Virus record (IMG/VR): IMGVR_UViG_3300048672_000900 | Span: 1-53,116 of that record | Reading direction: 5' to 3' (one strand) | Source of the DNA: a virus | Taxonomy: Duplodnaviria; Caudoviricetes | Length of the DNA: 53,116 bases | Shown: positions 1-53,116 of the stretch, in pieces | How the letters are laid out: the number at the start of each line of letters is the position of its first letter | Numbering within the stretch: position 1 is the stretch's first letter | The notes under the pieces: model-generated | Seen by the model: the letters and a program-made list of their open reading frames with translations, nothing else | What the model was told of the DNA's origin: nothing | Databases searched by the model: none | Position numbers and translations under genes: made by a program

Positions 1-124
1 GTCTTTGACCTCCCAACCAACGCCTGGGAGACCCCCAGGCCCGATGGCTCCCTGGAGAGCTGGTCGCACCTCTGACCGGCTCTCCCGCACTAGCACCCCG
101 TCGTGAGACGCCATGCTAGTGCAC

Positions 125-162
125 AAAAGCCCCCTCGCCAGGGGCTTTTCTTTTTTCTTTTT
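125..162 (+). terminator. Rho-independent terminator
   Basis: AAAAGCCCC-N7-GGGGCTTTT stem followed by a long T-rich tract. Confidence 0.7.
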
Positions 163-166
163 AAGC

Positions 167-204
167 GGCATAAAAGGCAGGCTCTTAGGCCTGCCCTCTA
201 TGCC
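167..204. repeat. GGCATA/GGCAGG palindromic element (family copy 1), probable bidirectional terminator
   Basis: ggcataaaaggcagg-ctcttagg-cctgccctctatgcc immediately after the tail tube stop; near-identical copies occur elsewhere in the window. Confidence 0.8.
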
Positions 205-213
205 CATCACCCC

Positions 214-1086
214 TTAAACGGCAGCGACGTTCTCAGCCACCAGGTTGGCCATGTTGTCGATGGCGCCACCCACGCCGAAGTTGTCAGCCACTTCAGCGCT
301 CATGTCGCTCAGGAACGCTTGGCGCAGCTGCGGGTTGGCGTTGAGCTTGACCATGCGGTCAAACACACGCTGAGCCAGCATCAGCACGCCTGTGCCTGTC
401 TGGGTCAGGGCCGTCCAGGTGATGCTGATCTCCAGCAGGTCACGTTGACTCGTCGGATCGAACTTGCCGGCGATTTCACCCGTGGTGTCCGGGAACATGT
501 TGGTCACCAGCCAGGCCTTGGCCACCTTGGTGAAAGTGGCATCCGGCTCGAAGAACAGCACGGTAGCCGTCGACATGTCGGCCAGAAAGTCCGTCGGCGG
601 CACGTCAGCGATCGTGGTCACCAGCGGGAACTTGGTTTCCGGGTCCATGCCACCGTAGGTGATCCAGTCATGCAGGAAGTTCTGCAGCGGACGACCCGCC
701 AGGTCGACGTGAGTCGTCGACGGCTGAGTGCGTTCACGCTCGACGTTCACCAGATCGTCGAACTGCTCGCCTGCTTGGCCCACGTTGGTCTGGTCGTGAG
801 AAGCGCGAAGATCCGACTTCAGGCCGTCGATACTCTTGGCGTGAGTCTCGAAGAGGGCCTTCAGAGCGCTGATGTAGTACTCTTTGTCCGGCATGTAGTT
901 GAAAAAGCGCGGCGCTTGCATGACCAGCGCATAGGTGCGGGGACGCGTGTAGTGCGTCATTGACGCCCAGTTGGTAAGGTCGAGGACAGTGCCGTACGCA
1001 CCCCCGAACTGAGGATCAGTCATCGTCGCCAGACGGCCGTACGAAAAACCTTGACCCTTCAGCAGTGTTTCTGCAACATTTGCCAT
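214..1086 (-). CDS. Tail tube protein (phiKZ gp30-like)
   Basis: 290 aa ORF directly downstream of the sheath; G/C-ending codon bias; WITYGGMDPETKFP and LFFEPD..F.KV.KAWL..NMFP motifs typical of phiKZ-like tube proteins. Confidence 0.85.
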   Translation of the reverse strand: MANVAETLLKGQGFSYGRLATMTDPQFGGAYGTVLDLTNWASMTHYTRPRTYALVMQAPRFFNYMPDKEYYISALKALFETHAKSIDGLKSDLRASHDQTNVGQAGEQFDDLVNVERERTQPSTTHVDLAGRPLQNFLHDWITYGGMDPETKFPLVTTIADVPPTDFLADMSTATVLFFEPDATFTKVAKAWLVTNMFPDTTGEIAGKFDPTSQRDLLEISITWTALTQTGTGVLMLAQRVFDRMVKLNANPQLRQAFLSDMSAEVADNFGVGGAIDNMANLVAENVAAV

Positions 1087-1225
1087 GATGAGTGGTTCCT
1101 GTGTGGAAGAATAAAAAGAAAAGATTAAAACAAAAAAGAAGCTTGAGTAAGAGATGAGTTTTTTCTTTTTAGTGTTGACGTCTCTAAAGACTGCAGGGTA
1201 GAAAAAGAAGTCGACTCTAAAAGAA

Positions 1226-1254
1226 AAGGTCAGGAGTGTTTAGCTCCTGACCTT
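1226..1254 (-). terminator. Hairpin terminator between sheath and tube genes
   Basis: Perfect 11-bp stem aaggtcaggag/ctcctgacctt followed on the minus strand by TTCTTTT. Confidence 0.65.
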
Positions 1255-1277
1255 ACTTATCTCTATTAGAAGTTGAT

Positions 1278-3434
1278 TTAGGCCGCAGCTGCCATGCGCC
1301 GAGCACGCACGTCCAGCATCATGACCGTCTTCATGCCGTTGGCTTCCAGGTCGATGCCCAGCGTCCACGAGTAGCCTCGCGCTTGGTCACCCGCCGTGAT
1401 CACTGCGTTCGGCGTGATGCGGAAGAGGTCAGCAAACCGACCCACCGTGTCGTTGTAGACCGCTTGGTTGACGGTTTCCACGAGCACGTTGTCAGTGTAG
1501 CGCACCGAACCCGTGAAACGACGCCACACGCGCTGGCCCACCTTCTGCATCTCGATGGCACCCATCACGACGAAGAAGCTGTTGAGCACGCTGGTGTCGT
1601 TGTCGTAGACACTCTTGAGCGCAGGCCAGAACGCCTGCGTCATTGACCACGACTGAGCCCAGTTCATGCCGATGGCCCAGTTCTTGTTGCGGATCACCGT
1701 CGGCACCGACGTGTTGTTCACGTTGGTGAAGAGGTCGATGATGTTGTTCTCGCCGCTGTCGAACAGCTCCGAGCGCTTCCACACGCCGTTGGCTGCGCCC
1801 ATCATGCGCGCAGCACGATCCGCCAGCTGGATGGTCAGCGGCAGGCGAGTGCGAAGCAGCGAACTCACCATGTCACCAGTCTGGCTGATGATGAAGGCGC
1901 GGCAAGTGCCGGTACCGTAGTAGTCAGACTCCGGGTAAGCCAGCGCAAAGCTGCGCAGCACGGTAGCGACCGAGCGTTCTTGTTCACCGGTTTGTACTGC
2001 GCCGCCAAACTCGGCCGTGGTCAGGAACACGGCCGTATCCTTGCGTTCAGAGATGAACTTGCACAGCGAACGCTTGACGTCCAGCGGGAAGCCCACGTCG
2101 TAGAACGCAGACACCGGGTACAGGACGTCGTCCATGTACTTGTGGGTCGGCACCGAGAAGTTGGCGATATCTGCACTCACCGCAGCGCTGTAGTCACTCC
2201 AGGCCAGCGTACCATCTGCACCACCACCGCCAAAGATGTTGGTGGTTTCACTCAGACGAGTCGCGCCCGTGGCAGCCGAATCGACTTGGTAGGCGTAGTA
2301 GGGCTCGCCTGCCGAGTTGGTGCCTGTAAACAGGTTCATGAACCACTGCTGATCAGCAGCGCCCACGGTGAAGTCCTTGGTTACCGGCAGCGCCACGCCT
2401 GCAGCTGCAGTCGCCGTCACGTAGGCTGCTTCAGCCGTATAGATCTGGCTGAGGACTTGAGCGACGTTGGTGGCGTAGATGTAGACGCCGCCGAAGTCGC
2501 CGTAGTTCAGGTCACCTTGCGACAGATCGGTGTTGACGTACTTCTTGAGGAAGCGCTCATCCAGCGAGTACGGCAGGTTGTAGGTGGTGTAGATGGTGTT
2601 GGGCTTGAGGACGAAGTCGATTGACTTGTCGCCGTCCAGCGTATCGACGGCCACCGGCGTCGACTTGGCGTCAGCACGGCGGCGCACCTGCAGACGGAAC
2701 GGGTAAGCACCCGTGTCCGTCATGGCCTTGAGATCGATCGGGCTGGTGCCGGCGGTCGTCGGAGCCCACAGGCTGATGGCTGAGTTGTTGCCCGCTTCGC
2801 CATAGCTCGATGCCCAGAACTGCAGGATCGGGATACGGGTCGACTGCACCGAGCCGCCGGCGCTGAGGGTGCCGGTCTGGTCGCCAGGCTTGGTCGTGAG
2901 GGTGCCGAACTTGGTTTCATCCACCAGGTTCGTGATACGCTCGACCACCCACTTGGCCTTGTAGCCAGAGAAGGTAGCCACCGCTTGCGCGTCGGCAGCT
3001 TGCGGGTCGCCCAGCTGGTTGTACATGATCGCACCCGTCGTGGCATCACGACGGTACTGCGGCATGCTTTCAACCGGCAGCAGATCGATGTAGAGCGCGA
3101 AGTTGGCACGAGGGCCCACGTCCGCCGGAACGATCCGGGCAATCATCTGAGCGTTGCCCCGAGCCGCCATACGGTTGCTCAGAACCGTAGCCGAGTTGGC
3201 GTACTTGCTGCGTTCGTCAAACGAGACGTCGCCAAAGATGTTGGTGCGGTCTGCACCGCTCACCAGCATAGGCTGCACGTCGCCAGGAGTGCCCGGACCT
3301 TTTTGGGTGTAGAGGTAGATGAGCGGTAGGTGAGTCGGCAGCGCCTGAGCCACAGCAGCTTGCGCCACCGTAGACAGGTCTTGGATGCCGCGCGAGATCA
3401 GCGTCGGCGCAGCATTGACAATGGTCGAGGACAT
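1278..3434 (-). CDS. Contractile tail sheath protein (phiKZ gp29-like)
   Basis: 718 aa; N-terminal NAAP..I.RGIQDLS and PTHLPL motifs, AYPESDYYGT and C-terminal D.ARGYSW motifs; adjacent to the tube gene. Confidence 0.9.
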   Translation of the reverse strand: MSSTIVNAAPTLISRGIQDLSTVAQAAVAQALPTHLPLIYLYTQKGPGTPGDVQPMLVSGADRTNIFGDVSFDERSKYANSATVLSNRMAARGNAQMIARIVPADVGPRANFALYIDLLPVESMPQYRRDATTGAIMYNQLGDPQAADAQAVATFSGYKAKWVVERITNLVDETKFGTLTTKPGDQTGTLSAGGSVQSTRIPILQFWASSYGEAGNNSAISLWAPTTAGTSPIDLKAMTDTGAYPFRLQVRRRADAKSTPVAVDTLDGDKSIDFVLKPNTIYTTYNLPYSLDERFLKKYVNTDLSQGDLNYGDFGGVYIYATNVAQVLSQIYTAEAAYVTATAAAGVALPVTKDFTVGAADQQWFMNLFTGTNSAGEPYYAYQVDSAATGATRLSETTNIFGGGGADGTLAWSDYSAAVSADIANFSVPTHKYMDDVLYPVSAFYDVGFPLDVKRSLCKFISERKDTAVFLTTAEFGGAVQTGEQERSVATVLRSFALAYPESDYYGTGTCRAFIISQTGDMVSSLLRTRLPLTIQLADRAARMMGAANGVWKRSELFDSGENNIIDLFTNVNNTSVPTVIRNKNWAIGMNWAQSWSMTQAFWPALKSVYDNDTSVLNSFFVVMGAIEMQKVGQRVWRRFTGSVRYTDNVLVETVNQAVYNDTVGRFADLFRITPNAVITAGDQARGYSWTLGIDLEANGMKTVMMLDVRARRMAAAA

Positions 3435-3916
3435 GCTTCGATTCCTTTTACAAAAAAGAAAACCAACTTATCTAAACTAAGCAAGTGGTCAGTGATAGAA
3501 AAGAAAAAATATAAAGAAAAAACTTCTACAAGTCTATTGTTGACGCAAAATCGTGTCAACATGAACTAGACGGTCAAAAAAGTTGATTTAGCTCAGACCC
3601 ATTGGCACCTCAGCAGTGCTAGTGTGGTCTGGGCTTAAGGTCTGTGAATGCATACAAATGCACCCTCTATCGTGAGTAGCGACAAGGCTTATCAGGACTA
3701 TAAGTATAACCACTTTGCCTACAGCAACTCCTCTAAACAATGGTTTTTGATAACAATGTTGCTCATCCATAATAGAACCAAAATTTGAGCATACGATTGT
3801 TTCAGTCATCTAGTAGAAGGCTCTTTTTACAAAAAGACGGATGACTCTTCATTTTGTAGCAGCTTGGAAAAAAGAGCTTTTATTTTTCTTCTTACTTCTC
3901 TTTCATTTATGGAGCT

Positions 3917-4903
3917 TTGATTGTGACTGTGTTCCGATCTCCTTACCTCACCACGGCATGTGCTGGGACTCGTACCCAACATACCGTGGCTGCACTGCAA
4001 GACGCTTTGGTGCGCAATACGCTGGGTCGTCAGTTTAACTATCACACCCCCACTCTTCCTGAAGAGATCACGGTGTTTGAAGTGAACGGCGCTCCCCTTC
4101 AAGATAACATCGGGTACTTTAGTCACCCGATCTCAGTCATGCTGCCTAAGCATATTGCCGATGGCGCTAAGATTCAACACGCCTCGTTTTTGGATCTGCG
4201 AAACCTGGGTCGGTACGTGGGCAGCGAATTTCGCATCCAAGACCGAGCCAACTATATCCTGCAGCATCTGCGCACCGTACTGGGTCACATTTTTGAGTTT
4301 GCACAGCCCAGTGCGTTGAAAGACATGGGCTCCTTTCCTGCAACCGTTTTTGGTAAATTTGTGTCGCAACCTTTGGCGCGAAACTTTATGCTGGAGCCCA
4401 GCCAGGAAGTTTATCTGAATGTGATTGCGACTTACTACTACTACTGTCTGTTTGTGGACGAAGTAGAATTGGAAGCTGAAGAGCGTGACAAGGTGGTGGC
4501 TCAAACGGCACGTGCTACGAACGTGCCTGCTGACCGAGTCTACGACATCATGGACGGTGTGGACATGATCCATGACCTGGAAAAACTCGCTGACGTGATC
4601 AAGCTGCGTGTGAACTCCGTTCGCCTTCAGAACTTCACCTATGGCACTATCCTTCAGATGCTCTGTGGCAACTGGATGGGTAACGCCAGTCGTGAGATGG
4701 TTGGCGTGGCGCTGGAACATCCTCCGACTTGGATTGCGCTGATCTATGGCTCTATTGGAGAAGCGTCTTTCAAACGCACACAGCTTGGCAAGATTGTGGA
4801 TACCCAAGCGCGTGTGCGCTCTGAGGTACCTGAAACATTTGTGCGAAACGTCAACACCCTCACGGGCTTTATTGACTATCTGCCTCAACTTGAAAAAGCT
4901 TAA
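3917..4903 (+). CDS. Virion structural protein (phiKZ gp28-like)
   Basis: 328 aa ORF with GGAG RBS, divergent from the sheath; VALEHPPTWIA motif; synteny. Confidence 0.65.
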   Translation: MIVTVFRSPYLTTACAGTRTQHTVAALQDALVRNTLGRQFNYHTPTLPEEITVFEVNGAPLQDNIGYFSHPISVMLPKHIADGAKIQHASFLDLRNLGRYVGSEFRIQDRANYILQHLRTVLGHIFEFAQPSALKDMGSFPATVFGKFVSQPLARNFMLEPSQEVYLNVIATYYYYCLFVDEVELEAEERDKVVAQTARATNVPADRVYDIMDGVDMIHDLEKLADVIKLRVNSVRLQNFTYGTILQMLCGNWMGNASREMVGVALEHPPTWIALIYGSIGEASFKRTQLGKIVDTQARVRSEVPETFVRNVNTLTGFIDYLPQLEKA

Positions 4904-4940
4904 TTTATTCTTCCACTTATCTTAGAGAAAGGCCGCTTTT

Positions 4941-7574
4941 ATGGGCGCACTCGCCAACTACGGTATCGCTAACATTTGGTGTGCACCTACGCAAGATCGT
5001 CCGTACATCTTGCGTCTGGCACGAGTCAGCACCAATGCTGGAATGACCAACACTTGGCAACTGCTCTTTGAAAGCGGGTCGCTGCCGCAACAGGGAAAGA
5101 AGTTTCACCTCTTCCAGGTGGGCCTTCTTTTCCCTGCTATGCTTAATTTGCCGACCCCAGAGCAGGGCCAGTGGATCAAGTTCACTGATCTGTGTAATCA
5201 CAACAAACTCTTTGCTGACTTATATCTAGATACAGGTATTCGGCTTAATCTTTCACAAGCTTATTTTACGGTCACATTTGACCGTAACTTGATCATTGCG
5301 ATTGAACACAATACGAAGTATGGGTGGGTGGTCGATTACCAAGCCACTGAAGTCGATTTAAATCACGCGTTTGTTTACTTACGCGTGTACTCTAATCAGT
5401 ATTACAATTCTAGCCGCTGGGCAGATAAGCAGACTCAGTATGGCGGGCCTATTGCTCAGCCTGTTTATACACAAGGTGTTGTGAATGCTACTCTACAGCA
5501 AATCCTTGATTTGCAGTTAGTGTATCAGCAATACGCCGCTATGCCAGGGCATGTATTTGCCTATAAGAACGGCTACGTCGTGCCCAACATCAGTTTGGTC
5601 ACCTGTGCAGTCGGCGATACGATTGAGATGATTTATGACGCTTCTGTAGAACGCGTTGTTCGGCAAATGCTCACCGACATCCCGATGTTCAACTCGGTTA
5701 TTGACCAAGCAGGCAAGTACATCATCCACACACCTAAACCTAACGACAACCGCATCAACTACCACGATGATGTAGATTTTGCATTCATCAACACGGTCAA
5801 TGGGCTAGGGGTTTATCTCCATAAGAACTTGCGTTATGGCTGCAAGATGCTCACACATTGTGACTACTCGATTCCGGTGAGTACCGTCACCAGTTTGATG
5901 ATGAATAATCAACTCGCTTTTTCTCCAGTGAATGAAGCGATTGAGTATTACATTAGAGCTGCTGGATTTGACCGTAGTCTGGTCAATGAGGGTAGCCGTT
6001 TGAGTCAGCTCTATAAGCTTGACGACAGCGCTATTCTATCAGCGATGACGGGTGTTGATTCAGTCATTCCTGTGTGGTCGGCTGCTCAGCTAGAAACAAG
6101 TGCCTATACGCAGCTCATGTCAACAGACTACAGCGGTGTGAATGACGGCTTGGTTGCAGATGCACTGGGCTATCATGCAGCTGCTAAGCTCTTGGGTGAT
6201 CCCGCTAAAATACTGGGTGTGGGTAATAACTCCAACTTGGTAGACGTGCCTGCTCTCTATAGTCAAGATGATTTCACCGTCTTTGAGTATGATGCTGATG
6301 GTCTTTTGCTGGGTTACTACTATGTGACCAACCATGCATCGATCTATGCTGCGGTGAATGTCAATACGCATCATGTTGACTTTGTCAAGGGCAGCTGCTC
6401 GCAAGCGATTGCAGATAGCTTGAACACGGCCACTGTAGAGATCCCTATTGGGGCTGATTGGCGTGCTTATATCCGTCAGAAATCCACTAACCCGCAAGCT
6501 AACCTGTGGGTAGACGTGACCGCTAATGCAGATAACCGTTATACTCTCAGTAACGGTACACTCACCTGGAATAACGCGACTCGTCTAAGTTACGACACGC
6601 TGGTGAGAAACAACAGCAAGGCGCTTTTGATTGACACGCAGATCCCGTATGACAGCAGTGGTCTGATGGTTATACACCTCACCACGTGGCGAACAGTCAA
6701 CGGCGTGACGGCGCTCTATGATCTGGATATTCCCATGGGGGAACTTGATGTCTGGCTCAATGGACATGCCCTTGTTAAGGGAATCGATTATCAAGTTGAT
6801 TTCCCAGTGGTCTATATTCACAACAAAACATACTACAACGCCGCAGGTAGCCAGCATGTGGTAGTGCGCATGAAAGGCCTTTGCAATACCCAGCTCCAAA
6901 TGACTGAGATTGCAGAAACAGGTTTTGTACAAGGTGGCATGTTGTCAGCCGATCACCGCTTTCAAGTGCGAGACGATAAGGTCACGCAGCTGGTCGTGGC
7001 CGGTGGGCTGCGTTTAGCGTCTGACTTTGCTTACAGCGAGAATAACCCAGCAGCAGAGAATAAGTTTGCTCTGAATGGTCAGTACTACCAAATCAAAGAC
7101 TACGTGGTTCCCCTTAGAGGGGCAACGGGTCAAGACACCTACAGCTACTATGCGCAAGCACGTGCTGTTGAGACTCAAGTCAATAACTACTTGACGACTC
7201 GTCTACCGATGGCCGATGTGGTGCCTGCACCAGCAACCAATCGGCCTATCCTATTCTCGGCGTTTTTCTCCAAGCTGATAGATGACTTGGCAACGGGTGC
7301 TTTTGATGCGACTCGTCTCACGTCTAACTACACCAGCACTCAAATCGAGCAGTGGCTACTGCCCTACAAGTACTTGCTTGACCATGATCCTGTAAAGCTT
7401 TCTCTCAGGCCTGACCTGGACTATATTCAGCTGGATTTGAAAGCAGATCCTGGAGTAGCACAGCTCACCATTTACACGTATCAGTTTTTGCAACGCGTGG
7501 CTGCGCTCATTGCACCTGATATCGCTACGCCTTCTGTCATTGATTCCTACGTGACTTATCCTGCCGTCAATTAA
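4941..7574 (+). CDS. Virion structural/baseplate protein (phiKZ gp27-like)
   Basis: 877 aa; NIWCAPTQDR N-terminal motif, DVWLNGHALVKGIDY; synteny. Confidence 0.7.
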   Translation: MGALANYGIANIWCAPTQDRPYILRLARVSTNAGMTNTWQLLFESGSLPQQGKKFHLFQVGLLFPAMLNLPTPEQGQWIKFTDLCNHNKLFADLYLDTGIRLNLSQAYFTVTFDRNLIIAIEHNTKYGWVVDYQATEVDLNHAFVYLRVYSNQYYNSSRWADKQTQYGGPIAQPVYTQGVVNATLQQILDLQLVYQQYAAMPGHVFAYKNGYVVPNISLVTCAVGDTIEMIYDASVERVVRQMLTDIPMFNSVIDQAGKYIIHTPKPNDNRINYHDDVDFAFINTVNGLGVYLHKNLRYGCKMLTHCDYSIPVSTVTSLMMNNQLAFSPVNEAIEYYIRAAGFDRSLVNEGSRLSQLYKLDDSAILSAMTGVDSVIPVWSAAQLETSAYTQLMSTDYSGVNDGLVADALGYHAAAKLLGDPAKILGVGNNSNLVDVPALYSQDDFTVFEYDADGLLLGYYYVTNHASIYAAVNVNTHHVDFVKGSCSQAIADSLNTATVEIPIGADWRAYIRQKSTNPQANLWVDVTANADNRYTLSNGTLTWNNATRLSYDTLVRNNSKALLIDTQIPYDSSGLMVIHLTTWRTVNGVTALYDLDIPMGELDVWLNGHALVKGIDYQVDFPVVYIHNKTYYNAAGSQHVVVRMKGLCNTQLQMTEIAETGFVQGGMLSADHRFQVRDDKVTQLVVAGGLRLASDFAYSENNPAAENKFALNGQYYQIKDYVVPLRGATGQDTYSYYAQARAVETQVNNYLTTRLPMADVVPAPATNRPILFSAFFSKLIDDLATGAFDATRLTSNYTSTQIEQWLLPYKYLLDHDPVKLSLRPDLDYIQLDLKADPGVAQLTIYTYQFLQRVAALIAPDIATPSVIDSYVTYPAVN

Positions 7575-7580
7575 ACCATC

Positions 7581-9293
7581 ATGCCTAACCTGCAATCACT
7601 AGAAGGAATTGTCGGCACCGACAACGTTCAACCTGTCTTTCAACCCACAAGAGGGTTCAAGATCCTCAAGATGGAAGAGGTCTATTTGGGCCTTTTAGGA
7701 CAAGGTAAAGAAGTTGCTTTGCTAGAAGATTTGGTCGTCACCACCACAGGGGGGCGTATTGACTTCTTTGTGGTCACTGACATCAACTTAGCCACGGGTG
7801 TGCCTACGCTCACCCCTCAAATCAAAGACGGTTATCCAACCTACTTTGAAGCGGTTGATACGCTCATCGCACCTGGCTTCATGCCAGACCTTTACCGACT
7901 CTACGTTGATAAGAGTGTAAACCCTGCCCGCATTGCTGTAGACTCAGCGTGCTTTGTACATGCTGTTAATGCTCGGTCTGCCAAGATCTTTCTTGGTACA
8001 GATATTGGTGAACACGGCACCGTCATCAGTCGCGTGTATGACGCGTCTGGAAACTATTTAACTGATACGCTACCTCTAGAGCTGGCACTCAGGCCTAATG
8101 CGGTCAACTACTCTATCCGCAGCATTCCTACGGCCTACACAAACTACAACTTGCAAGCAGGCGCTCTAGTCACTGCCGCTTTTTATAGCGATACAGGCGT
8201 GCTCATTTCACGTCGGCAACTCAAAGTAGAAGAAAGTACCTTTGTCCACACCAACGCGTCTGATAAACGGTATGTGGTCGGGATTAGTCTGCGTAGTAAC
8301 TTCATGTCAAAGGTCAATCCTAACTTGCTGGAGTTCCCAATGAACTTGACGGTAAGCGGGTTGAACCTTTACGGCGTGGTTCATTACTCAGATGGCTCTA
8401 CAGTAGAGTACCCTGTGAACGGAGTCAAGTTCTCTGTGGATGGTTTGGATGAATATGTTTCCACTGTACCTGGAGAAGTCAATACGTTCATGCTGAGTTA
8501 TAAGCTCAGCAGTGATGAATCCACCTTAGCGACCACTAATGCCACAGGCGATATGGTGGTAGAAACGTTCATGGTGACAACGATGGCACCTAATACTGCT
8601 TTGGGTGTAAAGCTCTACGCTTACCCGCAGTGGAACGCTGCGACAAACGGCTATACACTCAAGGTTTATCTGCTCACATTGTCTCGTCAAACGCATTACG
8701 ACGTGACAGCTTTAGTGTACAACGTCCTTGGCACACCTAGCTTTGATGGCCGTGGATACGGCGCTGTCCAGCATCTACAGCTGGCAGTGAATTTGAAAGA
8801 TGTGGATAGCCTCTGGCCTAATCACATCCATACCCAAACCATCGACATCAAGCTAGAAGGCCCCGGCACACTTCGTACCACCAACTACCTCATCTACAAC
8901 CCGCCTGGACAAACACCTGCTTACGGTGCTGGTGTATTTGTGAAGGCAACCCAAAGCGTCACAGGGCTCACTTGGGACTTAGACTTTTCCATGGGTATCG
9001 CCAATGAGCTGACATGGAAGGCACTTACCTATAACAACAGTCGCCCCCTCTACGCCACCAACGTAGAAGCTGGGCCACTTGAGCCAACTCACCTGCTCAT
9101 TGAAGTAGGCAGCGCCATGATTGAACTCAGTCTCAATGAGATCACCACGCCTGTCAATCTGACCAGCACGGGTGTTGGAAATGCAACTCAGGCCACCGTC
9201 TACTTTACTCGTAAGGTGGGGTCAGCTACGCTTTACTTGAGCGTGATCAGCATGCCTATTTGGCGAGCTGCTCAAGACGGTACTTGGCTGTAA
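7581..9293 (+). CDS. Virion structural/baseplate protein (phiKZ gp26-like)
   Basis: 570 aa beta-rich protein with GVVHYSDGS and KLYAYPQW motifs; synteny next to terminase. Confidence 0.7.
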   Translation: MPNLQSLEGIVGTDNVQPVFQPTRGFKILKMEEVYLGLLGQGKEVALLEDLVVTTTGGRIDFFVVTDINLATGVPTLTPQIKDGYPTYFEAVDTLIAPGFMPDLYRLYVDKSVNPARIAVDSACFVHAVNARSAKIFLGTDIGEHGTVISRVYDASGNYLTDTLPLELALRPNAVNYSIRSIPTAYTNYNLQAGALVTAAFYSDTGVLISRRQLKVEESTFVHTNASDKRYVVGISLRSNFMSKVNPNLLEFPMNLTVSGLNLYGVVHYSDGSTVEYPVNGVKFSVDGLDEYVSTVPGEVNTFMLSYKLSSDESTLATTNATGDMVVETFMVTTMAPNTALGVKLYAYPQWNAATNGYTLKVYLLTLSRQTHYDVTALVYNVLGTPSFDGRGYGAVQHLQLAVNLKDVDSLWPNHIHTQTIDIKLEGPGTLRTTNYLIYNPPGQTPAYGAGVFVKATQSVTGLTWDLDFSMGIANELTWKALTYNNSRPLYATNVEAGPLEPTHLLIEVGSAMIELSLNEITTPVNLTSTGVGNATQATVYFTRKVGSATLYLSVISMPIWRAAQDGTWL

Positions 9294-9299
9294 AAAGTC

Positions 9300-9338
9300 G
9301 GCATAGTGGGCAGGCTTTAATAGCCTGCCTTTTATGCC
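9300..9338. repeat. GGCATA/GGCAGG palindromic element (copy 2), terminator
   Basis: ggcatagtgggcagg-ctttaatag-cctgccttttatgcc followed by a T tract. Confidence 0.8.
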
Positions 9339-9495
9339 TTTTTTGTTTTTAATACAACAGCGAATGGTGTGACTACTCACCTGAGTGTTAGACCCATTGT
9401 GGATTTCAAATCCATCAGGCAGCCATCCCTGATGACCCTTTGAGGTCGGCCTTTTAAGAGTAGTTTATTTTCACGAAAGTAAATGAGGATCACTC

Positions 9496-9822
9496 ATGGC
9501 TAAGGCAGATGTGCGCACGTTTGACCGGGAAGAAGAAGGCCCAATGTCGGGCCTGCGAGCGCTCAAGAAAGAACCAAAACCGCCTGAAAACAATTTGAAA
9601 GTATACACCATCAACCCTAAGCACTATAAACTTTGGGTAACTGAAGCCACGGGTAAACCCTATTGGGTGCTGTGGTCTGGAGACGATATCACGACCTCTG
9701 AGTTTAAAGAAGCTTACCAGCAAGCTCAACGCTATAGTCGTTGCCAGTTGAACGGCTACGACCCGGTGTCTCAGCTGAGTAAGGTGATTCATTTACCGCA
9801 GTCACTACACAAGGCTGCTTAA
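9496..9822 (+). CDS. Hypothetical protein
   Basis: 108 aa ORF with GAGGA RBS and ATG start. Confidence 0.7.
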   Translation: MAKADVRTFDREEEGPMSGLRALKKEPKPPENNLKVYTINPKHYKLWVTEATGKPYWVLWSGDDITTSEFKEAYQQAQRYSRCQLNGYDPVSQLSKVIHLPQSLHKAA

Positions 9823-9833
9823 AGCCATCCAGA

Positions 9834-9875
9834 GCAGCATAAAAGGCAGGCTACTAGGCCTGCCCTCTATGCCGC
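9834..9875. repeat. GGCATA/GGCAGG palindromic element (copy 3), bidirectional terminator
   Basis: gcagcataaaaggcagg-ctactagg-cctgccctctatgccgc between convergent genes. Confidence 0.8.
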
Positions 9876-9880
9876 CTATT

Positions 9881-12025
9881 TTAACGGCTCAAAATGCGAT
9901 TAAGCTTACGCTGCTCACGTAGGTTTTGAATCACTGCGTCAATAGACAGAGTTTCACCTTCACGCACCACTAAGCGGGTGTACAAGGCTTTGAGTCTATT
10001 TTCTAGCCGGTTAACGACGAGCAGGTCAGACGACTTCTTCAGCTCAGCCATGATCATCTCAATTTGAGTTCTGATTTGGTTTTGTTCAAACTGGCTATAC
10101 TTCTGTTCAATCGCCACGTTGGTTGCAATCTGTTGGTCATCAATACGAAGTACCTTCAGCGGGTTGATGCCGTAGTCTGCAAGGTTCTTAGTACGTGTCA
10201 AGAACCAGTGGGTTAGCAGATAAGAAATGACCATGTCGTCATGCTTACCCTCAGCGTGGTCAATTCGGTTATTGCGAATGACCAGACCCAAGATCTGTTC
10301 AATCAAACGGCTATCATTAACCTTAGTGCTGAAATGTTTCATGGCGTGCTGTAGCGCATCCCCGTACAGGTTATCCCGAGAACTCTTACCAGAGCCCGCA
10401 GTGGCGTAACCAAAGAGTGACTTAGCGCGCACATAGATGTCCCTTTGCCTCATGGACATAGGGCCTTTGATCTGATCATAAAGCGTTTTATTTTCTTCTG
10501 GTTCACTCACGACCCAGTTAAAGATGCGCTTGAACGGATCAATGTTGCGCTCGACCATGTGGATGATCAGGTAGTCAATGATGGTGATGGCGCTGCTACG
10601 GCGCTCAGGTACCAGCACGGTGTTGCAGTACTTCAACATGAAGCTCAGCAAGAATTTGGTAAACTCAATCAGGTTGAGTTCATTGAAGTCACCTGCAGCG
10701 ACGACTTCACCAGTTTCACAATTACGCACCACCATGGTGATGTCGTCGTTACCTGCTGCGTCTGATGTATCTAGACCAATGGTGCAGACGTTTTCAGCCA
10801 TGTATTCATTGATTTTATGTTGTTCAATATACCAGCGCAGGATGTACTGATAAGGTCTGCACAGTTCTTGATAGACGATATCTTTGACAGAACGCTTCAA
10901 GGTATCCAAAATAGTAATGGATAGAGGTGAGTTAGAGCTACCTGCTGTCCACACACCGAAGAAGTCTCGGTTGGCATCATCAGGGGACTGGTTGGTTTCT
11001 TGCAACATCATATTGAGCCACTCATCCGTCTTACCCATTTGCCGGTGAGAGAAGTTACCGTAGATGCGTAAGTAGCCTTCTCCAGAAGGGGACGTCTTAG
11101 CGTTCTTACGTACCATGCGTACTAAGTCCTCATGATCAACCGCATCGTAGAAATGCTCAGACCAAACCGCTGCTGTAATAGCCAGGTTGTAGACGTACTT
11201 GCCGCTGTCGTCATCTTGCTTACCCGCAGTGGTTGTCCAGATCACGCCGGAGGGTTCTCCCTTAGCGATAGCTTGCTCCATGGCTGCACCCATGGCAGCA
11301 ATGGCGCTACCTGCCGCTTTACCGATGTGGGGTTGGAAAGGACCCTCATCAATTTGGAAGATGGGGCTAGAAAGGCCCCGGCCGAGCTTATAAGCGTCTT
11401 TTTCTGCTGCCCGGGGGACGTGGGCATAGTAGACATTTGAACGCCTAGAAACGGTGAAATTCTCAGAGTTGACGGTATCGCCTCGGCCTCTGAATTGGAG
11501 GTAAGCAGGCAGCTCGTCATAGATCTTTCTGATTCGAGCAATGTTGGCTTGTCTGAGGGTATCGTCTTTGGTGAGTAGATTGATCTGTGTGTTATTGCAC
11601 ACAAAGTTCATCAGCGTCACCATGAGTGCATCGGTGCTGAACGACTTACCCGTTTGACGAGGTTGCACCAGCAGGTATTGGATGTGGTTAAAGAACGACC
11701 ACCATAGAGAGATGTTTGCTCTATTGGCCGTGATGGGTACGCCGTCTTCACCCGACAGAGGAGGAGCCTTGAGGACGTTTCGTAGTACGTACCAAGGGTT
11801 CTGGGTACACTCAATCGCAATCATCGCCATCTGCTCTGTGGTCAGATCAGGCGAATGCGGGTCTACCCCTAAGAGTTGAGGATTGTGTAGTGCTAAAAAG
11901 AAATGGTAATTTCTATAGCCTGCTCGTTTGAATTTAATCGCTAACTCTACCCAACTGCGATTAGTGGTCGCAGTGTCTAGAATAGCGCCCGGGTATTTGG
12001 CCCAGTCTTTGAGAAATAAAATCAT
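9881..12025 (-). CDS. terL: Terminase large subunit (phiKZ gp25-like)
   Basis: Walker A QPRQTGKS, Walker B FQIDE, TTTAG coupling motif, RNase H-like nuclease motifs IGLDTSDA and HDDMVIS. Confidence 0.92.
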   Translation of the reverse strand: MILFLKDWAKYPGAILDTATTNRSWVELAIKFKRAGYRNYHFFLALHNPQLLGVDPHSPDLTTEQMAMIAIECTQNPWYVLRNVLKAPPLSGEDGVPITANRANISLWWSFFNHIQYLLVQPRQTGKSFSTDALMVTLMNFVCNNTQINLLTKDDTLRQANIARIRKIYDELPAYLQFRGRGDTVNSENFTVSRRSNVYYAHVPRAAEKDAYKLGRGLSSPIFQIDEGPFQPHIGKAAGSAIAAMGAAMEQAIAKGEPSGVIWTTTAGKQDDDSGKYVYNLAITAAVWSEHFYDAVDHEDLVRMVRKNAKTSPSGEGYLRIYGNFSHRQMGKTDEWLNMMLQETNQSPDDANRDFFGVWTAGSSNSPLSITILDTLKRSVKDIVYQELCRPYQYILRWYIEQHKINEYMAENVCTIGLDTSDAAGNDDITMVVRNCETGEVVAAGDFNELNLIEFTKFLLSFMLKYCNTVLVPERRSSAITIIDYLIIHMVERNIDPFKRIFNWVVSEPEENKTLYDQIKGPMSMRQRDIYVRAKSLFGYATAGSGKSSRDNLYGDALQHAMKHFSTKVNDSRLIEQILGLVIRNNRIDHAEGKHDDMVISYLLTHWFLTRTKNLADYGINPLKVLRIDDQQIATNVAIEQKYSQFEQNQIRTQIEMIMAELKKSSDLLVVNRLENRLKALYTRLVVREGETLSIDAVIQNLREQRKLNRILSR

Positions 12026-12448
12026 TTAAACAATTCCTTTTTTGAGTAGCTCTTGGTTAAGCAAATCAAGATAGGTCTGAATGGCTTGCTTATGGCGGTC
12101 TTCTTTGGTGGAAAGAATAGCTGCCATGCAAGGGACATACCGGGGCACTTCCATCACTTCTTTGAGAGGCTCAGGTGTAGTTGGTGAACACTGACAAAAC
12201 ACTCGGTAAATATGCTTTGCTGTGCCCATTGTGTCTTCAGTGACGCGGTGGCGTTTTTTATATTCAATTTCTTGACACTTGATATCGATCACAAAACCAT
12301 ACGTGGTGTGCACGGTGTAGCGAGAATCATCATTGTCATCAGTGGGTTGTTTCACATCCACTCGCACCGGGTGAAAAGCACCCGAGATGTTACCGTACAA
12401 CCCTTTTAGAGACTTCCACAGATGCTTAAACATGTTGACTTGACCCAT
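12026..12448 (-). CDS. Hypothetical protein
   Basis: 140 aa ORF whose stop abuts the terminase ATG (translational coupling). Confidence 0.6.
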   Translation of the reverse strand: MGQVNMFKHLWKSLKGLYGNISGAFHPVRVDVKQPTDDNDDSRYTVHTTYGFVIDIKCQEIEYKKRHRVTEDTMGTAKHIYRVFCQCSPTTPEPLKEVMEVPRYVPCMAAILSTKEDRHKQAIQTYLDLLNQELLKKGIV

Positions 12449-12510
12449 CTGACTTTATATTGATTCAAAAGATCCTCATGCACTCGCTTATACGTTTTTC
12501 ATCAAGTGCA

Positions 12511-12580
12511 CGGCATATAAAGACTACCAAGACCTCATCGACTATGATGAAGTCTCGGTAGTCTGTAGGGCTTTATGCCG
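12511..12580. terminator. CGGCATA...TATGCCG-closed long hairpin
   Basis: cggcata..agactacc.agac...gtct.ggtagtct..tatgccg imperfect inverted repeat just after the 12587 stop. Confidence 0.6.
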
Positions 12581-12586
12581 TATTGT

Positions 12587-13816
12587 TTACTGACTGTTGA
12601 AGTGTCGCATCGTGAACGCACGTGCGATCACATACAGACAAAACGCCGTGCGAAGAGCCGCCACCATGGCGTCGTTCTTCACAGGAGTGGCTTGCCGAAT
12701 GAGCTTTTCGACTCGGTCTTTGATCTCCATGAGTGTGTCATGAGACGCACGAGAACTCGTGTAAGTCCCTCTCATGTTCTTCAAAATATCGGTGAGATCA
12801 AAATGGTTACTGAGTTCGCGCTTATTTGCTTGCATGTACTCAAACGCATGCACCATGATCATGTCCATGGCTTCAGGAATGGCTCTGGACTTGATGTGAA
12901 TGAAGTTGTCACTCATCCAGAAGATAAACTCTTCTAAGCGATGAGGCGGTGCAGTAGGCACAATGTTGCAGATGACTTGGAATATCTCTGGCTTATAAAA
13001 AGAGTTCTTGTCAGGAGCAATCCGGTTGATGTACTTGAGGTAGAGTTCAAGACCATGCGTCTTATCGCGCACCAGCGTCTCTCCGTCAATTTCCATGACG
13101 GTACTTGTTCCTTTGATCTTGGTGCCTCGGTTATGAACGTCCATGAACACACGGTAAATGTTGATCATCATGGACTTGATACGACCTTGCACATCGTTGA
13201 GCATACGCACGACGTCATAGTCGTTATCCAACTTTTCAATCACACCGTGCCAGATGGAGTGAGATGCAATCACCTCTTCCGCTCTGTACTGCAAGGCAGC
13301 TCCCCAGCTGCCTTTTTCCTTAAGCACAAACTGGTAAGAGAGTGCTTCGTAGGTGGCCGCTGCCGTCTCAGGGTTAGCAGGGTACTTGAAGAAGTTGTAG
13401 AGAATTGAGGTGAGCAGCTTGTAATGCAAGTAGAGCATCACAGCTAACTTAGCGTCGTGTTTTTCTTTCTCATTGAGATACGTACTCACATGGATCGCAT
13501 GACACAACCAAATGCAAGCGATGTTGAAGATGTTACTCGACACTGCAAAGCTAGGGTTGATGTCAGGTAGGTTATGGACAGGCTGTTGAAGCGTATAAGC
13601 GTCGACTTGTAGCAGATCAATGAAGAGTTTATCCTCATCACTGCTGGTAAAACGAACGACTTGTACGCCTGTTAAACCACCACCAAAAAACTCAATGTGG
13701 TCTTGGTTCTTATTGACAAAGCCCACCTGAACTGACTGGATTTCATGCAAGAGTTCTCGGTTTGCCCTGAACCCTTTGAGTGTCTCATTGAAGATGCGAC
13801 GGATGCCTGAATTCAT
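12587..13816 (-). CDS. Conserved Chimalliviridae protein (phiKZ gp32-like, putative virion protein)
   Basis: 409 aa; NQDHIEFFGGGLTGVQVVRF and RG.YTSSR motifs recalled from phiKZ-like core genes. Confidence 0.6.
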   Translation of the reverse strand: MNSGIRRIFNETLKGFRANRELLHEIQSVQVGFVNKNQDHIEFFGGGLTGVQVVRFTSSDEDKLFIDLLQVDAYTLQQPVHNLPDINPSFAVSSNIFNIACIWLCHAIHVSTYLNEKEKHDAKLAVMLYLHYKLLTSILYNFFKYPANPETAAATYEALSYQFVLKEKGSWGAALQYRAEEVIASHSIWHGVIEKLDNDYDVVRMLNDVQGRIKSMMINIYRVFMDVHNRGTKIKGTSTVMEIDGETLVRDKTHGLELYLKYINRIAPDKNSFYKPEIFQVICNIVPTAPPHRLEEFIFWMSDNFIHIKSRAIPEAMDMIMVHAFEYMQANKRELSNHFDLTDILKNMRGTYTSSRASHDTLMEIKDRVEKLIRQATPVKNDAMVAALRTAFCLYVIARAFTMRHFNSQ

Positions 13817-14355
13817 AGCACAGCGCCAGCTTTGATCATGGTCACGTAGTCGTCGTAGTTCTCGATGATTTTAACACCTGAGTCACGAGCTGCTTTTTCG
13901 ATCATGCTCATCCAAGGGCTGTTACTGCTGACCACCTTAGAGCGGTCGTTATGACTGTCAGGTGTAGAGACATATACCGCACTGCGTTCACGCTGGCTAT
14001 GCGTGAGGCTATCGATAGCCGTCTTCATGCGGATGTATTCAGAAGCCCCCGCTTGAGAGTGGTCGACAGCGTAGAACAGCGACAGCGCTTTATCAGCGTA
14101 CTGTGAGTTCTCTAAGTGCTGCAGTGCTTCCCAGACACCCACCGACTTTTGTAGGTCTTCTGCTTGGGTCTCTAGAGCAAAACACTCCAGCCCCAAGGTT
14201 GTGTCGTCTTTATCTTTAGAGTACAGTTTAGTCAGTTCAATAGCGGCTTGCCGAGCTAGCCCACCATCCACAATGATGGTGGTGCCGCCCTGTAGTTCTA
14301 GGATGAGCTTTTCACCTTCGGTCTTTTCTTCAGGCGTGTCGATTTCTTCAGACAT
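13813..14355 (-). CDS. Hypothetical protein, possible processed head protein
   Basis: 180 aa; acidic N-terminus followed by GLE/ALE motifs resembling prohead-protease sites; 4-nt overlap with the next gene. Confidence 0.6.
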   Translation of the reverse strand: MSEEIDTPEEKTEGEKLILELQGGTTIIVDGGLARQAAIELTKLYSKDKDDTTLGLECFALETQAEDLQKSVGVWEALQHLENSQYADKALSLFYAVDHSQAGASEYIRMKTAIDSLTHSQRERSAVYVSTPDSHNDRSKVVSSNSPWMSMIEKAARDSGVKIIENYDDYVTMIKAGAVL

Positions 14356-14385
14356 GGTACTTTGGATGTGTTATAAAGAAGGGGT

Positions 14386-15222
14386 TTAACGGCTAGACCC
14401 AATAGCCAGTTTCAAGTAACGACCATATTGAATGGTGTCGTTCATCATGGCAATAGCTCGCCACTTTTGATTCAAGTAGTCTTTGTAGTTTTGCTCTGAA
14501 TCGGAGTAGCCTTCAATCACCGATTTGATCACACCCAGCTCAAAACCACCTTGTAGTGCGTTTTGATCCATGGTGACGATCATGGTGTTGTAGACGTAGC
14601 TCTTAACTGCATACTCCACCAGCTGAGCAAACGCAGGGTAAGAACGTGGAGAAATGTTGTTCAAGTTGGAATCATTCTCAATGATGCAGCGCAAGAACAT
14701 GTTTCCAGGACTGGTGAGCAAGTCACGGATCATGATCACGTTGTCTGCAATCAAAGTGACTTCAGACGTACTCACGACAGGGATTTTATCGTTAGCACGC
14801 ATGATAGAAGACTCTAGTTGAGCCAACACACCCGTATCGTTGGCTTCCACGCCCACGTTGTAGTAAGAGCCTCCTCCAAACCACGTACCTGCTTGGGCGT
14901 AGTTGAGGAACGACACGTTAAGTGCAGAAACGATAGAGCGCCCTTGAGTGCGACTCTTAGGGATACGGATGATGGTTGAAATCGCATCAGGCTTATCGTA
15001 GGGTAGGTCGCCAATTTCTACAAAGTCAGACGTGCCGCCGACCAAGTTGCAGTCCTGTAAGACGCGAGGGCGAATTACCAGCATCTCGATTTGATGATCG
15101 ACATTCAACCCTTGCATTCCCCAGATAGAGGTCTGTCGGTTGAGAAACGTTTTGTCAAGTACTTGAGGCGGAATCACGCGCCTCACGCATGACACCGCAT
15201 ACCGAATGGCGTCCATATTCAC
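14386..15222 (-). CDS. Conserved Chimalliviridae protein (phiKZ gp42-like)
   Basis: 278 aa; IRPRVLQDCNLVGG and AVKSYVYN motifs; synteny. Confidence 0.6.
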   Translation of the reverse strand: MNMDAIRYAVSCVRRVIPPQVLDKTFLNRQTSIWGMQGLNVDHQIEMLVIRPRVLQDCNLVGGTSDFVEIGDLPYDKPDAISTIIRIPKSRTQGRSIVSALNVSFLNYAQAGTWFGGGSYYNVGVEANDTGVLAQLESSIMRANDKIPVVSTSEVTLIADNVIMIRDLLTSPGNMFLRCIIENDSNLNNISPRSYPAFAQLVEYAVKSYVYNTMIVTMDQNALQGGFELGVIKSVIEGYSDSEQNYKDYLNQKWRAIAMMNDTIQYGRYLKLAIGSSR

Positions 15223-15324
15223 TCCAAAAAAATAAGGTCATACATTATTACCAAGAGGACCCTTGGTATGTTCAAACCATGTCCTTGGACATTTTCTTCA
15301 CTTTGCACTAGTAGGAGTCTTGTC

Positions 15325-15786
15325 ATGAAGCGTACCAAACTGGGCACCCCCACCACAGGTGATCTGTTCTCAGATTTTGAATCCATTCAACCAGTGCACG
15401 ACCATTGGAAGCGCAAGTTGTTTTACAACAGCTACTTGCCTGATTATCAAAAAGCTTGTGAAGGGTTTCTCAAAACTGATCCTGTACTGAGTGAAGCGTT
15501 ACTGAGCGCAGATGACGCTTGTGAGCCTTTATGTGTCAAGTGCTTGACTGAAGGAGGCTTCATCACCATCACTGTTTACAAAGCCACTGAACAAGTGGCT
15601 GAGGGTGTATTTGACGTCCAAGCCAAACAAGATTGGATGAAGAAGGATATCCTGTGGTTTGCTTACCACCGTGGAGAACTCAAGTGCTACATGGCGTATA
15701 TGGGATCTAGTATCGACATTGCGCCTGTGTCGCAACAGATTGCTGACGTCATTTTGAGCATGGTGATCAGCAATGACGAATCGTAA
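15325..15786 (+). CDS. Hypothetical protein
   Basis: AGGAG RBS before ATG at 15325. Confidence 0.7.
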   Translation: MKRTKLGTPTTGDLFSDFESIQPVHDHWKRKLFYNSYLPDYQKACEGFLKTDPVLSEALLSADDACEPLCVKCLTEGGFITITVYKATEQVAEGVFDVQAKQDWMKKDILWFAYHRGELKCYMAYMGSSIDIAPVSQQIADVILSMVISNDES

Positions 15787-15901
15787 TAATTCATAAGACT
15801 TGACCATACTTTGTACGAGAGCGCCTATGCTGACCTCTTGTACAAAGCTTAAATGGTTTTTAGAGTTTTTTCTTTCTCTTACATGTTTAACCCCATTCCC
15901 A

Positions 15902-16738
15902 ATGGACATAGTCTCACGAATTGAATCCCTCAAAAAAGACGCTAAGGAAACATACGCGACGCTTTTGATTGACGTATCTACAGCCGCAGCGGTGATTCAA
16001 GAAGAACAAAGTGAATACCTTTTAGAAGAGCCGGCAGGCATTTATCTTCATGGTGTTCATGAGCCTTTGCTCATCGATCAACAGGTCTATTACACTCGGG
16101 ACAATCGAACCGGGGAAAGTTATCAAATTAAAACCTGTTCTGATGTGGGCGCTAATGTCTACTTAAAGGTGGGCAATACAGCACGGCTACTGTTTCAGCA
16201 GCGTACCAAGATCGACTGCGATCCAAAACCTCGGGTTCCTTACCGAGCCACTAAGATTGCGATGGCTTGGGTTGCACAAGAACTCAGTACGCTCTCAAAG
16301 TGGCACGGTAGTTCACTGGTTGATCATACGCGCACCGCCATGGAGCAGTACCGAGAACATTACCAAGCAGCTTCCAGCAGCAGCTTGCTCAATGTGACGG
16401 ATGACGAGTTGGTACAGATCATCCATACTGAACATAAAGATACCCCCATGGAAGAGCGGCTACGCTATATCACAGAAATGATTGCGTGGCGTAAACACCA
16501 AGTCGACCTGTACCGTCACTATGAAACGTTAACCTCACGGGTTGATGTGATCATGCGCGCTTGCGTGGGAGAAAAACTTGACGAATTCCAGCCGTCAATG
16601 CGGTATTCGAAATATGAAATTTCTATTGCCAGCAACCGACACATCAAAGTCAAAATTGGTATTGACTGGCGTGCCGAAGAAATGATTCAAGCAGAGATTA
16701 CTCGACTAGTGTCTCAGCTTGCCAACATGGATTCTTAA
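15902..16738 (+). CDS. Hypothetical protein
   Basis: Long ORF; ATG at 15902 chosen because it follows a T-rich leader. Confidence 0.65.
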   Translation: MDIVSRIESLKKDAKETYATLLIDVSTAAAVIQEEQSEYLLEEPAGIYLHGVHEPLLIDQQVYYTRDNRTGESYQIKTCSDVGANVYLKVGNTARLLFQQRTKIDCDPKPRVPYRATKIAMAWVAQELSTLSKWHGSSLVDHTRTAMEQYREHYQAASSSSLLNVTDDELVQIIHTEHKDTPMEERLRYITEMIAWRKHQVDLYRHYETLTSRVDVIMRACVGEKLDEFQPSMRYSKYEISIASNRHIKVKIGIDWRAEEMIQAEITRLVSQLANMDS

Positions 16739-16758
16739 AAAAGAAAGGGTCTCCACCC

Positions 16759-17103
16759 ATGCTAACCAGTGTAGCCCTAGAAGGCATGCTCAGTGTGCTC
16801 AATGTGTACTTACACCCGCACACGCATGACTTGTCCGAATGGAATAAATTCGGTATAGAGTTGTGTTATCGTTACTTCTTGATGTTTGAAAAAACACAAG
16901 ACTACGAAGAACTTCGCAGCTGGTGGGTGAACTGGGTGCTTGATTACGCAGGATCTACATCCCGTTTGAGTGACGTCCACAGTCTGTTTCACGAACGGGC
17001 TGTGGACGCTTACTATGCCGCCATCCCACTCGGTCTTACTCCTAACGGTTTTCACACTCAAGGTGTTCATGTCAATGGGAGAATTGTCATTGATCTCTAC
17101 TAA
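16759..17103 (+). CDS. Hypothetical protein
   Basis: 114 aa ORF in a co-directional cluster. Confidence 0.6.
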   Translation: MLTSVALEGMLSVLNVYLHPHTHDLSEWNKFGIELCYRYFLMFEKTQDYEELRSWWVNWVLDYAGSTSRLSDVHSLFHERAVDAYYAAIPLGLTPNGFHTQGVHVNGRIVIDLY

Positions 17104-17542
17104 CTCGTTTCCCCAACCTCAGATCAGGCTCATGGTGAGCTGTGCTGACTTGCTGGAAATACTTCGCTCGTTCCCTGTACGACCCACGTCACTTGGGATG
17201 TTTTCTTCTACGCACTCTGTTGAGATGCTAGAGTTGCTGGTTAAATGTTACTTGTGTCGCTCTACAGCTGCCATGAACTTTGACCCTAAAGACCTGATGA
17301 TACAACATCTTACCTCCAACTACGGTGTAGAGGCTGTTTACCATCCTGAGTTTTACCGTATCTACGATTTGATTCGCATCAGGATGAAAAGTATTCTACC
17401 TAATTATGACCCTTACCGTGTCATTCACGACATCGGCTATAATGCGGTTATGGCTGATAGAATGGGAACTGTGTTTGTGAGTTTATCCAAGCTGCAGTAC
17501 AACGCTTATATTCATCCAGTGGTGGAAAACAATGCCTACTAA
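17069..17542 (+). CDS. Hypothetical protein
   Basis: AAGGTG before ATG at 17069; short overlaps with both neighbours; start uncertain. Confidence 0.55.
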   Translation: MSMGELSLISTNSFPQPQIRLMVSCADLLEILRSFPVRPTSLGMFSSTHSVEMLELLVKCYLCRSTAAMNFDPKDLMIQHLTSNYGVEAVYHPEFYRIYDLIRIRMKSILPNYDPYRVIHDIGYNAVMADRMGTVFVSLSKLQYNAYIHPVVENNAY

Positions 17543-17984
17543 TTGTGTTCATGTGGTTACTATGGGTTGGGCCAGTATGCTCGATAGGCAAGCTGCTGAA
17601 CTCAACCCTAACGGAATTGCTCTAGCGGCCCCTCAGTTCTTTGAGGAGACTGCTGTAAGCTTTGCTGAGCATTTTGGTAATCAAGCTGGCTTGGTTGATT
17701 TAAATGACATCGATGGTTTGGCTGACGGTTTGATGGAACAAGTCGAAGATTACGCCGTTAGGTATAGTCGACCTGATGTCGTGAGTGAAGTAGAAAACTT
17801 TGTCACCCACGGCATGTTTTACCACCTGATGATGGGGGCTATTCGTGGACTTGAGCTACTGCCTCCATTTAAGAATACGTTTGAAGTAACTTGCACCATG
17901 ACGCCTACTCCTTTTCACAGTTTAGACCAGAGCTACTTTGTCGTAGAGGATAAGTTTTGTCCACGCCCTCCCCTAGAGTTCTAA
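17532..17984 (+). CDS. Hypothetical protein
   Basis: 150 aa ORF, GGTGGA RBS, overlaps the upstream stop. Confidence 0.6.
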   Translation: MPTNCVHVVTMGWASMLDRQAAELNPNGIALAAPQFFEETAVSFAEHFGNQAGLVDLNDIDGLADGLMEQVEDYAVRYSRPDVVSEVENFVTHGMFYHLMMGAIRGLELLPPFKNTFEVTCTMTPTPFHSLDQSYFVVEDKFCPRPPLEF

Positions 17985-18730
17985 ACAAATATAAGCACAA
18001 AAAAGAACAGGCTGGGGGCGTCTATATCGGACGCCCTAGCATCTGGGGTAACCTTTTTGCAATGAAGGATGGATTCACAAGAGCGCAAGCTGTAGTGCAC
18101 CATGCTCACTGGTTATTTGAATTTGAACAAAGAGATCTCATTAAGAAGATCAGAGTCTTTTTAAAAGGCAAAAATGTCATTTGCTACTGTAACCCTTTAG
18201 CTTGTCACGGAGATATACTGGTGCATATCGCCAACCACCCCGATTGGGATAACATCATTGCAGTGCCTGCTCTTGATGTTTATGAGATTTGCCGTGCGCT
18301 TGACCAAGAGTGCGGCGTATCGCCTACTGAGATTACTCTCATTGTCGAGAAGATTTTAGAAGACGTCTTCTATAGACCTCATCAGGAAGTCGAAGACATT
18401 TACGAGTGGCTCAAAGATGAGAGTCGTGTATTGTCGGATGACGCCTACACCTATGAAAGTCGCATCAAAGAAGGCTTAGAAGGCGCTAAAGTCTCTTCTT
18501 TACAAAATTATACGTGGCTACTCATTAATTTGCTGCGAGGCTACATGAGTAGCGTCTTGCAAACACACTACGGTGCAGGTAGGCCTGCACTGTTCATGTT
18601 TCATTACAACGACCAAGGTGGTTATGGCCCTTACCTCCAACTCAGTTTCTGTCGCGCCAAACCCACCGACTTGTTTAGTGGTGATGGAAGCACCCTCGCT
18701 GCCTCCCCAGCTGTGGAGCACGTGTTGTGA
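17957..18730 (+). CDS. DUF4326-domain protein with C-terminal extension
   Basis: VYIGRPSIWGNLF and LKGKNVICYCNPLACHGDIL match the DUF4326 signature (GRPSxWGNPF...LxGKxLxCxCxPxxCHxD). Confidence 0.75.
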   Translation: MSTPSPRVLNKYKHKKEQAGGVYIGRPSIWGNLFAMKDGFTRAQAVVHHAHWLFEFEQRDLIKKIRVFLKGKNVICYCNPLACHGDILVHIANHPDWDNIIAVPALDVYEICRALDQECGVSPTEITLIVEKILEDVFYRPHQEVEDIYEWLKDESRVLSDDAYTYESRIKEGLEGAKVSSLQNYTWLLINLLRGYMSSVLQTHYGAGRPALFMFHYNDQGGYGPYLQLSFCRAKPTDLFSGDGSTLAASPAVEHVL

Positions 18731-19055
18731 GCTAGGCCTCAGAGCCGACACACCTGAATTCATTACAGAGATGATGGGTGAGGCTTTTCAGGCGATTCGT
18801 CATCAAGAGAAGTGTACACTACAACGTGCATTCGGTTGGATCTATCAACACATCGGTCAAGCTCCTGTTGATACCACGGAGCTGGCGTTTTATATCAGCC
18901 AGCTCATTTGGTATTTACAATCCTTCATGTCTCAGCAAGGCCACTTTGACTTAGTGCCTGCTTTTTGTGCCAACGGCAACGTCTTCTTTACGGAGTACGA
19001 TAACGTGAAAGATGATTGCATCAGCGAACGCCATTTCCTTGAGGTTATAGTTTGA
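18684..19055 (+). CDS. Hypothetical protein
   Basis: ORF filling the gap before 19084; start uncertain. Confidence 0.5.
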   Translation: MEAPSLPPQLWSTCCELGLRADTPEFITEMMGEAFQAIRHQEKCTLQRAFGWIYQHIGQAPVDTTELAFYISQLIWYLQSFMSQQGHFDLVPAFCANGNVFFTEYDNVKDDCISERHFLEVIV

Positions 19056-19083
19056 CCTTTTATTCTCACTAGGAACTGTACAC

Positions 19084-19485
19084 ATGGCTCAATACCCTGT
19101 CATCGTCAACCAAAGTTACGACTTTGTCTTTCAAGCACCTGCTATTCTCTCGATTGGCATTCAGAATGCTAAGGTGCTCTCAGAGGCGTCCTACAGCATC
19201 GCCAGTCTGATCAACCCAGACTTAGTTGCTCTACATGAACAAGTCAAACCTTACCTGACTGGTGGCGCTAATGATGACGCCACCACGCTCAACTACCTGA
19301 TCCTTCAAACCGTAGAAGGTGAAAAACGAGTGTACGCCATGGACTGGTTGGCTTCTGCTCCGGTGGTTGCTAACTACCACGATGTCAACTTCTACATCAA
19401 GAGCGTGAGCCCTGACAACATCCAGTACATCCGCGACCTGTTGGTGAATGCTGGGTTTACTCAGTTCAGTTATACGCAGGTGTAA
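19084..19485 (+). CDS. Conserved small protein (phiKZ gp49-like)
   Basis: 133 aa, AGGA RBS; APAIL...ALHEQVKPYL motif; last clear gene upstream of the DNA polymerase. Confidence 0.6.
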   Translation: MAQYPVIVNQSYDFVFQAPAILSIGIQNAKVLSEASYSIASLINPDLVALHEQVKPYLTGGANDDATTLNYLILQTVEGEKRVYAMDWLASAPVVANYHDVNFYIKSVSPDNIQYIRDLLVNAGFTQFSYTQV

Positions 19486-19490
19486 GAAGG

Positions 19491-19542
19491 CGGCATAAAA
19501 CCACAAGCAGGAGTAGGTATTACACCTACTCCTCTTATGCTG
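19491..19542 (+). terminator. CGGCATAA...TTATGCTG-closed hairpin terminator
   Basis: Inner stem aggagtaggt-attac-acctactcct with the family-type outer arms; T tract at 19569-19586. Confidence 0.6.
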
Positions 19543-19637
19543 CAATCCAAATAACCCATGCTGCACGCCTTTTCTTTTTTCTTTTTGTATTGTATGTAAG
19601 GAGTGTGAGAGTTTCTCATACTTTTCACAACCAAGTG

Positions 19638-20717
19638 TTGAGATGGGTGGTGAGGTGTTTGCTTGAAACACCTCACTAAACTTTATGCGCACTTTGACTG
19701 GCAACGCACAATCAGACCTTTCTTTTGATGTCCTCACGTCAGAGGTGTTGGTTTATCGAGCTGCGTTGGGTTTGACAGCTTGCTTATGAAAAGAGGTCAA
19801 GTGTTTGGTTTTTGCATGTGGGCTGCAAGCGGTCATATGCTTGTGGCTTTTTTGAAGCGACCTTTTATTTTTGGCCCGTGGTGTTTGGAGTCGTTTGTAC
19901 AGCAAGAGTCATGTCTTGTCTCTGTACAGATAAAACAAACGTCCAGTGCTAGCAGCTGTCGGAACTGATCGCCAATACCTTTGGATGGTCTTGAGCTAAA
20001 ATCAGTGAGAGTGCGTGTAACAGGTGGATTGAAAGAATGCCTCACCACCCATCTCAATTGTAGAGGTACCGGTTAATACACACCGCATCAAAAGCAAACC
20101 AAGAAGAGGTAAGAGTATTCATGAGCGCCTAGGCAAATGCGTGGGTGTCACTTGCAAGCGGTTGGTTCGCCTAAGAAGTTGTTTGGTCTGTGGTTGAACA
20201 TGAGTTGTGCACGTTAACAGCAAAAGAGTTAGCCAGATAACAGGTTTGAAAGAGGTATGGAAGTGCGGCAGCTGCATCCAGGGTTGGGATGCCCCTAAGC
20301 AGTTGCAAGCTTATATCCACCTTGACGGTAAGACCTTGGTGAATGTCTGGTGGTGACTTGTCTGACTCGCTCAAGCTGAAGTCGTTTTTGAAGTAGTCAC
20401 AGGGCTTGCCCTGGTCGGTCTGGTGGTAGCCGATGAAAGAGACTTACGGATAAGGCCATTGACGTTGGTAGTGGAGTCAGTTTTCAAATCCTGATGGGTT
20501 TGAAAGCGTGTGTTTCCCTGGTAGTAAATCACAAAAGACCAAGTGGCTTGGATGGCTTGTCATGCCGATCAGCTTGCAGTGGCCAAAAGAAGGGGTTGCG
20601 CTGTTTGCTTCTTTGGGCGCCTCATGGGCTCGAATAGTGCTTTTTGGTTTGTGCGGTGTGTATTTTTATTAGCAAAGGGCTGCTGGCTTTTCTTCGGAAA
20701 GGCTGGCGGCTTCTTTT
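19638..20717 (+). ncRNA. Candidate large (~1.1 kb) structured non-coding RNA with two rod-like domains
   Basis: No credible ORF; perfect 18-bp inverted repeat 19638-19655/20040-20057; second closing helix 20075-20088/20651-20664; many nested helices that pair only with G-U on the + strand. Confidence 0.7.
20674..20717 (+). terminator. Intrinsic terminator with cUUCGg tetraloop
   Basis: gggctgctggcttttc-TTCG-gaaaggctggcggctt followed by CTTTT and then ATGCCG. Confidence 0.75.
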
Positions 20718-20782
20718 ATGCCGTCCTCTTAAAAGACAAGCCTCAGTCATGGGATAGTTGCAACACTAAAGCAAAAAGACTC

Positions 20783-22927
20783 ATGACTGTTGTAGAAGAC
20801 ACCAATCCGTTTGTTCGTCCTGTCAAACAGTACAAGCGTAACTTCAGCCCTGTAAAACACATGGTGGAAGACGCTGCTCGATATTTGAGCATTATGACGG
20901 GAGATGACTATCAAAAGACTTATGCCTATGTTAAAGAAAACGTTTTAAACCCCAAGGGTAAGTTTGCTGTTAAAGATCCAGGCGTGTCCTATTTTCAACG
21001 CATGCCTAATGGGGATAGAGAGAAAAAACAAGCCCCTATTCTTGGGTTTATTAAGGAAGTCATTTCTTCCAATGAGATACTGTCGCCCAGCTGGGTCGGT
21101 TATGTTCACCCCAGCATAGAGCAGTCTATCATCTCTTTGGATACTGAAGAAAAGATACGGCTGCGCAGCGTGGCTAAGAAAGCAATGTTTGCTGCTGAGG
21201 GTCGAGACCCTTATGTCTATGCACTCAAAAAGATCGAGCAAGGTGCTCGCAAGACCAGTAACAACGCGTACTCGGGGGCTACGTGCACACCCAGTACACC
21301 TTTGTTTAATCGCAGCGCGCACACGTCTTTGACAAGTACGTGTCGCTCTACCAGTGCTTCTGGTAATGCCAATAACGAAAAACTGATCGCTGGTAATCGT
21401 CATTATCGCAATTACACGATCACTCTTAATAACATCATATCCATCATCAATCATACTGACTACGCTGAACTCCAGCAGGTGATTGACATCTACGGTATTC
21501 ACTTACCCAGTGTAGATGACATGATGGAATGTATCTTGTACAGCACTCGGTTATACTGGAGAAACTCTAAGTACGAAGCTAAGCTCAGAGATTTAGCTGA
21601 GCATATGACGCCTATACAACGCGCTGCGTTTGTGTACACGGGTGATTTATATCACATCAAGAAACACAACCAGTCTTTAATGCGAGACTTTATTGACAAG
21701 CTCTCGACTCAAGCCTGCGGTTTAACGGATGATCCGTGGCCTATTTTAAAGAAGGCTAACGACGAGTATGTAAATTTGAGCCATCAGATCTGTACAGAGA
21801 TCATGCGCGGCAACGCGAAAGATTACAACCTCATCACACATGAACAGCGTTGTATCGTTGCATCAACTCAGATCCATATTGCTAATACGGTTACAGAGTT
21901 TGGTCCGTTCATTAAAGTCTTCTTTAGAAGTGATAATGTTCCGGCCAGCGTCTCTTATTTCCCTGACAGTATCAGACGGGTTGCCGTCACCAGTGATACT
22001 GATTCGACCATCTTCACTGCCCAAGACTGGGTGATTTGGTTTATGGGCGATATTGACTTTAGCCCTAAAGGAATCTCTGTACAAGCTGCTATTACGTTTC
22101 TAGCGGCTAACACCATCATCCACGTCTTAGCCATGATGAGTGCTAACTTGAACGTGGAAGAAAAGAACATGTTCCGCATTGCCATGAAATCGGAATATCG
22201 TTTTGATGTGTTTGTACCCACTGAGATTGGTAAGACGTACTATGCCACCATTGGTTCTCAAGAAGGTAACATTAAAGCAGAGCCTGAGCGAGAGGTCAAG
22301 GGCGTGCAGCTCAAAAGCTCAAATGCACCTGAACAGCTCAACAAGCTAGCAGGTAAAATGATGAACGACATCATGGATACCGTGCTGGCAAAACAGAAGA
22401 TCAGTATCTTGAAAATACTGACTGAGATTGCTGATATAGAACGCATGGTGATGGCGTCTATCCGTCAAGGCGAGTCAACCTACCTGCGCCGAGGAGGGAT
22501 TAAGAGTCCTGAGAGCTACAGTGCGGGACCTGAAGAAAGTAACTACCAAAACCATACGCTTTGGGAAGCCATCTTCGCACCCAAGTACGGCCGCATCACA
22601 CCCCCACCTTATAACACGGCCAAGATCAGCTTAACCACGCTAGACCATAAACAACTGACTAAATGGATTGAAACGATGCCTGACCGTGAGCTGGCGCAAC
22701 GAGCAGCCGCTTACTTTGCACGCAAGGGGAAAACTGAGTTCACCACGTTTCATGCGCCCATTGAAGTACTTCGCAGTATTGGTGTGCCTGCAGAAATCGA
22801 AATGATCATTAACTACCGCAAGATCGTAGGGGAACTCATGAACTCGTTTAGGCTGGTGTTGGGTTCTTTGGGATTTGATATGTTCTGGAGCGGAGATAAT
22901 CCAGCCCTTATCTCAGATACGTACTGA
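20783..22927 (+). CDS. Family B DNA polymerase, polymerase-domain subunit (phiKZ gp50-like)
   Basis: K..NNAYSGA (motif B-like), SDTDSTIF (motif C), EVKGVQLKSS; the GTG start at 20543 runs through the terminator, so ATG 20783 was chosen. Confidence 0.88.
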   Translation: MTVVEDTNPFVRPVKQYKRNFSPVKHMVEDAARYLSIMTGDDYQKTYAYVKENVLNPKGKFAVKDPGVSYFQRMPNGDREKKQAPILGFIKEVISSNEILSPSWVGYVHPSIEQSIISLDTEEKIRLRSVAKKAMFAAEGRDPYVYALKKIEQGARKTSNNAYSGATCTPSTPLFNRSAHTSLTSTCRSTSASGNANNEKLIAGNRHYRNYTITLNNIISIINHTDYAELQQVIDIYGIHLPSVDDMMECILYSTRLYWRNSKYEAKLRDLAEHMTPIQRAAFVYTGDLYHIKKHNQSLMRDFIDKLSTQACGLTDDPWPILKKANDEYVNLSHQICTEIMRGNAKDYNLITHEQRCIVASTQIHIANTVTEFGPFIKVFFRSDNVPASVSYFPDSIRRVAVTSDTDSTIFTAQDWVIWFMGDIDFSPKGISVQAAITFLAANTIIHVLAMMSANLNVEEKNMFRIAMKSEYRFDVFVPTEIGKTYYATIGSQEGNIKAEPEREVKGVQLKSSNAPEQLNKLAGKMMNDIMDTVLAKQKISILKILTEIADIERMVMASIRQGESTYLRRGGIKSPESYSAGPEESNYQNHTLWEAIFAPKYGRITPPPYNTAKISLTTLDHKQLTKWIETMPDRELAQRAAAYFARKGKTEFTTFHAPIEVLRSIGVPAEIEMIINYRKIVGELMNSFRLVLGSLGFDMFWSGDNPALISDTY

Positions 22928-22936
22928 GGTTTAGAG

Positions 22937-22977
22937 CGGCATAATTGGCAGGCCTAGTAGCCTGCCTTTTTATGCCG
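22937..22977. repeat. GGCATA/GGCAGG palindromic element (copy 4), bidirectional terminator
   Basis: cggcataattggcagg-cctagtag-cctgcctttttatgccg; near reverse complement of copy 3; between convergent genes. Confidence 0.8.
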
Positions 22978-22982
22978 TACAT

Positions 22983-24095
22983 TCACGTCACTAAATCCTG
23001 ACCTGCGTTTGTCAAGATGTTATTCAGATAGACTTTTTCTTTATCGTAATCTGTACCTGTCAAAGTTTGTTTGATTTCATTCAAGCTATCGTACATTTTC
23101 AAACCGCGATGGGTTTGATTGATACTGACTTGGTTAGGTCTGCCTGGTTGACTATTTGCCACGTCAATCAAAAAGCTGTAGTACTTCAGACGTGCAAGAT
23201 GTAAAGCCCAATCGACTTGCCGTGTGGGCATGATGTCGGGCATCTGCAGTAGCCCCATGGCATCTGTTTTACGGATGTTCGGAATGTGGTGTAGGATGAC
23301 CTCAAAGCGGTTCTTACACTTGGTGATATTTTCTAAGACTTGGTCAATCAGCTTATCGGCGTAAGCCAGGGCTGTCTCATCAGGTCTTACCATGTGGTAA
23401 GTTTCTTGTTTTAAGTCAGCAACAGGAAAACCATAGAACCGGTTGATTAGCCTGTTGAGCATGGCTAGCTCAAATGTGCTCACCATCATGTTGGGTACAA
23501 CATACCTGGACAAGAAACAAGTCATGTCAGTATCTGTTTGAGATGCCTCTGCGGCTTGTTTAAACGCCCTGTACTGCACTGCAAGCATCGCGGGGCTCAC
23601 CAGTATCACACTGAGTCCTTTTTCTTCCCCGTAGTCTTGCCCATTCAAAATAGGCAAAGACAGATCCGTTTTAGGATGGATCAAAGGGACAATGGGGGTG
23701 ACTGACTTCCAGTTGTTATGAACGGCTTCTGCGTCAAAATAATCATTCGCAGCGATGTAGATTTCTGAATCTGTTTGAGAGAAGAAGCCGCCTTTAAACA
23801 CCATCCCTTTTTGTAAAGATGTGGTGATCTTCAAAAACCCACAGACGTGAATAGAGTCATCTGCTACCACAGACGCGTATCGTTCTATAGGGAGTTCTTG
23901 CGGGGTTTGCAGCGTCATCAGTAGTCTATTGACAATATGCTGGTGCCTTACAAAGTAAGGTGCCCTGTGACGAAAGTATTGCAAAGTTGGTTTAATGATC
24001 TGTTCTTTAAACACAGATTGAAAGTTCAGCCAAGAAGTAGGAGTGAGTACCCCTCCTCGGTAAAAGTCTGGTTGGGTAAACAGCTGGATGCCCAT
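22983..24095 (-). CDS. Conserved Chimalliviridae protein (phiKZ gp52-like)
   Basis: 370 aa, antisense between DNA polymerase and chimallin as in phiKZ; TRQVDWAL motif. Confidence 0.6.
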   Translation of the reverse strand: MGIQLFTQPDFYRGGVLTPTSWLNFQSVFKEQIIKPTLQYFRHRAPYFVRHQHIVNRLLMTLQTPQELPIERYASVVADDSIHVCGFLKITTSLQKGMVFKGGFFSQTDSEIYIAANDYFDAEAVHNNWKSVTPIVPLIHPKTDLSLPILNGQDYGEEKGLSVILVSPAMLAVQYRAFKQAAEASQTDTDMTCFLSRYVVPNMMVSTFELAMLNRLINRFYGFPVADLKQETYHMVRPDETALAYADKLIDQVLENITKCKNRFEVILHHIPNIRKTDAMGLLQMPDIMPTRQVDWALHLARLKYYSFLIDVANSQPGRPNQVSINQTHRGLKMYDSLNEIKQTLTGTDYDKEKVYLNNILTNAGQDLVT

Positions 24096-24529
24096 AGCGC
24101 CTTTTATAAATCTGATAAACTAAAAAGAATTTGACTACTCAAGTCATTGTTTTTTCATAAACTAATCAATGCTATGGAGATTGAAAACCAATGTCCTCTT
24201 TGAGCGCTATCAACGCTTGAAGAAACCAACTTCTTATGCCCGACTATTGTTGGGGCATATAAAAACAAGATTGCAAAATTGAGTAGTACCTTATTATCTT
24301 CTTGGACTACGACTGCTTTGCTAGTTCTTAAGTTTATTCCAGTGTCGACACTTATTGGAGTAGACGAAGAGAACAAAAGTTGTTGTGGTTCGTTAGCTCT
24401 CAAAGCGTGTCAGGTTAAAAAGTGGAAAAGTATACTTGAGCCACTTACTCTGATCACAGATGCACCTTTGAAAGCATACCACCATCCCTAGCATCTGTTG
24501 ACGTCAACAACTGTTTCAAGGAACCAACC

Positions 24530-26272
24530 ATGCAAACCATCCACCAAATGATCGGCCTCAGCGGCGCCATGCTGGGCGGCGGCACCTCGCTGCCCGCTCT
24601 GATTGAAAAGATCAAGGCCGCCGGCCTGACGAACGATTTTACGACGTTCGTCCCGCTGGACAACAACAGCAACTTCCCCGGCATTCACTTCAGTGGCATT
24701 GCCGTGGCGAACTTCAACGCCAGCCGCGACACCGCAGCGTACTACGTCTACCTGCTCGAAGACAGCAACCCGACGCCGCTGGAGCCCATCCGCACCTCGA
24801 TCGGCAATGAGCAAGTCGAGATCCCCCGCACCGCCGAGCAAGCCATCGACAGCCGTGCGATGGAACGCGCCAACCAGGCCGTGATCGACGCGCTGCCCAA
24901 GGGCGTCACCTGCATCGCCAGCGGCATGTCGGTCATCGGCACCTCCTTCAACGCCGGCGACCAGACGCAGCTGCGCTACTACGTCAACCTGGCGATGGTG
25001 CAGAACGGCATCGCCATGGTGCGCCTGACCGGCATCGAGCCCACCTTCAGCCTGACGCAAGTCAGGGACGCCAGCAAGGGTCTGGCCTGCAAGATCGAGA
25101 CGGTGAACAACCCGGTCATTCTTGCGGACGGCATCGTCATCGATGCCGGCCAGAAGGTGGTGGTTCGCACTCGCACGCCCAACGCCAAGGAAGGTACCAG
25201 CGCCAACAGCCTCGCGCTGAACTCGGCCGTCACCGACCAAGAACTGGTCACGGTCTACATCAAGACCGAACTGATCGAGGTCCAGCCGGTGCCGGAAATG
25301 GGCCCGATGGGCATGCCGGTGATGAGCAAGAAGTGCTGGGCGCCGCGCATCCACATCACCCACGTGGAATCGCGCACCCAGGCGGGCCTGAGCCTGATCT
25401 GGCTGGCGATCTACGGCGCCACAGAAGTCGCTCGTGACTACAACTGGGCGGTGCCGTTCCTGCCGGTGCGCGACGTGGGCAACACCATCAACCTGCGCGA
25501 GATCGCAGCGCTGAACCTGGTGGCCAAGTACTACGACGGCGGCCAGCTGTTCGACACGCGCTCGCCCAGCTTCACCCTGGCGGAGCTGAAGAACTATCTG
25601 GACGCGGTGATCCAGAACCAACCGCAGATCTGCATCGACGTCATCGGCGGCGTCACCGAGCACATGTGGCTGAGTGCGTTCACGTCGGCGGCCAACGGCA
25701 ACCCCGAAGGTGCTGACCTGACGCAGAAGTCGCTGGCGCAGTTCCTGGGCCATCGCCTGGTGACCAAGGAAAGCGGCCTGGACATGCCGACGGTGCTCGT
25801 CACCGGTAGCGTGGACACGGGCTCGGCCGAAGTGGCCTACTGCGGCGAGTACACCACCAACAGCAACCAGAAGCGCCCGATCACCGAGATCGACTTCTGC
25901 GCTGTGGCGGCGCTCACGAACGGTGATGCTGAAACGCTGCTGGCCTACCAGCAGACGACGATCGCTGCTTCTCACCTGCACGGCACTCAGCGCGCTCACC
26001 GGCGCTTCCGCCTGCATCAGCACCTGCTGCCCACGGCGGTGATCCGGCGCATCCTGCGCACGGTCATCATCCCTGGCGGCACCATCCAGGCCATGCGTGC
26101 GGCCATGGAGCAGATCTGCACCCTGCATCCGGTCGAGATCACCAATCCGCTGGTGAACTCGGTCCCGCAAGTGCAGATGTCGGCTGCGCTGATGCAGCAT
26201 GGTCTGAACCTGTCGACTCTGGGCAACCAGAACCGCGCAGGTGCAGCGTCCTACACCGGCGCCGTCCTGTAA
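24530..26272 (+). CDS. chmA: Chimallin, major phage nucleus shell protein (phiKZ gp54 / 201phi2-1 gp105-like)
   Basis: 580 aa, strongest G/C-ending codon bias in the window (high expression), AAGGA RBS; diagnostic position between the gp52-like gene and nvRNAP beta'; G.Y......RPI.EID-type motif. Confidence 0.75.
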   Translation: MQTIHQMIGLSGAMLGGGTSLPALIEKIKAAGLTNDFTTFVPLDNNSNFPGIHFSGIAVANFNASRDTAAYYVYLLEDSNPTPLEPIRTSIGNEQVEIPRTAEQAIDSRAMERANQAVIDALPKGVTCIASGMSVIGTSFNAGDQTQLRYYVNLAMVQNGIAMVRLTGIEPTFSLTQVRDASKGLACKIETVNNPVILADGIVIDAGQKVVVRTRTPNAKEGTSANSLALNSAVTDQELVTVYIKTELIEVQPVPEMGPMGMPVMSKKCWAPRIHITHVESRTQAGLSLIWLAIYGATEVARDYNWAVPFLPVRDVGNTINLREIAALNLVAKYYDGGQLFDTRSPSFTLAELKNYLDAVIQNQPQICIDVIGGVTEHMWLSAFTSAANGNPEGADLTQKSLAQFLGHRLVTKESGLDMPTVLVTGSVDTGSAEVAYCGEYTTNSNQKRPITEIDFCAVAALTNGDAETLLAYQQTTIAASHLHGTQRAHRRFRLHQHLLPTAVIRRILRTVIIPGGTIQAMRAAMEQICTLHPVEITNPLVNSVPQVQMSAALMQHGLNLSTLGNQNRAGAASYTGAVL

Positions 26273-26286
26273 GTAAGCAGCAAGGC

Positions 26287-26383
26287 ACTGCGTGATTCTT
26301 ACCCAGAGTCACGCAGTAGCCGTCAACTAAAGAAACTCATCTGCACTAGCTCACAAGGCTGGTGTGGGTGAGTTTTCTTTTTA
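26287..26383 (+). terminator. Tandem hairpins/terminator after chimallin
   Basis: actgcgtgattct/agagtcacgcagt, then gaaactcatctgcactagc/gctggtgtgggtgagtttt followed by a T tract. Confidence 0.7.
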
Positions 26384-26497
26384 TGCTGACCTCTTTCTTT
26401 TGTGAATACAAATATTCACAGACGTACATCATTATTCTGAGTATCCCCTCCTACCAAGATACTCTTTAGCTGTTAAAGACAAGGAGAAAAGAAGTCT

Positions 26498-28018
26498 ATG
26501 GGTGTCTATATGAAGATTCAGTCGCCAGCTCAAGCGCTGGCTGCACTGACCCACAAGCCTGTGATTCTGAACGACATGCCTGTCGTCACAGAACAAGATC
26601 GTGACATGATCAAGAAAGCCACCACGATGGTATTCAGTGGGGCCGATACGTTTTCAAACGTGCCGAGCTGTCAGTGCGGTAGCACGCGTGGCGGGCATTT
26701 GAAAGGGCATATCTGCAATCATTGTCATACGCCGGTGACTGACTCGTTTACAGATCGGTTGGATTACTTGGTGCTGATCAGGTCGCCTAAGGGTGTAGCG
26801 CCTTTGATTCTGCCAGGCGTGCTCTATATGCTGATGGACGCAACAACAGAAGACAGTTTCTGTTATGTGCGTTGGCTGATTGACTTGGGTTATAACCCCA
26901 CTAAAGCCAGTCACAACTATATTGTCAACGACTTGACCAACGCGTTGGAGAATCTTGGTATTGAACGCGGTTATAACCAGTTTGTCAACAACTTTGATGT
27001 GGTGATGGACATGGTGAGTCGCTACATTTACCAAAAGCGCGCAGGGGGTCGAAAAGAAATCAATCCTTCAGACGGTACGACTGCGCGTTTGATGGACATG
27101 ATGGAGCTGCTCAAGTATGAGCGCCAAAACATCTTCAGCGATTATTTGCCTTTGCCTAACCGCATTGCGTTGCTGATGGAACAAACCAGTAGCGGCACTT
27201 ACGTCGGCACATGTGCTTTTATGCTCAGTGACGTCATCAAGAGTTTCCAGGGTATTGATACGCCAATGCGTGAGATGCCTCAGAAAAAACGTGAGATGCG
27301 TACCGCCAATGCACTCATTACACTGGCCAACTACTACTTCGAAGAAGTGCGTAAGAACCACGGCAAAAAGCCAGGCACGCTTCGTCGGCATTTATACGGC
27401 ATGCGCTCCGACTACAGCATGCGCTGCGTCATTAGCTCTATTACTGAGCCACACAACTACGACGAGATTGAGCTGCCTTGGCGAGCAGCTGTCGCTACCT
27501 ACACCATCCATATCCTTAACAAGCTCCTCAAACGTGGCTACACGATCTATGACGGCTTAAAGGAAATCTACAAAGCCAGCTATGAGGTCACGCCTCTAGT
27601 CAGTGAAATTTTTGACGAGCTGCTTGCGCAATCGCCAAACGGCTTTTTGTATGTTTACTTCAATCGAAACCCAAGCCTCAAACGCGGCTCTTTGCAGCGC
27701 TTGAAAGTGCCCATTATTAAACGCGACATCAACGACGTCACCATTGGTTTATCTGGTCTGAACGTCACGTCGTTTAACGCAGACTTTGACGGCGACCAGA
27801 TGAACCTGTACTCGCCCACTGACAACTACATTGCTAACTCTCTAGCACGCCTAGACCCGCATCTGAACTTACCTAACGATGACAAGGTCTTGCAGTTTTC
27901 AGGCATGGCTAATTTGCCCAGACCTGCTTTGTGTGCAGCCTCAAGCTGGTACAGCGACCAAGAGGGCAGCGAAGCATCAATAGACAATAGTCAATTTGTA
28001 GCAACCTACTTACAATAA
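26498..28018 (+). CDS. Non-virion RNA polymerase beta' N-terminal/catalytic subunit (phiKZ gp55-like)
   Basis: Zn finger CQC..CNHC, K.G.LRRH, NRNPSL, catalytic FNADFDGDQMN. Confidence 0.92.
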   Translation: MGVYMKIQSPAQALAALTHKPVILNDMPVVTEQDRDMIKKATTMVFSGADTFSNVPSCQCGSTRGGHLKGHICNHCHTPVTDSFTDRLDYLVLIRSPKGVAPLILPGVLYMLMDATTEDSFCYVRWLIDLGYNPTKASHNYIVNDLTNALENLGIERGYNQFVNNFDVVMDMVSRYIYQKRAGGRKEINPSDGTTARLMDMMELLKYERQNIFSDYLPLPNRIALLMEQTSSGTYVGTCAFMLSDVIKSFQGIDTPMREMPQKKREMRTANALITLANYYFEEVRKNHGKKPGTLRRHLYGMRSDYSMRCVISSITEPHNYDEIELPWRAAVATYTIHILNKLLKRGYTIYDGLKEIYKASYEVTPLVSEIFDELLAQSPNGFLYVYFNRNPSLKRGSLQRLKVPIIKRDINDVTIGLSGLNVTSFNADFDGDQMNLYSPTDNYIANSLARLDPHLNLPNDDKVLQFSGMANLPRPALCAASSWYSDQEGSEASIDNSQFVATYLQ

Positions 28019-28040
28019 ACCTTGAGGAATTGCATCCCAC

Positions 28041-28664
28041 ATGCAACCATACTCTACCAGTGACGTTTTCTCAGCGTTACTGTTTCCCAACCAACACAGC
28101 AGTCGTACAGAATACTTGCAAACCCAACTGACGTCGCTGCAGCAAATGCCTGTGCATAACCAGATGCAGCAGCAGTGGATTCAGATGGCTCAGACTGATC
28201 TGCAACAAGCCCTCAGCTTTGACGCAGTCACAACCGCACGCGCCATTCGTGAAGAGTACGGTGTGTCTTCTGAGATTGCACTTTATATCCCTGTGGTACA
28301 CACCCTCGAAGACTTGCAGCAAGCCAACCCGTACATGCAGACGTTTATCATGGCGTTGCCTGAGCTGCGTGAGTATTACGCACAAGGGCGCGTGAGCGGC
28401 TATGAGGGTGTTTACGTCGATACGCAACCAGGTGTTATTGGCTGGAAGCACGAAGCCTTCCAAATCGCCACAGACGGCTTGTTACTTGAAGAACATGATT
28501 CAGGAGAGCTGGCCATTAACGAATACCACAACCTACTGGAAGAGCAACCTAAGCTAGACATCTTCCAGCAAGCCGATATTCAACACGCTTGGGATGTGAT
28601 GCGCGCTCATCTGGCATATGGTGAGGATGATCCTACCAGCGTTACTGGCGGTTTGATCAACTGA
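28041..28664 (+). CDS. Conserved protein (phiKZ gp59-like, possible import factor)
   Basis: LQQANPYMQ.FIMA.P and C-terminal DPTS motifs; synteny. Confidence 0.55.
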   Translation: MQPYSTSDVFSALLFPNQHSSRTEYLQTQLTSLQQMPVHNQMQQQWIQMAQTDLQQALSFDAVTTARAIREEYGVSSEIALYIPVVHTLEDLQQANPYMQTFIMALPELREYYAQGRVSGYEGVYVDTQPGVIGWKHEAFQIATDGLLLEEHDSGELAINEYHNLLEEQPKLDIFQQADIQHAWDVMRAHLAYGEDDPTSVTGGLIN

Positions 28665-28739
28665 TCTTTTAAGCAATGGCAGGAGTGCTGATACGGCACT
28701 CCTGCTTTACTTTTCTTTTTATGCCCTGGAGATTGTTTC

Positions 28740-29147
28740 ATGAAAAATGCTGTGCCTACGCTGTCTACGCAAGGTTGGGTGGTCGACCTTCCGACCCAGA
28801 TCAATACGCTTTTGGCGTACGCTTTGACGACTGATGACAAGCAGTCTTATTTATTCAAAGGTTCTTTGATCAGTGTGCCTCGCATCATGCAAAAAACTGG
28901 CATGGATGCGAGGTCTGCACGGGCTGCTTTAGAAACCAGTTTGAGCAGCTATTTACAAAAGTACTTTGACAATGTGTATTTGGTAGTCACTATTGTCAAT
29001 GAGGATACCGACTTGTCGTCGACAGCGACTCTTAAAGTTGATATCCAAGTTAACAACAATAACGATACAGATACACGCAGTTATGCAATCAACTTAAACG
29101 AAGGTCGTTTTGGTACGATCATGCGTTTGAACAACGACGGCGCTTAA
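28740..29147 (+). CDS. Conserved hypothetical protein (phiKZ gp61/62 region)
   Basis: 135 aa, GGAG RBS, VPTLSTQGWV N-terminus; synteny. Confidence 0.6.
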   Translation: MKNAVPTLSTQGWVVDLPTQINTLLAYALTTDDKQSYLFKGSLISVPRIMQKTGMDARSARAALETSLSSYLQKYFDNVYLVVTIVNEDTDLSSTATLKVDIQVNNNNDTDTRSYAINLNEGRFGTIMRLNNDGA

Positions 29148-29217
29148 CGTAAAAACATAAATAGCACAGATAATCTGTTATTATCTTCTACCACCAAGGC
29201 CCTTTGAGGAGTAAACT

Positions 29218-29799
29218 GTGAAAGAACTCAATCCCGTTGCTGCTCTTCGCCGCCAGCAGCTCAGTGACCGCATCAAGTTGGATCAAGCTGAACTACAAGC
29301 ATCCCCTCCGATCGAGGTGCGGATCATGCCTGTAGATATCTTTACCCAGTTCTACGTGCCGTACTGGCGTGGGCAAGTGACTGACGAAAAGGAGTGTCAA
29401 AAACTCTTTGACATCTGGGTGCGCACTGCGGGCGGCCCCAACGGTGTGATCCACATCACAGATGCCAACGGTGTCGTACTGGGAATTTCTCCTCCTGCTG
29501 CACCAACAGCCATCTTCACTTTGGCTGAATCCAAAAAAGGACAGACTGTAGACGGCGTACTGACAGCCAGTCGCCACATGGGGCAGTTCAATCCAGACGC
29601 TGGTGAAATGCACTTGGTGGCCAAGATGGCGGGTTATGTCAAAGACATGACTGCTCAAACCCAAAACGCGTTGAAGCAACACGTCCAAGCGTGGCAAGAG
29701 TTCTTGAACATTTTTGATCCAAAAGGCAGTCAGTCAGCTGCCAAGACCAGTCAAGCTGCTGTCAAGAGCGGTATTGACGATGACCTCTTCGAGTTCTGA
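29218..29799 (+). CDS. Conserved hypothetical protein (phiKZ gp61/62 region)
   Basis: GAGGAG RBS with GTG start; W...AGGP motif; acidic C-terminus. Confidence 0.65.
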   Translation: MKELNPVAALRRQQLSDRIKLDQAELQASPPIEVRIMPVDIFTQFYVPYWRGQVTDEKECQKLFDIWVRTAGGPNGVIHITDANGVVLGISPPAAPTAIFTLAESKKGQTVDGVLTASRHMGQFNPDAGEMHLVAKMAGYVKDMTAQTQNALKQHVQAWQEFLNIFDPKGSQSAAKTSQAAVKSGIDDDLFEF

Positions 29800-30916
29800 A
29801 CTCTGCGTGGTGGAAGTCGGAGACGTCCACCTCGGCCACCGAAAAACATCGACGGCGCACATTTTAGCTAACTTGTTCCAGTATGTGTTTAACCCTTTGA
29901 TTTTGCAAGGGGTGCATCTGGTCGTTTTAGCAGGGGACGTCTTTGACAATCTTTTAAGTCTTCCTGACGATTGCGTCTCAGACATCCAAATGGCTGCAGC
30001 GCGTATTGTGCGCTTGTGCAAAGACATGAACATCGTGCTGTTGATCTTGGAAGGCACACCTCTACATGACCGACACCAAAGTGAAGTCTTTGTCCAGCAA
30101 AACGAACGACTGAAGGAAACAACGGGGGCAGGCTGCGAACTCTACTACGTTGATACGCTCAGCATCGTCCACCTCAACAGCTTACATCTCGATATTCTGT
30201 GTGTACCAGATGAATGTCGAAGTACGACTCAAGTTGCACAAGAAGACATTAAAGAGCTGATGCGCTCTAAAGGTTTGAGGCAAGTTGACTATGCTGTTAT
30301 GCATGGTTGTTTCAGGTACCAAGTGCCTCAGATTGCTAAAGACCACATCAAGTTTGACGAAGACTTCTTTTTGAGTATTGTCAAACACCTCATTTGGATT
30401 GGGCATATACACCAAGCCAGTCAATATGAACGTATCTTAGCCGCAGGCAGCTTTGATCGTTTATGTCATGGTGATGAAAACGTGAAAGGTGCTTTGAAGT
30501 GTCGTATTAAAGAAGACGGTACTTGGAGTGCTTACACACTAGAGAATAAAGGCGCTAAAGTTTACAAGTCGATTGTCTGTAACGAAGACTCGGTCGAAGA
30601 CGCCTTGATTCGCATTGAAAAACAAGTCAAGAAGTTAGTGCCCGGCTCTTACGTACAAATTGAAACCAGCGGCGCTAAGCCTATTTTACAGGCGCATGAT
30701 GCACTCAGTACGCGCTGGCCTGATTTGGTGTGGAGTTTTCTTAATCGGCAGACACCTAAGAAGTCGATTGAGGCCCTTCAAGAGTCGAAGAAATACGAAC
30801 CACTTATTATCAACCCGAGTACCATCCAAGAGCTGTGTATGAAGAGGATGTCGCAAGACAATATTCCTTCGCATATCCACGCTCGTGCTTTAGACCTATT
30901 ACAAACCGTCATGTAA
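29780..30916 (+). CDS. sbcD: SbcD/Mre11-like metallophosphoesterase nuclease (phiKZ gp65-like)
   Basis: GDVHLGH, AGDVFD, GTPLHD, MHG, GHIH, GSFDRL motifs. Confidence 0.9.
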   Translation: MTSSSSELCVVEVGDVHLGHRKTSTAHILANLFQYVFNPLILQGVHLVVLAGDVFDNLLSLPDDCVSDIQMAAARIVRLCKDMNIVLLILEGTPLHDRHQSEVFVQQNERLKETTGAGCELYYVDTLSIVHLNSLHLDILCVPDECRSTTQVAQEDIKELMRSKGLRQVDYAVMHGCFRYQVPQIAKDHIKFDEDFFLSIVKHLIWIGHIHQASQYERILAAGSFDRLCHGDENVKGALKCRIKEDGTWSAYTLENKGAKVYKSIVCNEDSVEDALIRIEKQVKKLVPGSYVQIETSGAKPILQAHDALSTRWPDLVWSFLNRQTPKKSIEALQESKKYEPLIINPSTIQELCMKRMSQDNIPSHIHARALDLLQTVM

Positions 30917-30923
30917 AAACCAC

Positions 30924-31784
30924 ATGGGTATTGCAGAACAAATCTTAGCTGAGCGCCCCATGAGCAGCTACCCCGTCTCTATTGGGACGTCTATGGCGCT
31001 GGAGAAATTTGGAAAAGGGTCGGGAGATTACTACGACCCCAACCACCAAATCAAAGAAGCTGACTTAGGACATTATCAAGAATTCTGGGTCAATCTACTG
31101 ACCATCTTTCGAAATGTCGTTAGTAGTATCAAAACAGAACACGTAGGTAGTTTGACCGCGTCAGCTATTGCTGACACCATGGCTGATGAACTCAACATCA
31201 TCGACGCCATGGTGTCCCAGCTCTCGCCTAAGACCACCATCTGTTACTACTCCAGCCAATATAGCGGCATGGAACGAGCGTTCCCTTACGCACTCTACAG
31301 ATCTGACACCACTGAACAACAACGTCATTACACGAAACTTGCTCAAGACTCTTTGACGGTCTTCTACAGCAAGTACAGAACGCTCAGGCGTCATCAACAT
31401 TTTAGTTTGATGATGAATCCTCAAAACAGAACCAAGGCGTTGATCTTAACTCATATGCCCATAGACTTGCTATGCTGGAAACAGTTTGCTAGTCTTGAGC
31501 TGTTAGAGAGTCATACTGGAGTGATTAAACCCAGGAGCCTGTGGTACACTAAGTACCTAGACGGAAAAGATAAATGTCAGCGTATTCCTTGGGATAGACG
31601 CATGCTCCAAATCTTTGGAGACCGCATGAGCTTTAAACCCATGGACATCAAAGTACGTAAGGAAATACTTGACGCTGCAGACGCTAATAAGTGGACGCAG
31701 GCCACAACGGAAGACAGATTGAGCCTTGGCTTGAGACTGATCAAAGATCCATACGTGGTCGCCATATTGAAAAAGATGGTGTAA
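30924..31784 (+). CDS. Conserved protein (phiKZ gp66-like)
   Basis: VSIGTSMALE, NLLTIFRN, LLESHTG..K....WYTK motifs; synteny. Confidence 0.6.
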   Translation: MGIAEQILAERPMSSYPVSIGTSMALEKFGKGSGDYYDPNHQIKEADLGHYQEFWVNLLTIFRNVVSSIKTEHVGSLTASAIADTMADELNIIDAMVSQLSPKTTICYYSSQYSGMERAFPYALYRSDTTEQQRHYTKLAQDSLTVFYSKYRTLRRHQHFSLMMNPQNRTKALILTHMPIDLLCWKQFASLELLESHTGVIKPRSLWYTKYLDGKDKCQRIPWDRRMLQIFGDRMSFKPMDIKVRKEILDAADANKWTQATTEDRLSLGLRLIKDPYVVAILKKMV

Positions 31785-31926
31785 TCCATCATATACCACC
31801 AGCTAGTAACTCGTCTTTACTGGTTTGGTTGCCCACACTCTTTGTAGGTGGGCAACCCATAAGGAATGTGACGCCCTGTTTTGAAAACCCAATCTTTTTC
31901 CACTCGTAAGCAGCAAAGCATCCATC

Positions 31927-32685
31927 ATGGCTGAAAAGAACCTCCTGCATGCAACGCAACTCAAGCTGAGTGCTCCGTGCCCGACGCAGAGCGGCCGAGG
32001 CAAGTACTCCAAGCTCCACGTCGACCAGTACAACGGCAACCCGCGCATCGTGGTGACCACCAACGATCCGCAAGATGCTGGTAACAGTTATGGTCGCATT
32101 GAAGCGGCCATGGATCTGAACACGTTCAACCTGATTTGCACCTACATCAATTCGATGTGTGCCTATCCCAACGATACCAAGATCAAGATCGACCTGCTGG
32201 GCCATCCCCGTGACAACGGGATGAAGTCGCCCGAACCCACCATCATGACGTCCGTGATTGTGGGTCGTGACGCAGAAGGTCGCATCTATATCACTGTCAA
32301 GGACGTCCTCAAGGAAGGACGTCCTGTCGTCAAGTTCATCTTTGGCCCGACCAACTCTCGCTATGTTAAAATCGTCAAACCTGGTGGTGAACCGAATCTT
32401 GAATCTGAAATCAGCCAACGTGCTGCGCAAGTATGGGTGGCTACGGCTCAACAAATCCTGCCCAGCATCTGCATCACCAACTACGTGCATCCTCAACCCC
32501 CGAATGGTGGCGGTAATCGCTCAGGTGGTTATGGCGGCGGCGGGCGCGGTGGCTTTGGTGGCGGAGGCGGCGGCCGAGGAAACGGTGGCGGGGGTGGCTA
32601 CGGCGGTGGTGGCCCTCGCTCTGGTGATTCTGATCAAGGCGCTGGATCGTCAGGATCTGGCAGCACAGAAGACCTGCCTTTCTGA
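31927..32685 (+). CDS. chmC: ChmC-like nucleic-acid-binding protein (phiKZ gp67-like) with RGG tail
   Basis: Position two ORFs before the gp68-like subunit; LSAP..NPRI.V.T motif; Gly/Arg-rich tail ending EDLPF. Confidence 0.6.
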   Translation: MAEKNLLHATQLKLSAPCPTQSGRGKYSKLHVDQYNGNPRIVVTTNDPQDAGNSYGRIEAAMDLNTFNLICTYINSMCAYPNDTKIKIDLLGHPRDNGMKSPEPTIMTSVIVGRDAEGRIYITVKDVLKEGRPVVKFIFGPTNSRYVKIVKPGGEPNLESEISQRAAQVWVATAQQILPSICITNYVHPQPPNGGGNRSGGYGGGGRGGFGGGGGGRGNGGGGGYGGGGPRSGDSDQGAGSSGSGSTEDLPF

Positions 32686-32709
32686 GCCTGAGCAGAAGTA
32701 ACGTTACAA

Positions 32710-32750
32710 CGGCATAAAGTGCGGGAGGTGTTCGACCTCCCGCATATGCC
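32710..32750 (+). terminator. GGCATA...TATGCC-closed hairpin
   Basis: ggcataaagtgcgggaggt-gttcg-acctcccgcatatgcc. Confidence 0.65.
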
Positions 32751-32773
32751 CACTTGTTTTTAAGGAATCCATC

Positions 32774-32980
32774 ATGCCCTCTTTTGCACTACTCTTTGCT
32801 TTCCTCATCGTGCTCATCGTGGCGGCTCGGTTCTTGGCTTTTGCCATACTGCTGCTGGGTATTATGTTCATTGCTGTCATTGTCTTTTTCAGCAGCGCGC
32901 TGATCATGGCAACAGGAGATTATCTTAAGTATTTGGTCGCCCGGATCATCAGTGAACTTAAGCGTTGTCATGAAAAATAA
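32774..32980 (+). CDS. Small hydrophobic membrane protein
   Basis: 68 aa, AAGGA RBS, long hydrophobic stretch (about two TM helices) and basic tail. Confidence 0.6.
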   Translation: MPSFALLFAFLIVLIVAARFLAFAILLLGIMFIAVIVFFSSALIMATGDYLKYLVARIISELKRCHEK

Positions 32981-33090
32981 GATTCGAGGTCATTGTGAAC
33001 CCATATTACCTCTTTGACCCACGGTGTATAAATATTCATAAAAACCATACACTATAACAATATGCATATTGCACTAAAGGAGTAGGTAGC

Positions 33091-34659
33091 GTGCATTTAA
33101 CGATTGGTGACGACCCGAGAGCAGGTGCCATTTGGATTCATCATCCAGGCGTAGAGAGTATCCCATTCATGGGTTCTCTCATCGACCGCTCTCGACCCAA
33201 CCCTGATGACCAGCCCCCGGATGTGTTTTTGCACATCAACGAGTGGTTGGCCAAACAAAGCCCTACGGTCCAACTTGAAATTTTCAATGTACTAGCTCGT
33301 GTCAAAAGTGCATTGGAGTATATCTACAATGTAGAAGAATGTACACGTGCTGTGCGTGTGCTCGTAGGAGCACTCTACGACATCGTCGACTTTGAAAGCA
33401 TCAAACGCTACGTTGCTTTCTCTCCTGAAATCAATATCCCTTCCACCATTGTGGAGGAGTACAACCGTCAAAATCAAGTCTCAGGTACCGAAGGCCAAAC
33501 CTATGACCGGCGACAATATGTCGATCTGATCAGCTTAAGTGTTGCCCTACGACTGGTTTATCCCGTCTTTGTAGGTTTTATCTCTGCTCATGCCCGTACA
33601 CTGGGCATTGAATATAAAGAGTATCAAGCTTTAAGCCTACTACAAGAAAGCAAACTCCATACTCACCCCGCCATGCTTAAGCTGCGAGTGTATGTGGAGA
33701 CGTCTTTAGCGCGTGGTAACCCTAAACACGAAGCAGGTATCTCTATCCTGGGTTGTGGTACAGGGGATTTTCCTGAAATGGGCTTGGCTGCAATTGTGGT
33801 CAAAAAACTTTGCTGTTGCGACATACGCGGCATCACGCCTCGGTCGACACCTGTTAGCACCATGTGGCAAATCATCAGAGCGTTGCAAGAGCAACGCAAT
33901 ACGCCGCCAGGTAGCCGCATCATCCCTAAGGGTGGTAACGAAAACGGTGGTGATGATGACAGCTCAACGCTGGAAGGTGTAAAGGTACGCACGTCTTTGA
34001 GCGTCATGGAGCAAGCTGCCATTCACGTGCAGTGTGAGTATTGGAAGCTGCTCAGGAATAAACTCAATCCCGAACTTACCGACGACAATATAGAGATGCT
34101 GTACAACAACATCTACCATGGGTTCATGACGCAAAACGTGATTGTGCAACGTGGGCAGATTGCTTTATTGGCTTGGGTACTGGCTCCTGTCTTATCCCCT
34201 CAAGCGCTTCAACATGTTGACAAAAACGAAATGCTGCGTTTGATGGCGATAGGTACCGCACACCTCTGGTATTTAGGGTATAAGCACCTGGCAGCTTTGC
34301 TCAGTGCAACTCGTATCGATAGCGATGACGCCAATTACGCCGTCGGTTTTGGAAGTCGTACTCGTGTGGCTGACGATAAAGTCGCTGCACTTGAAACGCT
34401 TTACGCTCACATCAAACCTCGTGACCGAGCAGACCTGAAAGGTAAACGACAAAACCCTGCGCTCACCAGCGTCGTGTCGTTGTCGGTGCTGTTCTCATCT
34501 GTTCAATGGTCATTTACTTTGCCGCCAGAGATGGTGGCCCAACTCACAGGAGCTGCAAACACCAAGTACTTTACCGCTGCGCCTGATCTGCCAAATCAAT
34601 TGGCACAATTCGTCATTGATTTCAATGCGTCTTATAACACCATCGCCTATCGGCGTTGA
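33091..34659 (+). CDS. Non-virion RNAP promoter-specificity (sigma-like) subunit (phiKZ gp68-like)
   Basis: 522 aa, AAGGAG RBS; TY....Y..L..LS.ALR motif; conserved position before the gp69-like gene. Confidence 0.65.
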   Translation: MHLTIGDDPRAGAIWIHHPGVESIPFMGSLIDRSRPNPDDQPPDVFLHINEWLAKQSPTVQLEIFNVLARVKSALEYIYNVEECTRAVRVLVGALYDIVDFESIKRYVAFSPEINIPSTIVEEYNRQNQVSGTEGQTYDRRQYVDLISLSVALRLVYPVFVGFISAHARTLGIEYKEYQALSLLQESKLHTHPAMLKLRVYVETSLARGNPKHEAGISILGCGTGDFPEMGLAAIVVKKLCCCDIRGITPRSTPVSTMWQIIRALQEQRNTPPGSRIIPKGGNENGGDDDSSTLEGVKVRTSLSVMEQAAIHVQCEYWKLLRNKLNPELTDDNIEMLYNNIYHGFMTQNVIVQRGQIALLAWVLAPVLSPQALQHVDKNEMLRLMAIGTAHLWYLGYKHLAALLSATRIDSDDANYAVGFGSRTRVADDKVAALETLYAHIKPRDRADLKGKRQNPALTSVVSLSVLFSSVQWSFTLPPEMVAQLTGAANTKYFTAAPDLPNQLAQFVIDFNASYNTIAYRR

Positions 34660-34709
34660 GCGTGTCTGCTTTCGTTTTTCTTACCGACCCCCACTCAAGG
34701 AAAAAACAC

Positions 34710-36149
34710 ATGTCTTTTCAACACCAAACCATGCCGAACATGAACATGTACACTGCCAAGCTCCAAGTGCTCAGCGTGCTGTTCGCAGAGGAAGCGCCGA
34801 TTGGCAATATGGTCATGCTGCCCCACATGTCGTGCCTGGATACGAGCATCCTGAAAAACGTGGAGTACGCCGTAGACCGTAGCGGTGGCGTACTTTCAGC
34901 CAGTGGGCTAGCACCTGTGGCTGGCCAAGCGCTTCGGCCCAACATGGGTCTGGGTGTGGTGGCTCCAATTGCCAATGGCTGGAGCACGCGGCGTTTTCGT
35001 GCTACGATCCATGTGCGTGTCATCAGTGCCATGGGCTTGAACATGGAGTACTTGCTCACCGGCTACAGCGAATACGCTGATGCATCCATGAGCGGCCTGG
35101 TCGACCCTGACATGATGATTCACATCAACAGCTACCATGCAACACCTTGTTCACAAGTGCCCAACCCGCTGCCGCTGAGCGTCAACGACCTCAAGGTGGG
35201 GCGTGAGGTATTGGTGACAACTCAGAACCACATGGGTCTGTTCATGCAGCGCCCGCAAGATGCGCTGTACGCAGGCCCTGGTAGCTTCCTCTCCAACCTG
35301 TCAGGTGGCATGTTCAACAACACCATTTCTCAGAGTAGTCTGAGCAGTGCCGCTCAACTCGCTGGCATGAGTCAGTCGGCCGGTGTGCGTTGGCTCTACG
35401 ACTTCTTGAAGGGCGTGACGCAGCAGACCATCGGCAACGAGGATGAACGAATCGCCGAGATTGGTGCTCGCATGTCGATCGAAGGCATCGGCACTGACAC
35501 GTTCTTCACGACTATGGCACGCGTGACGGGCAATCCGGCACTGCAAGCGCAAGCACTGGTCTCTGTCAACGATCTGAGCCAGCTTGATCCGAACACACCC
35601 AACGTGGTTCGTTTGGTACCCTACACGCCGGACGTGAAGATGGGTGCTCTGGTCACGGGCGATACGCGTCCTCTGGCACAGATCGCTACCATGTACGCTC
35701 AAGGCGTGCTGGGTTACATGGCGACTTATGGTCTACAAGTCGTGAGCTTTGTGCAGTTCCACAACAGCAGCGACCCCACTGAAGCCAATGGCCCTGTCAC
35801 TATTACCAACTACAACAGCTACCTGGGCGCGCGCGATATGCGCCAAGTGGTCAATGCGTTCCGTCACGCTATCCAGTTTGAGCTGTATCCGTCGGCCAGC
35901 TTCGCGGGTACGTATCCGTTCAACGTGCAAGTTCAAGCTGAAAGTTATGGCTATGTCCACATCAACATCAGTGACATGATGGGCAATCAGGAGCAATACA
36001 GCTTCCCGGCATTTGCCAGTCAGACGTTCAGTCCTCTGGTGACCAACAACATGGCAGACTTTACCAAGCTGGCCACCGACATGAAGATCATCTCGGACGC
36101 CGTGGCGGCCATCGAAACGCCTCAGCCTGCCTACAATCCATACGCTTAA
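34710..36149 (+). CDS. picA: PicA/Imp1-like phage nucleus protein-import factor (phiKZ gp69-like)
   Basis: IANGWSTRRFR, LTGYSEY, G.VDPDM..HINS, QRPQD and P.F.S...SP motifs; synteny after gp68-like; AAGGA RBS before ATG 34710. Confidence 0.7.
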   Translation: MSFQHQTMPNMNMYTAKLQVLSVLFAEEAPIGNMVMLPHMSCLDTSILKNVEYAVDRSGGVLSASGLAPVAGQALRPNMGLGVVAPIANGWSTRRFRATIHVRVISAMGLNMEYLLTGYSEYADASMSGLVDPDMMIHINSYHATPCSQVPNPLPLSVNDLKVGREVLVTTQNHMGLFMQRPQDALYAGPGSFLSNLSGGMFNNTISQSSLSSAAQLAGMSQSAGVRWLYDFLKGVTQQTIGNEDERIAEIGARMSIEGIGTDTFFTTMARVTGNPALQAQALVSVNDLSQLDPNTPNVVRLVPYTPDVKMGALVTGDTRPLAQIATMYAQGVLGYMATYGLQVVSFVQFHNSSDPTEANGPVTITNYNSYLGARDMRQVVNAFRHAIQFELYPSASFAGTYPFNVQVQAESYGYVHINISDMMGNQEQYSFPAFASQTFSPLVTNNMADFTKLATDMKIISDAVAAIETPQPAYNPYA

Positions 36150-36236
36150 ACTCGTATATCCTCTAGTTGGGATGCCTTGAGTATAACTCAATACTCAAGG
36201 TGTCCTTTTCTTTGTTTTCAAGAAAGCACTTTTCAC

Positions 36237-37793
36237 ATGGCAAATCTTCGAGAGTTCTATCAAAACAGCCTGCGTCTGGCCATGATCGGTCTGGGCAACG
36301 GCGATCAGCTGGTGACCGACTTCGGTGACAACGCGGCTGAGCCTATCCTTGTGGAAGGCAAGAAGGTTTACCTGAGCGGTGCTAACCGCAAGTGTGAACC
36401 GGGCCAAGTGCTCTTCCATCCGATGGTGGAAGCGGTACACGGCAGTGAAAGTCGCCTGTTCACCCGCATTCGCCGGTTCTACGAATCGGCTGCGTGCATG
36501 CGTCTACAAATCCTGGTGACCAGCCTGATCAACTTCTCGGTCAATACGGATGACCACCCGAAGTCCAATGCAGCTCAACGTGAGATTCTCACGCAGCTCA
36601 ACGGCTTCGAGACGGATCTGGGCAAGACCTGGACGGATCTAATCACCAAGTCCACTCGCAGCTCGACGCTGCGCTTGCTGACCAGCTACAGCCGCAACGC
36701 TGAAAACGTTGGAGGTCAACGCTGGAACCGCTGCAACATCGTGAGCTTTCCGATCTACGAAAAGCTCAAAGGTCTGGTGGCTGGTACAGAAAAGAGTTTT
36801 CAAGGGATCTCTAAGGGGCGTGCCAAGCAGCTCATCCAAGTGATCGAGTACGTGCTGCCCAACATCACGCTTCAATCACCTGCTGAAAACCAAGGCTACA
36901 GCCGCGGCAGCTCGGACTCCTTTGGTCCGCGCTGGAACGCCATGCTGCGCTCCTTCCTGGCAATTCAAGCCGACATCAACCGTGTGGCTCAAGATCTGGA
37001 CAACTTCTGCTACGAGAAAGAGCAGCTGGTGGTCGACATTGATTTTGCTCAAGCCCTGGGCAATACAGTGGCATTTCAATCCGAGATCCGTGCTTATACA
37101 CCTGAAGCGCCGGATGGCTACGTGGAGCCTGCTCAAGCTCCGGCTGCTGCGCCTGTCGCAGCGCCGGTTGTGCGTGCAGCGCCTGCGGCTGCACAGCCCA
37201 CTCAACGACCTGCAGCACCTGTCTATCAAGCGCCTACCCTGCAAGCTCCTGCGGCTCCTACCAACCACCGCCCGCCGCCGGTGCGCACAGTACCTCAACC
37301 GCAAATGATCCAGCAACAACCTCAGATGGTACCTATGAACGTGGGCGGTACCATGATGATGGTGCCGGCTCAAGTGCAGCAGCCTGTACAGCAATTCCAA
37401 CCGATGCAGCAAGCACAGCAACCGCAATACCCGCTGGTAAATGTGAGTGGTACGTGGTGCTATCAAACACCCAACGGCTACGTTGTGGCCAATCAAGGAC
37501 AACAACCTGTACAGCAATTCCAACAATTCCAACAAGCGCCCGCATCCCCTAGCCTCTTTGGCAACCAAATGCAGCAGTTCCAGCAAGTACAACAACCTGC
37601 TTACAATCCGCTAGGCGGCATGTCTGCAGCCGATGCTGGTACCATGGTGGCCAATGGTCAAATGCAAGCTGTCCAGCAGCAACTGATGCGGCCGGCGCAG
37701 GCCATGGGTTTTCAACAACCTGTGATGAACAACGGCTACAACATGAACATGCCTGCAGGCTTTACGCCTTTGCAGTCCGGCATGCTGCCGTAA
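36237..37793 (+). CDS. Conserved protein (phiKZ gp70-like) with P/A/Q-rich low-complexity C-terminus
   Basis: LFHPMVE motif, globular N-terminal ~300 aa then PA-rich and QQF/QQP repeats; synteny. Confidence 0.65.
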   Translation: MANLREFYQNSLRLAMIGLGNGDQLVTDFGDNAAEPILVEGKKVYLSGANRKCEPGQVLFHPMVEAVHGSESRLFTRIRRFYESAACMRLQILVTSLINFSVNTDDHPKSNAAQREILTQLNGFETDLGKTWTDLITKSTRSSTLRLLTSYSRNAENVGGQRWNRCNIVSFPIYEKLKGLVAGTEKSFQGISKGRAKQLIQVIEYVLPNITLQSPAENQGYSRGSSDSFGPRWNAMLRSFLAIQADINRVAQDLDNFCYEKEQLVVDIDFAQALGNTVAFQSEIRAYTPEAPDGYVEPAQAPAAAPVAAPVVRAAPAAAQPTQRPAAPVYQAPTLQAPAAPTNHRPPPVRTVPQPQMIQQQPQMVPMNVGGTMMMVPAQVQQPVQQFQPMQQAQQPQYPLVNVSGTWCYQTPNGYVVANQGQQPVQQFQQFQQAPASPSLFGNQMQQFQQVQQPAYNPLGGMSAADAGTMVANGQMQAVQQQLMRPAQAMGFQQPVMNNGYNMNMPAGFTPLQSGMLP

Positions 37794-37866
37794 GTAAAAG
37801 GGCGGCATAAAAAAAGAGTAAAGAGCCTACTACCTTCATAAAGGTTTAAGTAGACTCTTTTTCTTT

Positions 37867-38205
37867 TTACCGAGACAGGCTCACTGTCGTGTTGTACTGT
37901 ACACGCAGCTTATCCAGATCAACATCACTGGGGATGAGTAGTGTGGTATGTTGAGGGCCAAACTCATCTGGATTAGACATGTCGTTAAGACGCATGATAA
38001 ACCAATGCAACTCTTTAGGCGTGTTGGTGGTATTGAGATAATCAAAAAGCATGCCTTTGTAAACCGTTGATTTATATAGCTCTACTGAGGCGACTTGAGT
38101 CGAAGCGCTGTTCTTGAAGAAACCGAGGCTAGCCTCAAAAACGTCTCGGAAATCTTCGTTGCTCCAGATGCTAGGAGCAAGCTTAGAGCTGTCTGACAGT
38201 GACAT
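37867..38205 (-). CDS. Small protein resembling LysM/tail-X (baseplate wedge-like) fold
   Basis: 112 aa, AAAGGTG RBS; HWFIMRLN...P.EF......LLIP pattern. Confidence 0.55.
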   Translation of the reverse strand: MSLSDSSKLAPSIWSNEDFRDVFEASLGFFKNSASTQVASVELYKSTVYKGMLFDYLNTTNTPKELHWFIMRLNDMSNPDEFGPQHTTLLIPSDVDLDKLRVQYNTTVSLSR

Positions 38206-38241
38206 GAAAACACCTTTCTTTAATGAAAAAGTTTGAAGACC

Positions 38242-38249
38242 TATATTAC
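38242..38249 (+). promoter_or_regulatory. phiKZ-type early promoter motif TATATTAC
   Basis: Exact match to the phiKZ early (virion RNAP) promoter consensus in an AT-rich gap upstream of nvRNAP beta. Confidence 0.6.
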
Positions 38250-38317
38250 GTCCTTGAGCCCACAGCTCAAAAGAGTAAGTTCACTCAATGCTTAACCAAC
38301 CACAGGAGTAAAGCGTT

Positions 38318-40534
38318 TTGACACAGCCTCTGTATAAGACTTACACCAAAGCAGACTTCCACAATCTGCGTGACCGATATAGCCGAGAAGTTGGCGCAAG
38401 CGTCAATGAACTCTCGCCCGTGATGCTGGGCATCAACGCCCTTAATCCCTGGGTAGCGCATGACTCCAGTGCACGCGCTCAGATGACGGGCTCCCATCTG
38501 GCACAGGCCCCCGTGCTGGTCAATCCGTCTATCCGCTGGATTCAGACGGGTGTGGAGTACGAGCATGCCGATTATGCCTACCACGTGGTAGCGCCTTGTG
38601 ACCTGACTGTGCTCTACGTAGTGCCTTTCTATAAGCGTACACTGGATACCAGCAGCATCAATGAAAACCCTGTGACTTATCTCATCTATCAGTCTCACGA
38701 AACTCGTGAGATCGGTGTGATCGAGCTGCCCATCTTCCACAACAACGGGGGTAAATTTGGTTTCAAGTTTGAGCACGGTCCTGCTTACTTGAAGGCTGTC
38801 AGTAAAGGCCAACTGGCTAAGGGTGAGATCATCCTTCGAGCACCCTGCGTCAGCGAAGACGGCGACTTGATGACAGGTGTGCAGCTGAACGTGGCGTTCA
38901 TGTCGCACTACATGACGGCTGAAGACTCAATCGTTGTGTCTGAGACAGCCGCCAAGAAACACCTGCTGACCCGCACTCTTCAAAGTGTGACAGTCAGTTG
39001 TGACTCTAATCGTATTCCCAGAAACCTGTATGGTCAAAACGGAGAGTACAAAGCTTTTCCTGATATTGGGGACTTTGTACGCGATGACGGCTTGCTCATG
39101 TCAGTCATTGATCCTGACAATAACGCAGGCACTGAAGCAGATCTGATGCTGCCTGCTGAGCGGCATCTCGATGCTCTGAAAAACCCCGACCTGATTTTTG
39201 ATGATCGTTACTACGTGCCGCCTGGTGGACGAGTCGTGGACGTGCGGGTATATCACCAAGCGCGTTACAAAGACTTAACCACTGTGGATACACAAGCACT
39301 CAAGTACTTTGAAGCGTCTAAGCGGTTTTATAACACCATGCTGGACATTCAAAGTGATCTGAAGAGAAAATATGGCGGAGCGCCTATTCTGACGCCTGAA
39401 CTTAGTAACTTGCTCACCAACTGCTTGAAGATCTCTTCCAATGACCCCGCGGTCAAACGCGCTATGCTTGTGTATAAGCAAGAAGTACTGGGGCAGTGGC
39501 GTATCGACTTCACAATTGAATACACTCGTGAAGTCACCGTAGGCTCTAAACTCACTGACCTCCATGCCGGTAAGGGCGTGTGTTGTAAAGTCTGGCCTGA
39601 TGAGTGGATGCCTGTAGATTCAGCAGGTAACCGAGCTGACCTCATCATGGACCCCAACGGGCACATCAACCGCATGAATCCAGGCCGCTCGTTTGAGCAA
39701 TACGAATGCGCCGCCATCACTCATGCGACCAAGCAACTCAAGAGCATGCTGGGTTTGACTGGCACCTATAGTGAAGGTGCTGCACGAGTCAAGCTGGGAA
39801 TGGTCGCTCCCGAAGTGATTGAAGCTGCTTTCAAGTACGCCACTGAACTCCAGGGTAAGTTCTATCCTGCTTTGTACGAGAGCATTAAAGCAGGGCACAT
39901 TGGATCAGACCGAATCAATTACCTGGCCCCTATGGTGGCTAACAGTATTCCAATCTACTGCCCCACGGATAACCCTAAAAACCACATCGACATTGTTCTT
40001 GATATTGAGAACAGCATCTACAGGCCACCTTATGGTCCTGTGACTTACCGCGGTTACTACGGTAACCAAGTCGTGACTAAGAACCCTATTCGCATTGGTT
40101 CATGCTACATTGTCTTGCTCAGCAAGCTGGGTGATGACTGGAACGCAACCCACAGCGGCACGCGTCAGGCTCACGGCGTGCCTGCGGCCGTGACGACGTT
40201 CAGCAAGTACGGCACGCCTTGGCGTTTCCAGCCCACTCGTGTACTGGGTGAGTCTGAAACACGTAACGTCACAGCGTACTGCGGCGGACGCGTCATGGCT
40301 GAGATCATTCACAACAGCTGCTCTCCTCAAGAAGCTGAGGAAGTGGCTAAACACATCATGCGCGCAGATGAGCCTACCAACATCACTCGTATCGTTGACC
40401 GAAACAAAATCCCGTTTGGTACCAGCAGGCCCATGGTCATGGTCAAACACATGTTGGCGTGTGCGGGCTTTAGCTTTGGCTATAAACGAATGGACCCGCC
40501 GATCCAGCGGCGCCACGAGTTTGCCCAGAACTAA
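38318..40534 (+). CDS. Non-virion RNA polymerase beta C-terminal subunit (phiKZ gp71/73-like)
   Basis: DSSARAQM, EDSIVVSE, GSKLTDLHAGKGVC, NRMNPG, R.LGESE motifs of RpoB. Confidence 0.92.
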   Translation: MTQPLYKTYTKADFHNLRDRYSREVGASVNELSPVMLGINALNPWVAHDSSARAQMTGSHLAQAPVLVNPSIRWIQTGVEYEHADYAYHVVAPCDLTVLYVVPFYKRTLDTSSINENPVTYLIYQSHETREIGVIELPIFHNNGGKFGFKFEHGPAYLKAVSKGQLAKGEIILRAPCVSEDGDLMTGVQLNVAFMSHYMTAEDSIVVSETAAKKHLLTRTLQSVTVSCDSNRIPRNLYGQNGEYKAFPDIGDFVRDDGLLMSVIDPDNNAGTEADLMLPAERHLDALKNPDLIFDDRYYVPPGGRVVDVRVYHQARYKDLTTVDTQALKYFEASKRFYNTMLDIQSDLKRKYGGAPILTPELSNLLTNCLKISSNDPAVKRAMLVYKQEVLGQWRIDFTIEYTREVTVGSKLTDLHAGKGVCCKVWPDEWMPVDSAGNRADLIMDPNGHINRMNPGRSFEQYECAAITHATKQLKSMLGLTGTYSEGAARVKLGMVAPEVIEAAFKYATELQGKFYPALYESIKAGHIGSDRINYLAPMVANSIPIYCPTDNPKNHIDIVLDIENSIYRPPYGPVTYRGYYGNQVVTKNPIRIGSCYIVLLSKLGDDWNATHSGTRQAHGVPAAVTTFSKYGTPWRFQPTRVLGESETRNVTAYCGGRVMAEIIHNSCSPQEAEEVAKHIMRADEPTNITRIVDRNKIPFGTSRPMVMVKHMLACAGFSFGYKRMDPPIQRRHEFAQN

Positions 40535-40672
40535 AGTCTAATCTGTCACTCAAAGAGTAGAGTCTCGTTGCAACCAAAGGAAGTGCTATATCACACCTTT
40601 GGAGCCCAATGAAGCTCTACTCTGACCTCCACCATCCCCCTTTTCTTTGTATTAGCTTTTACAAATAGCGAC

Positions 40673-42799
40673 ATGCATCAAGTTCACGTTCGCCGTTTAC
40701 TGTCTGTCCCCGCAAAAACCTTTGCACAAGAGTTGAAAGGACAACTCTTGGTGACCTTTGACGATGGTCAGTCGTACCCCATGACTGGAAAAGAAATAGC
40801 AGTTTCTAGGTTTGCTTGGGAGCTGTGGGTTCACTACCCTGACTGCCCTTTGACCAGTGCCCTAAGAGCAAATAACTTCCTCTCGCATGGTTTCCTCTCC
40901 AACGATACGCATGGTGGGCTAATGCGCTGGGCGTACCGAGATATCGTGAACCACCACGTCAAACTAGGTGATGACTACAGTGTGTTCATGGATGGGATTT
41001 GGAAGCGCATCATGCGCCTCATCAACGACTACTACAACTTCATCATTATCGAGTCTGAAGCTTACGTTCAAGGTTACGATATCTTGGACATGATTCAGAT
41101 TGCAAGGCATCCTGATGTGGTGCAGACGATTCGCTCAGCACCTTTGTCCCAAGACGGCGTAGACTCTGTTTACAAAGCCATTAAGACGGTGTGCTTTACG
41201 CCAGAGATTACCAAGAGTAACCCAATTGCTGCGGCCTATGTAGCAGGCTTCATCAAACGCCAGCAAGCTGACCAAGTGCTGGGCGTACGCGGTTATCTGA
41301 CCGACGTCAATTCGGTCATCTTTCCTAAGCCTATCATGACGGGGTTCTTGGAAGGCTTAAGGGTACTGGCTGACATGATGATGGAGTCGCGCTCGGGCGC
41401 TAAAGCCTTGGCTAACTCCGAAGCTCCTCTACAACAATCCGAGTATTTTGCACGACGTTTGCACCACATTGGCGCAAAGGTGCAACGCCTGCACTGTGGG
41501 GACTGCGGCTCTAAGCGCACGTTCCCGTGGCTGGTACGCGACGGCTATACCCGCTCTACCGGAGAAAAGATTGATTCTGACCTGGTGGGTCTGGAAGGCA
41601 AGTACTACGTCGAGCACGGGCAGCTTAAAATTCTCACCACCAATGACAAGCATCTGCTGGGTACGACCATTCAGATGCGAAGCCCCAACTATCCGGGTGG
41701 TTGTCTCATTCCAGAAAAAGACCCTAATGGGATTTGTGAGGTGTGCTTTGGCGCGATTGCTATGAGTGTGCCTGCTGAGTCTAACCTGGGCATGTATTCG
41801 ACCAGCGTAACAGCTGAGAAAGAAGGGCAAGGTATTCTCTCCACTAAGCACCACGAAGGCTCTAGCGTCGTGGAAGGTATTGTTTTGACTGGGTTGGCTG
41901 CTAAGCTGCTCTGGGCCGAAGAAAACGGACGAGACTACTACATCAACAAAAGTGTCTTGGCTAAATCCAAGAGCGTGTATTTCACGTTGACACCTTCCGA
42001 GATCAGTGGTATCACTGACATTGCCAATGCGCCTGACGCAGCGCAGCTGGATATTCAGCGTGTGAGTGAGTTCAGTGACGTCGTCATTCATGTGGTGGAT
42101 GAAGACGGTGTGGATTCAACTTACGAGCTGGCTTTGACGTTGAATAACCGTCAGCCCAGTTTGTCATCTGCGATGCTGTGTCATATCCGAGAACATGGCT
42201 ACAGCGTCAACCAAGCCAACGGACACTTTGTCTTTAACCTGACGGGCTGGGATGCAACTAAGCCGATGTTCACGCTGCCGCTGAGACACTTCAACATGTC
42301 TGACCACCAGCGTATGGTGGAAGAAGCTCTAACAGGTGACAGCGTTGCCAGCCACACCAATATTGACGCCAAAGAAATTGAATCGGGCACACCTAAACGT
42401 CGTAGTCGTAAGGGTGTCAAGACTGAGCTTCCGATTGAAGCACAACTGGTCGCTTTGTTTGACCTGATTTTCACCAAACTGAAAACCAAGCTCTCTACAG
42501 TGGAAGTCATCTTCCTGAGCATGCTGGCCTCTAACGAAGAGGACGAGCCTTACAAGCTGTATAGCGGCGTCTTGCCTGCAGACAGTGAACAAACCGCTTC
42601 CAAGCTCACACTTCGTCAACACTACCGTACAGGCAGCGTAGGTGTGAGCATGGCTTACCAAGAGCAAGAAAGTATTATCTTCTCTCCAGCCAGCTACCTG
42701 TATGATCACCGCGGTATTTATGCAGCTGACCATCCGCTGGACTGGTGCCTCACACCTCAGGAAGCTTACCTGGCTGATGTGGAACAAGGCATTGCTTAA
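40673..42799 (+). CDS. Non-virion RNA polymerase beta' C-terminal subunit (phiKZ gp74-like)
   Basis: Bridge helix SEYFARRL, DCGS, GICEVCFG, trigger loop QGILSTKH. Confidence 0.9.
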   Translation: MHQVHVRRLLSVPAKTFAQELKGQLLVTFDDGQSYPMTGKEIAVSRFAWELWVHYPDCPLTSALRANNFLSHGFLSNDTHGGLMRWAYRDIVNHHVKLGDDYSVFMDGIWKRIMRLINDYYNFIIIESEAYVQGYDILDMIQIARHPDVVQTIRSAPLSQDGVDSVYKAIKTVCFTPEITKSNPIAAAYVAGFIKRQQADQVLGVRGYLTDVNSVIFPKPIMTGFLEGLRVLADMMMESRSGAKALANSEAPLQQSEYFARRLHHIGAKVQRLHCGDCGSKRTFPWLVRDGYTRSTGEKIDSDLVGLEGKYYVEHGQLKILTTNDKHLLGTTIQMRSPNYPGGCLIPEKDPNGICEVCFGAIAMSVPAESNLGMYSTSVTAEKEGQGILSTKHHEGSSVVEGIVLTGLAAKLLWAEENGRDYYINKSVLAKSKSVYFTLTPSEISGITDIANAPDAAQLDIQRVSEFSDVVIHVVDEDGVDSTYELALTLNNRQPSLSSAMLCHIREHGYSVNQANGHFVFNLTGWDATKPMFTLPLRHFNMSDHQRMVEEALTGDSVASHTNIDAKEIESGTPKRRSRKGVKTELPIEAQLVALFDLIFTKLKTKLSTVEVIFLSMLASNEEDEPYKLYSGVLPADSEQTASKLTLRQHYRTGSVGVSMAYQEQESIIFSPASYLYDHRGIYAADHPLDWCLTPQEAYLADVEQGIA

Positions 42800-42814
42800 A
42801 TAAGTGTTGTAGGT

Positions 42815-42848
42815 GGGAGTAGAGCTATGTCTCTACTCCCTCTTTTAT
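42815..42848 (+). terminator. Hairpin terminator
   Basis: gggagtagag-ctatgt-ctctactccc followed by TCTTTT. Confidence 0.65.
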
Positions 42849-42998
42849 TTTCCTATAGGAGCCAGAACATATTTTGAGAAAGAGCGGCATAAAGGCCCGC
42901 TACTCAGCTACGCTTGTGAGCACATGCTCACTTTAGCGTGGCTGTATAAGTCTTATGCCGATCAACGTCTCTTTTTCAACATAGAAGGAAATCAAACT

Positions 42999-44705
42999 GT
43001 GACTGATGTACTTGGGCAAGACCCGCCTATATTTACCATCATTAAACGCACACATCACTTTGAAGTCATTTTTGGCACGCCCAGCGCTAGGGAAATAGCC
43101 AATAAATTCAGCATGGGTTTAGTCAGCTATAAGCTGGTTCCTGCCTACGGTACCACGACTCGTGTGATGGATAAGATCTACGCCGCCAGTAATAAGACGC
43201 GGTCTTACGTGAGGTACCACATCAACAGCTATGTGGACTTTATGAAACACGTGGCCAACCACGGAATTAGTCCGAGTCAAATTAAACTGGAAGTGGTTCC
43301 CGTTAAAGAAACTCCTACAGTCAAGTGGGAGATGTTTGAACACTTAAGCGCACGAGACTACCAAGAATCGTTTATCGAATATGGTGTTAGAAAAACACCA
43401 GTTTCTAAACTGATCCAGTTACAAACAGGTAAAGGCAAGTCGTTTATTGCTTGCAGTGTTGCACAGCGTTTGCAAGCACGTATCTGTTTGATGATCAAAG
43501 CCAACTACATTGATAAATGGAAGATTGACTTCAAGAAAACATTTAAACTAGAAGATGACGAGATATTTGTCATACAAGGTTCTTCCAGTTTAAAGAAAGG
43601 TATTGACTTGGTCAAGAAAGGTAAATTCACAGCCAAAGTCATTATTGTTTCTATTCCAACTTATCAAGCGTGGATCAACCTCTTTGAAGAGCTAGGACAA
43701 AAAGACTTTGAAGAGCTAGGATATTCTATTGTTCCTGATGAGTTCTTTGAGTATTTTAACGTCAAGTTAAAGATCATTGATGAAGTGCATCAGCACTTTC
43801 ATTTCTGTTTTAAGACTGACTTGTATACCCATGTCGAACACTCCATCTGTTTAACAGCGACGCTCACCCATAAGGAAGCGTTCATGAGGAAGATGTACAA
43901 CCTCATGTTTCCTATACAGGATCGTTGTGCAGAGTTGGAGTATGACCGGTATTGCAACATCTTTGCGGTGCATGCTGAGTTCAGAGACATCACTAAAGTC
44001 AAGACCAACATGTATGGTAACCCCATGTTCTCTTATGTGGCTGTAGAAAATAGCATCCGTAAGAATAAGTTCATGACCGCAGGTTACTTAGACATGCTGA
44101 CTTATACGGTACGCATTGGCTTTGATCAATGCAAAAGAGAAAAGAAAAAGCTCCTGATCTTTGTGAGTACGATTGAGATGATTGGTTTATTCATCAACCA
44201 CTTACAAAAGACACATCGTCATTTAGACATTAAACCCTACCACATGGGGCAACCTTTTGAGAACGTGCTCAATTCTGATATCTGTGTCAGTACACTAGGT
44301 AGTGCTGGTACAGCCATTGACATACCCGACTTGACGCATTGCATCTTGACTCAGAGCGTAGACTCTGAGCAAGCTAATTTACAGTCCATTGGTCGACTGA
44401 GAAAACTACCGGATGGGTATACACCTGAGTTTTACTATTGGGTGTTTGATAATATCCCCATCAGTGTCAGATACCATGACAACAAAACAAGGCTACTGAA
44501 GAACCGAGCACTCAATCAGATCTACGTACGGTATGATGCATATATTGGAGACCATACACCGACCCAGGTCTTTGAAAAGAGTAAGCCTTTAGGAGCGGCT
44601 TTTACGCCCGCTCAGGCGGCTCGCCCTGCTCCGGTAAGGCCGATGTACGGCGTACACTTTAGACCAGCTCCTGGAGCACATAGAAGCCCCACAACGTGGT
44701 CGTGA
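42999..44705 (+). CDS. SF2 (Rad25/UvsW-like) helicase (phiKZ gp75-like)
   Basis: Q motif RDYQ, Walker A QTGKGKS, DEVH box, LTAT, Q.IGRLR; AAGGA RBS before GTG 42999. Confidence 0.9.
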   Translation: MTDVLGQDPPIFTIIKRTHHFEVIFGTPSAREIANKFSMGLVSYKLVPAYGTTTRVMDKIYAASNKTRSYVRYHINSYVDFMKHVANHGISPSQIKLEVVPVKETPTVKWEMFEHLSARDYQESFIEYGVRKTPVSKLIQLQTGKGKSFIACSVAQRLQARICLMIKANYIDKWKIDFKKTFKLEDDEIFVIQGSSSLKKGIDLVKKGKFTAKVIIVSIPTYQAWINLFEELGQKDFEELGYSIVPDEFFEYFNVKLKIIDEVHQHFHFCFKTDLYTHVEHSICLTATLTHKEAFMRKMYNLMFPIQDRCAELEYDRYCNIFAVHAEFRDITKVKTNMYGNPMFSYVAVENSIRKNKFMTAGYLDMLTYTVRIGFDQCKREKKKLLIFVSTIEMIGLFINHLQKTHRHLDIKPYHMGQPFENVLNSDICVSTLGSAGTAIDIPDLTHCILTQSVDSEQANLQSIGRLRKLPDGYTPEFYYWVFDNIPISVRYHDNKTRLLKNRALNQIYVRYDAYIGDHTPTQVFEKSKPLGAAFTPAQAARPAPVRPMYGVHFRPAPGAHRSPTTWS

Positions 44706-44741
44706 TCATAGATTGATTTTCATCACGAGGAGAAAACAAAT

Positions 44742-44945
44742 ATGGTCCTTGACTTGATCTTGGTGTATGTCTTGTACTACATTGCAGCAGGCGCAGTGTG
44801 GTCGTCGTTTTCAAAACGATACCAAAGACGCATCATCAGACAACTGGGGTTGATCATCTTGGTCATCAGTATTGTACTGTACTGGTGGACTGATCGCCCT
44901 GCAGAAATTACACAAGCCAGTTTACTCAACTGGTTCTTTCAGTAA
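44742..44945 (+). CDS. Small membrane protein
   Basis: GAGGAG RBS; two hydrophobic segments flanking a basic loop (KRYQRR). Confidence 0.7.
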   Translation: MVLDLILVYVLYYIAAGAVWSSFSKRYQRRIIRQLGLIILVISIVLYWWTDRPAEITQASLLNWFFQ

Positions 44946-45020
44946 GCGTGTCATAGGGGGCATAAAAAACCCCTATGACTTTCTTTTTCTTTTATGCCGT
45001 ATTGTAGAATAATAGAAGTT

Positions 45021-45028
45021 TATATTAC
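45021..45028 (+). promoter_or_regulatory. phiKZ-type early promoter motif TATATTAC
   Basis: Exact motif ~55 nt upstream of ATG 45082, just after a terminator. Confidence 0.6.
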
Positions 45029-45081
45029 TATTTTGAAGCGACTTTGCTTCTTTGTTACCTACTCACACAGGAGAATTTGAA

Positions 45082-45504
45082 ATGACCAAGTATTTCATCT
45101 CGTACAACTGCGTGGCCACCAGCATTGAAAAGCTGCTGGAGCTGATGCGCCCTCACTTCAACACAACCGTTCAGCTGCAGTACGTGGAAGAAGACGGCGT
45201 TATCTTACAAACAACGCCTACCGCTGCGCCTCAGCGCATCATGGCCCGATACAACGTTCATACTGTTGAGACGGACATTCTTAACCCTTTGATTTTTATA
45301 CGGGTTGGTCGGCGTAACGCAGAAGCTTTTACTGACCTGGATGCTTTCTTGCGGAAGTACGAAGGCGCTGTGAAAAACATTCCTAATGTAAAGGAAGCTA
45401 TGCAAGCTACTTTGGAAGCCGATAATCGCTGCAACTTTTACGCGGAATACCCCTGCCCCATTGAGCGAATTCAGTACTCAGGACTTTACTGCGTCAACAA
45501 CTGA
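45082..45504 (+). CDS. Hypothetical protein (paralog A)
   Basis: AGGAG RBS, ATG 45082. Confidence 0.7.
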   Translation: MTKYFISYNCVATSIEKLLELMRPHFNTTVQLQYVEEDGVILQTTPTAAPQRIMARYNVHTVETDILNPLIFIRVGRRNAEAFTDLDAFLRKYEGAVKNIPNVKEAMQATLEADNRCNFYAEYPCPIERIQYSGLYCVNN

Positions 45505-45517
45505 AAGAGGCATCGCC

Positions 45518-45949
45518 ATAACCAAGTATTACTTTTGTGCAGACGTACTGGCACCTTCGTTGGACTACCTGCGCACTTACGTCGCTATGTTTGACCCTAA
45601 GTCAAACGTGGTTGTTGATGAGAAAGCTAAACAAATTGTTTCAGGTGGTCGTAGGCTAAGTTGCAAACTCGATTACGTTGAGCTGTCAACGGATTACAAA
45701 GACCCCATTTTGGCGGTCACTAGGAAGTATTCACACGCTGAGTATGAGTTTTTCCCTGACCTCCAAGCGTTCTTTCACAGTTACAACAAAGAAGGCCTTG
45801 ATCAGACAGAAACATATCTAGGGGCGTCTAACCGCTTAGCCAGCCACGGGCATGTAACTGTCTTTAAAACACACGAAGACATCCCGTTTCATAAAGACAA
45901 GGTAGAACTTTACAAGCTTTGGATCATGCCTGAGTTTGGCTTGATCTGA
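45518..45949 (+). CDS. Hypothetical protein (paralog B), apparent ATA start
   Basis: AGAGG RBS 7 nt before ATA-ACC-AAG-TAT, mirroring ATG-ACC-AAG-TAT of the upstream gene. Confidence 0.55.
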   Translation: MTKYYFCADVLAPSLDYLRTYVAMFDPKSNVVVDEKAKQIVSGGRRLSCKLDYVELSTDYKDPILAVTRKYSHAEYEFFPDLQAFFHSYNKEGLDQTETYLGASNRLASHGHVTVFKTHEDIPFHKDKVELYKLWIMPEFGLI

Positions 45950-46029
45950 TTGCATGAAAAAGTAAAGACATATAACTATAGTGAGGTGAAGAATGTCTCT
46001 TCACTATAGTTAATGAAAGGAATTGACAA

Positions 46030-46266
46030 ATGGCTCTGATCTATGTTTCCGAAGGTCTCGAAACTGAGACCGCAATTGCCGCCTCTTCGGCCGAGGGCCT
46101 GGCCAAATTGAAGGCAGCCACGCCCGACGAGGGCAGGTGGGTCGACGACAAGTTCGATCTGCCGGCCGGCCGCCGGCTGATCCAGTCATTTACCTGGCGG
46201 GAGTGGGACTCCGCAGGTGAGGAAAAACTCCCTGACCGGTACGTGGTCGTACCTGTCATCGGCTGA
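46030..46266 (+). CDS. Small hypothetical protein
   Basis: 78 aa, AAGGA RBS, GC-rich codons, own terminator. Confidence 0.7.
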   Translation: MALIYVSEGLETETAIAASSAEGLAKLKAATPDEGRWVDDKFDLPAGRRLIQSFTWREWDSAGEEKLPDRYVVVPVIG

Positions 46267-46271
46267 TCACA

Positions 46272-46316
46272 CTGGCTAGTTGCATTGTGATTGCAACTAG
46301 CCAGGCCTTTCTTTTT
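46272..46316. terminator. Terminator between convergent genes
   Basis: Perfect 13-bp stem ctggctagttgca/tgcaactagccag followed by a T tract. Confidence 0.75.
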
Positions 46317-48781
46317 TATTTTTTCTTGACGTGTCGGTTATATACAGGTGGCAGTACCACGTTATCAGGACTGAGCACCATGTACTCTGCGGGTAAGCTA
46401 GAGTAAGCTTTTACGTCGTGGCTGACCATGAAGATCTGACAGTTGGATTCTTCCATCATCTTCTTCAAGTACATAACTAGGTTGTCCTTATGGGCTACGT
46501 CAAAAGTGCGCCCTAGTTCATCTAGCAACAAAGGATAGTTTTGTTTTCCTAGGTACTTGCGTGCAATCAAGTTAAACGCAAAATCAATGATGTCTTGTTG
46601 ACCTTCGCTACAAGCGCTACAGTCTTTAGGACCTTTTTCACCACGAATCGTCACAGGAAAGTTATAGCTGAGTTCAAGGTTGTCTTCCGTACTAGGAAGG
46701 CCTAGTGTTAACTCATATGTCCAGATGTCGTTAATGACGGCGTTCATCTCACTGATGAACGTATTCAAGAAACCATAAAGACCTTGAGCGATCAGCCCAC
46801 TATTGGGGCAAAGAGTTGCTACTAACGTGGTAAAAGCTATATGCTCTTGTTCTAGGTCTACAATTTGCTGAGTCAGCGTCTTGATGACTTTATGCTGGGC
46901 TTGTGCTTCTTGAAGCAGATTGACTTTTTGTGCCAGTAGAGACTGGATCTCTCTGACAAACTGGTTGAAGACGACGCGTCTTCTAGCTTCTACAAACCGG
47001 TCTTGGTGACCAGTAATCGAAGTCTCTAGGGCTTCAAGCGTCGTTTGTAAAGACTTGATTTGACCCATACGAGAGCGCACCATTTGGAAATATTGCTGCC
47101 TGGTATTGAGCATCATGAGCTTAGAGGTGTGCTGCTCAATCTGAACTGACAGGTCAGCTTGCATTTTCTTTAAGCTGCTCAAGTCAGCTGTATCGAGCTT
47201 GCTGATTTTATCCAGCAACTCTTTCTTTTCTTTAGCTTCTTTAATACAGAGCTGTAGTTCGATTTGTTTGTTCAGGTCTAGAGCTATAGTGCTGACAGCT
47301 GAGAGAGCGGCTCCTGGCTCGTTATAGAGCCTCTCAGAGGGCATGTACAAATCCCAGTAAGCACGCAGTAGTGGAGCGCCTTGCTGTAGTCTGATAATTC
47401 CTGTAAATATAGCACCGTACTCTGTACAATCAGTCATGAAGACTTGAATGTCTTCTATTTCTTTTTGAAGTTTTACGCACTCTTCACTAGCGACTTCAAA
47501 GTTGTTTTTCTCATGTAGGAACTGAGCTTCGTTATACAGCGCAGAAAACTGATGTTCACATTTAGGGCACTTGAGGTCAGGTGTTTCTTTGTGCTTGAGC
47601 AAATGCTCCATTTTAACTTTAGCTTGTGTGGCTAAAGACGCATAACTCTCTAGTGCTTTTTTCTTTTTGTTGTAGAGGTCTTGACTCTCAGACTTCTTGA
47701 TACTGGAGTAGAGTCGTTCTGGATTCGGTTTAAGTTTTGTTAGCAGATCAACTAAAGTATCTTGTGCTGCTTCAAATGACTGTTGTGATACCACAGCGTC
47801 ATGCTCTAGCTTGACTTTGGTTGTCTTTTGAATAGCATCAATAGCCGTGATGAGCTGATCAAGTTCTGCTTTTAGCGCATCAATGGTTTTAGTCTCAGTT
47901 TGCTCTAGAAGAGCCATATGCTCTTCGTTCTTATGATGCCACTGCGTACAGTTTTGCAACAGTTGAGTATGGGTCTGATGAGCGACTTTGAGCTGGTTGA
48001 GGATGGTGTCTAGCTGAGTATCGCTGTAGTAGCCTATTTGACTACAAGCTTTCTTGAGTGTTTGTGCAACACTCTTTTGTTTATTCACAGACTGGACATC
48101 ATACACGATTCTCTCTAGATAAAACGACGGGTCTTGGTCTAGAGGGATACGAATCTCTAAAAGAGTTTCTAAGACGTCATGTAAGTCTTGGGCTTGCTGA
48201 GTGAGTCTTTTTTCTTCGTCTTCTTTTAGAAGCTTATCTGACTCAGCGACGAGCTTTTGCTTAGCGAGTTTAATGGCGCCTTGTAAATCACGAGCGCGTT
48301 CTTTACAGCGGTTGTAGACTTTGATGGCGTAGTCGTAGTTAGCTTCGCACAATTCAATAAACCACTCTTTACGCCGCATAGGCGATAAACGAGTAAATTT
48401 TTCTTGGTTTTGTAAAAGAGAGTTGATGTTGGATGTGATGCCAAAGTGCTGAGCAATCAAATCTTTTTGCACGACGCTGGTACCCCAGTCGTTTAAAGCT
48501 ACGCCGTCTTTACTAAAGTAGTGACGCTGGCCGTTTTCAAAAGAAGCTGCTAGTCGGTAGCAACTATTGTCATGTACGAATTCAATTGCACCTGAGCCTC
48601 CTTTTTCAAAGTCAGCAGACAAACGAGGCCAAATAGTGAGCTGCTCTAGAAGAGAGCTTTTACCAGAGCCGTTGGTGCCAATGACAATTTGAAGCGGAGT
48701 GGTGAACTGAGCTTTGAGATGGGTTGTTCCTGTCAGAACAAACCGCCGCCAATGATCCAGTTCGATGGATGTGATGTGCAT
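46316..48781 (-). CDS. sbcC: SbcC/Rad50-like SMC ATPase (phiKZ gp165-like)
   Basis: Walker A GTNGSGKS, coiled coils, zinc hook CPKC, signature CSEGQ, Walker B LLLDE, VSH loop. Confidence 0.92.
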   Translation of the reverse strand: MHITSIELDHWRRFVLTGTTHLKAQFTTPLQIVIGTNGSGKSSLLEQLTIWPRLSADFEKGGSGAIEFVHDNSCYRLAASFENGQRHYFSKDGVALNDWGTSVVQKDLIAQHFGITSNINSLLQNQEKFTRLSPMRRKEWFIELCEANYDYAIKVYNRCKERARDLQGAIKLAKQKLVAESDKLLKEDEEKRLTQQAQDLHDVLETLLEIRIPLDQDPSFYLERIVYDVQSVNKQKSVAQTLKKACSQIGYYSDTQLDTILNQLKVAHQTHTQLLQNCTQWHHKNEEHMALLEQTETKTIDALKAELDQLITAIDAIQKTTKVKLEHDAVVSQQSFEAAQDTLVDLLTKLKPNPERLYSSIKKSESQDLYNKKKKALESYASLATQAKVKMEHLLKHKETPDLKCPKCEHQFSALYNEAQFLHEKNNFEVASEECVKLQKEIEDIQVFMTDCTEYGAIFTGIIRLQQGAPLLRAYWDLYMPSERLYNEPGAALSAVSTIALDLNKQIELQLCIKEAKEKKELLDKISKLDTADLSSLKKMQADLSVQIEQHTSKLMMLNTRQQYFQMVRSRMGQIKSLQTTLEALETSITGHQDRFVEARRRVVFNQFVREIQSLLAQKVNLLQEAQAQHKVIKTLTQQIVDLEQEHIAFTTLVATLCPNSGLIAQGLYGFLNTFISEMNAVINDIWTYELTLGLPSTEDNLELSYNFPVTIRGEKGPKDCSACSEGQQDIIDFAFNLIARKYLGKQNYPLLLDELGRTFDVAHKDNLVMYLKKMMEESNCQIFMVSHDVKAYSSLPAEYMVLSPDNVVLPPVYNRHVKKK

Positions 48782-48867
48782 GGTGATGAGGGGATTAGCT
48801 TAAAATAAACTCTATCAGAACACAATATGCTGACGATTTATCTTTTTACGAAGGACACTTAAACACC

Positions 48868-49761
48868 ATGCTTGAAGAAAAACTCAGAGTCTCGAAACTA
48901 CGATTCTTCTCCGTAGGAACAGTCGCTGCCAACAAAGACATAGGCAGCTTTGACATTGAAGTCATCCCTGACGAAGAGCTTCCTTTCCTAGATGGGGAGA
49001 TCAGCAGTAACCAAGAGAAGATTGAAATTTCTGGAACTGATAGCTCAGGCGCTGCTTATAAATCCAGCATCATCACCAGTAACAGTATCAAAGCCACTTG
49101 GCTTAAGTTGTCCGTGTCTAACCGCTTGACGGCTCCAGATGTGAGACGCAATGAGAAGGTGATGATCTACCAATTTGGAGATGAGCCTACCTACTACTGG
49201 ACCACTTTAAAAGACGATACAAAGTTTCGTCGTCTAGAAACAGTAGTGTACGGTATTAGCGCTACACCAAATGAAGATGACAAGTTGGATAATACCAACA
49301 TGTATTGGTTTGAAATGAGTAGTCACACAAAGCAGATCACGCTTCAGACCAGTAAAGCCAATGGAGAACCATTTGCTTATAGTCTTCAGATTAACACCAA
49401 AGACGGCGCTATTGTCATCATGGACGATGGTGGCAATTGGATACGTCTGGATAGCGTTGCAAAACGCATCGAAGCTATGAATGCGGACGGTAGTCACTTT
49501 GATATGTTTGCACGTAACTTAACCGTGTCTATTCCTGACACCACAGCGATTCTGTGTAAAGACTTTGTAGTCCATGCCAGTAACAGTGTTGCTATCTCAG
49601 CAGGTCAAGGTTGCTCTATGAACGCAGGAAGCAGCTGGAGTGCTGCTGCTCCTAATGCGAGCGTATCGGGCAGTGGAAGTGCTTCTGTCACAGGTGGAAG
49701 TGTGAGTGTAGAAGGTTCCGGTTCTTTGAACCTGACCAGCCCTGCAACCTCTATCAGCTAA
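48868..49761 (+). CDS. Baseplate central spike protein (phiKZ gp164 / gpV-like)
   Basis: N-terminal OB-like region (NRLTAPDVRR.EKV), C-terminal S/G/A beta-helix-like repeats; followed by PAAR. Confidence 0.7.
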   Translation: MLEEKLRVSKLRFFSVGTVAANKDIGSFDIEVIPDEELPFLDGEISSNQEKIEISGTDSSGAAYKSSIITSNSIKATWLKLSVSNRLTAPDVRRNEKVMIYQFGDEPTYYWTTLKDDTKFRRLETVVYGISATPNEDDKLDNTNMYWFEMSSHTKQITLQTSKANGEPFAYSLQINTKDGAIVIMDDGGNWIRLDSVAKRIEAMNADGSHFDMFARNLTVSIPDTTAILCKDFVVHASNSVAISAGQGCSMNAGSSWSAAAPNASVSGSGSASVTGGSVSVEGSGSLNLTSPATSIS

Positions 49762-49771
49762 GGAATGTTCT

Positions 49772-50032
49772 ATGGGTAACATGGTCGTTCTTGGTGACAA
49801 AGGTGATCACCCCGGAGAGATGATCAGTGCCAGTGGAAGCTTTTCTACGCCCGCAGGTACCCCGTGCGTAGAGGGAGATTTGTTTCGCTGTGAACTCAGA
49901 GGACATGGCGTCACAGAAGTAGACGCCGTAGGACATTCCCCTTCTTGTAACGGAAAGAAGCTGTTGAAAACAGGGGCTACTGCGCGCTGCGGATGTATCA
50001 TCACAGGCACAGGTAGTGTGAACGTGTCTTAA
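49772..50032 (+). CDS. PAAR-like spike tip protein
   Basis: 86 aa; GDKGDHPG, EGD..RC..RGHG, GATARCGC.I.G Zn-ligand pattern. Confidence 0.8.
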   Translation: MGNMVVLGDKGDHPGEMISASGSFSTPAGTPCVEGDLFRCELRGHGVTEVDAVGHSPSCNGKKLLKTGATARCGCIITGTGSVNVS

Positions 50033-50039
50033 TCGAAGA

Positions 50040-50080
50040 CGGCATAAAAGGCAGGCCATAAGAGCCTGCCCATTATGCTG
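50040..50080. repeat. GGCATA/GGCAGG palindromic element (copy 5), bidirectional terminator
   Basis: cggcataaaaggcagg-ccataagag-cctgcccattatgctg between convergent genes. Confidence 0.8.
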
Positions 50081-50084
50081 ACCT

Positions 50085-51350
50085 TTATACGGTCACATCA
50101 CAACCAATTTCCAGCTGGTAACCAGGATTGAGGAGTTCTGGATCTTCAGGGTAAGAGACATCTGTAATGTTGGTCAAATGGTTAGGGTCTGTTGAGTTGT
50201 ACACCATGCGCCTCAGACCAGTTGCTGTACACTGCATACTCCAGCGCTGACCGTCCGTAGAAACAAAATATTCCGGTACGCGACCAAGTCCTACTTGAAG
50301 AGGATATACCGGTTTTTGATAACTGCTATACTCGCCCAGTACAGATGTCTTTTGACAATAGTGGCGAGCCGTATAGAGTTCAGTTTGATTCAGAATGACG
50401 ATGAAGCTTTGACTAAGCGTCAAGTATTTGAGCAGCGTCACATCGGAAAGCAAGTTAGGCAGATTGGCATAGTCAAGCGTGCTGCTCAAAGCAGGAGCAA
50501 GGCTACTCAAATCGATATAGTTCTTAGACTCAAAAATCCTATCAACCAGCTGTAGGCGACTATAGTCAACCTCTAAGGTATTATCAGAGATCAAACGGTA
50601 GACACCTGAGTCAGGTGTATAAAGATAGCCGCCGAGTACAAGCAGCACAGCTCGCCCATTCAAAGGTGTATTGATGCGAATGGCTCCGATATCCTTGTAG
50701 CCTGTGATGGGCTCAGTGCCAGCCACCATGGCATCCGTCAGACGTTTAAAGACGTCTGCGGTTTTGATGGGTTGAATGGTCAATCCACCCAAAGCTTGAA
50801 AGCTGTGAATGCCAAAGTGAAACGCTTTAGCCAGGCGTACGGATTGAGAAGCACCATACACCAGCACGCCGCTAGAGCCGTCTGTATCAGTGAGATGATA
50901 AAACCCATTGATGGTGACCAAACAGTTTTTGTAGACGGTATTGTAATCCGTCACGGGGTCTTCCCGTTTGATCAAAGCATCTGCTCGGTCTGCAGGAGAG
51001 ATGGTGTCTTTGTAGACAGCGTCCCAGGGTTGCATGGCGTAGCCTGCACGTACGCCGTTGACCCACTTGGCCGATTGGATGTTGATCTGAGGCTGAGTGG
51101 GTGTAGTGGCCAGTGTCGTTTGAGCAGCGATGACGGCTTGAAGCGTCAGAGCACTGTCGCTGTACTGGCTATTGAAAGTCGACAGCTCAACGTAGCTATC
51201 GACTGTACCATCATTGACTTTGATGATCATCCGTCGGTACAGCTGGATCAACATCGCGATGCTGCTGGTGCCAGGTGTGACGACTTCCCAACGCCGGTTA
51301 GAACCCTTAGGCACGCCAATGGCAGAAACAAAGGAGTAACTCATAAACAA
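50085..51350 (-). CDS. Virion structural protein (phiKZ-like)
   Basis: 421 aa; CLVTINGFYH, LVLGGYL, YLTLSQSFIV motifs recalled from phiKZ-like virion proteins. Confidence 0.6.
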   Translation of the reverse strand: MFMSYSFVSAIGVPKGSNRRWEVVTPGTSSIAMLIQLYRRMIIKVNDGTVDSYVELSTFNSQYSDSALTLQAVIAAQTTLATTPTQPQINIQSAKWVNGVRAGYAMQPWDAVYKDTISPADRADALIKREDPVTDYNTVYKNCLVTINGFYHLTDTDGSSGVLVYGASQSVRLAKAFHFGIHSFQALGGLTIQPIKTADVFKRLTDAMVAGTEPITGYKDIGAIRINTPLNGRAVLLVLGGYLYTPDSGVYRLISDNTLEVDYSRLQLVDRIFESKNYIDLSSLAPALSSTLDYANLPNLLSDVTLLKYLTLSQSFIVILNQTELYTARHYCQKTSVLGEYSSYQKPVYPLQVGLGRVPEYFVSTDGQRWSMQCTATGLRRMVYNSTDPNHLTNITDVSYPEDPELLNPGYQLEIGCDVTV

Positions 51351-51483
51351 ACTCTTTCTCTATTTGAAAATGATCTGACCCACCTAGACACTTCTTTAGC
51401 GTCTACATTTGAGAGGTGGGTTTGCTTTTAAATCACAGTATTCAACTTTTAGTTTTAGACGTTAAAGGAGCTTGAGGGTCATC

Positions 51484-52416
51484 ATGCCTACACTCAACAA
51501 TTACCCCCTGGACTATACGGGGGTTGCCAATTCAAACCACATTGCGGGTGAGAATCATACACTCACCAAATCAGTTGGACTGAGTTACCAGTTCATCGTA
51601 CCTGACTACGCGCCTTTTTATGGCGCTAGCATGCATCTGCATCTGACCAAGCCGGACAATACGGTGGTCCCTCTGATCGAAGGGGTGCATTACCACCTCT
51701 CCCATAAGTTCATCACAGCTTCTCGTCAGCTGGAAAAAGAAGTCTTTGGCTCGATCACCTTCATCAATAACCAAACCGAAGGTATCGTCACCATTGAACA
51801 ATATCAAACGGTAGGCGGCCCTTGGACGTTGTCAGCCAGTCAGCTGACTCAAGCGCTCTCGGATATTCTACGCAATCCGAGGGTCGTGGCGTGGGAACAA
51901 GTGGCCAACTTGCCGTACGCTTTCCCGCCTATTGTCCACAGCGAAGACGCTGCTAATTTGGTTGGTGCAGACGCGATTGTCACTGCGCTTAATCTGATTG
52001 CGACGACGCTGGCTCAACAGGCAGGTCAAACTACCATTAATTTGCCGATTGCTATTCCCAGTAAGAACCAAATAGGTTTGGGTTTAGTCGGTAACTTTCC
52101 GATGTCGACTGACCAAGAAGCCATTGCTGGCCAGTCCTCTACCAGGTACATCTCTCCTGCCAATTTAAGAGCAGCTATTTCTACAGCGCTATCGAGCTTC
52201 CAGTCTGAATATACGGCTGTGGTTAGACCTTCTTCAGGCGCTTGGACTGCAGGGCAGTATGTGCGCAATAAAGCACCTGCTAAAACAGTCTACATCAATC
52301 CGAATTCTCCTCTGACTGGGGCGACAACTGTCACCAAGGGTTGGATTCGCATGACATCGGGTACCCAACACGTCGCTGGTACGGATTGGGTAGATGACAT
52401 CTCATTTGTCCTGTAA
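51484..52416 (+). CDS. Virion structural / tail-associated protein
   Basis: YPLDYTG..SNHI.GE.HTL, VP.YAPFY, YQTVGG, FPP..H and K.QIGLG.V.N motifs of phiKZ-like tail/baseplate proteins. Confidence 0.7.
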   Translation: MPTLNNYPLDYTGVANSNHIAGENHTLTKSVGLSYQFIVPDYAPFYGASMHLHLTKPDNTVVPLIEGVHYHLSHKFITASRQLEKEVFGSITFINNQTEGIVTIEQYQTVGGPWTLSASQLTQALSDILRNPRVVAWEQVANLPYAFPPIVHSEDAANLVGADAIVTALNLIATTLAQQAGQTTINLPIAIPSKNQIGLGLVGNFPMSTDQEAIAGQSSTRYISPANLRAAISTALSSFQSEYTAVVRPSSGAWTAGQYVRNKAPAKTVYINPNSPLTGATTVTKGWIRMTSGTQHVAGTDWVDDISFVL

Positions 52417-52422
52417 AAGGAC

Positions 52423-52460
52423 AGCATAATTGGCAGGCCTAGACGCCTGCCTTTTATGCC
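52423..52460. repeat. GGCATA/GGCAGG palindromic element (copy 6), bidirectional terminator
   Basis: agcataattggcagg-cctagacg-cctgccttttatgcc between convergent genes. Confidence 0.8.
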
Positions 52461-52466
52461 AAGGTT

Positions 52467-52907
52467 TTATTTACCTTCTAGTTCTTTTTGAAACTGGCTC
52501 TGTAGGCCAGCTTGTATTTTGTTTTCTCTCTCGACCGCGGCTTGGACTCGGTCTAGGATGAGTTTGACTTCCCAAGAAGGTCGGTGTAAGAACTCATCAA
52601 AAGAAATACCTAACTTGTCACCAATCTTTTTCTCTATGAAGATATCCAACAGATCGGCGTAACGCCTAAAGTACTCGGGTCGTTCTGCAGGATGCAGAGC
52701 TACTCCAGCAAAAGGCCGTTTCAATTTAGGATTAGCTTGCTCTTTCTTATACTGCGCAATGTGATCAAAGATTCCATACGCAGTTTGATACAGTTGCCTG
52801 ACCACATCCTTAGCAAAGACCGCTTTGACTTTAGGAGCACGGTTAAGCATGTTCATGTAATCGTGATAATGGTGAGACTCCGCACCAAAATCAAGATCAC
52901 CTACCAA
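52467..52907 (-). CDS. Hypothetical tail/baseplate assembly protein, probably the -1 frameshift extension of the upstream ORF
   Basis: Weak TTG start without an RBS; frame stays open back through the slippery site at 52955-52961; GISFDEFLHRP resembles tail-assembly-chaperone C-terminal domains. Confidence 0.6.
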   Translation of the reverse strand: MVGDLDFGAESHHYHDYMNMLNRAPKVKAVFAKDVVRQLYQTAYGIFDHIAQYKKEQANPKLKRPFAGVALHPAERPEYFRRYADLLDIFIEKKIGDKLGISFDEFLHRPSWEVKLILDRVQAAVERENKIQAGLQSQFQKELEGK

Positions 52908-52912
52908 CTTAT

Positions 52913-53116
52913 TTAGCGGGAGCGAATCCTTTGCAAACGCTGCCCGCTCAATTGGAAAAAAATGGGCAGGGGGTCCAGAGGAATGATGTCAGGATGAAGT
53001 GTTTCAATGTTGGCATGGCGTTGCGGCTGACCACATGCTGGGCAGTCGTACGTTGGAAAACCAATCATTGAAATGACGCGTGAGTCCACATAGGCTTTAG
53101 CAGCTTCGTGGATTTT
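52913..53116 (-). CDS. 3' end of a baseplate-hub/tail-assembly-chaperone-like gene (truncated by window edge)
   Basis: Manual translation KIHEAAKAYVDSRVISMIGFPTYDCPACGQ...IIPLDPLPIFFQLSGQRLQRIRSR*; CxxC followed by FF resembles T4 gp26-like proteins. Confidence 0.7.
   Translation of the reverse strand, partial: KIHEAAKAYVDSRVISMIGFPTYDCPACGQPQRHANIETLHPDIIPLDPLPIFFQLSGQRLQRIRSR
52915..52961 (-). promoter_or_regulatory. Programmed -1 ribosomal frameshift signal
   Basis: Slippery heptamer T TTT TTC, 6-nt spacer CAATTG, stem AGCGGG-C-AGCG/CGCT-CCCGCT. Confidence 0.65.

What the first reader, a model, noticed from the sequence alone, without database searches (positions are those of the whole stretch)
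19638..20057. Domain 1: 420-nt rod closed by a perfect 18-bp inverted repeat, with a competing local hairpin
Seen: TTGAGATGGGTGGTGAGG pairs perfectly with CCTCACCACCCATCTCAA and extends to 23 bp with G-U. Nested helices include 19683-19700/20003-20020 (17 of 18 paired), 19741-19752/19971-19982 and 19772-19780/19954-19962. Branch hairpins lie at about 19791-19866 and 19894-19930. GTGAGGTGTTT (19650-19660) can instead form a perfect 11-bp local hairpin with AAACACCTCAC (19666-19676), mutually exclusive with part of the long-range helix. Inference: a co-transcriptional folding switch, or an RNase III-type processing stem that could release or circularise the domain, reminiscent of rRNA processing stems or retron a1/a2 arms. 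No reverse transcriptase is present in this window.
Basis: partly seen in the sequence, partly recalled or inferred. Interest (0 to 1): 0.7.

Follow-up and report, generated by a model that had tools for sequence, protein, structure and literature searches.

The report
Large structured RNA before jumbo-phage polymerase
The 420-base rod is real and looks like the first folded domain of an undescribed noncoding RNA of about 1.2 kb, lying just upstream of the DNA polymerase gene of an uncultured phiKZ-like giant phage; related phages carry smaller structured RNAs at the same place.

Summary
The 18-bp perfect inverted repeat and the competing 11-bp hairpin are present. The + strand folds far better than shuffles (z -8.0).

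The rod lies in a 1,297-nt ORF-free gap (19486-20782). The gap separates an SH3DP gene from a divergent family B DNA polymerase on a phiKZ-like jumbo-phage contig.

The gap is bracketed by two hairpin + TATG modules of the phage-wide terminator/promoter type. It therefore reads as its own transcription unit or leader.

The structure is specific to the + strand: 85 G-U pairs against 19 on the - strand. Of 13 natural SNPs at predicted pairs, 11 keep the pair.

In 30 non-redundant relatives the same spacer is structured (median z -4.8, against -0.9 for a coding control). Two relative clusters show strong covariation, including a long-range helix closing a central domain.

There is no Rfam match. 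No sequence or covariance-model homology links the window's RNA to the relatives' RNAs.

Function is unknown. Most likely it is a leader or noncoding RNA tied to polymerase expression. RNase III processing is plausible but untested. Retron and circle readings have no support.

The parts
19084..19485 (+). Upstream gene: SH3 fold domain associated with phage DNA polymerases (SH3DP)
   Evidence: Pfam PF20287, E 3.3e-14. Homologs lie upstream of the polymerase in 74 of 80 further loci.
19509..19539 (+). Module T1/P1: 10-bp GC hairpin (19509-19533), then CTTATG, with TATG at 19536-19539. Candidate terminator of the upstream operon and candidate phiKZ-type promoter, with the start at G19539.
   Evidence: The TATG motif with its start at the G comes from passages of PMC4666361. 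The promoter role in this phage is inferred.
19593..19625 (+). Second TATG (19593-19596) after a T-rich tract, followed at once by a 12-bp 5' hairpin (19599-19610/19614-19625). This is an alternative start for the RNA.
   Evidence: Similar TATG/TATAG + GTGAG hairpin starts were seen by eye in L005 and L009.
19637..19660 (+). 5' arm of the 24-bp closing helix of domain 1. It contains the 18-nt perfect repeat 19638-19655.
   Evidence: pair probability about 0.99.
19650..19676 (+). Competing local hairpin: 11 bp with a 5-nt loop, -16.2 kcal/mol. Predicted to be transient during transcription.
19683..19700 (+). 5' strand of the second nested helix (partner 20003-20020; 17 of 18 paired).
   Evidence: Direct reading; mean probability 0.93. 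The natural variant 20017 G>A turns U-G into U-A; 20013 G>A breaks a C-G pair.
19795..19866 (+). Branch hairpin A. Its tip is CAAGCGGTCATATGCTTG (19826-19843).
19893..19940 (+). Branch hairpin B. Its tip is CAAGAGTCATGTCTTG (19903-19918), a second copy of the same mini-hairpin motif.
   Evidence: The motif occurs only at these two places in the 53-kb window, on either strand.
20035..20058 (+). 3' arm of the closing helix of domain 1.
20059..20676 (+). Domain 2: a G-rich, about 620-nt long-range rod with many G-U pairs.
   Evidence: MFE -224 against -194.7 +/- 7.0, z -4.2, 0 of 20 shuffles. 43 of 210 pairs are G-U.
20677..20720 (+). Module T2/P2: a 16-bp hairpin with a TTCG loop plus a T-run (intrinsic-terminator-like), then TATG at 20717-20720. 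Candidate end of the RNA and candidate promoter of the polymerase gene.
   Evidence: TTTATGCCG with at most 1 mismatch is present in 14 of 16 spacers examined.
20744..20789 (+). Hairpin in the polymerase leader that pairs 20744-20753 with 20780-20789 and so encloses the start codon (20783-20785).
   Evidence: MFE. Prediction only.
20783..22927 (+). Divergent family B DNA polymerase (phiKZ type).
Evidence: Pfam PF20286, E 3.3e-234. Best phage matches: Burkholderia phage FLC9 at 44% and Ralstonia phages RP12/RP31 at 43%.

Best explanation
**What it is.** Domain 1 (19637-20058) is the first independently folding domain of a noncoding RNA of about 1.1-1.2 kb on the + strand. The RNA fills the spacer between the SH3DP gene and the DNA polymerase gene of an uncultured freshwater phiKZ-like jumbo phage.

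**Proposed transcription (inferred).**
- The phage's own multisubunit RNA polymerase starts at a TATG-type promoter, either G19539 or G19596.
- It stops at the strong hairpin T2 (20677-20712 plus a T-run).
- A further TATG (20717-20720) then starts the polymerase mRNA.
- The RNA is therefore either a separate transcript or a long leader whose terminator gates read-through into the polymerase gene.

**Proposed folding (predicted).**
- While the RNA is being made, the 5' arm is parked in the 11-bp local hairpin.
- When the 3' arm emerges, the 24-bp long-range helix displaces that hairpin and closes the domain.
- The closed domain presents two branch hairpins with the same apical motif, possibly a paired binding site.

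**Shown:**
- the sequence features;
- excess folding over shuffles;
- strand specificity;
- structure-preserving natural variation;
- a structured, covarying RNA at the same position in relatives.

**Inferred:**
- that the region is transcribed, and the transcript ends;
- a role in regulating the polymerase or replication module;
- homology with the relatives' RNAs.
For: **Noncoding.**
- The longest ORF in the gap is 74 aa, on the - strand.
- The strain in run X2 carries single-base insertions at 20384, 20547 and 20772.
- The polymerase alignment with relatives starts at the Met at 20783.

**Folding.**

| Stretch | z against shuffles |
|---|---|
| Domain 1 | -8.0 |
| Domain 1 interior | -4.25 |
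| Domain 2 | -4.2 |
| Whole gap, + strand | -9.2 |
| Whole gap, - strand | -5.4 |

**Strand.**
- The + fold is -447.3 kcal/mol with 85 of 410 pairs G-U. The - fold is -318.9 with 19 of 341.
- The RNA strand is G- and T-rich, with GC skew 0.19 and T-over-A skew 0.14; the polymerase gene has about 0 and -0.07.

**Natural variation.**
- Four freshwater DNA runs from four studies were laid on the region. X2 carries it in one contig (19576-21399); X5, X6 and X8 cover it in pieces with gaps (bins with depth: 21, 29 and 19 of 30). Identity is about 99% or more, and no deletion allele was seen.
- Of 19 listed SNPs in 19486-20790, 13 fall at predicted pairs. Of those, 11 keep a pair and 2 break it.
- Among the 6 transitions whose outcome is not fixed in advance, 5 keep the pair. 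The simulated chance of 5 or more is 0.014.
- In the X2 strain, domain 1 has 2 differences in 420 nt and 20058-20779 has 14 in 722 nt.

**Transcription signals.**
- TTATGCYG occurs 19 times against 3.5 +/- 2.0 expected, with 0 of 100 shuffles reaching 19.
- 21 of 39 TATGYYG sites follow a stretch that folds at -18 kcal/mol or better.
- Two such modules bracket the RNA, and T2 is called terminator-like.
- Fragments of beta'- and beta-like RNA polymerase subunits are encoded in the window.
- TATG is the phiKZ late-promoter core, with the start at its G (PMC4666361, passages).

**Relatives.**
- SH3DP lies upstream of the polymerase in 74 of 80 loci. The spacer is 400-625 nt in 43 of those 74.
- In 30 non-redundant spacers the median z is -4.81, against -0.86 for same-length polymerase coding controls. 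27 of 30 spacers have z below -2, against 6 of 30 controls. The + strand is the more stable in 29 of 30.
- FLC9-like cluster (9 sequences): 94.1% of cells paired, against 34-44% with slid partners. 30 pairs changed on both sides, against 17.7 +/- 2.6 in shuffles (0 of 500) and 3-8 slid.
- Second cluster (5 sequences): 46 such pairs, against 21.6 +/- 3.4 (0 of 500) and 9-17 slid. Its 17-bp long-range helix has 11 compensated pairs.
- Both clusters have a long-range helix of 17-20 bp closing a central multi-hairpin domain. That is the same plan as domain 1.
Against: - **No expression evidence.** No transcript ends or expression data exist for this phage.
- **No real covariation test on this RNA.** The only variants found are about 1% diverged.
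- **The variation test leans on the prediction.** The pairs tested come from a fold predicted on the reference sequence itself. 2 of 13 SNPs at pairs break them.
- **No detectable homology to relatives' spacer RNAs.**
  - blastn found none among the 70 other unique spacers.
  - Profile HMMs of three clusters hit only the promoter/terminator motif in the window.
  - Two covariance models found only their own clusters; one also found L010 and L048, two loci from the same IMG/VR contig, at E 0.0045.
  - The link to the relatives therefore rests on position and architecture alone.
- **The TATG signal is weak evidence.** It is 4 nt long. In this phage it always follows hairpins, also between convergent genes. 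It could be part of a bidirectional terminator rather than a promoter.
- **Rough z-scores.** Those rest on 25 and 10 shuffles.
- **No pairing with the polymerase leader.** The RNA does not pair with the leader better than with shuffled leaders (26 of 200 as good).
Confidence: 0.6

Rival explanations
1. **RNase III-type processing.** The 24-bp closing helix would be a processing stem that is cut to release domain 1, or to separate the RNA into stable pieces, as in rRNA precursors and T7 early mRNAs. This adds to the main reading rather than excluding it.
For: - The helix is a continuous 24-bp duplex, of which 18 bp are perfect Watson-Crick. It is the longest in the RNA.
- It has near-certain pairing probability.
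- No variants were seen in either arm in any of the four runs, though only X2 covers both arms; X5, X6 and X8 leave parts of the arms uncovered.
- Elsewhere the RNA avoids long perfect duplexes.
Against: - There is no cleavage data.
- No RNase III gene was found among the 40 ORFs scanned, and the host is unknown.
- In nucleus-forming phages transcription is thought to occur inside the phage nucleus (general knowledge, recalled). Access of host RNase III is therefore uncertain.
- Long-range closing helices in the relatives carry bulges and G-U pairs. They look like ordinary architectural helices.
Confidence: 0.25
2. **DNA-level element.** The region would be a replication origin or a cruciform-forming spacer next to the polymerase gene. 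A related version is an origin transcript that primes replication through an R-loop, in the manner of ColE1 RNA II (recalled).
For: - It sits in the replication module.
- It has the strongest positive GC skew of the window, 0.167 in 20001-21000 and 0.19 over the RNA.
- It contains long inverted repeats.
- The spacer is conserved in position across the clade.
Against: - The pairing depends on G-U pairs that do not exist in double-stranded DNA or on the other strand: 85 against 19, a difference of 128 kcal/mol.
- Natural variants switch between A-U, G-U and G-C as expected for RNA.
- Only 18 bp of perfect palindrome are available for a cruciform.
- The 53-kb contig cannot show a genome-wide skew switch.
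- The R-loop version is not excluded by any of this.
Confidence: 0.08
3. **Mobile element.** Domain 1 would be a miniature inverted-repeat transposable element, or the remnant of a mobile insertion, with 18-bp terminal inverted repeats.
For: - It has perfect 18-bp terminal repeats and is about 420 bp long.
- No sequence counterpart was found in relatives.
- The window's spacer is the longest ORF-free one among 71 unique spacers.
Against: - The flanks show no target-site duplication (direct reading).
- There is no second copy in the window and no hit in 50,697 phage records.
- The exact 18-mer occurs in IMG/VR on only 4 contigs, all in coding contexts that look like chance.
- No empty-site allele or joint appears in the four runs.
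- The helix continues beyond the perfect repeat through G-U pairs, and the interior is itself highly paired in a strand-specific way.
Confidence: 0.06
4. **Retron-like or circularising RNA.** The repeat arms would act like retron a1/a2 arms, or would bring the ends together for ligation.
For: Only the geometry of a long inverted repeat closing a structured domain.
Against: - No reverse transcriptase or RNA ligase domain was found among the 40 ORFs scanned.
- No Rfam retron or other family matches.
- No relative shows an RT at this locus (annotated regions).
- The relatives' counterparts are ordinary covarying RNAs sitting between a terminator and a promoter.
Confidence: 0.02
5. **No function.** The region would be a neutral spacer whose folding is a by-product of composition and of the flanking terminators.
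For: - There is no expression evidence.
- The RNA is an orphan at the sequence level.
Against: - The z-scores are computed against dinucleotide-preserving shuffles, and they hold for the interior without terminators.
- The region is kept in all four runs laid, from four studies: whole in X2, in pieces in X5, X6 and X8.
- Domain 1 varies less than its neighbours.
- The variants preserve structure.
- The spacer is structured across the clade, with covariation in two clusters.
Confidence: 0.04

Closest known systems
5'UTR-derived and intergenic small RNAs of phiKZ and 201phi2-1, delimited by a phage promoter and a premature terminator (PMC10914365 and PMC11512511; passages read)
   Same: - The phage group is the same.
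- The layout is the same: phage promoter, structured RNA, terminator, then the gene.
- Those papers note conservation by genomic position between giant phages.
   Different: - The published examples are under 250 nt (for example about 71, 141 and 196 nt); this one is about 1.1-1.2 kb with two long-range domains.
- None of the passages I read mentions the polymerase gene.
- The lists of candidates are in supplementary tables that I could not see.
Large structured noncoding RNAs linked to phages and prophages, such as GOLLD and ROOL (recalled; both are Rfam families)
   Same: - Size class of 0.5 kb and above.
- Many long-range helices.
- Phage context.
- Unknown function.
   Different: - No match to any of 4,227 Rfam models, in the window or in ten relatives' loci.
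- No tRNA neighbourhood.
- A fixed position next to the polymerase gene.
rRNA processing stems and T7 early-mRNA RNase III sites (recalled)
   Same: A long duplex formed by sequences that flank a large folded domain. At 24 bp it is long enough for RNase III.
   Different: - No evidence of cleavage.
- The enclosed domain is not an rRNA.
- T7 sites are short local hairpins.
Translational operator of T4 and RB69 gene 43, DNA polymerase autoregulation (recalled)
   Same: A structured RNA directly upstream of a phage family B DNA polymerase gene. In this window the start codon is predicted to sit in a hairpin.
   Different: - The T4 operator is a single small hairpin in the mRNA leader.
- Here a separate terminator/promoter module lies between the large RNA and the leader.
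- Binding by the polymerase is untested.
Retron msr/msd with a1/a2 inverted repeats (recalled)
   Same: An inverted repeat that closes a structured noncoding RNA.
   Different: - No reverse transcriptase.
- The size is several times larger.
- It is a lytic jumbo-phage replication module, not a defence island.

Membership tests
Any Rfam 15 family (includes GOLLD, ROOL, OLE, group I/II introns, retron-type RNAs, ribozymes) | A score at or above the family's gathering threshold against its covariance model | tested here: not met
   - 0 matches over the whole window.
- At E up to 10 over 19300-20800, only 5 noise hits far below threshold.
- 0 matches in ten relatives' loci.
Retron noncoding RNA | An adjacent reverse transcriptase gene | tested here: not met
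   No RT domain in the 40 ORFs of the window scanned with Pfam. The rest of the phage genome is not available.
Retron noncoding RNA | Inverted repeats (a1/a2) flanking the msr/msd region | tested here: met
   An 18-bp perfect repeat is present. This feature alone is not specific.
RNase III processing stem | About two turns (20 bp or more) of continuous double-stranded RNA | tested here: met
   24 bp at 19637-19660/20035-20058, with 4 G-U pairs and pairing probability about 0.99.
RNase III processing stem | Staggered cleavage in the stem in vivo or in vitro | not testable with these tools
   No RNA run is on record as holding the sequence.
Miniature inverted-repeat transposable element | Terminal inverted repeats | tested here: met
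   18 bp, perfect.
Miniature inverted-repeat transposable element | Target-site duplication and multiple copies or empty sites | tested here: not met
   - The flanks are not duplicated.
- Single copy.
- The IMG/VR 18-mer hits are coding chance matches.
- No joints in four runs.
phiKZ-type nvRNAP promoter-driven transcription unit | A TATG motif with the start at its G (PMC4666361, passages) | tested here: met
   - TATG at 19536, 19593 and 20717.
- The extended motif TTATGCYG is enriched: 19 found against 3.5 expected.
- Promoter activity itself is not testable here.
Intrinsic terminator (T2) | A GC-rich hairpin followed by a T-run | tested here: met
   20677-20712: 16 pairs, TTCG loop, tail CTTTTAT.
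SH3DP-polymerase spacer RNAs of related jumbo phages (defined here, unnamed) | Position between SH3DP and the polymerase, + strand, ending in a hairpin + TATGCCG | tested here: met
SH3DP-polymerase spacer RNAs of related jumbo phages (defined here, unnamed) | Detectable sequence or covariance-model homology to the relatives' RNAs | tested here: not met
   - blastn found none.
- nhmmer profiles hit only the promoter motif.
- Models R1 and R2 did not hit the window.
- One local alignment to L055 beat 200 of 200 shuffles, but it was picked from 70 targets.
SH3DP-polymerase spacer RNAs of related jumbo phages (defined here, unnamed) | A long-range helix closing a central multi-hairpin domain | tested here: met
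   - Window: 24 bp closing 420 nt.
- FLC9-like cluster: columns 163-184/338-362.
- Second cluster: columns 125-141/298-314, with 11 of 17 pairs compensated.
- This is similarity of plan, not proof of common descent.

The most novel reading that the evidence does not exclude
Nucleus-forming (phiKZ-like) jumbo phages may carry a so far undescribed, fast-evolving class of large structured RNAs at a fixed place in the replication module, between SH3DP and the DNA polymerase gene. The RNAs range from about 0.2 to 1.2 kb, and this window holds the largest member.

On this reading the RNA acts in trans or at the DNA rather than as a passive leader. Possible roles:
- an origin or primer transcript that forms an R-loop;
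- a partner of the polymerase/SH3DP pair;
- a self-associating scaffold, built through the twin apical hairpins of domain 1, whose loops contain short self-complementary stretches.
Probability: 0.15. Interest if true: 0.85.

Novelty: new variant of a known kind. Interest (0 to 1): 0.6.

Why it matters
- **Rarity.** Phage genomes are densely coding. An ORF-free, strand-specific, highly folded stretch of 1.3 kb beside the replicative polymerase is unusual.
- **A clade-wide element.** Dozens of uncultured phiKZ-like phages keep a structured RNA at the same position, and it covaries in two clusters. This points to an unrecognised RNA component of the replication or late-expression programme of nucleus-forming phages.
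- **What it would add if confirmed.**
  - A new large RNA class.
  - A handle on how these phages control polymerase expression or start replication.
  - A natural example of a built-in co-transcriptional folding intermediate.

Tried and rejected
- **Rfam.** At gathering and E-value thresholds: nothing.
- **blastn of the gap against 50,697 phage records.** No match.
- **Exact 18-mer in IMG/VR.** 4 contigs, all in coding sequence and without a partner arm. Judged chance.
- **Closer relatives.**
  - The window's polymerase against IMG/VR, JGI metagenomes and GTDB genomes gave identities of 49% or less.
  - A profile query raised the best hit to 55%, L034. Its 590-nt spacer is very structured (z about -13 with 10 shuffles) but not alignable to the window (143 of 200 shuffles score as well).
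- **Covariance models.** R1 and R2, built from two relative clusters, do not find the window's RNA.
- **Profile HMMs.** nhmmer profiles hit only the promoter motif.
- **Local alignment.** Window 19801-19886 against L055 scored 43, above 200 of 200 shuffles. It was the best of 70 targets and the profile search did not confirm it, so it is not used as evidence.
- **Domain 1 against domain 2.** No paralogy (z 0.41).
- **Pairing of the RNA with the polymerase leader.** Not better than shuffled leaders (26 of 200).
- **Deletion hypothesis.** The 0.67 word share in some runs is not a domain-1 deletion. X2 carries the whole region and no joints were seen.
- **Sequencing runs.** No RNA holder is listed.
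- **Sliding 400-nt fold scan.** It blurs the signal because it cuts the long-range helices.
- **Failed or closed calls.**
One search printed nothing and one search was partial.
- **Literature searches**. No paper describing an RNA at this locus turned up. Supplementary tables of PMC10914365 and PMC11512511, which list the phiKZ and 201phi2-1 RNA candidates, were not seen and could bear on this.
Full report

Yes.
- The repeat finder reports arms 19638-19655 and 20040-20057 as 18 nt, 100% complementary and 384 nt apart. It also reports the local pair 19650-19660/19666-19676 as 11 nt, 100% complementary, with 5 nt between.
- Folded alone, the + strand of 19638-20057 reaches -174.3 kcal/mol. The 100 dinucleotide-preserving shuffles average -124.5 +/- 6.2 (z -8.0, none as good).
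- The - strand reaches only -125.4 (z -4.9).
- Without the closing helix the interior still beats all 100 shuffles (z -4.25).
- The closing helix is 24 bp in the fold (19637-19660/20035-20058, 4 G-U) and is the longest helix of the whole RNA.
- Among 21 inverted pairs of at least 15 nt in the 53-kb window, it is the longest perfect long-range one.
The third, 19741-19752/19971-19982, is complementary but has probability 0.006.

**2. Where is it?**

The window is a virus record of 53,116 bases.
- Its genes include phiKZ gp28- and gp29-type proteins, a tail tube protein, fragments of beta'- and beta-like RNA polymerase subunits, a helicase and an SMC-like protein.
- It also encodes a divergent family B DNA polymerase (PF20286, E 3.3e-234).
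- The best cultured-phage matches of that polymerase are Burkholderia phage FLC9 (44%) and Ralstonia phages RP12/RP31 (43%), followed by phiKZ-like Pseudomonas and Erwinia phages.

The rod lies in the gap between the SH3DP gene (19084-19485, PF20287) and the polymerase.
- The polymerase ATG is at 20783, judged from the reading frame and from where relatives begin to align. The ORF-free gap is therefore 19486-20782, or 1,297 nt.
- Its longest ORF is 74 aa, on the opposite strand.
- One natural strain carries three single-base insertions inside the gap.
- The 19486-20790 stretch (the ORF-free gap plus the first 8 nt of the polymerase gene) folds to about -500 kcal/mol. Its z is -9.2 on the + strand and -5.4 on the - strand (25 shuffles).
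- Downstream of domain 1 lies a second, G-rich long-range domain, 20059-20676 (z -4.2 with 20 shuffles). The two domains are not paralogs.

**3. RNA or DNA, and which strand?**

- The + strand fold of 19539-20717 has 85 G-U pairs among 410. The - strand fold has 19 among 341 and is 128 kcal/mol weaker.
- The region is G- and T-rich on the + strand, unlike the adjacent polymerase gene.
- This asymmetry is what selection on a + strand RNA would produce. It is not what a DNA palindrome diverging neutrally would produce.

**4. Transcription signals.**

- The 8-mer TTATGCYG occurs 19 times in the window against 3.5 +/- 2.0 expected (0 of 100 shuffles).
- Of 39 TATGYYG sites, 21 directly follow a stretch folding at -18 kcal/mol or better. 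Several belong to one repeated palindromic hairpin module.
- In phiKZ, TATG is the late-promoter core for the non-virion RNA polymerase, with the start at its G (PMC4666361, passages read).
- Two such modules bracket the structured region. The first is hairpin 19509-19533 plus TATG at 19536. The second is hairpin 20677-20712 plus a T-run plus TATG at 20717; the simple scan also calls it terminator-like.
- A third TATG, at 19593, follows a T-tract and precedes a 5' hairpin.
- The extended motif TTTATGCCG, with at most one mismatch, lies before the polymerase in 14 of 16 spacers examined.
- My reading is that the region is its own unit, running from promoter to T2, or else a long leader ending in an attenuator-like terminator. 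This is inferred.
- The motif also occurs on both sides of hairpins between convergent genes. It may therefore be partly a terminator feature.

**5. Natural variation.**

The sequence was found in 20 listed freshwater or aquatic DNA runs from 14 studies. No run is on record as RNA. Four runs from four studies were laid on the region.
- There is no joint or deletion. X2 carries 19576-21399 in one contig.
- In that strain, domain 1 has 2 differences in 420 nt. The stretch 20058-20779 has 14 in 722 nt plus three 1-nt insertions. The first 620 nt of the polymerase gene have 5.
- Of the 19 SNPs listed within 19486-20790, 6 fall at unpaired positions of the predicted fold and 13 at pairs.
- Of those 13, 11 keep a standard pair (A-U to G-U, G-U to A-U, U-G to C-G). 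Two break one: 20013 G>A and 20377 T>G.
- Only G>A and T>C changes can fail this test. 5 of the 6 such changes pass, and the simulated chance of that is 0.014.
- Caveats: the fold was predicted on the reference itself. Contigs under depth 5 may carry errors. 26 less well supported differences were not shown by the tool.

**6. Relatives.**

- In cultured relatives the SH3DP homolog sits just upstream of the polymerase. The unannotated spacer is 536 nt in FLC9 and about 180 nt in PhiPA3. RP12 has extra ORFs there.
- In 80 further IMG/VR loci found with a polymerase profile, 74 have SH3DP upstream on the same strand. The spacer is 400-625 nt in 43 of those 74, redundant contigs included.
- The longer spacers mostly contain an ORF of 156 aa or more. 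The window's is the longest ORF-free one among 71 unique spacers; the next are 835, 817 and 689 nt.
- In 30 non-redundant spacers (of 36 eligible, cut by run time) the median z is -4.81, against -0.86 for same-length polymerase coding controls. 27 of 30 spacers have z below -2, against 6 of 30 controls. The + strand is the more stable in 29 of 30 (10 shuffles each).
- T exceeds A in 55 of 56 spacers, but in only 2 of 56 polymerase genes.

Two clusters could be aligned.

| Measure | FLC9-like cluster (9 sequences, 66-100% identity) | Second cluster (5 sequences, 54-72% identity) |
|---|---|---|
| Cells paired | 94.1% (34-44% with slid partners) | 90.2% |
| Pairs changed on both sides | 30 | 46 |
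| Same measure in shuffles | 17.7 +/- 2.6 (0 of 500 reach it) | 21.6 +/- 3.4 (0 of 500 reach it) |
| Same measure with slid partners | 3-8 | 9-17 |

- Both clusters contain a long-range helix that closes a central multi-hairpin domain: columns 163-184/338-362 in the first, and 125-141/298-314 in the second, where 11 of 17 pairs are compensated.
- In both, that domain includes a hairpin with a conserved pyrimidine-rich loop.
- A structured + strand RNA at this position is therefore a clade-wide feature. Domain 1 of the window has the same plan at twice the size.

**7. Is the window's RNA homologous to those?**

I could not show it.
- blastn finds nothing.
- Profile HMMs hit only the promoter motif.
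- Covariance models of the central domains of both clusters find their own clusters only. One of them also finds L010 and L048, two loci from the same IMG/VR contig.
- The closest relative by polymerase (L034, 55%) has a very stable 590-nt spacer with no alignable sequence.
- One local alignment to L055 exceeds 200 of 200 shuffles, but it was selected from 70 targets.
- These RNAs evolve fast, so the link rests on position and architecture.

**8.

- The folding switch is supported as a prediction. The local hairpin is the minimum-energy partner of 19650-19660 for every transcript length tested up to 20045. It is displaced once the 3' arm is complete.
- An RNase III stem is compatible with a 24-bp duplex, but this is untested.
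- Retron or circle models lack their defining parts.

**9. Other details in domain 1.**

- The two branch hairpins end in the same mini-hairpin, CAAG-N-GTCAT-N-CTTG, at 19826 and 19903. It occurs nowhere else in the window. It looks like a local duplication and could be a twin binding site.
- The polymerase start codon is predicted to lie in a 10-bp hairpin.

**10. Known comparisons and novelty.**

- The closest described things are the promoter-to-premature-terminator small RNAs of phiKZ and 201phi2-1 (PMC10914365, PMC11512511; passages only). Those are under 250 nt. No passage I read places one at the polymerase gene, and the candidate tables are in supplements I could not see.
- The comparisons with GOLLD/ROOL, rRNA and T7 RNase III stems, the T4 gene 43 operator, ColE1 RNA II and retrons are recalled from general knowledge. 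They are resemblances, not memberships.
- Five literature searches found no description of an RNA at this locus.

**11. Verdict.**

- This is a real, strand-specific, very probably functional structured RNA domain. It is part of the largest known example of a positionally conserved spacer RNA in phiKZ-like phages.
- Its function is open. I favour a role tied to expression of the polymerase or to the replication module.
- RNase III processing is an optional addition to that reading.

Noticed in passing
window 172, 9305, 9841/9868, 22943/22971, 50046/50074, 52428: A phage-wide, nearly identical palindromic module: GGCATAAAA, then the hairpin GGCAGGC..GCCTGCC, then TTTTATGCCG. It often sits between convergent genes. 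It looks like a bidirectional terminator fused to TATG promoter cores.
   Followed up: partly
window 19826-19843 and 19903-19918: Two copies of a mini-hairpin, CAAG-N-GTCAT-N-CTTG, at the tips of the two branch hairpins of domain 1. The motif is absent from the rest of the window on both strands. The 10-mer TGCAAGCGGT occurs only at 19824 and 20153.
   Followed up: partly
window 19483-19500 / 20714-20731: An 18-nt, 89% complementary inverted repeat brackets the whole RNA region, from the SH3DP stop codon to the polymerase promoter. In the minimum-energy fold these ends pair.
   Followed up: no
window 20744-20789: The polymerase start codon (20783) is predicted to be enclosed in a 10-bp hairpin with an upstream CAGTCATGGG segment. 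That segment itself carries a two-codon mini-ORF.
   Followed up: no
window 24488-26272: A GC-rich stretch (0.64 against about 0.47 elsewhere) with long ORFs on both strands. The - strand ORF has no Pfam match.
   Followed up: no
window 26001-26600: An intergenic stretch upstream of the beta'-like RNA polymerase fragment. It folds unusually well on both strands in the 400-nt scan.
   Followed up: no
window 19452-19605: In run X2 this stretch (the end of SH3DP, module T1 and the T-rich tract) exists as two alleles, at depths 8 and 18, each with 12-13 differences. It breaks the assembly there and is far more variable than domain 1.
   Followed up: no
L001/L054-L064 alignment A3, columns 466-480 / 568-580: In the FLC9-like cluster an invariant 13-bp helix joins the 3' part of the spacer RNA to the polymerase leader just before its ribosome-binding site. 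It encloses the terminator/promoter module. No equivalent was found in the window.
   Followed up: partly
L114 (259-kb contig): A jumbo-phage-sized contig with a 44% identical polymerase sits in a genome bin labelled Aurantimicrobium sp. This may hint at actinobacterial freshwater hosts for part of this clade, or it may be a binning artefact.
   Followed up: no
L034 2402-2991: The closest relative by polymerase (55%) has a 590-nt spacer. Its fold is -253 kcal/mol (-0.43 per nt, z about -13 with 10 shuffles), which makes it even denser than the window's.
   Followed up: partly

What the first reader, a model, noticed from the sequence alone, without database searches (positions are those of the whole stretch)
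19638..20717. Candidate ~1.1 kb structured non-coding RNA upstream of the DNA polymerase
Seen: a ~1.3 kb gap in an otherwise gene-dense genome, with no credible ORF and a G/T-rich + strand. It has a terminator and T tract upstream and a cUUCGg terminator at 20674-20717. It splits into two adjacent domains, each closed by a long-range helix (19638-19655/20040-20057 and 20075-20106/20640-20664). About ten nested helices can be traced by eye, and most imperfect positions are G-U pairs on the + strand (A-C mismatches on the - strand), which points to selection on RNA rather than DNA structure. A TATG, the phiKZ late-promoter core, lies at 19593-19596. Inference: an independent large ncRNA of a nucleus-forming phage that matches no class I recognise (tmRNA, RNase P, group I/II intron). 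Possible roles are a scaffold, a decoy for RNA-targeting immunity, or a partner of the polymerase, ChmC or nucleus machinery encoded next door.
Basis: partly seen in the sequence, partly recalled or inferred. Interest (0 to 1): 0.92.

Follow-up and report, generated by a model that had tools for sequence, protein, structure and literature searches.

The report
Large structured RNA before phage polymerase
An uncultured freshwater nucleus-forming jumbo phage carries about 1.15 kb of non-coding DNA just upstream of its DNA polymerase gene; it looks like a two-domain, tightly folded RNA that selection has kept foldable, matches no known RNA family, and has no known role.

Summary
The gap 19486-20782 (1297 nt) lies between an SH3DP gene and the divergent family-B DNA polymerase of a chimallivirus. 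It has no credible ORF. It contains two domains closed by long-range helices and ends in a terminator that fits the phiKZ terminator motif.

The + strand folds far better than the - strand (-423 vs -295 kcal/mol). Domain 1 has z=-8.0 and domain 2 z=-4.5. Non-Watson-Crick positions in the long stems are 19 G.U against 2 A.C.

In other metagenomes, 17 natural substitutions leave the + strand fold almost untouched (ddG +1.1 against +16.2±6.0 for random same-type changes, P=0.003). They look random on the - strand (P=0.53). Domain 1 varies less than third codon positions (P=0.006).

Rfam gives nothing, and no homolog exists in any collection searched.

Caveats:
- Other intergenic regions of this phage fold equally well by z-score.
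- No RNA data exist.
- Relatives share only a fast-evolving structured spacer and the TTATGCCG motif.
- Function is inferred only.

Verdict: probably a real, selected, orphan large structured RNA. Whether it is transcribed independently, and how it works, remains open.

The parts
19084..19485 (+). Upstream gene: SH3-fold protein associated with phage DNA polymerases (phiKZ gp049-like)
   Evidence: PF20287 E=3.3e-14 and phrog_3235. The annotation note on the phiPA3 gp046 homolog names phiKZ gp049.
19491..19542 (.). T1: bidirectional terminator-like cassette. Hairpin 19509-19533, TTATGCCG on the - strand at 19491-19498, and TTATGCTG on the + strand at 19535-19542. The + strand motif contains TATG 19536-19539, candidate start site 1.
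   Evidence: In runs X2 and X6, 19541 T>C turns the + strand motif into the consensus TTATGCCG.
19569..19586 (+). T tract CTTTTCTTTTTTCTTTTT. It is an exact copy of the tract after a terminator hairpin at 145-162, and it marks the left edge of the block that one X2 contig shares with the window.
   Evidence: tables 7 and 8.
19593..19596 (+).
   Evidence: The TATG core of phiKZ late promoters, with G as +1, is from PMC4666361 (passages).
19599..19625 (+). Leader hairpin: 12 bp with a 3-nt loop
   Evidence: MFE of 19539-20720.
19638..20057 (+). Domain 1 (420 nt). Closing helix 19639-19660/20035-20056 (22 bp), then 19683-19701/20002-20020, then a multi-branch core with hairpins. Two of the hairpins carry GUCAUA and GUCAUG hexaloops (19832-19837, 19908-19913).
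   Evidence: z=-8.0; 74% of MFE pairs have p>0.9. Only 2 substitutions in 420 nt in the X2 haplotype.
20058..20074 (+). Unpaired linker holding an AGAGGT (Shine-Dalgarno-like) word
20075..20664 (+). Domain 2 (590 nt). A quasi-continuous imperfect duplex of about 100 bp (20075-20201 with 20510-20664) leads to a branched tip.
   Evidence: z=-4.5. The X2 haplotype of 20058-20723, which spans this domain, folds at -261.4 against -249.4 for the reference.
20674..20724 (+). T2: terminator hairpin 20677-20712 (UUCG loop) with tail CTTTTATGCCGT. The tail fits the phiKZ terminator motif YTTATKYYGT. TATG 20717-20720 is a candidate start site of the polymerase mRNA.
   Evidence: Motif from PMC10914365 (passage). 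20688 T>C turns U-G into C-G in the stem.
20783..22927 (+). Downstream gene: divergent family B DNA polymerase (phiKZ gp050-like)
   Evidence: PF20286 E=2.2e-234 and phrog_2927.

Best explanation
The stretch from 19539 or 19596 to about 20718 encodes a non-coding + strand RNA of about 1.12-1.18 kb. It consists of a short leader, two independently closed domains (420 and 590 nt) and a phiKZ-type intrinsic terminator.

What is shown:
- The region does not code for protein.
- Its + strand fold is unusually stable and well defined.
- Its stems tolerate G.U but not A.C.
- Natural variants in other metagenomes keep, or even improve, that fold.
- Domain 1 is under purifying selection.

What is inferred:
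- It is transcribed in the phage nucleus by the phage's non-virion RNA polymerase, from a TATG-type start just after the SH3DP terminator, and released at T2.
- The polymerase mRNA then starts afresh at the TATG inside the T2 tail.

Most likely mode of action (inference only; about 0.3 of my belief in the whole statement): the RNA acts in trans through its shape. The ~100-bp imperfect duplex of domain 2 and the paralogous hairpins of domain 1 would serve as a protein-binding platform or decoy. It would not act by base-pairing to a target or by catalysis, because relatives keep no sequence core.

It sits in a spacer before the polymerase promoter that is structured but evolves fast across this clade. 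This lineage has enlarged that spacer three- to five-fold.
For: Non-coding:
- ORF lists and alternative codes give no credible frame.
- 0 of 10 small ORFs hit PHROGs or Pfam.
- The 62-aa + ORF has one hit in 1.84 billion proteins, and that hit is a tandem-repeat artefact.
- The X2 haplotype carries 1-nt insertions at 20384, 20547 and 20772 that would frameshift the domain 2 ORFs and the upstream extension of the polymerase frame.

Fold:
- + strand -423.4 vs - strand -295.0 kcal/mol.
- z=-8.0 and -4.5 on the + strand, against -4.9 and -3.0 on the - strand.
- Share of MFE pairs with p>0.9: 74% and 60% on the + strand, against 35% and 25% on the - strand.

RNA rather than DNA:
- In wobble-blind DNA alignments of the stem arms, transition-type mismatches are 19 G.U against 2 A.C. 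P=1.1e-4 against a 1:1 null and P=0.012 against a composition null.
- GC skew is +0.21, against -0.03 at four-fold sites of + strand genes.

Natural variation (runs from 4 studies laid; one X2 contig at depth 28 spans 19576-21498):
- Of the 17 substitutions listed in 19638-20717, 11 keep their pair, 2 break it and 4 are unpaired.
- ddG on the fixed MFE is +1.1, against +16.2±6.0 for random same-type changes (P=0.003).
- The same test on the - strand gives 14.7 against 14.3±4.6 (P=0.53).
- 0 of 60 random substitution sets refold as well as the X2 haplotype.
- In the X2 fold, four changes turn A.C or U.C mismatches into Watson-Crick pairs.
- Domain 1 has 2 substitutions in 420 nt, against 8 in 239 third codon positions of the polymerase (P=0.006).

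Boundaries:
- T2 fits the published phiKZ terminator motif.
- T-run+TATGC recurs upstream of genes in this phage.
- TTATGCYG occurs 19 times against 3.5±1.95 expected.
Against: - No transcript evidence of any kind is available.
- All six other intergenic regions tested fold about as strongly by z-score on at least one strand. Stable folding is a habit of this genome.
- No homolog was found in INPHARED phages, PLSDB plasmids or the polymerase neighbourhoods of 26 IMG/VR and metagenome loci. There is therefore no cross-species covariation.
- The only motif shared by 17 of 17 relatives' gaps is TTATGCCG.
- Domain 2 with T2 varies at a rate not distinguishable from third codon positions (14/660 vs 8/239, P=0.21). 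The whole region gives P=0.053.
- The variant tests rest on contigs, on an MFE predicted from the reference, and on only 17 changes. At least 3 further X6 differences in 20385-20721 were not displayed and so were not used.
- The TTATGCCG motif also occurs in both orientations between convergent genes. It may therefore be a terminator tail only, not a start site. In that case the RNA would arise by read-through of T1.
- The mechanism has no direct support.
Confidence: 0.5

Rival explanations
1. It is a cis-acting leader of the polymerase gene. The structured RNA and T2 form an attenuator or insulator that sets how much transcription reaches or restarts at the polymerase promoter. The terminated RNA is a by-product, like the 5'UTR-derived short RNAs of phiKZ.
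For: - It lies directly upstream of the polymerase on the same strand.
- T2 ends 4 nt before a TATG, and the polymerase start codon lies 63 nt further on.
- In 17 of 17 relatives a TTATGCCG-like motif (at most 1 mismatch) stands in the gap, in most of them 40-90 nt before the polymerase, preceded by a folded spacer.
- phiKZ has 17 candidate 5'UTR-derived ncRNAs made by premature termination (PMC10914365, passages).
Against: - It is 6-10 times longer than those RNAs.
- An attenuator does not need 378 predicted base pairs in two closed domains.
- Domain 1, the part farthest from the polymerase, is the most conserved.
- A duplex search between the RNA and the polymerase 5' UTR was uninformative.
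Confidence: 0.2
2. It has no function of its own. It is selfish or accreted DNA (MITE-like inverted-repeat elements, or duplicated terminator hairpins) lodged in a recombination-prone spacer, and the RNA fold is a side effect of inverted repeats.
For: - A perfect 18-bp inverted repeat flanks domain 1.
- The whole unit is flanked by inverted terminator-tail arms, 19483-19500/20714-20731.
- The T tract at its left edge is an exact copy of one at 145-162, and one X2 contig joins there to other sequence.
- The stretch 19452-19605 is hypervariable, with 12-13 differences in about 154 nt.
- The element is an orphan.
- Internal word repeats are present.
Against: - Neutral decay of inverted repeats should give G.U and A.C about equally; the observed ratio is 19:2.
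- Variants preserve the + strand fold only.
- Domain 1 is under constraint.
- No second copy exists in the 53 kb window. The four IMG/VR hits to the 18-mer are chance matches; the two inspected (L029, L030) lie inside coding frames.
- I saw no target-site duplication on reading the flanks.
Confidence: 0.15
3. It is a replication-origin region. A G-rich transcript from the TATG start forms an R-loop or a processed primer for the adjacent polymerase, as with ColE1 RNA II or the T4 origin transcripts (comparison recalled, not looked up).
For: - It lies next to the polymerase and its accessory gene.
- It is non-coding and evolves fast between relatives.
- GC skew is +0.21 over the whole transcribed stretch.
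Against: - No iterons or AT-rich unwinding element are present; the only tandem repeat is (TTTTCTT)x2.4.
- The G excess is not shared by relatives' gaps; G and C are about equal in 7 of the 11 relatives' gaps.
- Selection acts on intramolecular pairing over the whole length.
Confidence: 0.07
4. It hides one or more small protein genes, or a gene read in another genetic code.
For: - Several 46-74 aa ORFs exist.
- AGAGGT words occur 5 times (0.24 expected from the rest of the window). One lies 5 nt before an in-frame GTG (19801) of the 62-aa ORF (spacing read).
Against: - 0 of 10 ORFs hit PHROGs or Pfam.
- There is no real homolog of the 62-aa ORF among 1.84 billion representatives.
- No long frame appears under three stop reassignments.
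- Natural 1-nt insertions break the domain 2 ORFs.
- Substitutions show no period-3 pattern, while all 8 in the polymerase are third positions.
Confidence: 0.03

Closest known systems
5'UTR-derived non-coding RNAs of phage phiKZ, made by premature termination (Putzeys et al. 2024, PMC10914365; Gerovac et al. 2021, PMC8545117; passages read)
   Same: They occur in the same virus family. They share the architecture: promoter, structured RNA, hairpin terminator, then the gene on the same strand. The same terminator motif is present (hairpin + YTTATKYYGT).
   Different: Those RNAs are about 90-200 nt, and some were confirmed by Northern blot. This one is about 1,150 nt with two closed multi-helix domains, and its expression is untested. 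None of the passages I read mentions one before PHIKZ050. The list in Table S7 could not be opened.
Large 'ornate' bacterial and phage-associated RNAs such as GOLLD and ROOL (bioRxiv 10.1101/2024.12.08.627333: search listing and start of abstract only; that they are phage-associated is recalled)
   Same: They are several hundred to about a thousand nucleotides long, heavily structured, non-coding and of unknown function.
   Different: No Rfam model for any such family scores here, even at E<=10. Those families are defined by covariation across many genomes, whereas this RNA is an orphan known from one phage population. About half of domain 2 is a long rod rather than an ornate multi-junction fold.
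Structured spacers between SH3DP and polymerase in related chimalliviruses (Burkholderia phage FLC9 and uncultured relatives L002, L010, L020-L022, L027)
   Same: They occupy the same place and strand. They are non-coding and well folded: FLC9 + z=-4.25, L010 + z=-7.7, L020 + z=-5.1. They end in a hairpin plus TTTTATGCCG shortly before the polymerase.
   Different: They are 325-654 nt, against 1297 nt here. There is no alignable sequence and no shared word apart from the terminator/promoter motif. Most lack a terminator right after SH3DP, so there the spacer would be a 3' UTR. phiPA3 has only 184 nt.
Translational operator of T4/RB69 DNA polymerase mRNA (recalled, not looked up)
   Same: It is an RNA element upstream of a phage family-B polymerase gene that the polymerase itself could bind.
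   Different: That operator is a single short hairpin overlapping the ribosome-binding site. Here a terminator separates the structure from the polymerase mRNA.

Membership tests
Any Rfam 15 family (including group I and II introns, RNase P, tmRNA, 6S, GOLLD, ROOL, HEARO, OLE and self-cleaving ribozymes) | Covariance-model score at or above the family's gathering threshold | tested here: not met
   0 matches over the whole window at gathering scores. With permissive filters on 19400-20900 there were 4 matches at E 0.77-5.7, all 34-84 bits below their gathering score. 0 matches in 15 relatives' loci.
Self-splicing intron (group I or II) | Interrupts a gene whose exons join into one reading frame | tested here: not met
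   Both flanking genes are complete against their Pfam profiles: SH3DP 4-122 of 122, polymerase 3-705 of 705. They are separate genes in relatives.
phiKZ-type intrinsic terminator (PMC10914365) | G+C-rich hairpin followed directly by YTTATKYYGT | tested here: met
   T2 has a 16-bp stem at 20677-20712 followed by C-TTTTATGCCGT. T1 (19509-19533 + CTTATGCTGC) fits except for the last letter. The motif text was read.
phiKZ-type intrinsic terminator (PMC10914365) | Transcript 3' ends map to the site | not testable with these tools
   No RNA run was available to lay on the stretch.
phiKZ late promoter (PMC4666361) | TATG with the G as +1 | tested here: met
   TATG stands at 19536-19539, 19593-19596 and 20717-20720. 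The paper itself says TATG is necessary but not sufficient, so this is weak.
phiKZ late promoter (PMC4666361) | Initiation by the non-virion RNA polymerase at that G | not testable with these tools
   This needs 5' end mapping or in vitro transcription.
phiKZ 5'UTR-derived ncRNA | Short RNA (about 80-200 nt) ended by a conditional terminator ahead of a coding sequence | tested here: not met
   The layout fits, but the length is about 1,120-1,180 nt. Sizes are from passages.
MITE or other inverted-repeat mobile element | Terminal inverted repeats | tested here: met
   18-nt perfect arms around domain 1, and 13+12-nt arms around domain 2.
MITE or other inverted-repeat mobile element | Multiple copies in the genome or in other genomes; target-site duplication | tested here: not met
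   No second copy exists in the window or in 30 loci. The 4 IMG/VR hits to the 18-mer share only 19 nt; the two inspected (L029, L030) lie inside ORFs. I saw no direct repeat at the flanks. Only 20% of the genome is in hand.
Replication origin | Iterons and/or an AT-rich unwinding element | tested here: not met
   The direct-repeat families are short and weak. The only tandem repeat is (TTTTCTT)x2.4.
Protein-coding gene | Open frame with homologs or a codon-position substitution pattern | tested here: not met
   Frameshifting natural insertions occur.

The most novel reading that the evidence does not exclude
This is the first example of a giant (about 1.15 kb) trans-acting structural RNA made by a nucleus-forming phage. 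It would be a discrete nvRNAP transcript whose long duplex rod and repeated hairpins assemble or sequester proteins. Candidates are the replication machinery encoded on both sides of it, the RNA-handling proteins of the phage nucleus, or a host RNA-sensing defence. The fast-evolving structured spacers before the polymerase in the FLC9/RP12-like clade would then be smaller members of the same functional class.
Probability: 0.2. Interest if true: 0.85.

Novelty: new variant of a known kind. Interest (0 to 1): 0.6.

Why it matters
Nucleus-forming jumbo phages separate transcription from translation, and they are open mainly to RNA-targeting immunity. So far only a few small non-coding RNAs (about 100-200 nt) have been described for phiKZ. 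The 2026 review I searched mentions nothing larger.

A kilobase-sized RNA kept foldable by selection, sitting between the polymerase and its accessory gene, would point to an RNA component of the phage nucleus or replication apparatus, or to an RNA decoy. It would also add a new large structured RNA at a time when such RNAs are being found to build unexpected assemblies.

The finding also gives practical landmarks for annotating uncultured chimalliviruses. The hairpin+TTATGCCG cassette marks transcription-unit borders, and the SH3DP-polymerase spacer is a place to look for structured RNAs.

The limits are plain. The phage is uncultured, the RNA is an orphan and expression is unproven.

Tried and rejected
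- **RNA evidence.** No RNA holder was listed among 20 public runs holding the stretch, so expression could not be examined.
- **Homolog searches with no result.**
  - INPHARED phages, blastn distant.
  - PLSDB plasmids.
  - blastn and nhmmer against 14 IMG/VR and 12 metagenome polymerase loci.
  - tblastx against relatives' gaps: 2 hits at E>0.5.
  - The FLC9 spacer is likewise unique.
- **18-mer scan.** An exact 18-mer of the domain 1 closing helix found 4 IMG/VR contigs. They share only 19 nt with the region. The two I inspected (L029, L030) have the match inside coding frames, and L028 and L031 gave the same short matches, so I rejected all four as chance.
- **Shared words.** Among 17 relatives' gaps the only shared word is the TTATGCCG motif.
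- **Covariation in relatives.** Two relatives (L021/L022, 70% identical) gave 18 of 78 pairs changed on both sides, against 0-3 in slid controls. The structure was derived from the same two sequences and the RNA is not alignable to the window's, so this is only a hint.
- **Loops and motifs.**
  - GUCAUR hexaloop hairpins: two in domain 1, none in relatives' gaps.
  - TGCAAGCGGT occurs exactly twice, both times inside the RNA, but at 1 mismatch the count is near chance.
  - UAUGG and CCUAAG words of the tetraloop receptor are present at 20256-20260 and 20294-20299. By eye they are not opposed in the fold, and no hairpin loop in the MFE is GNRA. Rejected.
- **Duplex with the polymerase 5' UTR.** -64.7 against -57.3±3.8 for shuffles; the interaction is sprawling and uninformative.
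- **Coding checks.** Alternative genetic codes and small-ORF family searches gave nothing.
- **Steps that failed or were not run.**
  - I built no covariance model. With one sequence and no alignable relatives it would only find itself.
Full report
**Context.** The window is one IMG/VR virus record of 53,116 bases, judged about 20% complete. It belongs to a nucleus-forming jumbo phage (chimallivirus). The evidence:
- a nuclear-shell protein at 24530-26272 (phrog_4795);
- a non-virion RNA polymerase subunit at 26498-28018 (phrog_2987, PF00623);
- the divergent family-B DNA polymerase at 20783-22927 (PF20286, E=2.2e-234);
- just upstream, at 19084-19485, the small SH3-fold protein that Pfam describes as associated with phage DNA polymerases (PF20287).

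By polymerase sequence, the nearest cultured phages are Burkholderia phage FLC9 (44%) and Ralstonia phages RP12 and RP31 (43%). phiPA3 and its kin are at 37%. The finding lies in the 1297 nt between the SH3DP gene and the polymerase gene.

**The observation.**
- No ORF in the gap exceeds 74 aa.
- The arms 19638-19655 and 20040-20057 are an 18-nt perfect inverted repeat. The arms 20075-20087/20652-20664 and 20095-20106/20640-20651 close the second domain. Both closures appear in the minimum-energy fold.
- A 16-bp hairpin with a UUCG loop sits at 20677-20712 with a T-rich tail. A hairpin sits at 19509-19533, a T tract at 19569-19586 and a TATG at 19593-19596.
- The + strand is G- and T-rich: G+T 0.58 and GC skew +0.21. 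Four-fold degenerate sites of ten + strand genes have GC skew -0.03.

**Folding against chance.**
- As RNA, 19638-20717 folds at -423.4 kcal/mol on the + strand and -295.0 on the - strand.
- Domain 1 (420 nt): -174.3 against -124.5±6.2 for 100 dinucleotide shuffles, z=-8.0. Its complement gives z=-4.9.
- Domain 2 (590 nt): z=-4.5 against -3.0 for its complement.
- The + strand fold is also better defined. 74% and 60% of MFE pairs have probability above 0.9, against 35% and 25% on the - strand. Mean positional entropy is about half.

An important control tempers this. All six other intergenic regions of the window also give strongly negative z-scores on at least one strand, between -2.8 and -8.8. 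For example, 26273-26497 gives -7.6 on the + strand and 9294-9880 gives -5.9 and -6.8. Stable intergenic folding is a habit of this phage. This region stands out by its size (2.2 times the next largest gap) and by the evidence below.

**RNA, not DNA, and not protein.** I aligned the stem arms as DNA inverted repeats with a scoring that gives no credit to wobble pairs.
- Transition-type mismatches were 14 G.U against 2 A.C in the domain 2 rod, and 5 against 0 in the domain 1 stem.
- The 19:2 ratio has P=1.1e-4 against a 1:1 null and P=0.012 against a null weighted by base composition.
- Neutral decay of a DNA palindrome would give both kinds about equally. A cruciform, or a - strand RNA, would suffer from what are C.A mismatches on that strand.

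- No long frame appears under three stop reassignments.
- 0 of 10 small ORFs match PHROGs or Pfam at E<0.1.
- The 62-aa + strand ORF in domain 1 has a single hit among 1.84 billion representatives. That hit is a 453-aa tandem-repeat sequence, clearly not a relative.

**Natural variation.** Twenty public DNA runs hold the stretch or part of it. I laid contigs of four runs, from four studies labelled freshwater or freshwater sediment, on 19000-21500.
- X5 is identical over its six pieces.
- X2 has one contig at depth 28 that spans 19576-21498, with 24 substitutions and three 1-nt insertions.
- X6 and X10 tile parts of the region at low depth.
- No contig joins across the region, so there is no sign of a strain without it.
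- In X2, all 8 substitutions in the polymerase part fall on third codon positions.

Rates in the X2 haplotype:
- The RNA region 19638-20717 has 16 substitutions (1.5%), against 8 in 239 third positions (3.3%). One-sided Fisher P=0.053.
- Domain 1 has only 2 in 420 (P=0.006).
- Domain 2 with T2 has 14 in 660 (P=0.21). It evolves at close to the third-position rate.

The substitutions are placed so as to spare the fold.
- Of the 17 listed substitutions (16 from X2, 1 only in X6), 11 keep their predicted pair through G-U/A-U/G-C exchanges, 2 break it and 4 are unpaired.
- On the fixed MFE structure they cost +1.1 kcal/mol. 3000 random sets of the same substitution types cost +16.2±6.0 (P=0.003).
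- The same test on the - strand fold gives 14.7 against 14.3±4.6 (P=0.53), with 6 broken pairs.
- Refolded, the X2 haplotype of 20058-20723 is more stable than the reference (-261.4 against -249.4). 0 of 60 random sets reach it; their mean is -245.0±5.1.
- In the X2 fold, four changes (20124, 20377, 20458, 20517) turn A.C or U.C oppositions into Watson-Crick pairs.
- The insertions at 20384, 20547 and 20772 would frameshift every ORF that covers them.

Limits of this evidence:
- It comes from contigs, not reads.
- The structure is predicted from the reference.
- 26 further differences in the laid stretch were not displayed. At least 3 of them are X6 differences inside domain 2 and so were not counted.

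**Boundaries and transcription signals.** The word TTATGCYG occurs 19 times in the window, against 3.5±1.95 expected. It almost always follows a G+C-rich hairpin. It often forms mirror pairs (CGGCATAA - hairpin - TTATGCCG) between genes.

This is the motif that ONT-cappable-seq found at 61 phiKZ intrinsic terminators: a hairpin followed by YTTATKYYGT (PMC10914365, passage read). T2 (20677-20712 + CTTTTATGCCGT) fits it exactly. T1 (19509-19533 + CTTATGCTGC) fits it except for the last letter, and in X2 and X6 its core is the consensus TTATGCCG.

The motif also contains TATG, the core of phiKZ late promoters, whose G is the start site (PMC4666361, passages). In this window, T-run+TATGC also stands before genes without a preceding strong hairpin, for example at 28720, 26382 and 24235.

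I therefore read the cassettes as terminator-plus-restart signals, which gives:
- a polymerase mRNA starting at G20720, 63 nt before its start codon.

This is inference. The motif also occurs pointing into convergent genes, so it may be only a terminator tail. The RNA could then arise by read-through of T1.

The left edge is a variable joint.
- The stretch 19452-19605 differs at 12-13 of about 154 positions in two X2 contigs.
- The long X2 contig runs, left of 19569, into sequence like window 113-144. That sequence is a terminator hairpin that precedes an exact copy of the 18-nt T tract.

**Relatives.** The polymerase found 14 IMG/VR and 12 metagenome loci at 37-49% identity, and none closer.
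- None has nucleotide similarity to the RNA region.
- The SH3DP-polymerase gap is 184 nt in phiPA3 but 325-654 nt in eight relatives that have no long ORF in it. It is 536 nt in FLC9.
- These gaps also fold well. L010 + z=-7.7; L002 -5.0 (+) and -5.4 (-); L020 + -5.1; L027 - -6.5; FLC9 + -4.25 against - -2.95. In some relatives the strand preference is not for the + strand.
- The gaps are mutually unalignable apart from two close pairs.
- The only word shared by 17 of 17 gaps is TTATGCCG (at most 1 mismatch), in most of them 40-90 nt before the polymerase.
- For the one informative pair (L021/L022, 70% identical), the consensus fold has 18 of 78 pairs changed on both sides, against 0-3 in slid controls. 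The structure comes from the same two sequences, so I count this as a hint only.
- Rfam finds nothing in 15 relatives' loci.

So this clade keeps a structured, fast-evolving spacer in front of the polymerase promoter. The window's phage has a much larger version with its own upstream terminator.

**What it is.** Best reading (confidence 0.5): a selected, non-coding, + strand RNA of about 1.15 kb, made as a terminated unit. Its architecture:
- a 100-nt leader with a 12-bp hairpin (19599-19625);
- domain 1, a 22-bp closing helix, further stems and a multi-branch core; two of its hairpins show GUCAUA and GUCAUG loops;
- an unpaired 17-nt linker;
- domain 2, whose outer half is an imperfect duplex of about 100 bp with many G.U pairs and whose tip is branched;
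- T2.

Relatives keep no sequence core, and the constraint visible in variants is on pairing. I therefore think the RNA works through shape, as a protein-binding platform or decoy, rather than by catalysis or antisense pairing. That step is inference, with perhaps 0.3 of the weight.

Rival readings:
- a cis-acting leader or attenuator of the polymerase gene (0.2);
- accreted selfish or terminator-derived DNA with no function of its own (0.15);
- an origin-associated primer or R-loop transcript (0.07);
- hidden coding (0.03).

**Known or new.** Rfam 15 has no match at gathering scores. Only four junk matches appear at E 0.77-5.7 with permissive filters. It is not an intron, because both neighbours are complete genes. 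It shares the layout and signals of the phiKZ 5'UTR-derived small RNAs but is 6-10 times longer.

Full-text searches found no description of a kilobase-scale structured RNA in nucleus-forming phages.
- Terms searched: jumbo phage / non-coding RNA / nucleus-forming; phiKZ / noncoding RNA / intergenic / DNA polymerase / structured; Chimalliviridae / ncRNA and related terms; GOLLD / ROOL / phage.
- The 2026 review 'The biology of jumbo phages' mentions only the phiKZ small RNAs.
- Supplementary tables, notably Table S7 of PMC10914365, were closed and might list a short RNA before the phiKZ polymerase.

I file it as a new variant of a known kind: terminator-bounded non-coding transcripts of phiKZ-like phages. 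There is a 0.2 chance that it represents something more, a giant trans-acting structural RNA of the phage nucleus.

**Score.** Interest 0.6. The structural and population evidence is better than a lone fold prediction, and the object is unusual for this virus family. Against that, expression is unproven, the RNA is an orphan in an uncultured phage, strong intergenic folding is common in this genome, and no mechanism is supported by data.

Noticed in passing
Whole window: e.g. 166-173(-), 9835-9842(-), 19491-19498(-)/19535-19542(+), 22937-22944(-)/22970-22977(+), 42885(-)/42953(+), 50040(-)/50073(+), 52422(-): TTATGCYG occurs 19 times (3.5±1.95 expected), nearly always right after a G+C-rich hairpin (often GGCAGGCC-loop-GGCCTGCC). 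It often forms mirror pairs CGGCATAA-hairpin-TTATGCCG. It equals the published phiKZ terminator motif and contains the late-promoter TATG, so it is a handy marker of transcription-unit borders in uncultured chimalliviruses. Whether it terminates, restarts or does both is open.
   Followed up: partly
window 9294-9880: This is a second long gap (587 nt), bounded by hairpin+TATGCC cassettes at 9333 and 9835-9871. It folds strongly on both strands (z -5.9 and -6.8). Its only ORFs are a mirror pair of 100 and 108 aa with no PHROG hit. It may be another non-coding structured unit or an orphan small gene.
   Followed up: partly
window 26273-26497 and 24096-24529: The 225-nt leader before the nvRNAP subunit gene folds at z=-7.6 on the + strand, against -3.5 on the - strand. 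It has a T-run+TATGCTG at 26381-26388. The 434-nt gap before the chimallin gene has a TTATGCCC at 24233-24240. Long structured 5' leaders seem common for core genes here.
   Followed up: no
window 145-162 and 19569-19586; X2 contig: The 18-nt T tract CTTTTCTTTTTTCTTTTT occurs twice, exactly. In run X2 a 3.4-kb contig continues left of 19569 into sequence like window 113-144 instead of the SH3DP end. Two short contigs follow the window's order with 8% divergence. This could be a recombination joint or an alternative arrangement between strains. It cannot be resolved from contigs.
   Followed up: partly
window 19452-19605: The SH3DP stop, T1 and leader stretch is hypervariable in the population: 12-13 differences in about 154 nt in X2, and 10 in 192 nt in X6. 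The next 400 nt (domain 1) have none in X2.
   Followed up: partly
window 46030-46266: The 366-nt 'gap' 45950-46315 seems to hold a G+C-rich ORF of about 78 aa, read by eye and not checked further. It is flanked by hairpins, and its composition differs from the rest of the phage.
   Followed up: no
L021:3545-3990 and L022:3505-3990: The spacers before the polymerase of two uncultured relatives are 70% identical. They have two near-invariant blocks: ACTACTTTTTTTACAG..CTATAGTGTGCAGAAGATGCTGGC at the 5' end and GGTTTTATGCCGCCA at the 3' end. RNAalifold pairs these blocks with each other, so the whole spacer may be closed by a helix that includes the polymerase promoter/terminator tail. This recalls the arms 19483-19500/20714-20731 in the window.
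   Followed up: partly
window 19638-20717: The Shine-Dalgarno-like word AGAGGT occurs 5 times (0.24 expected from the rest of the window), once in the unpaired linker 20058-20074. TGCAAGCGGT occurs exactly twice (19824, 20153), once in each domain.
   Followed up: partly
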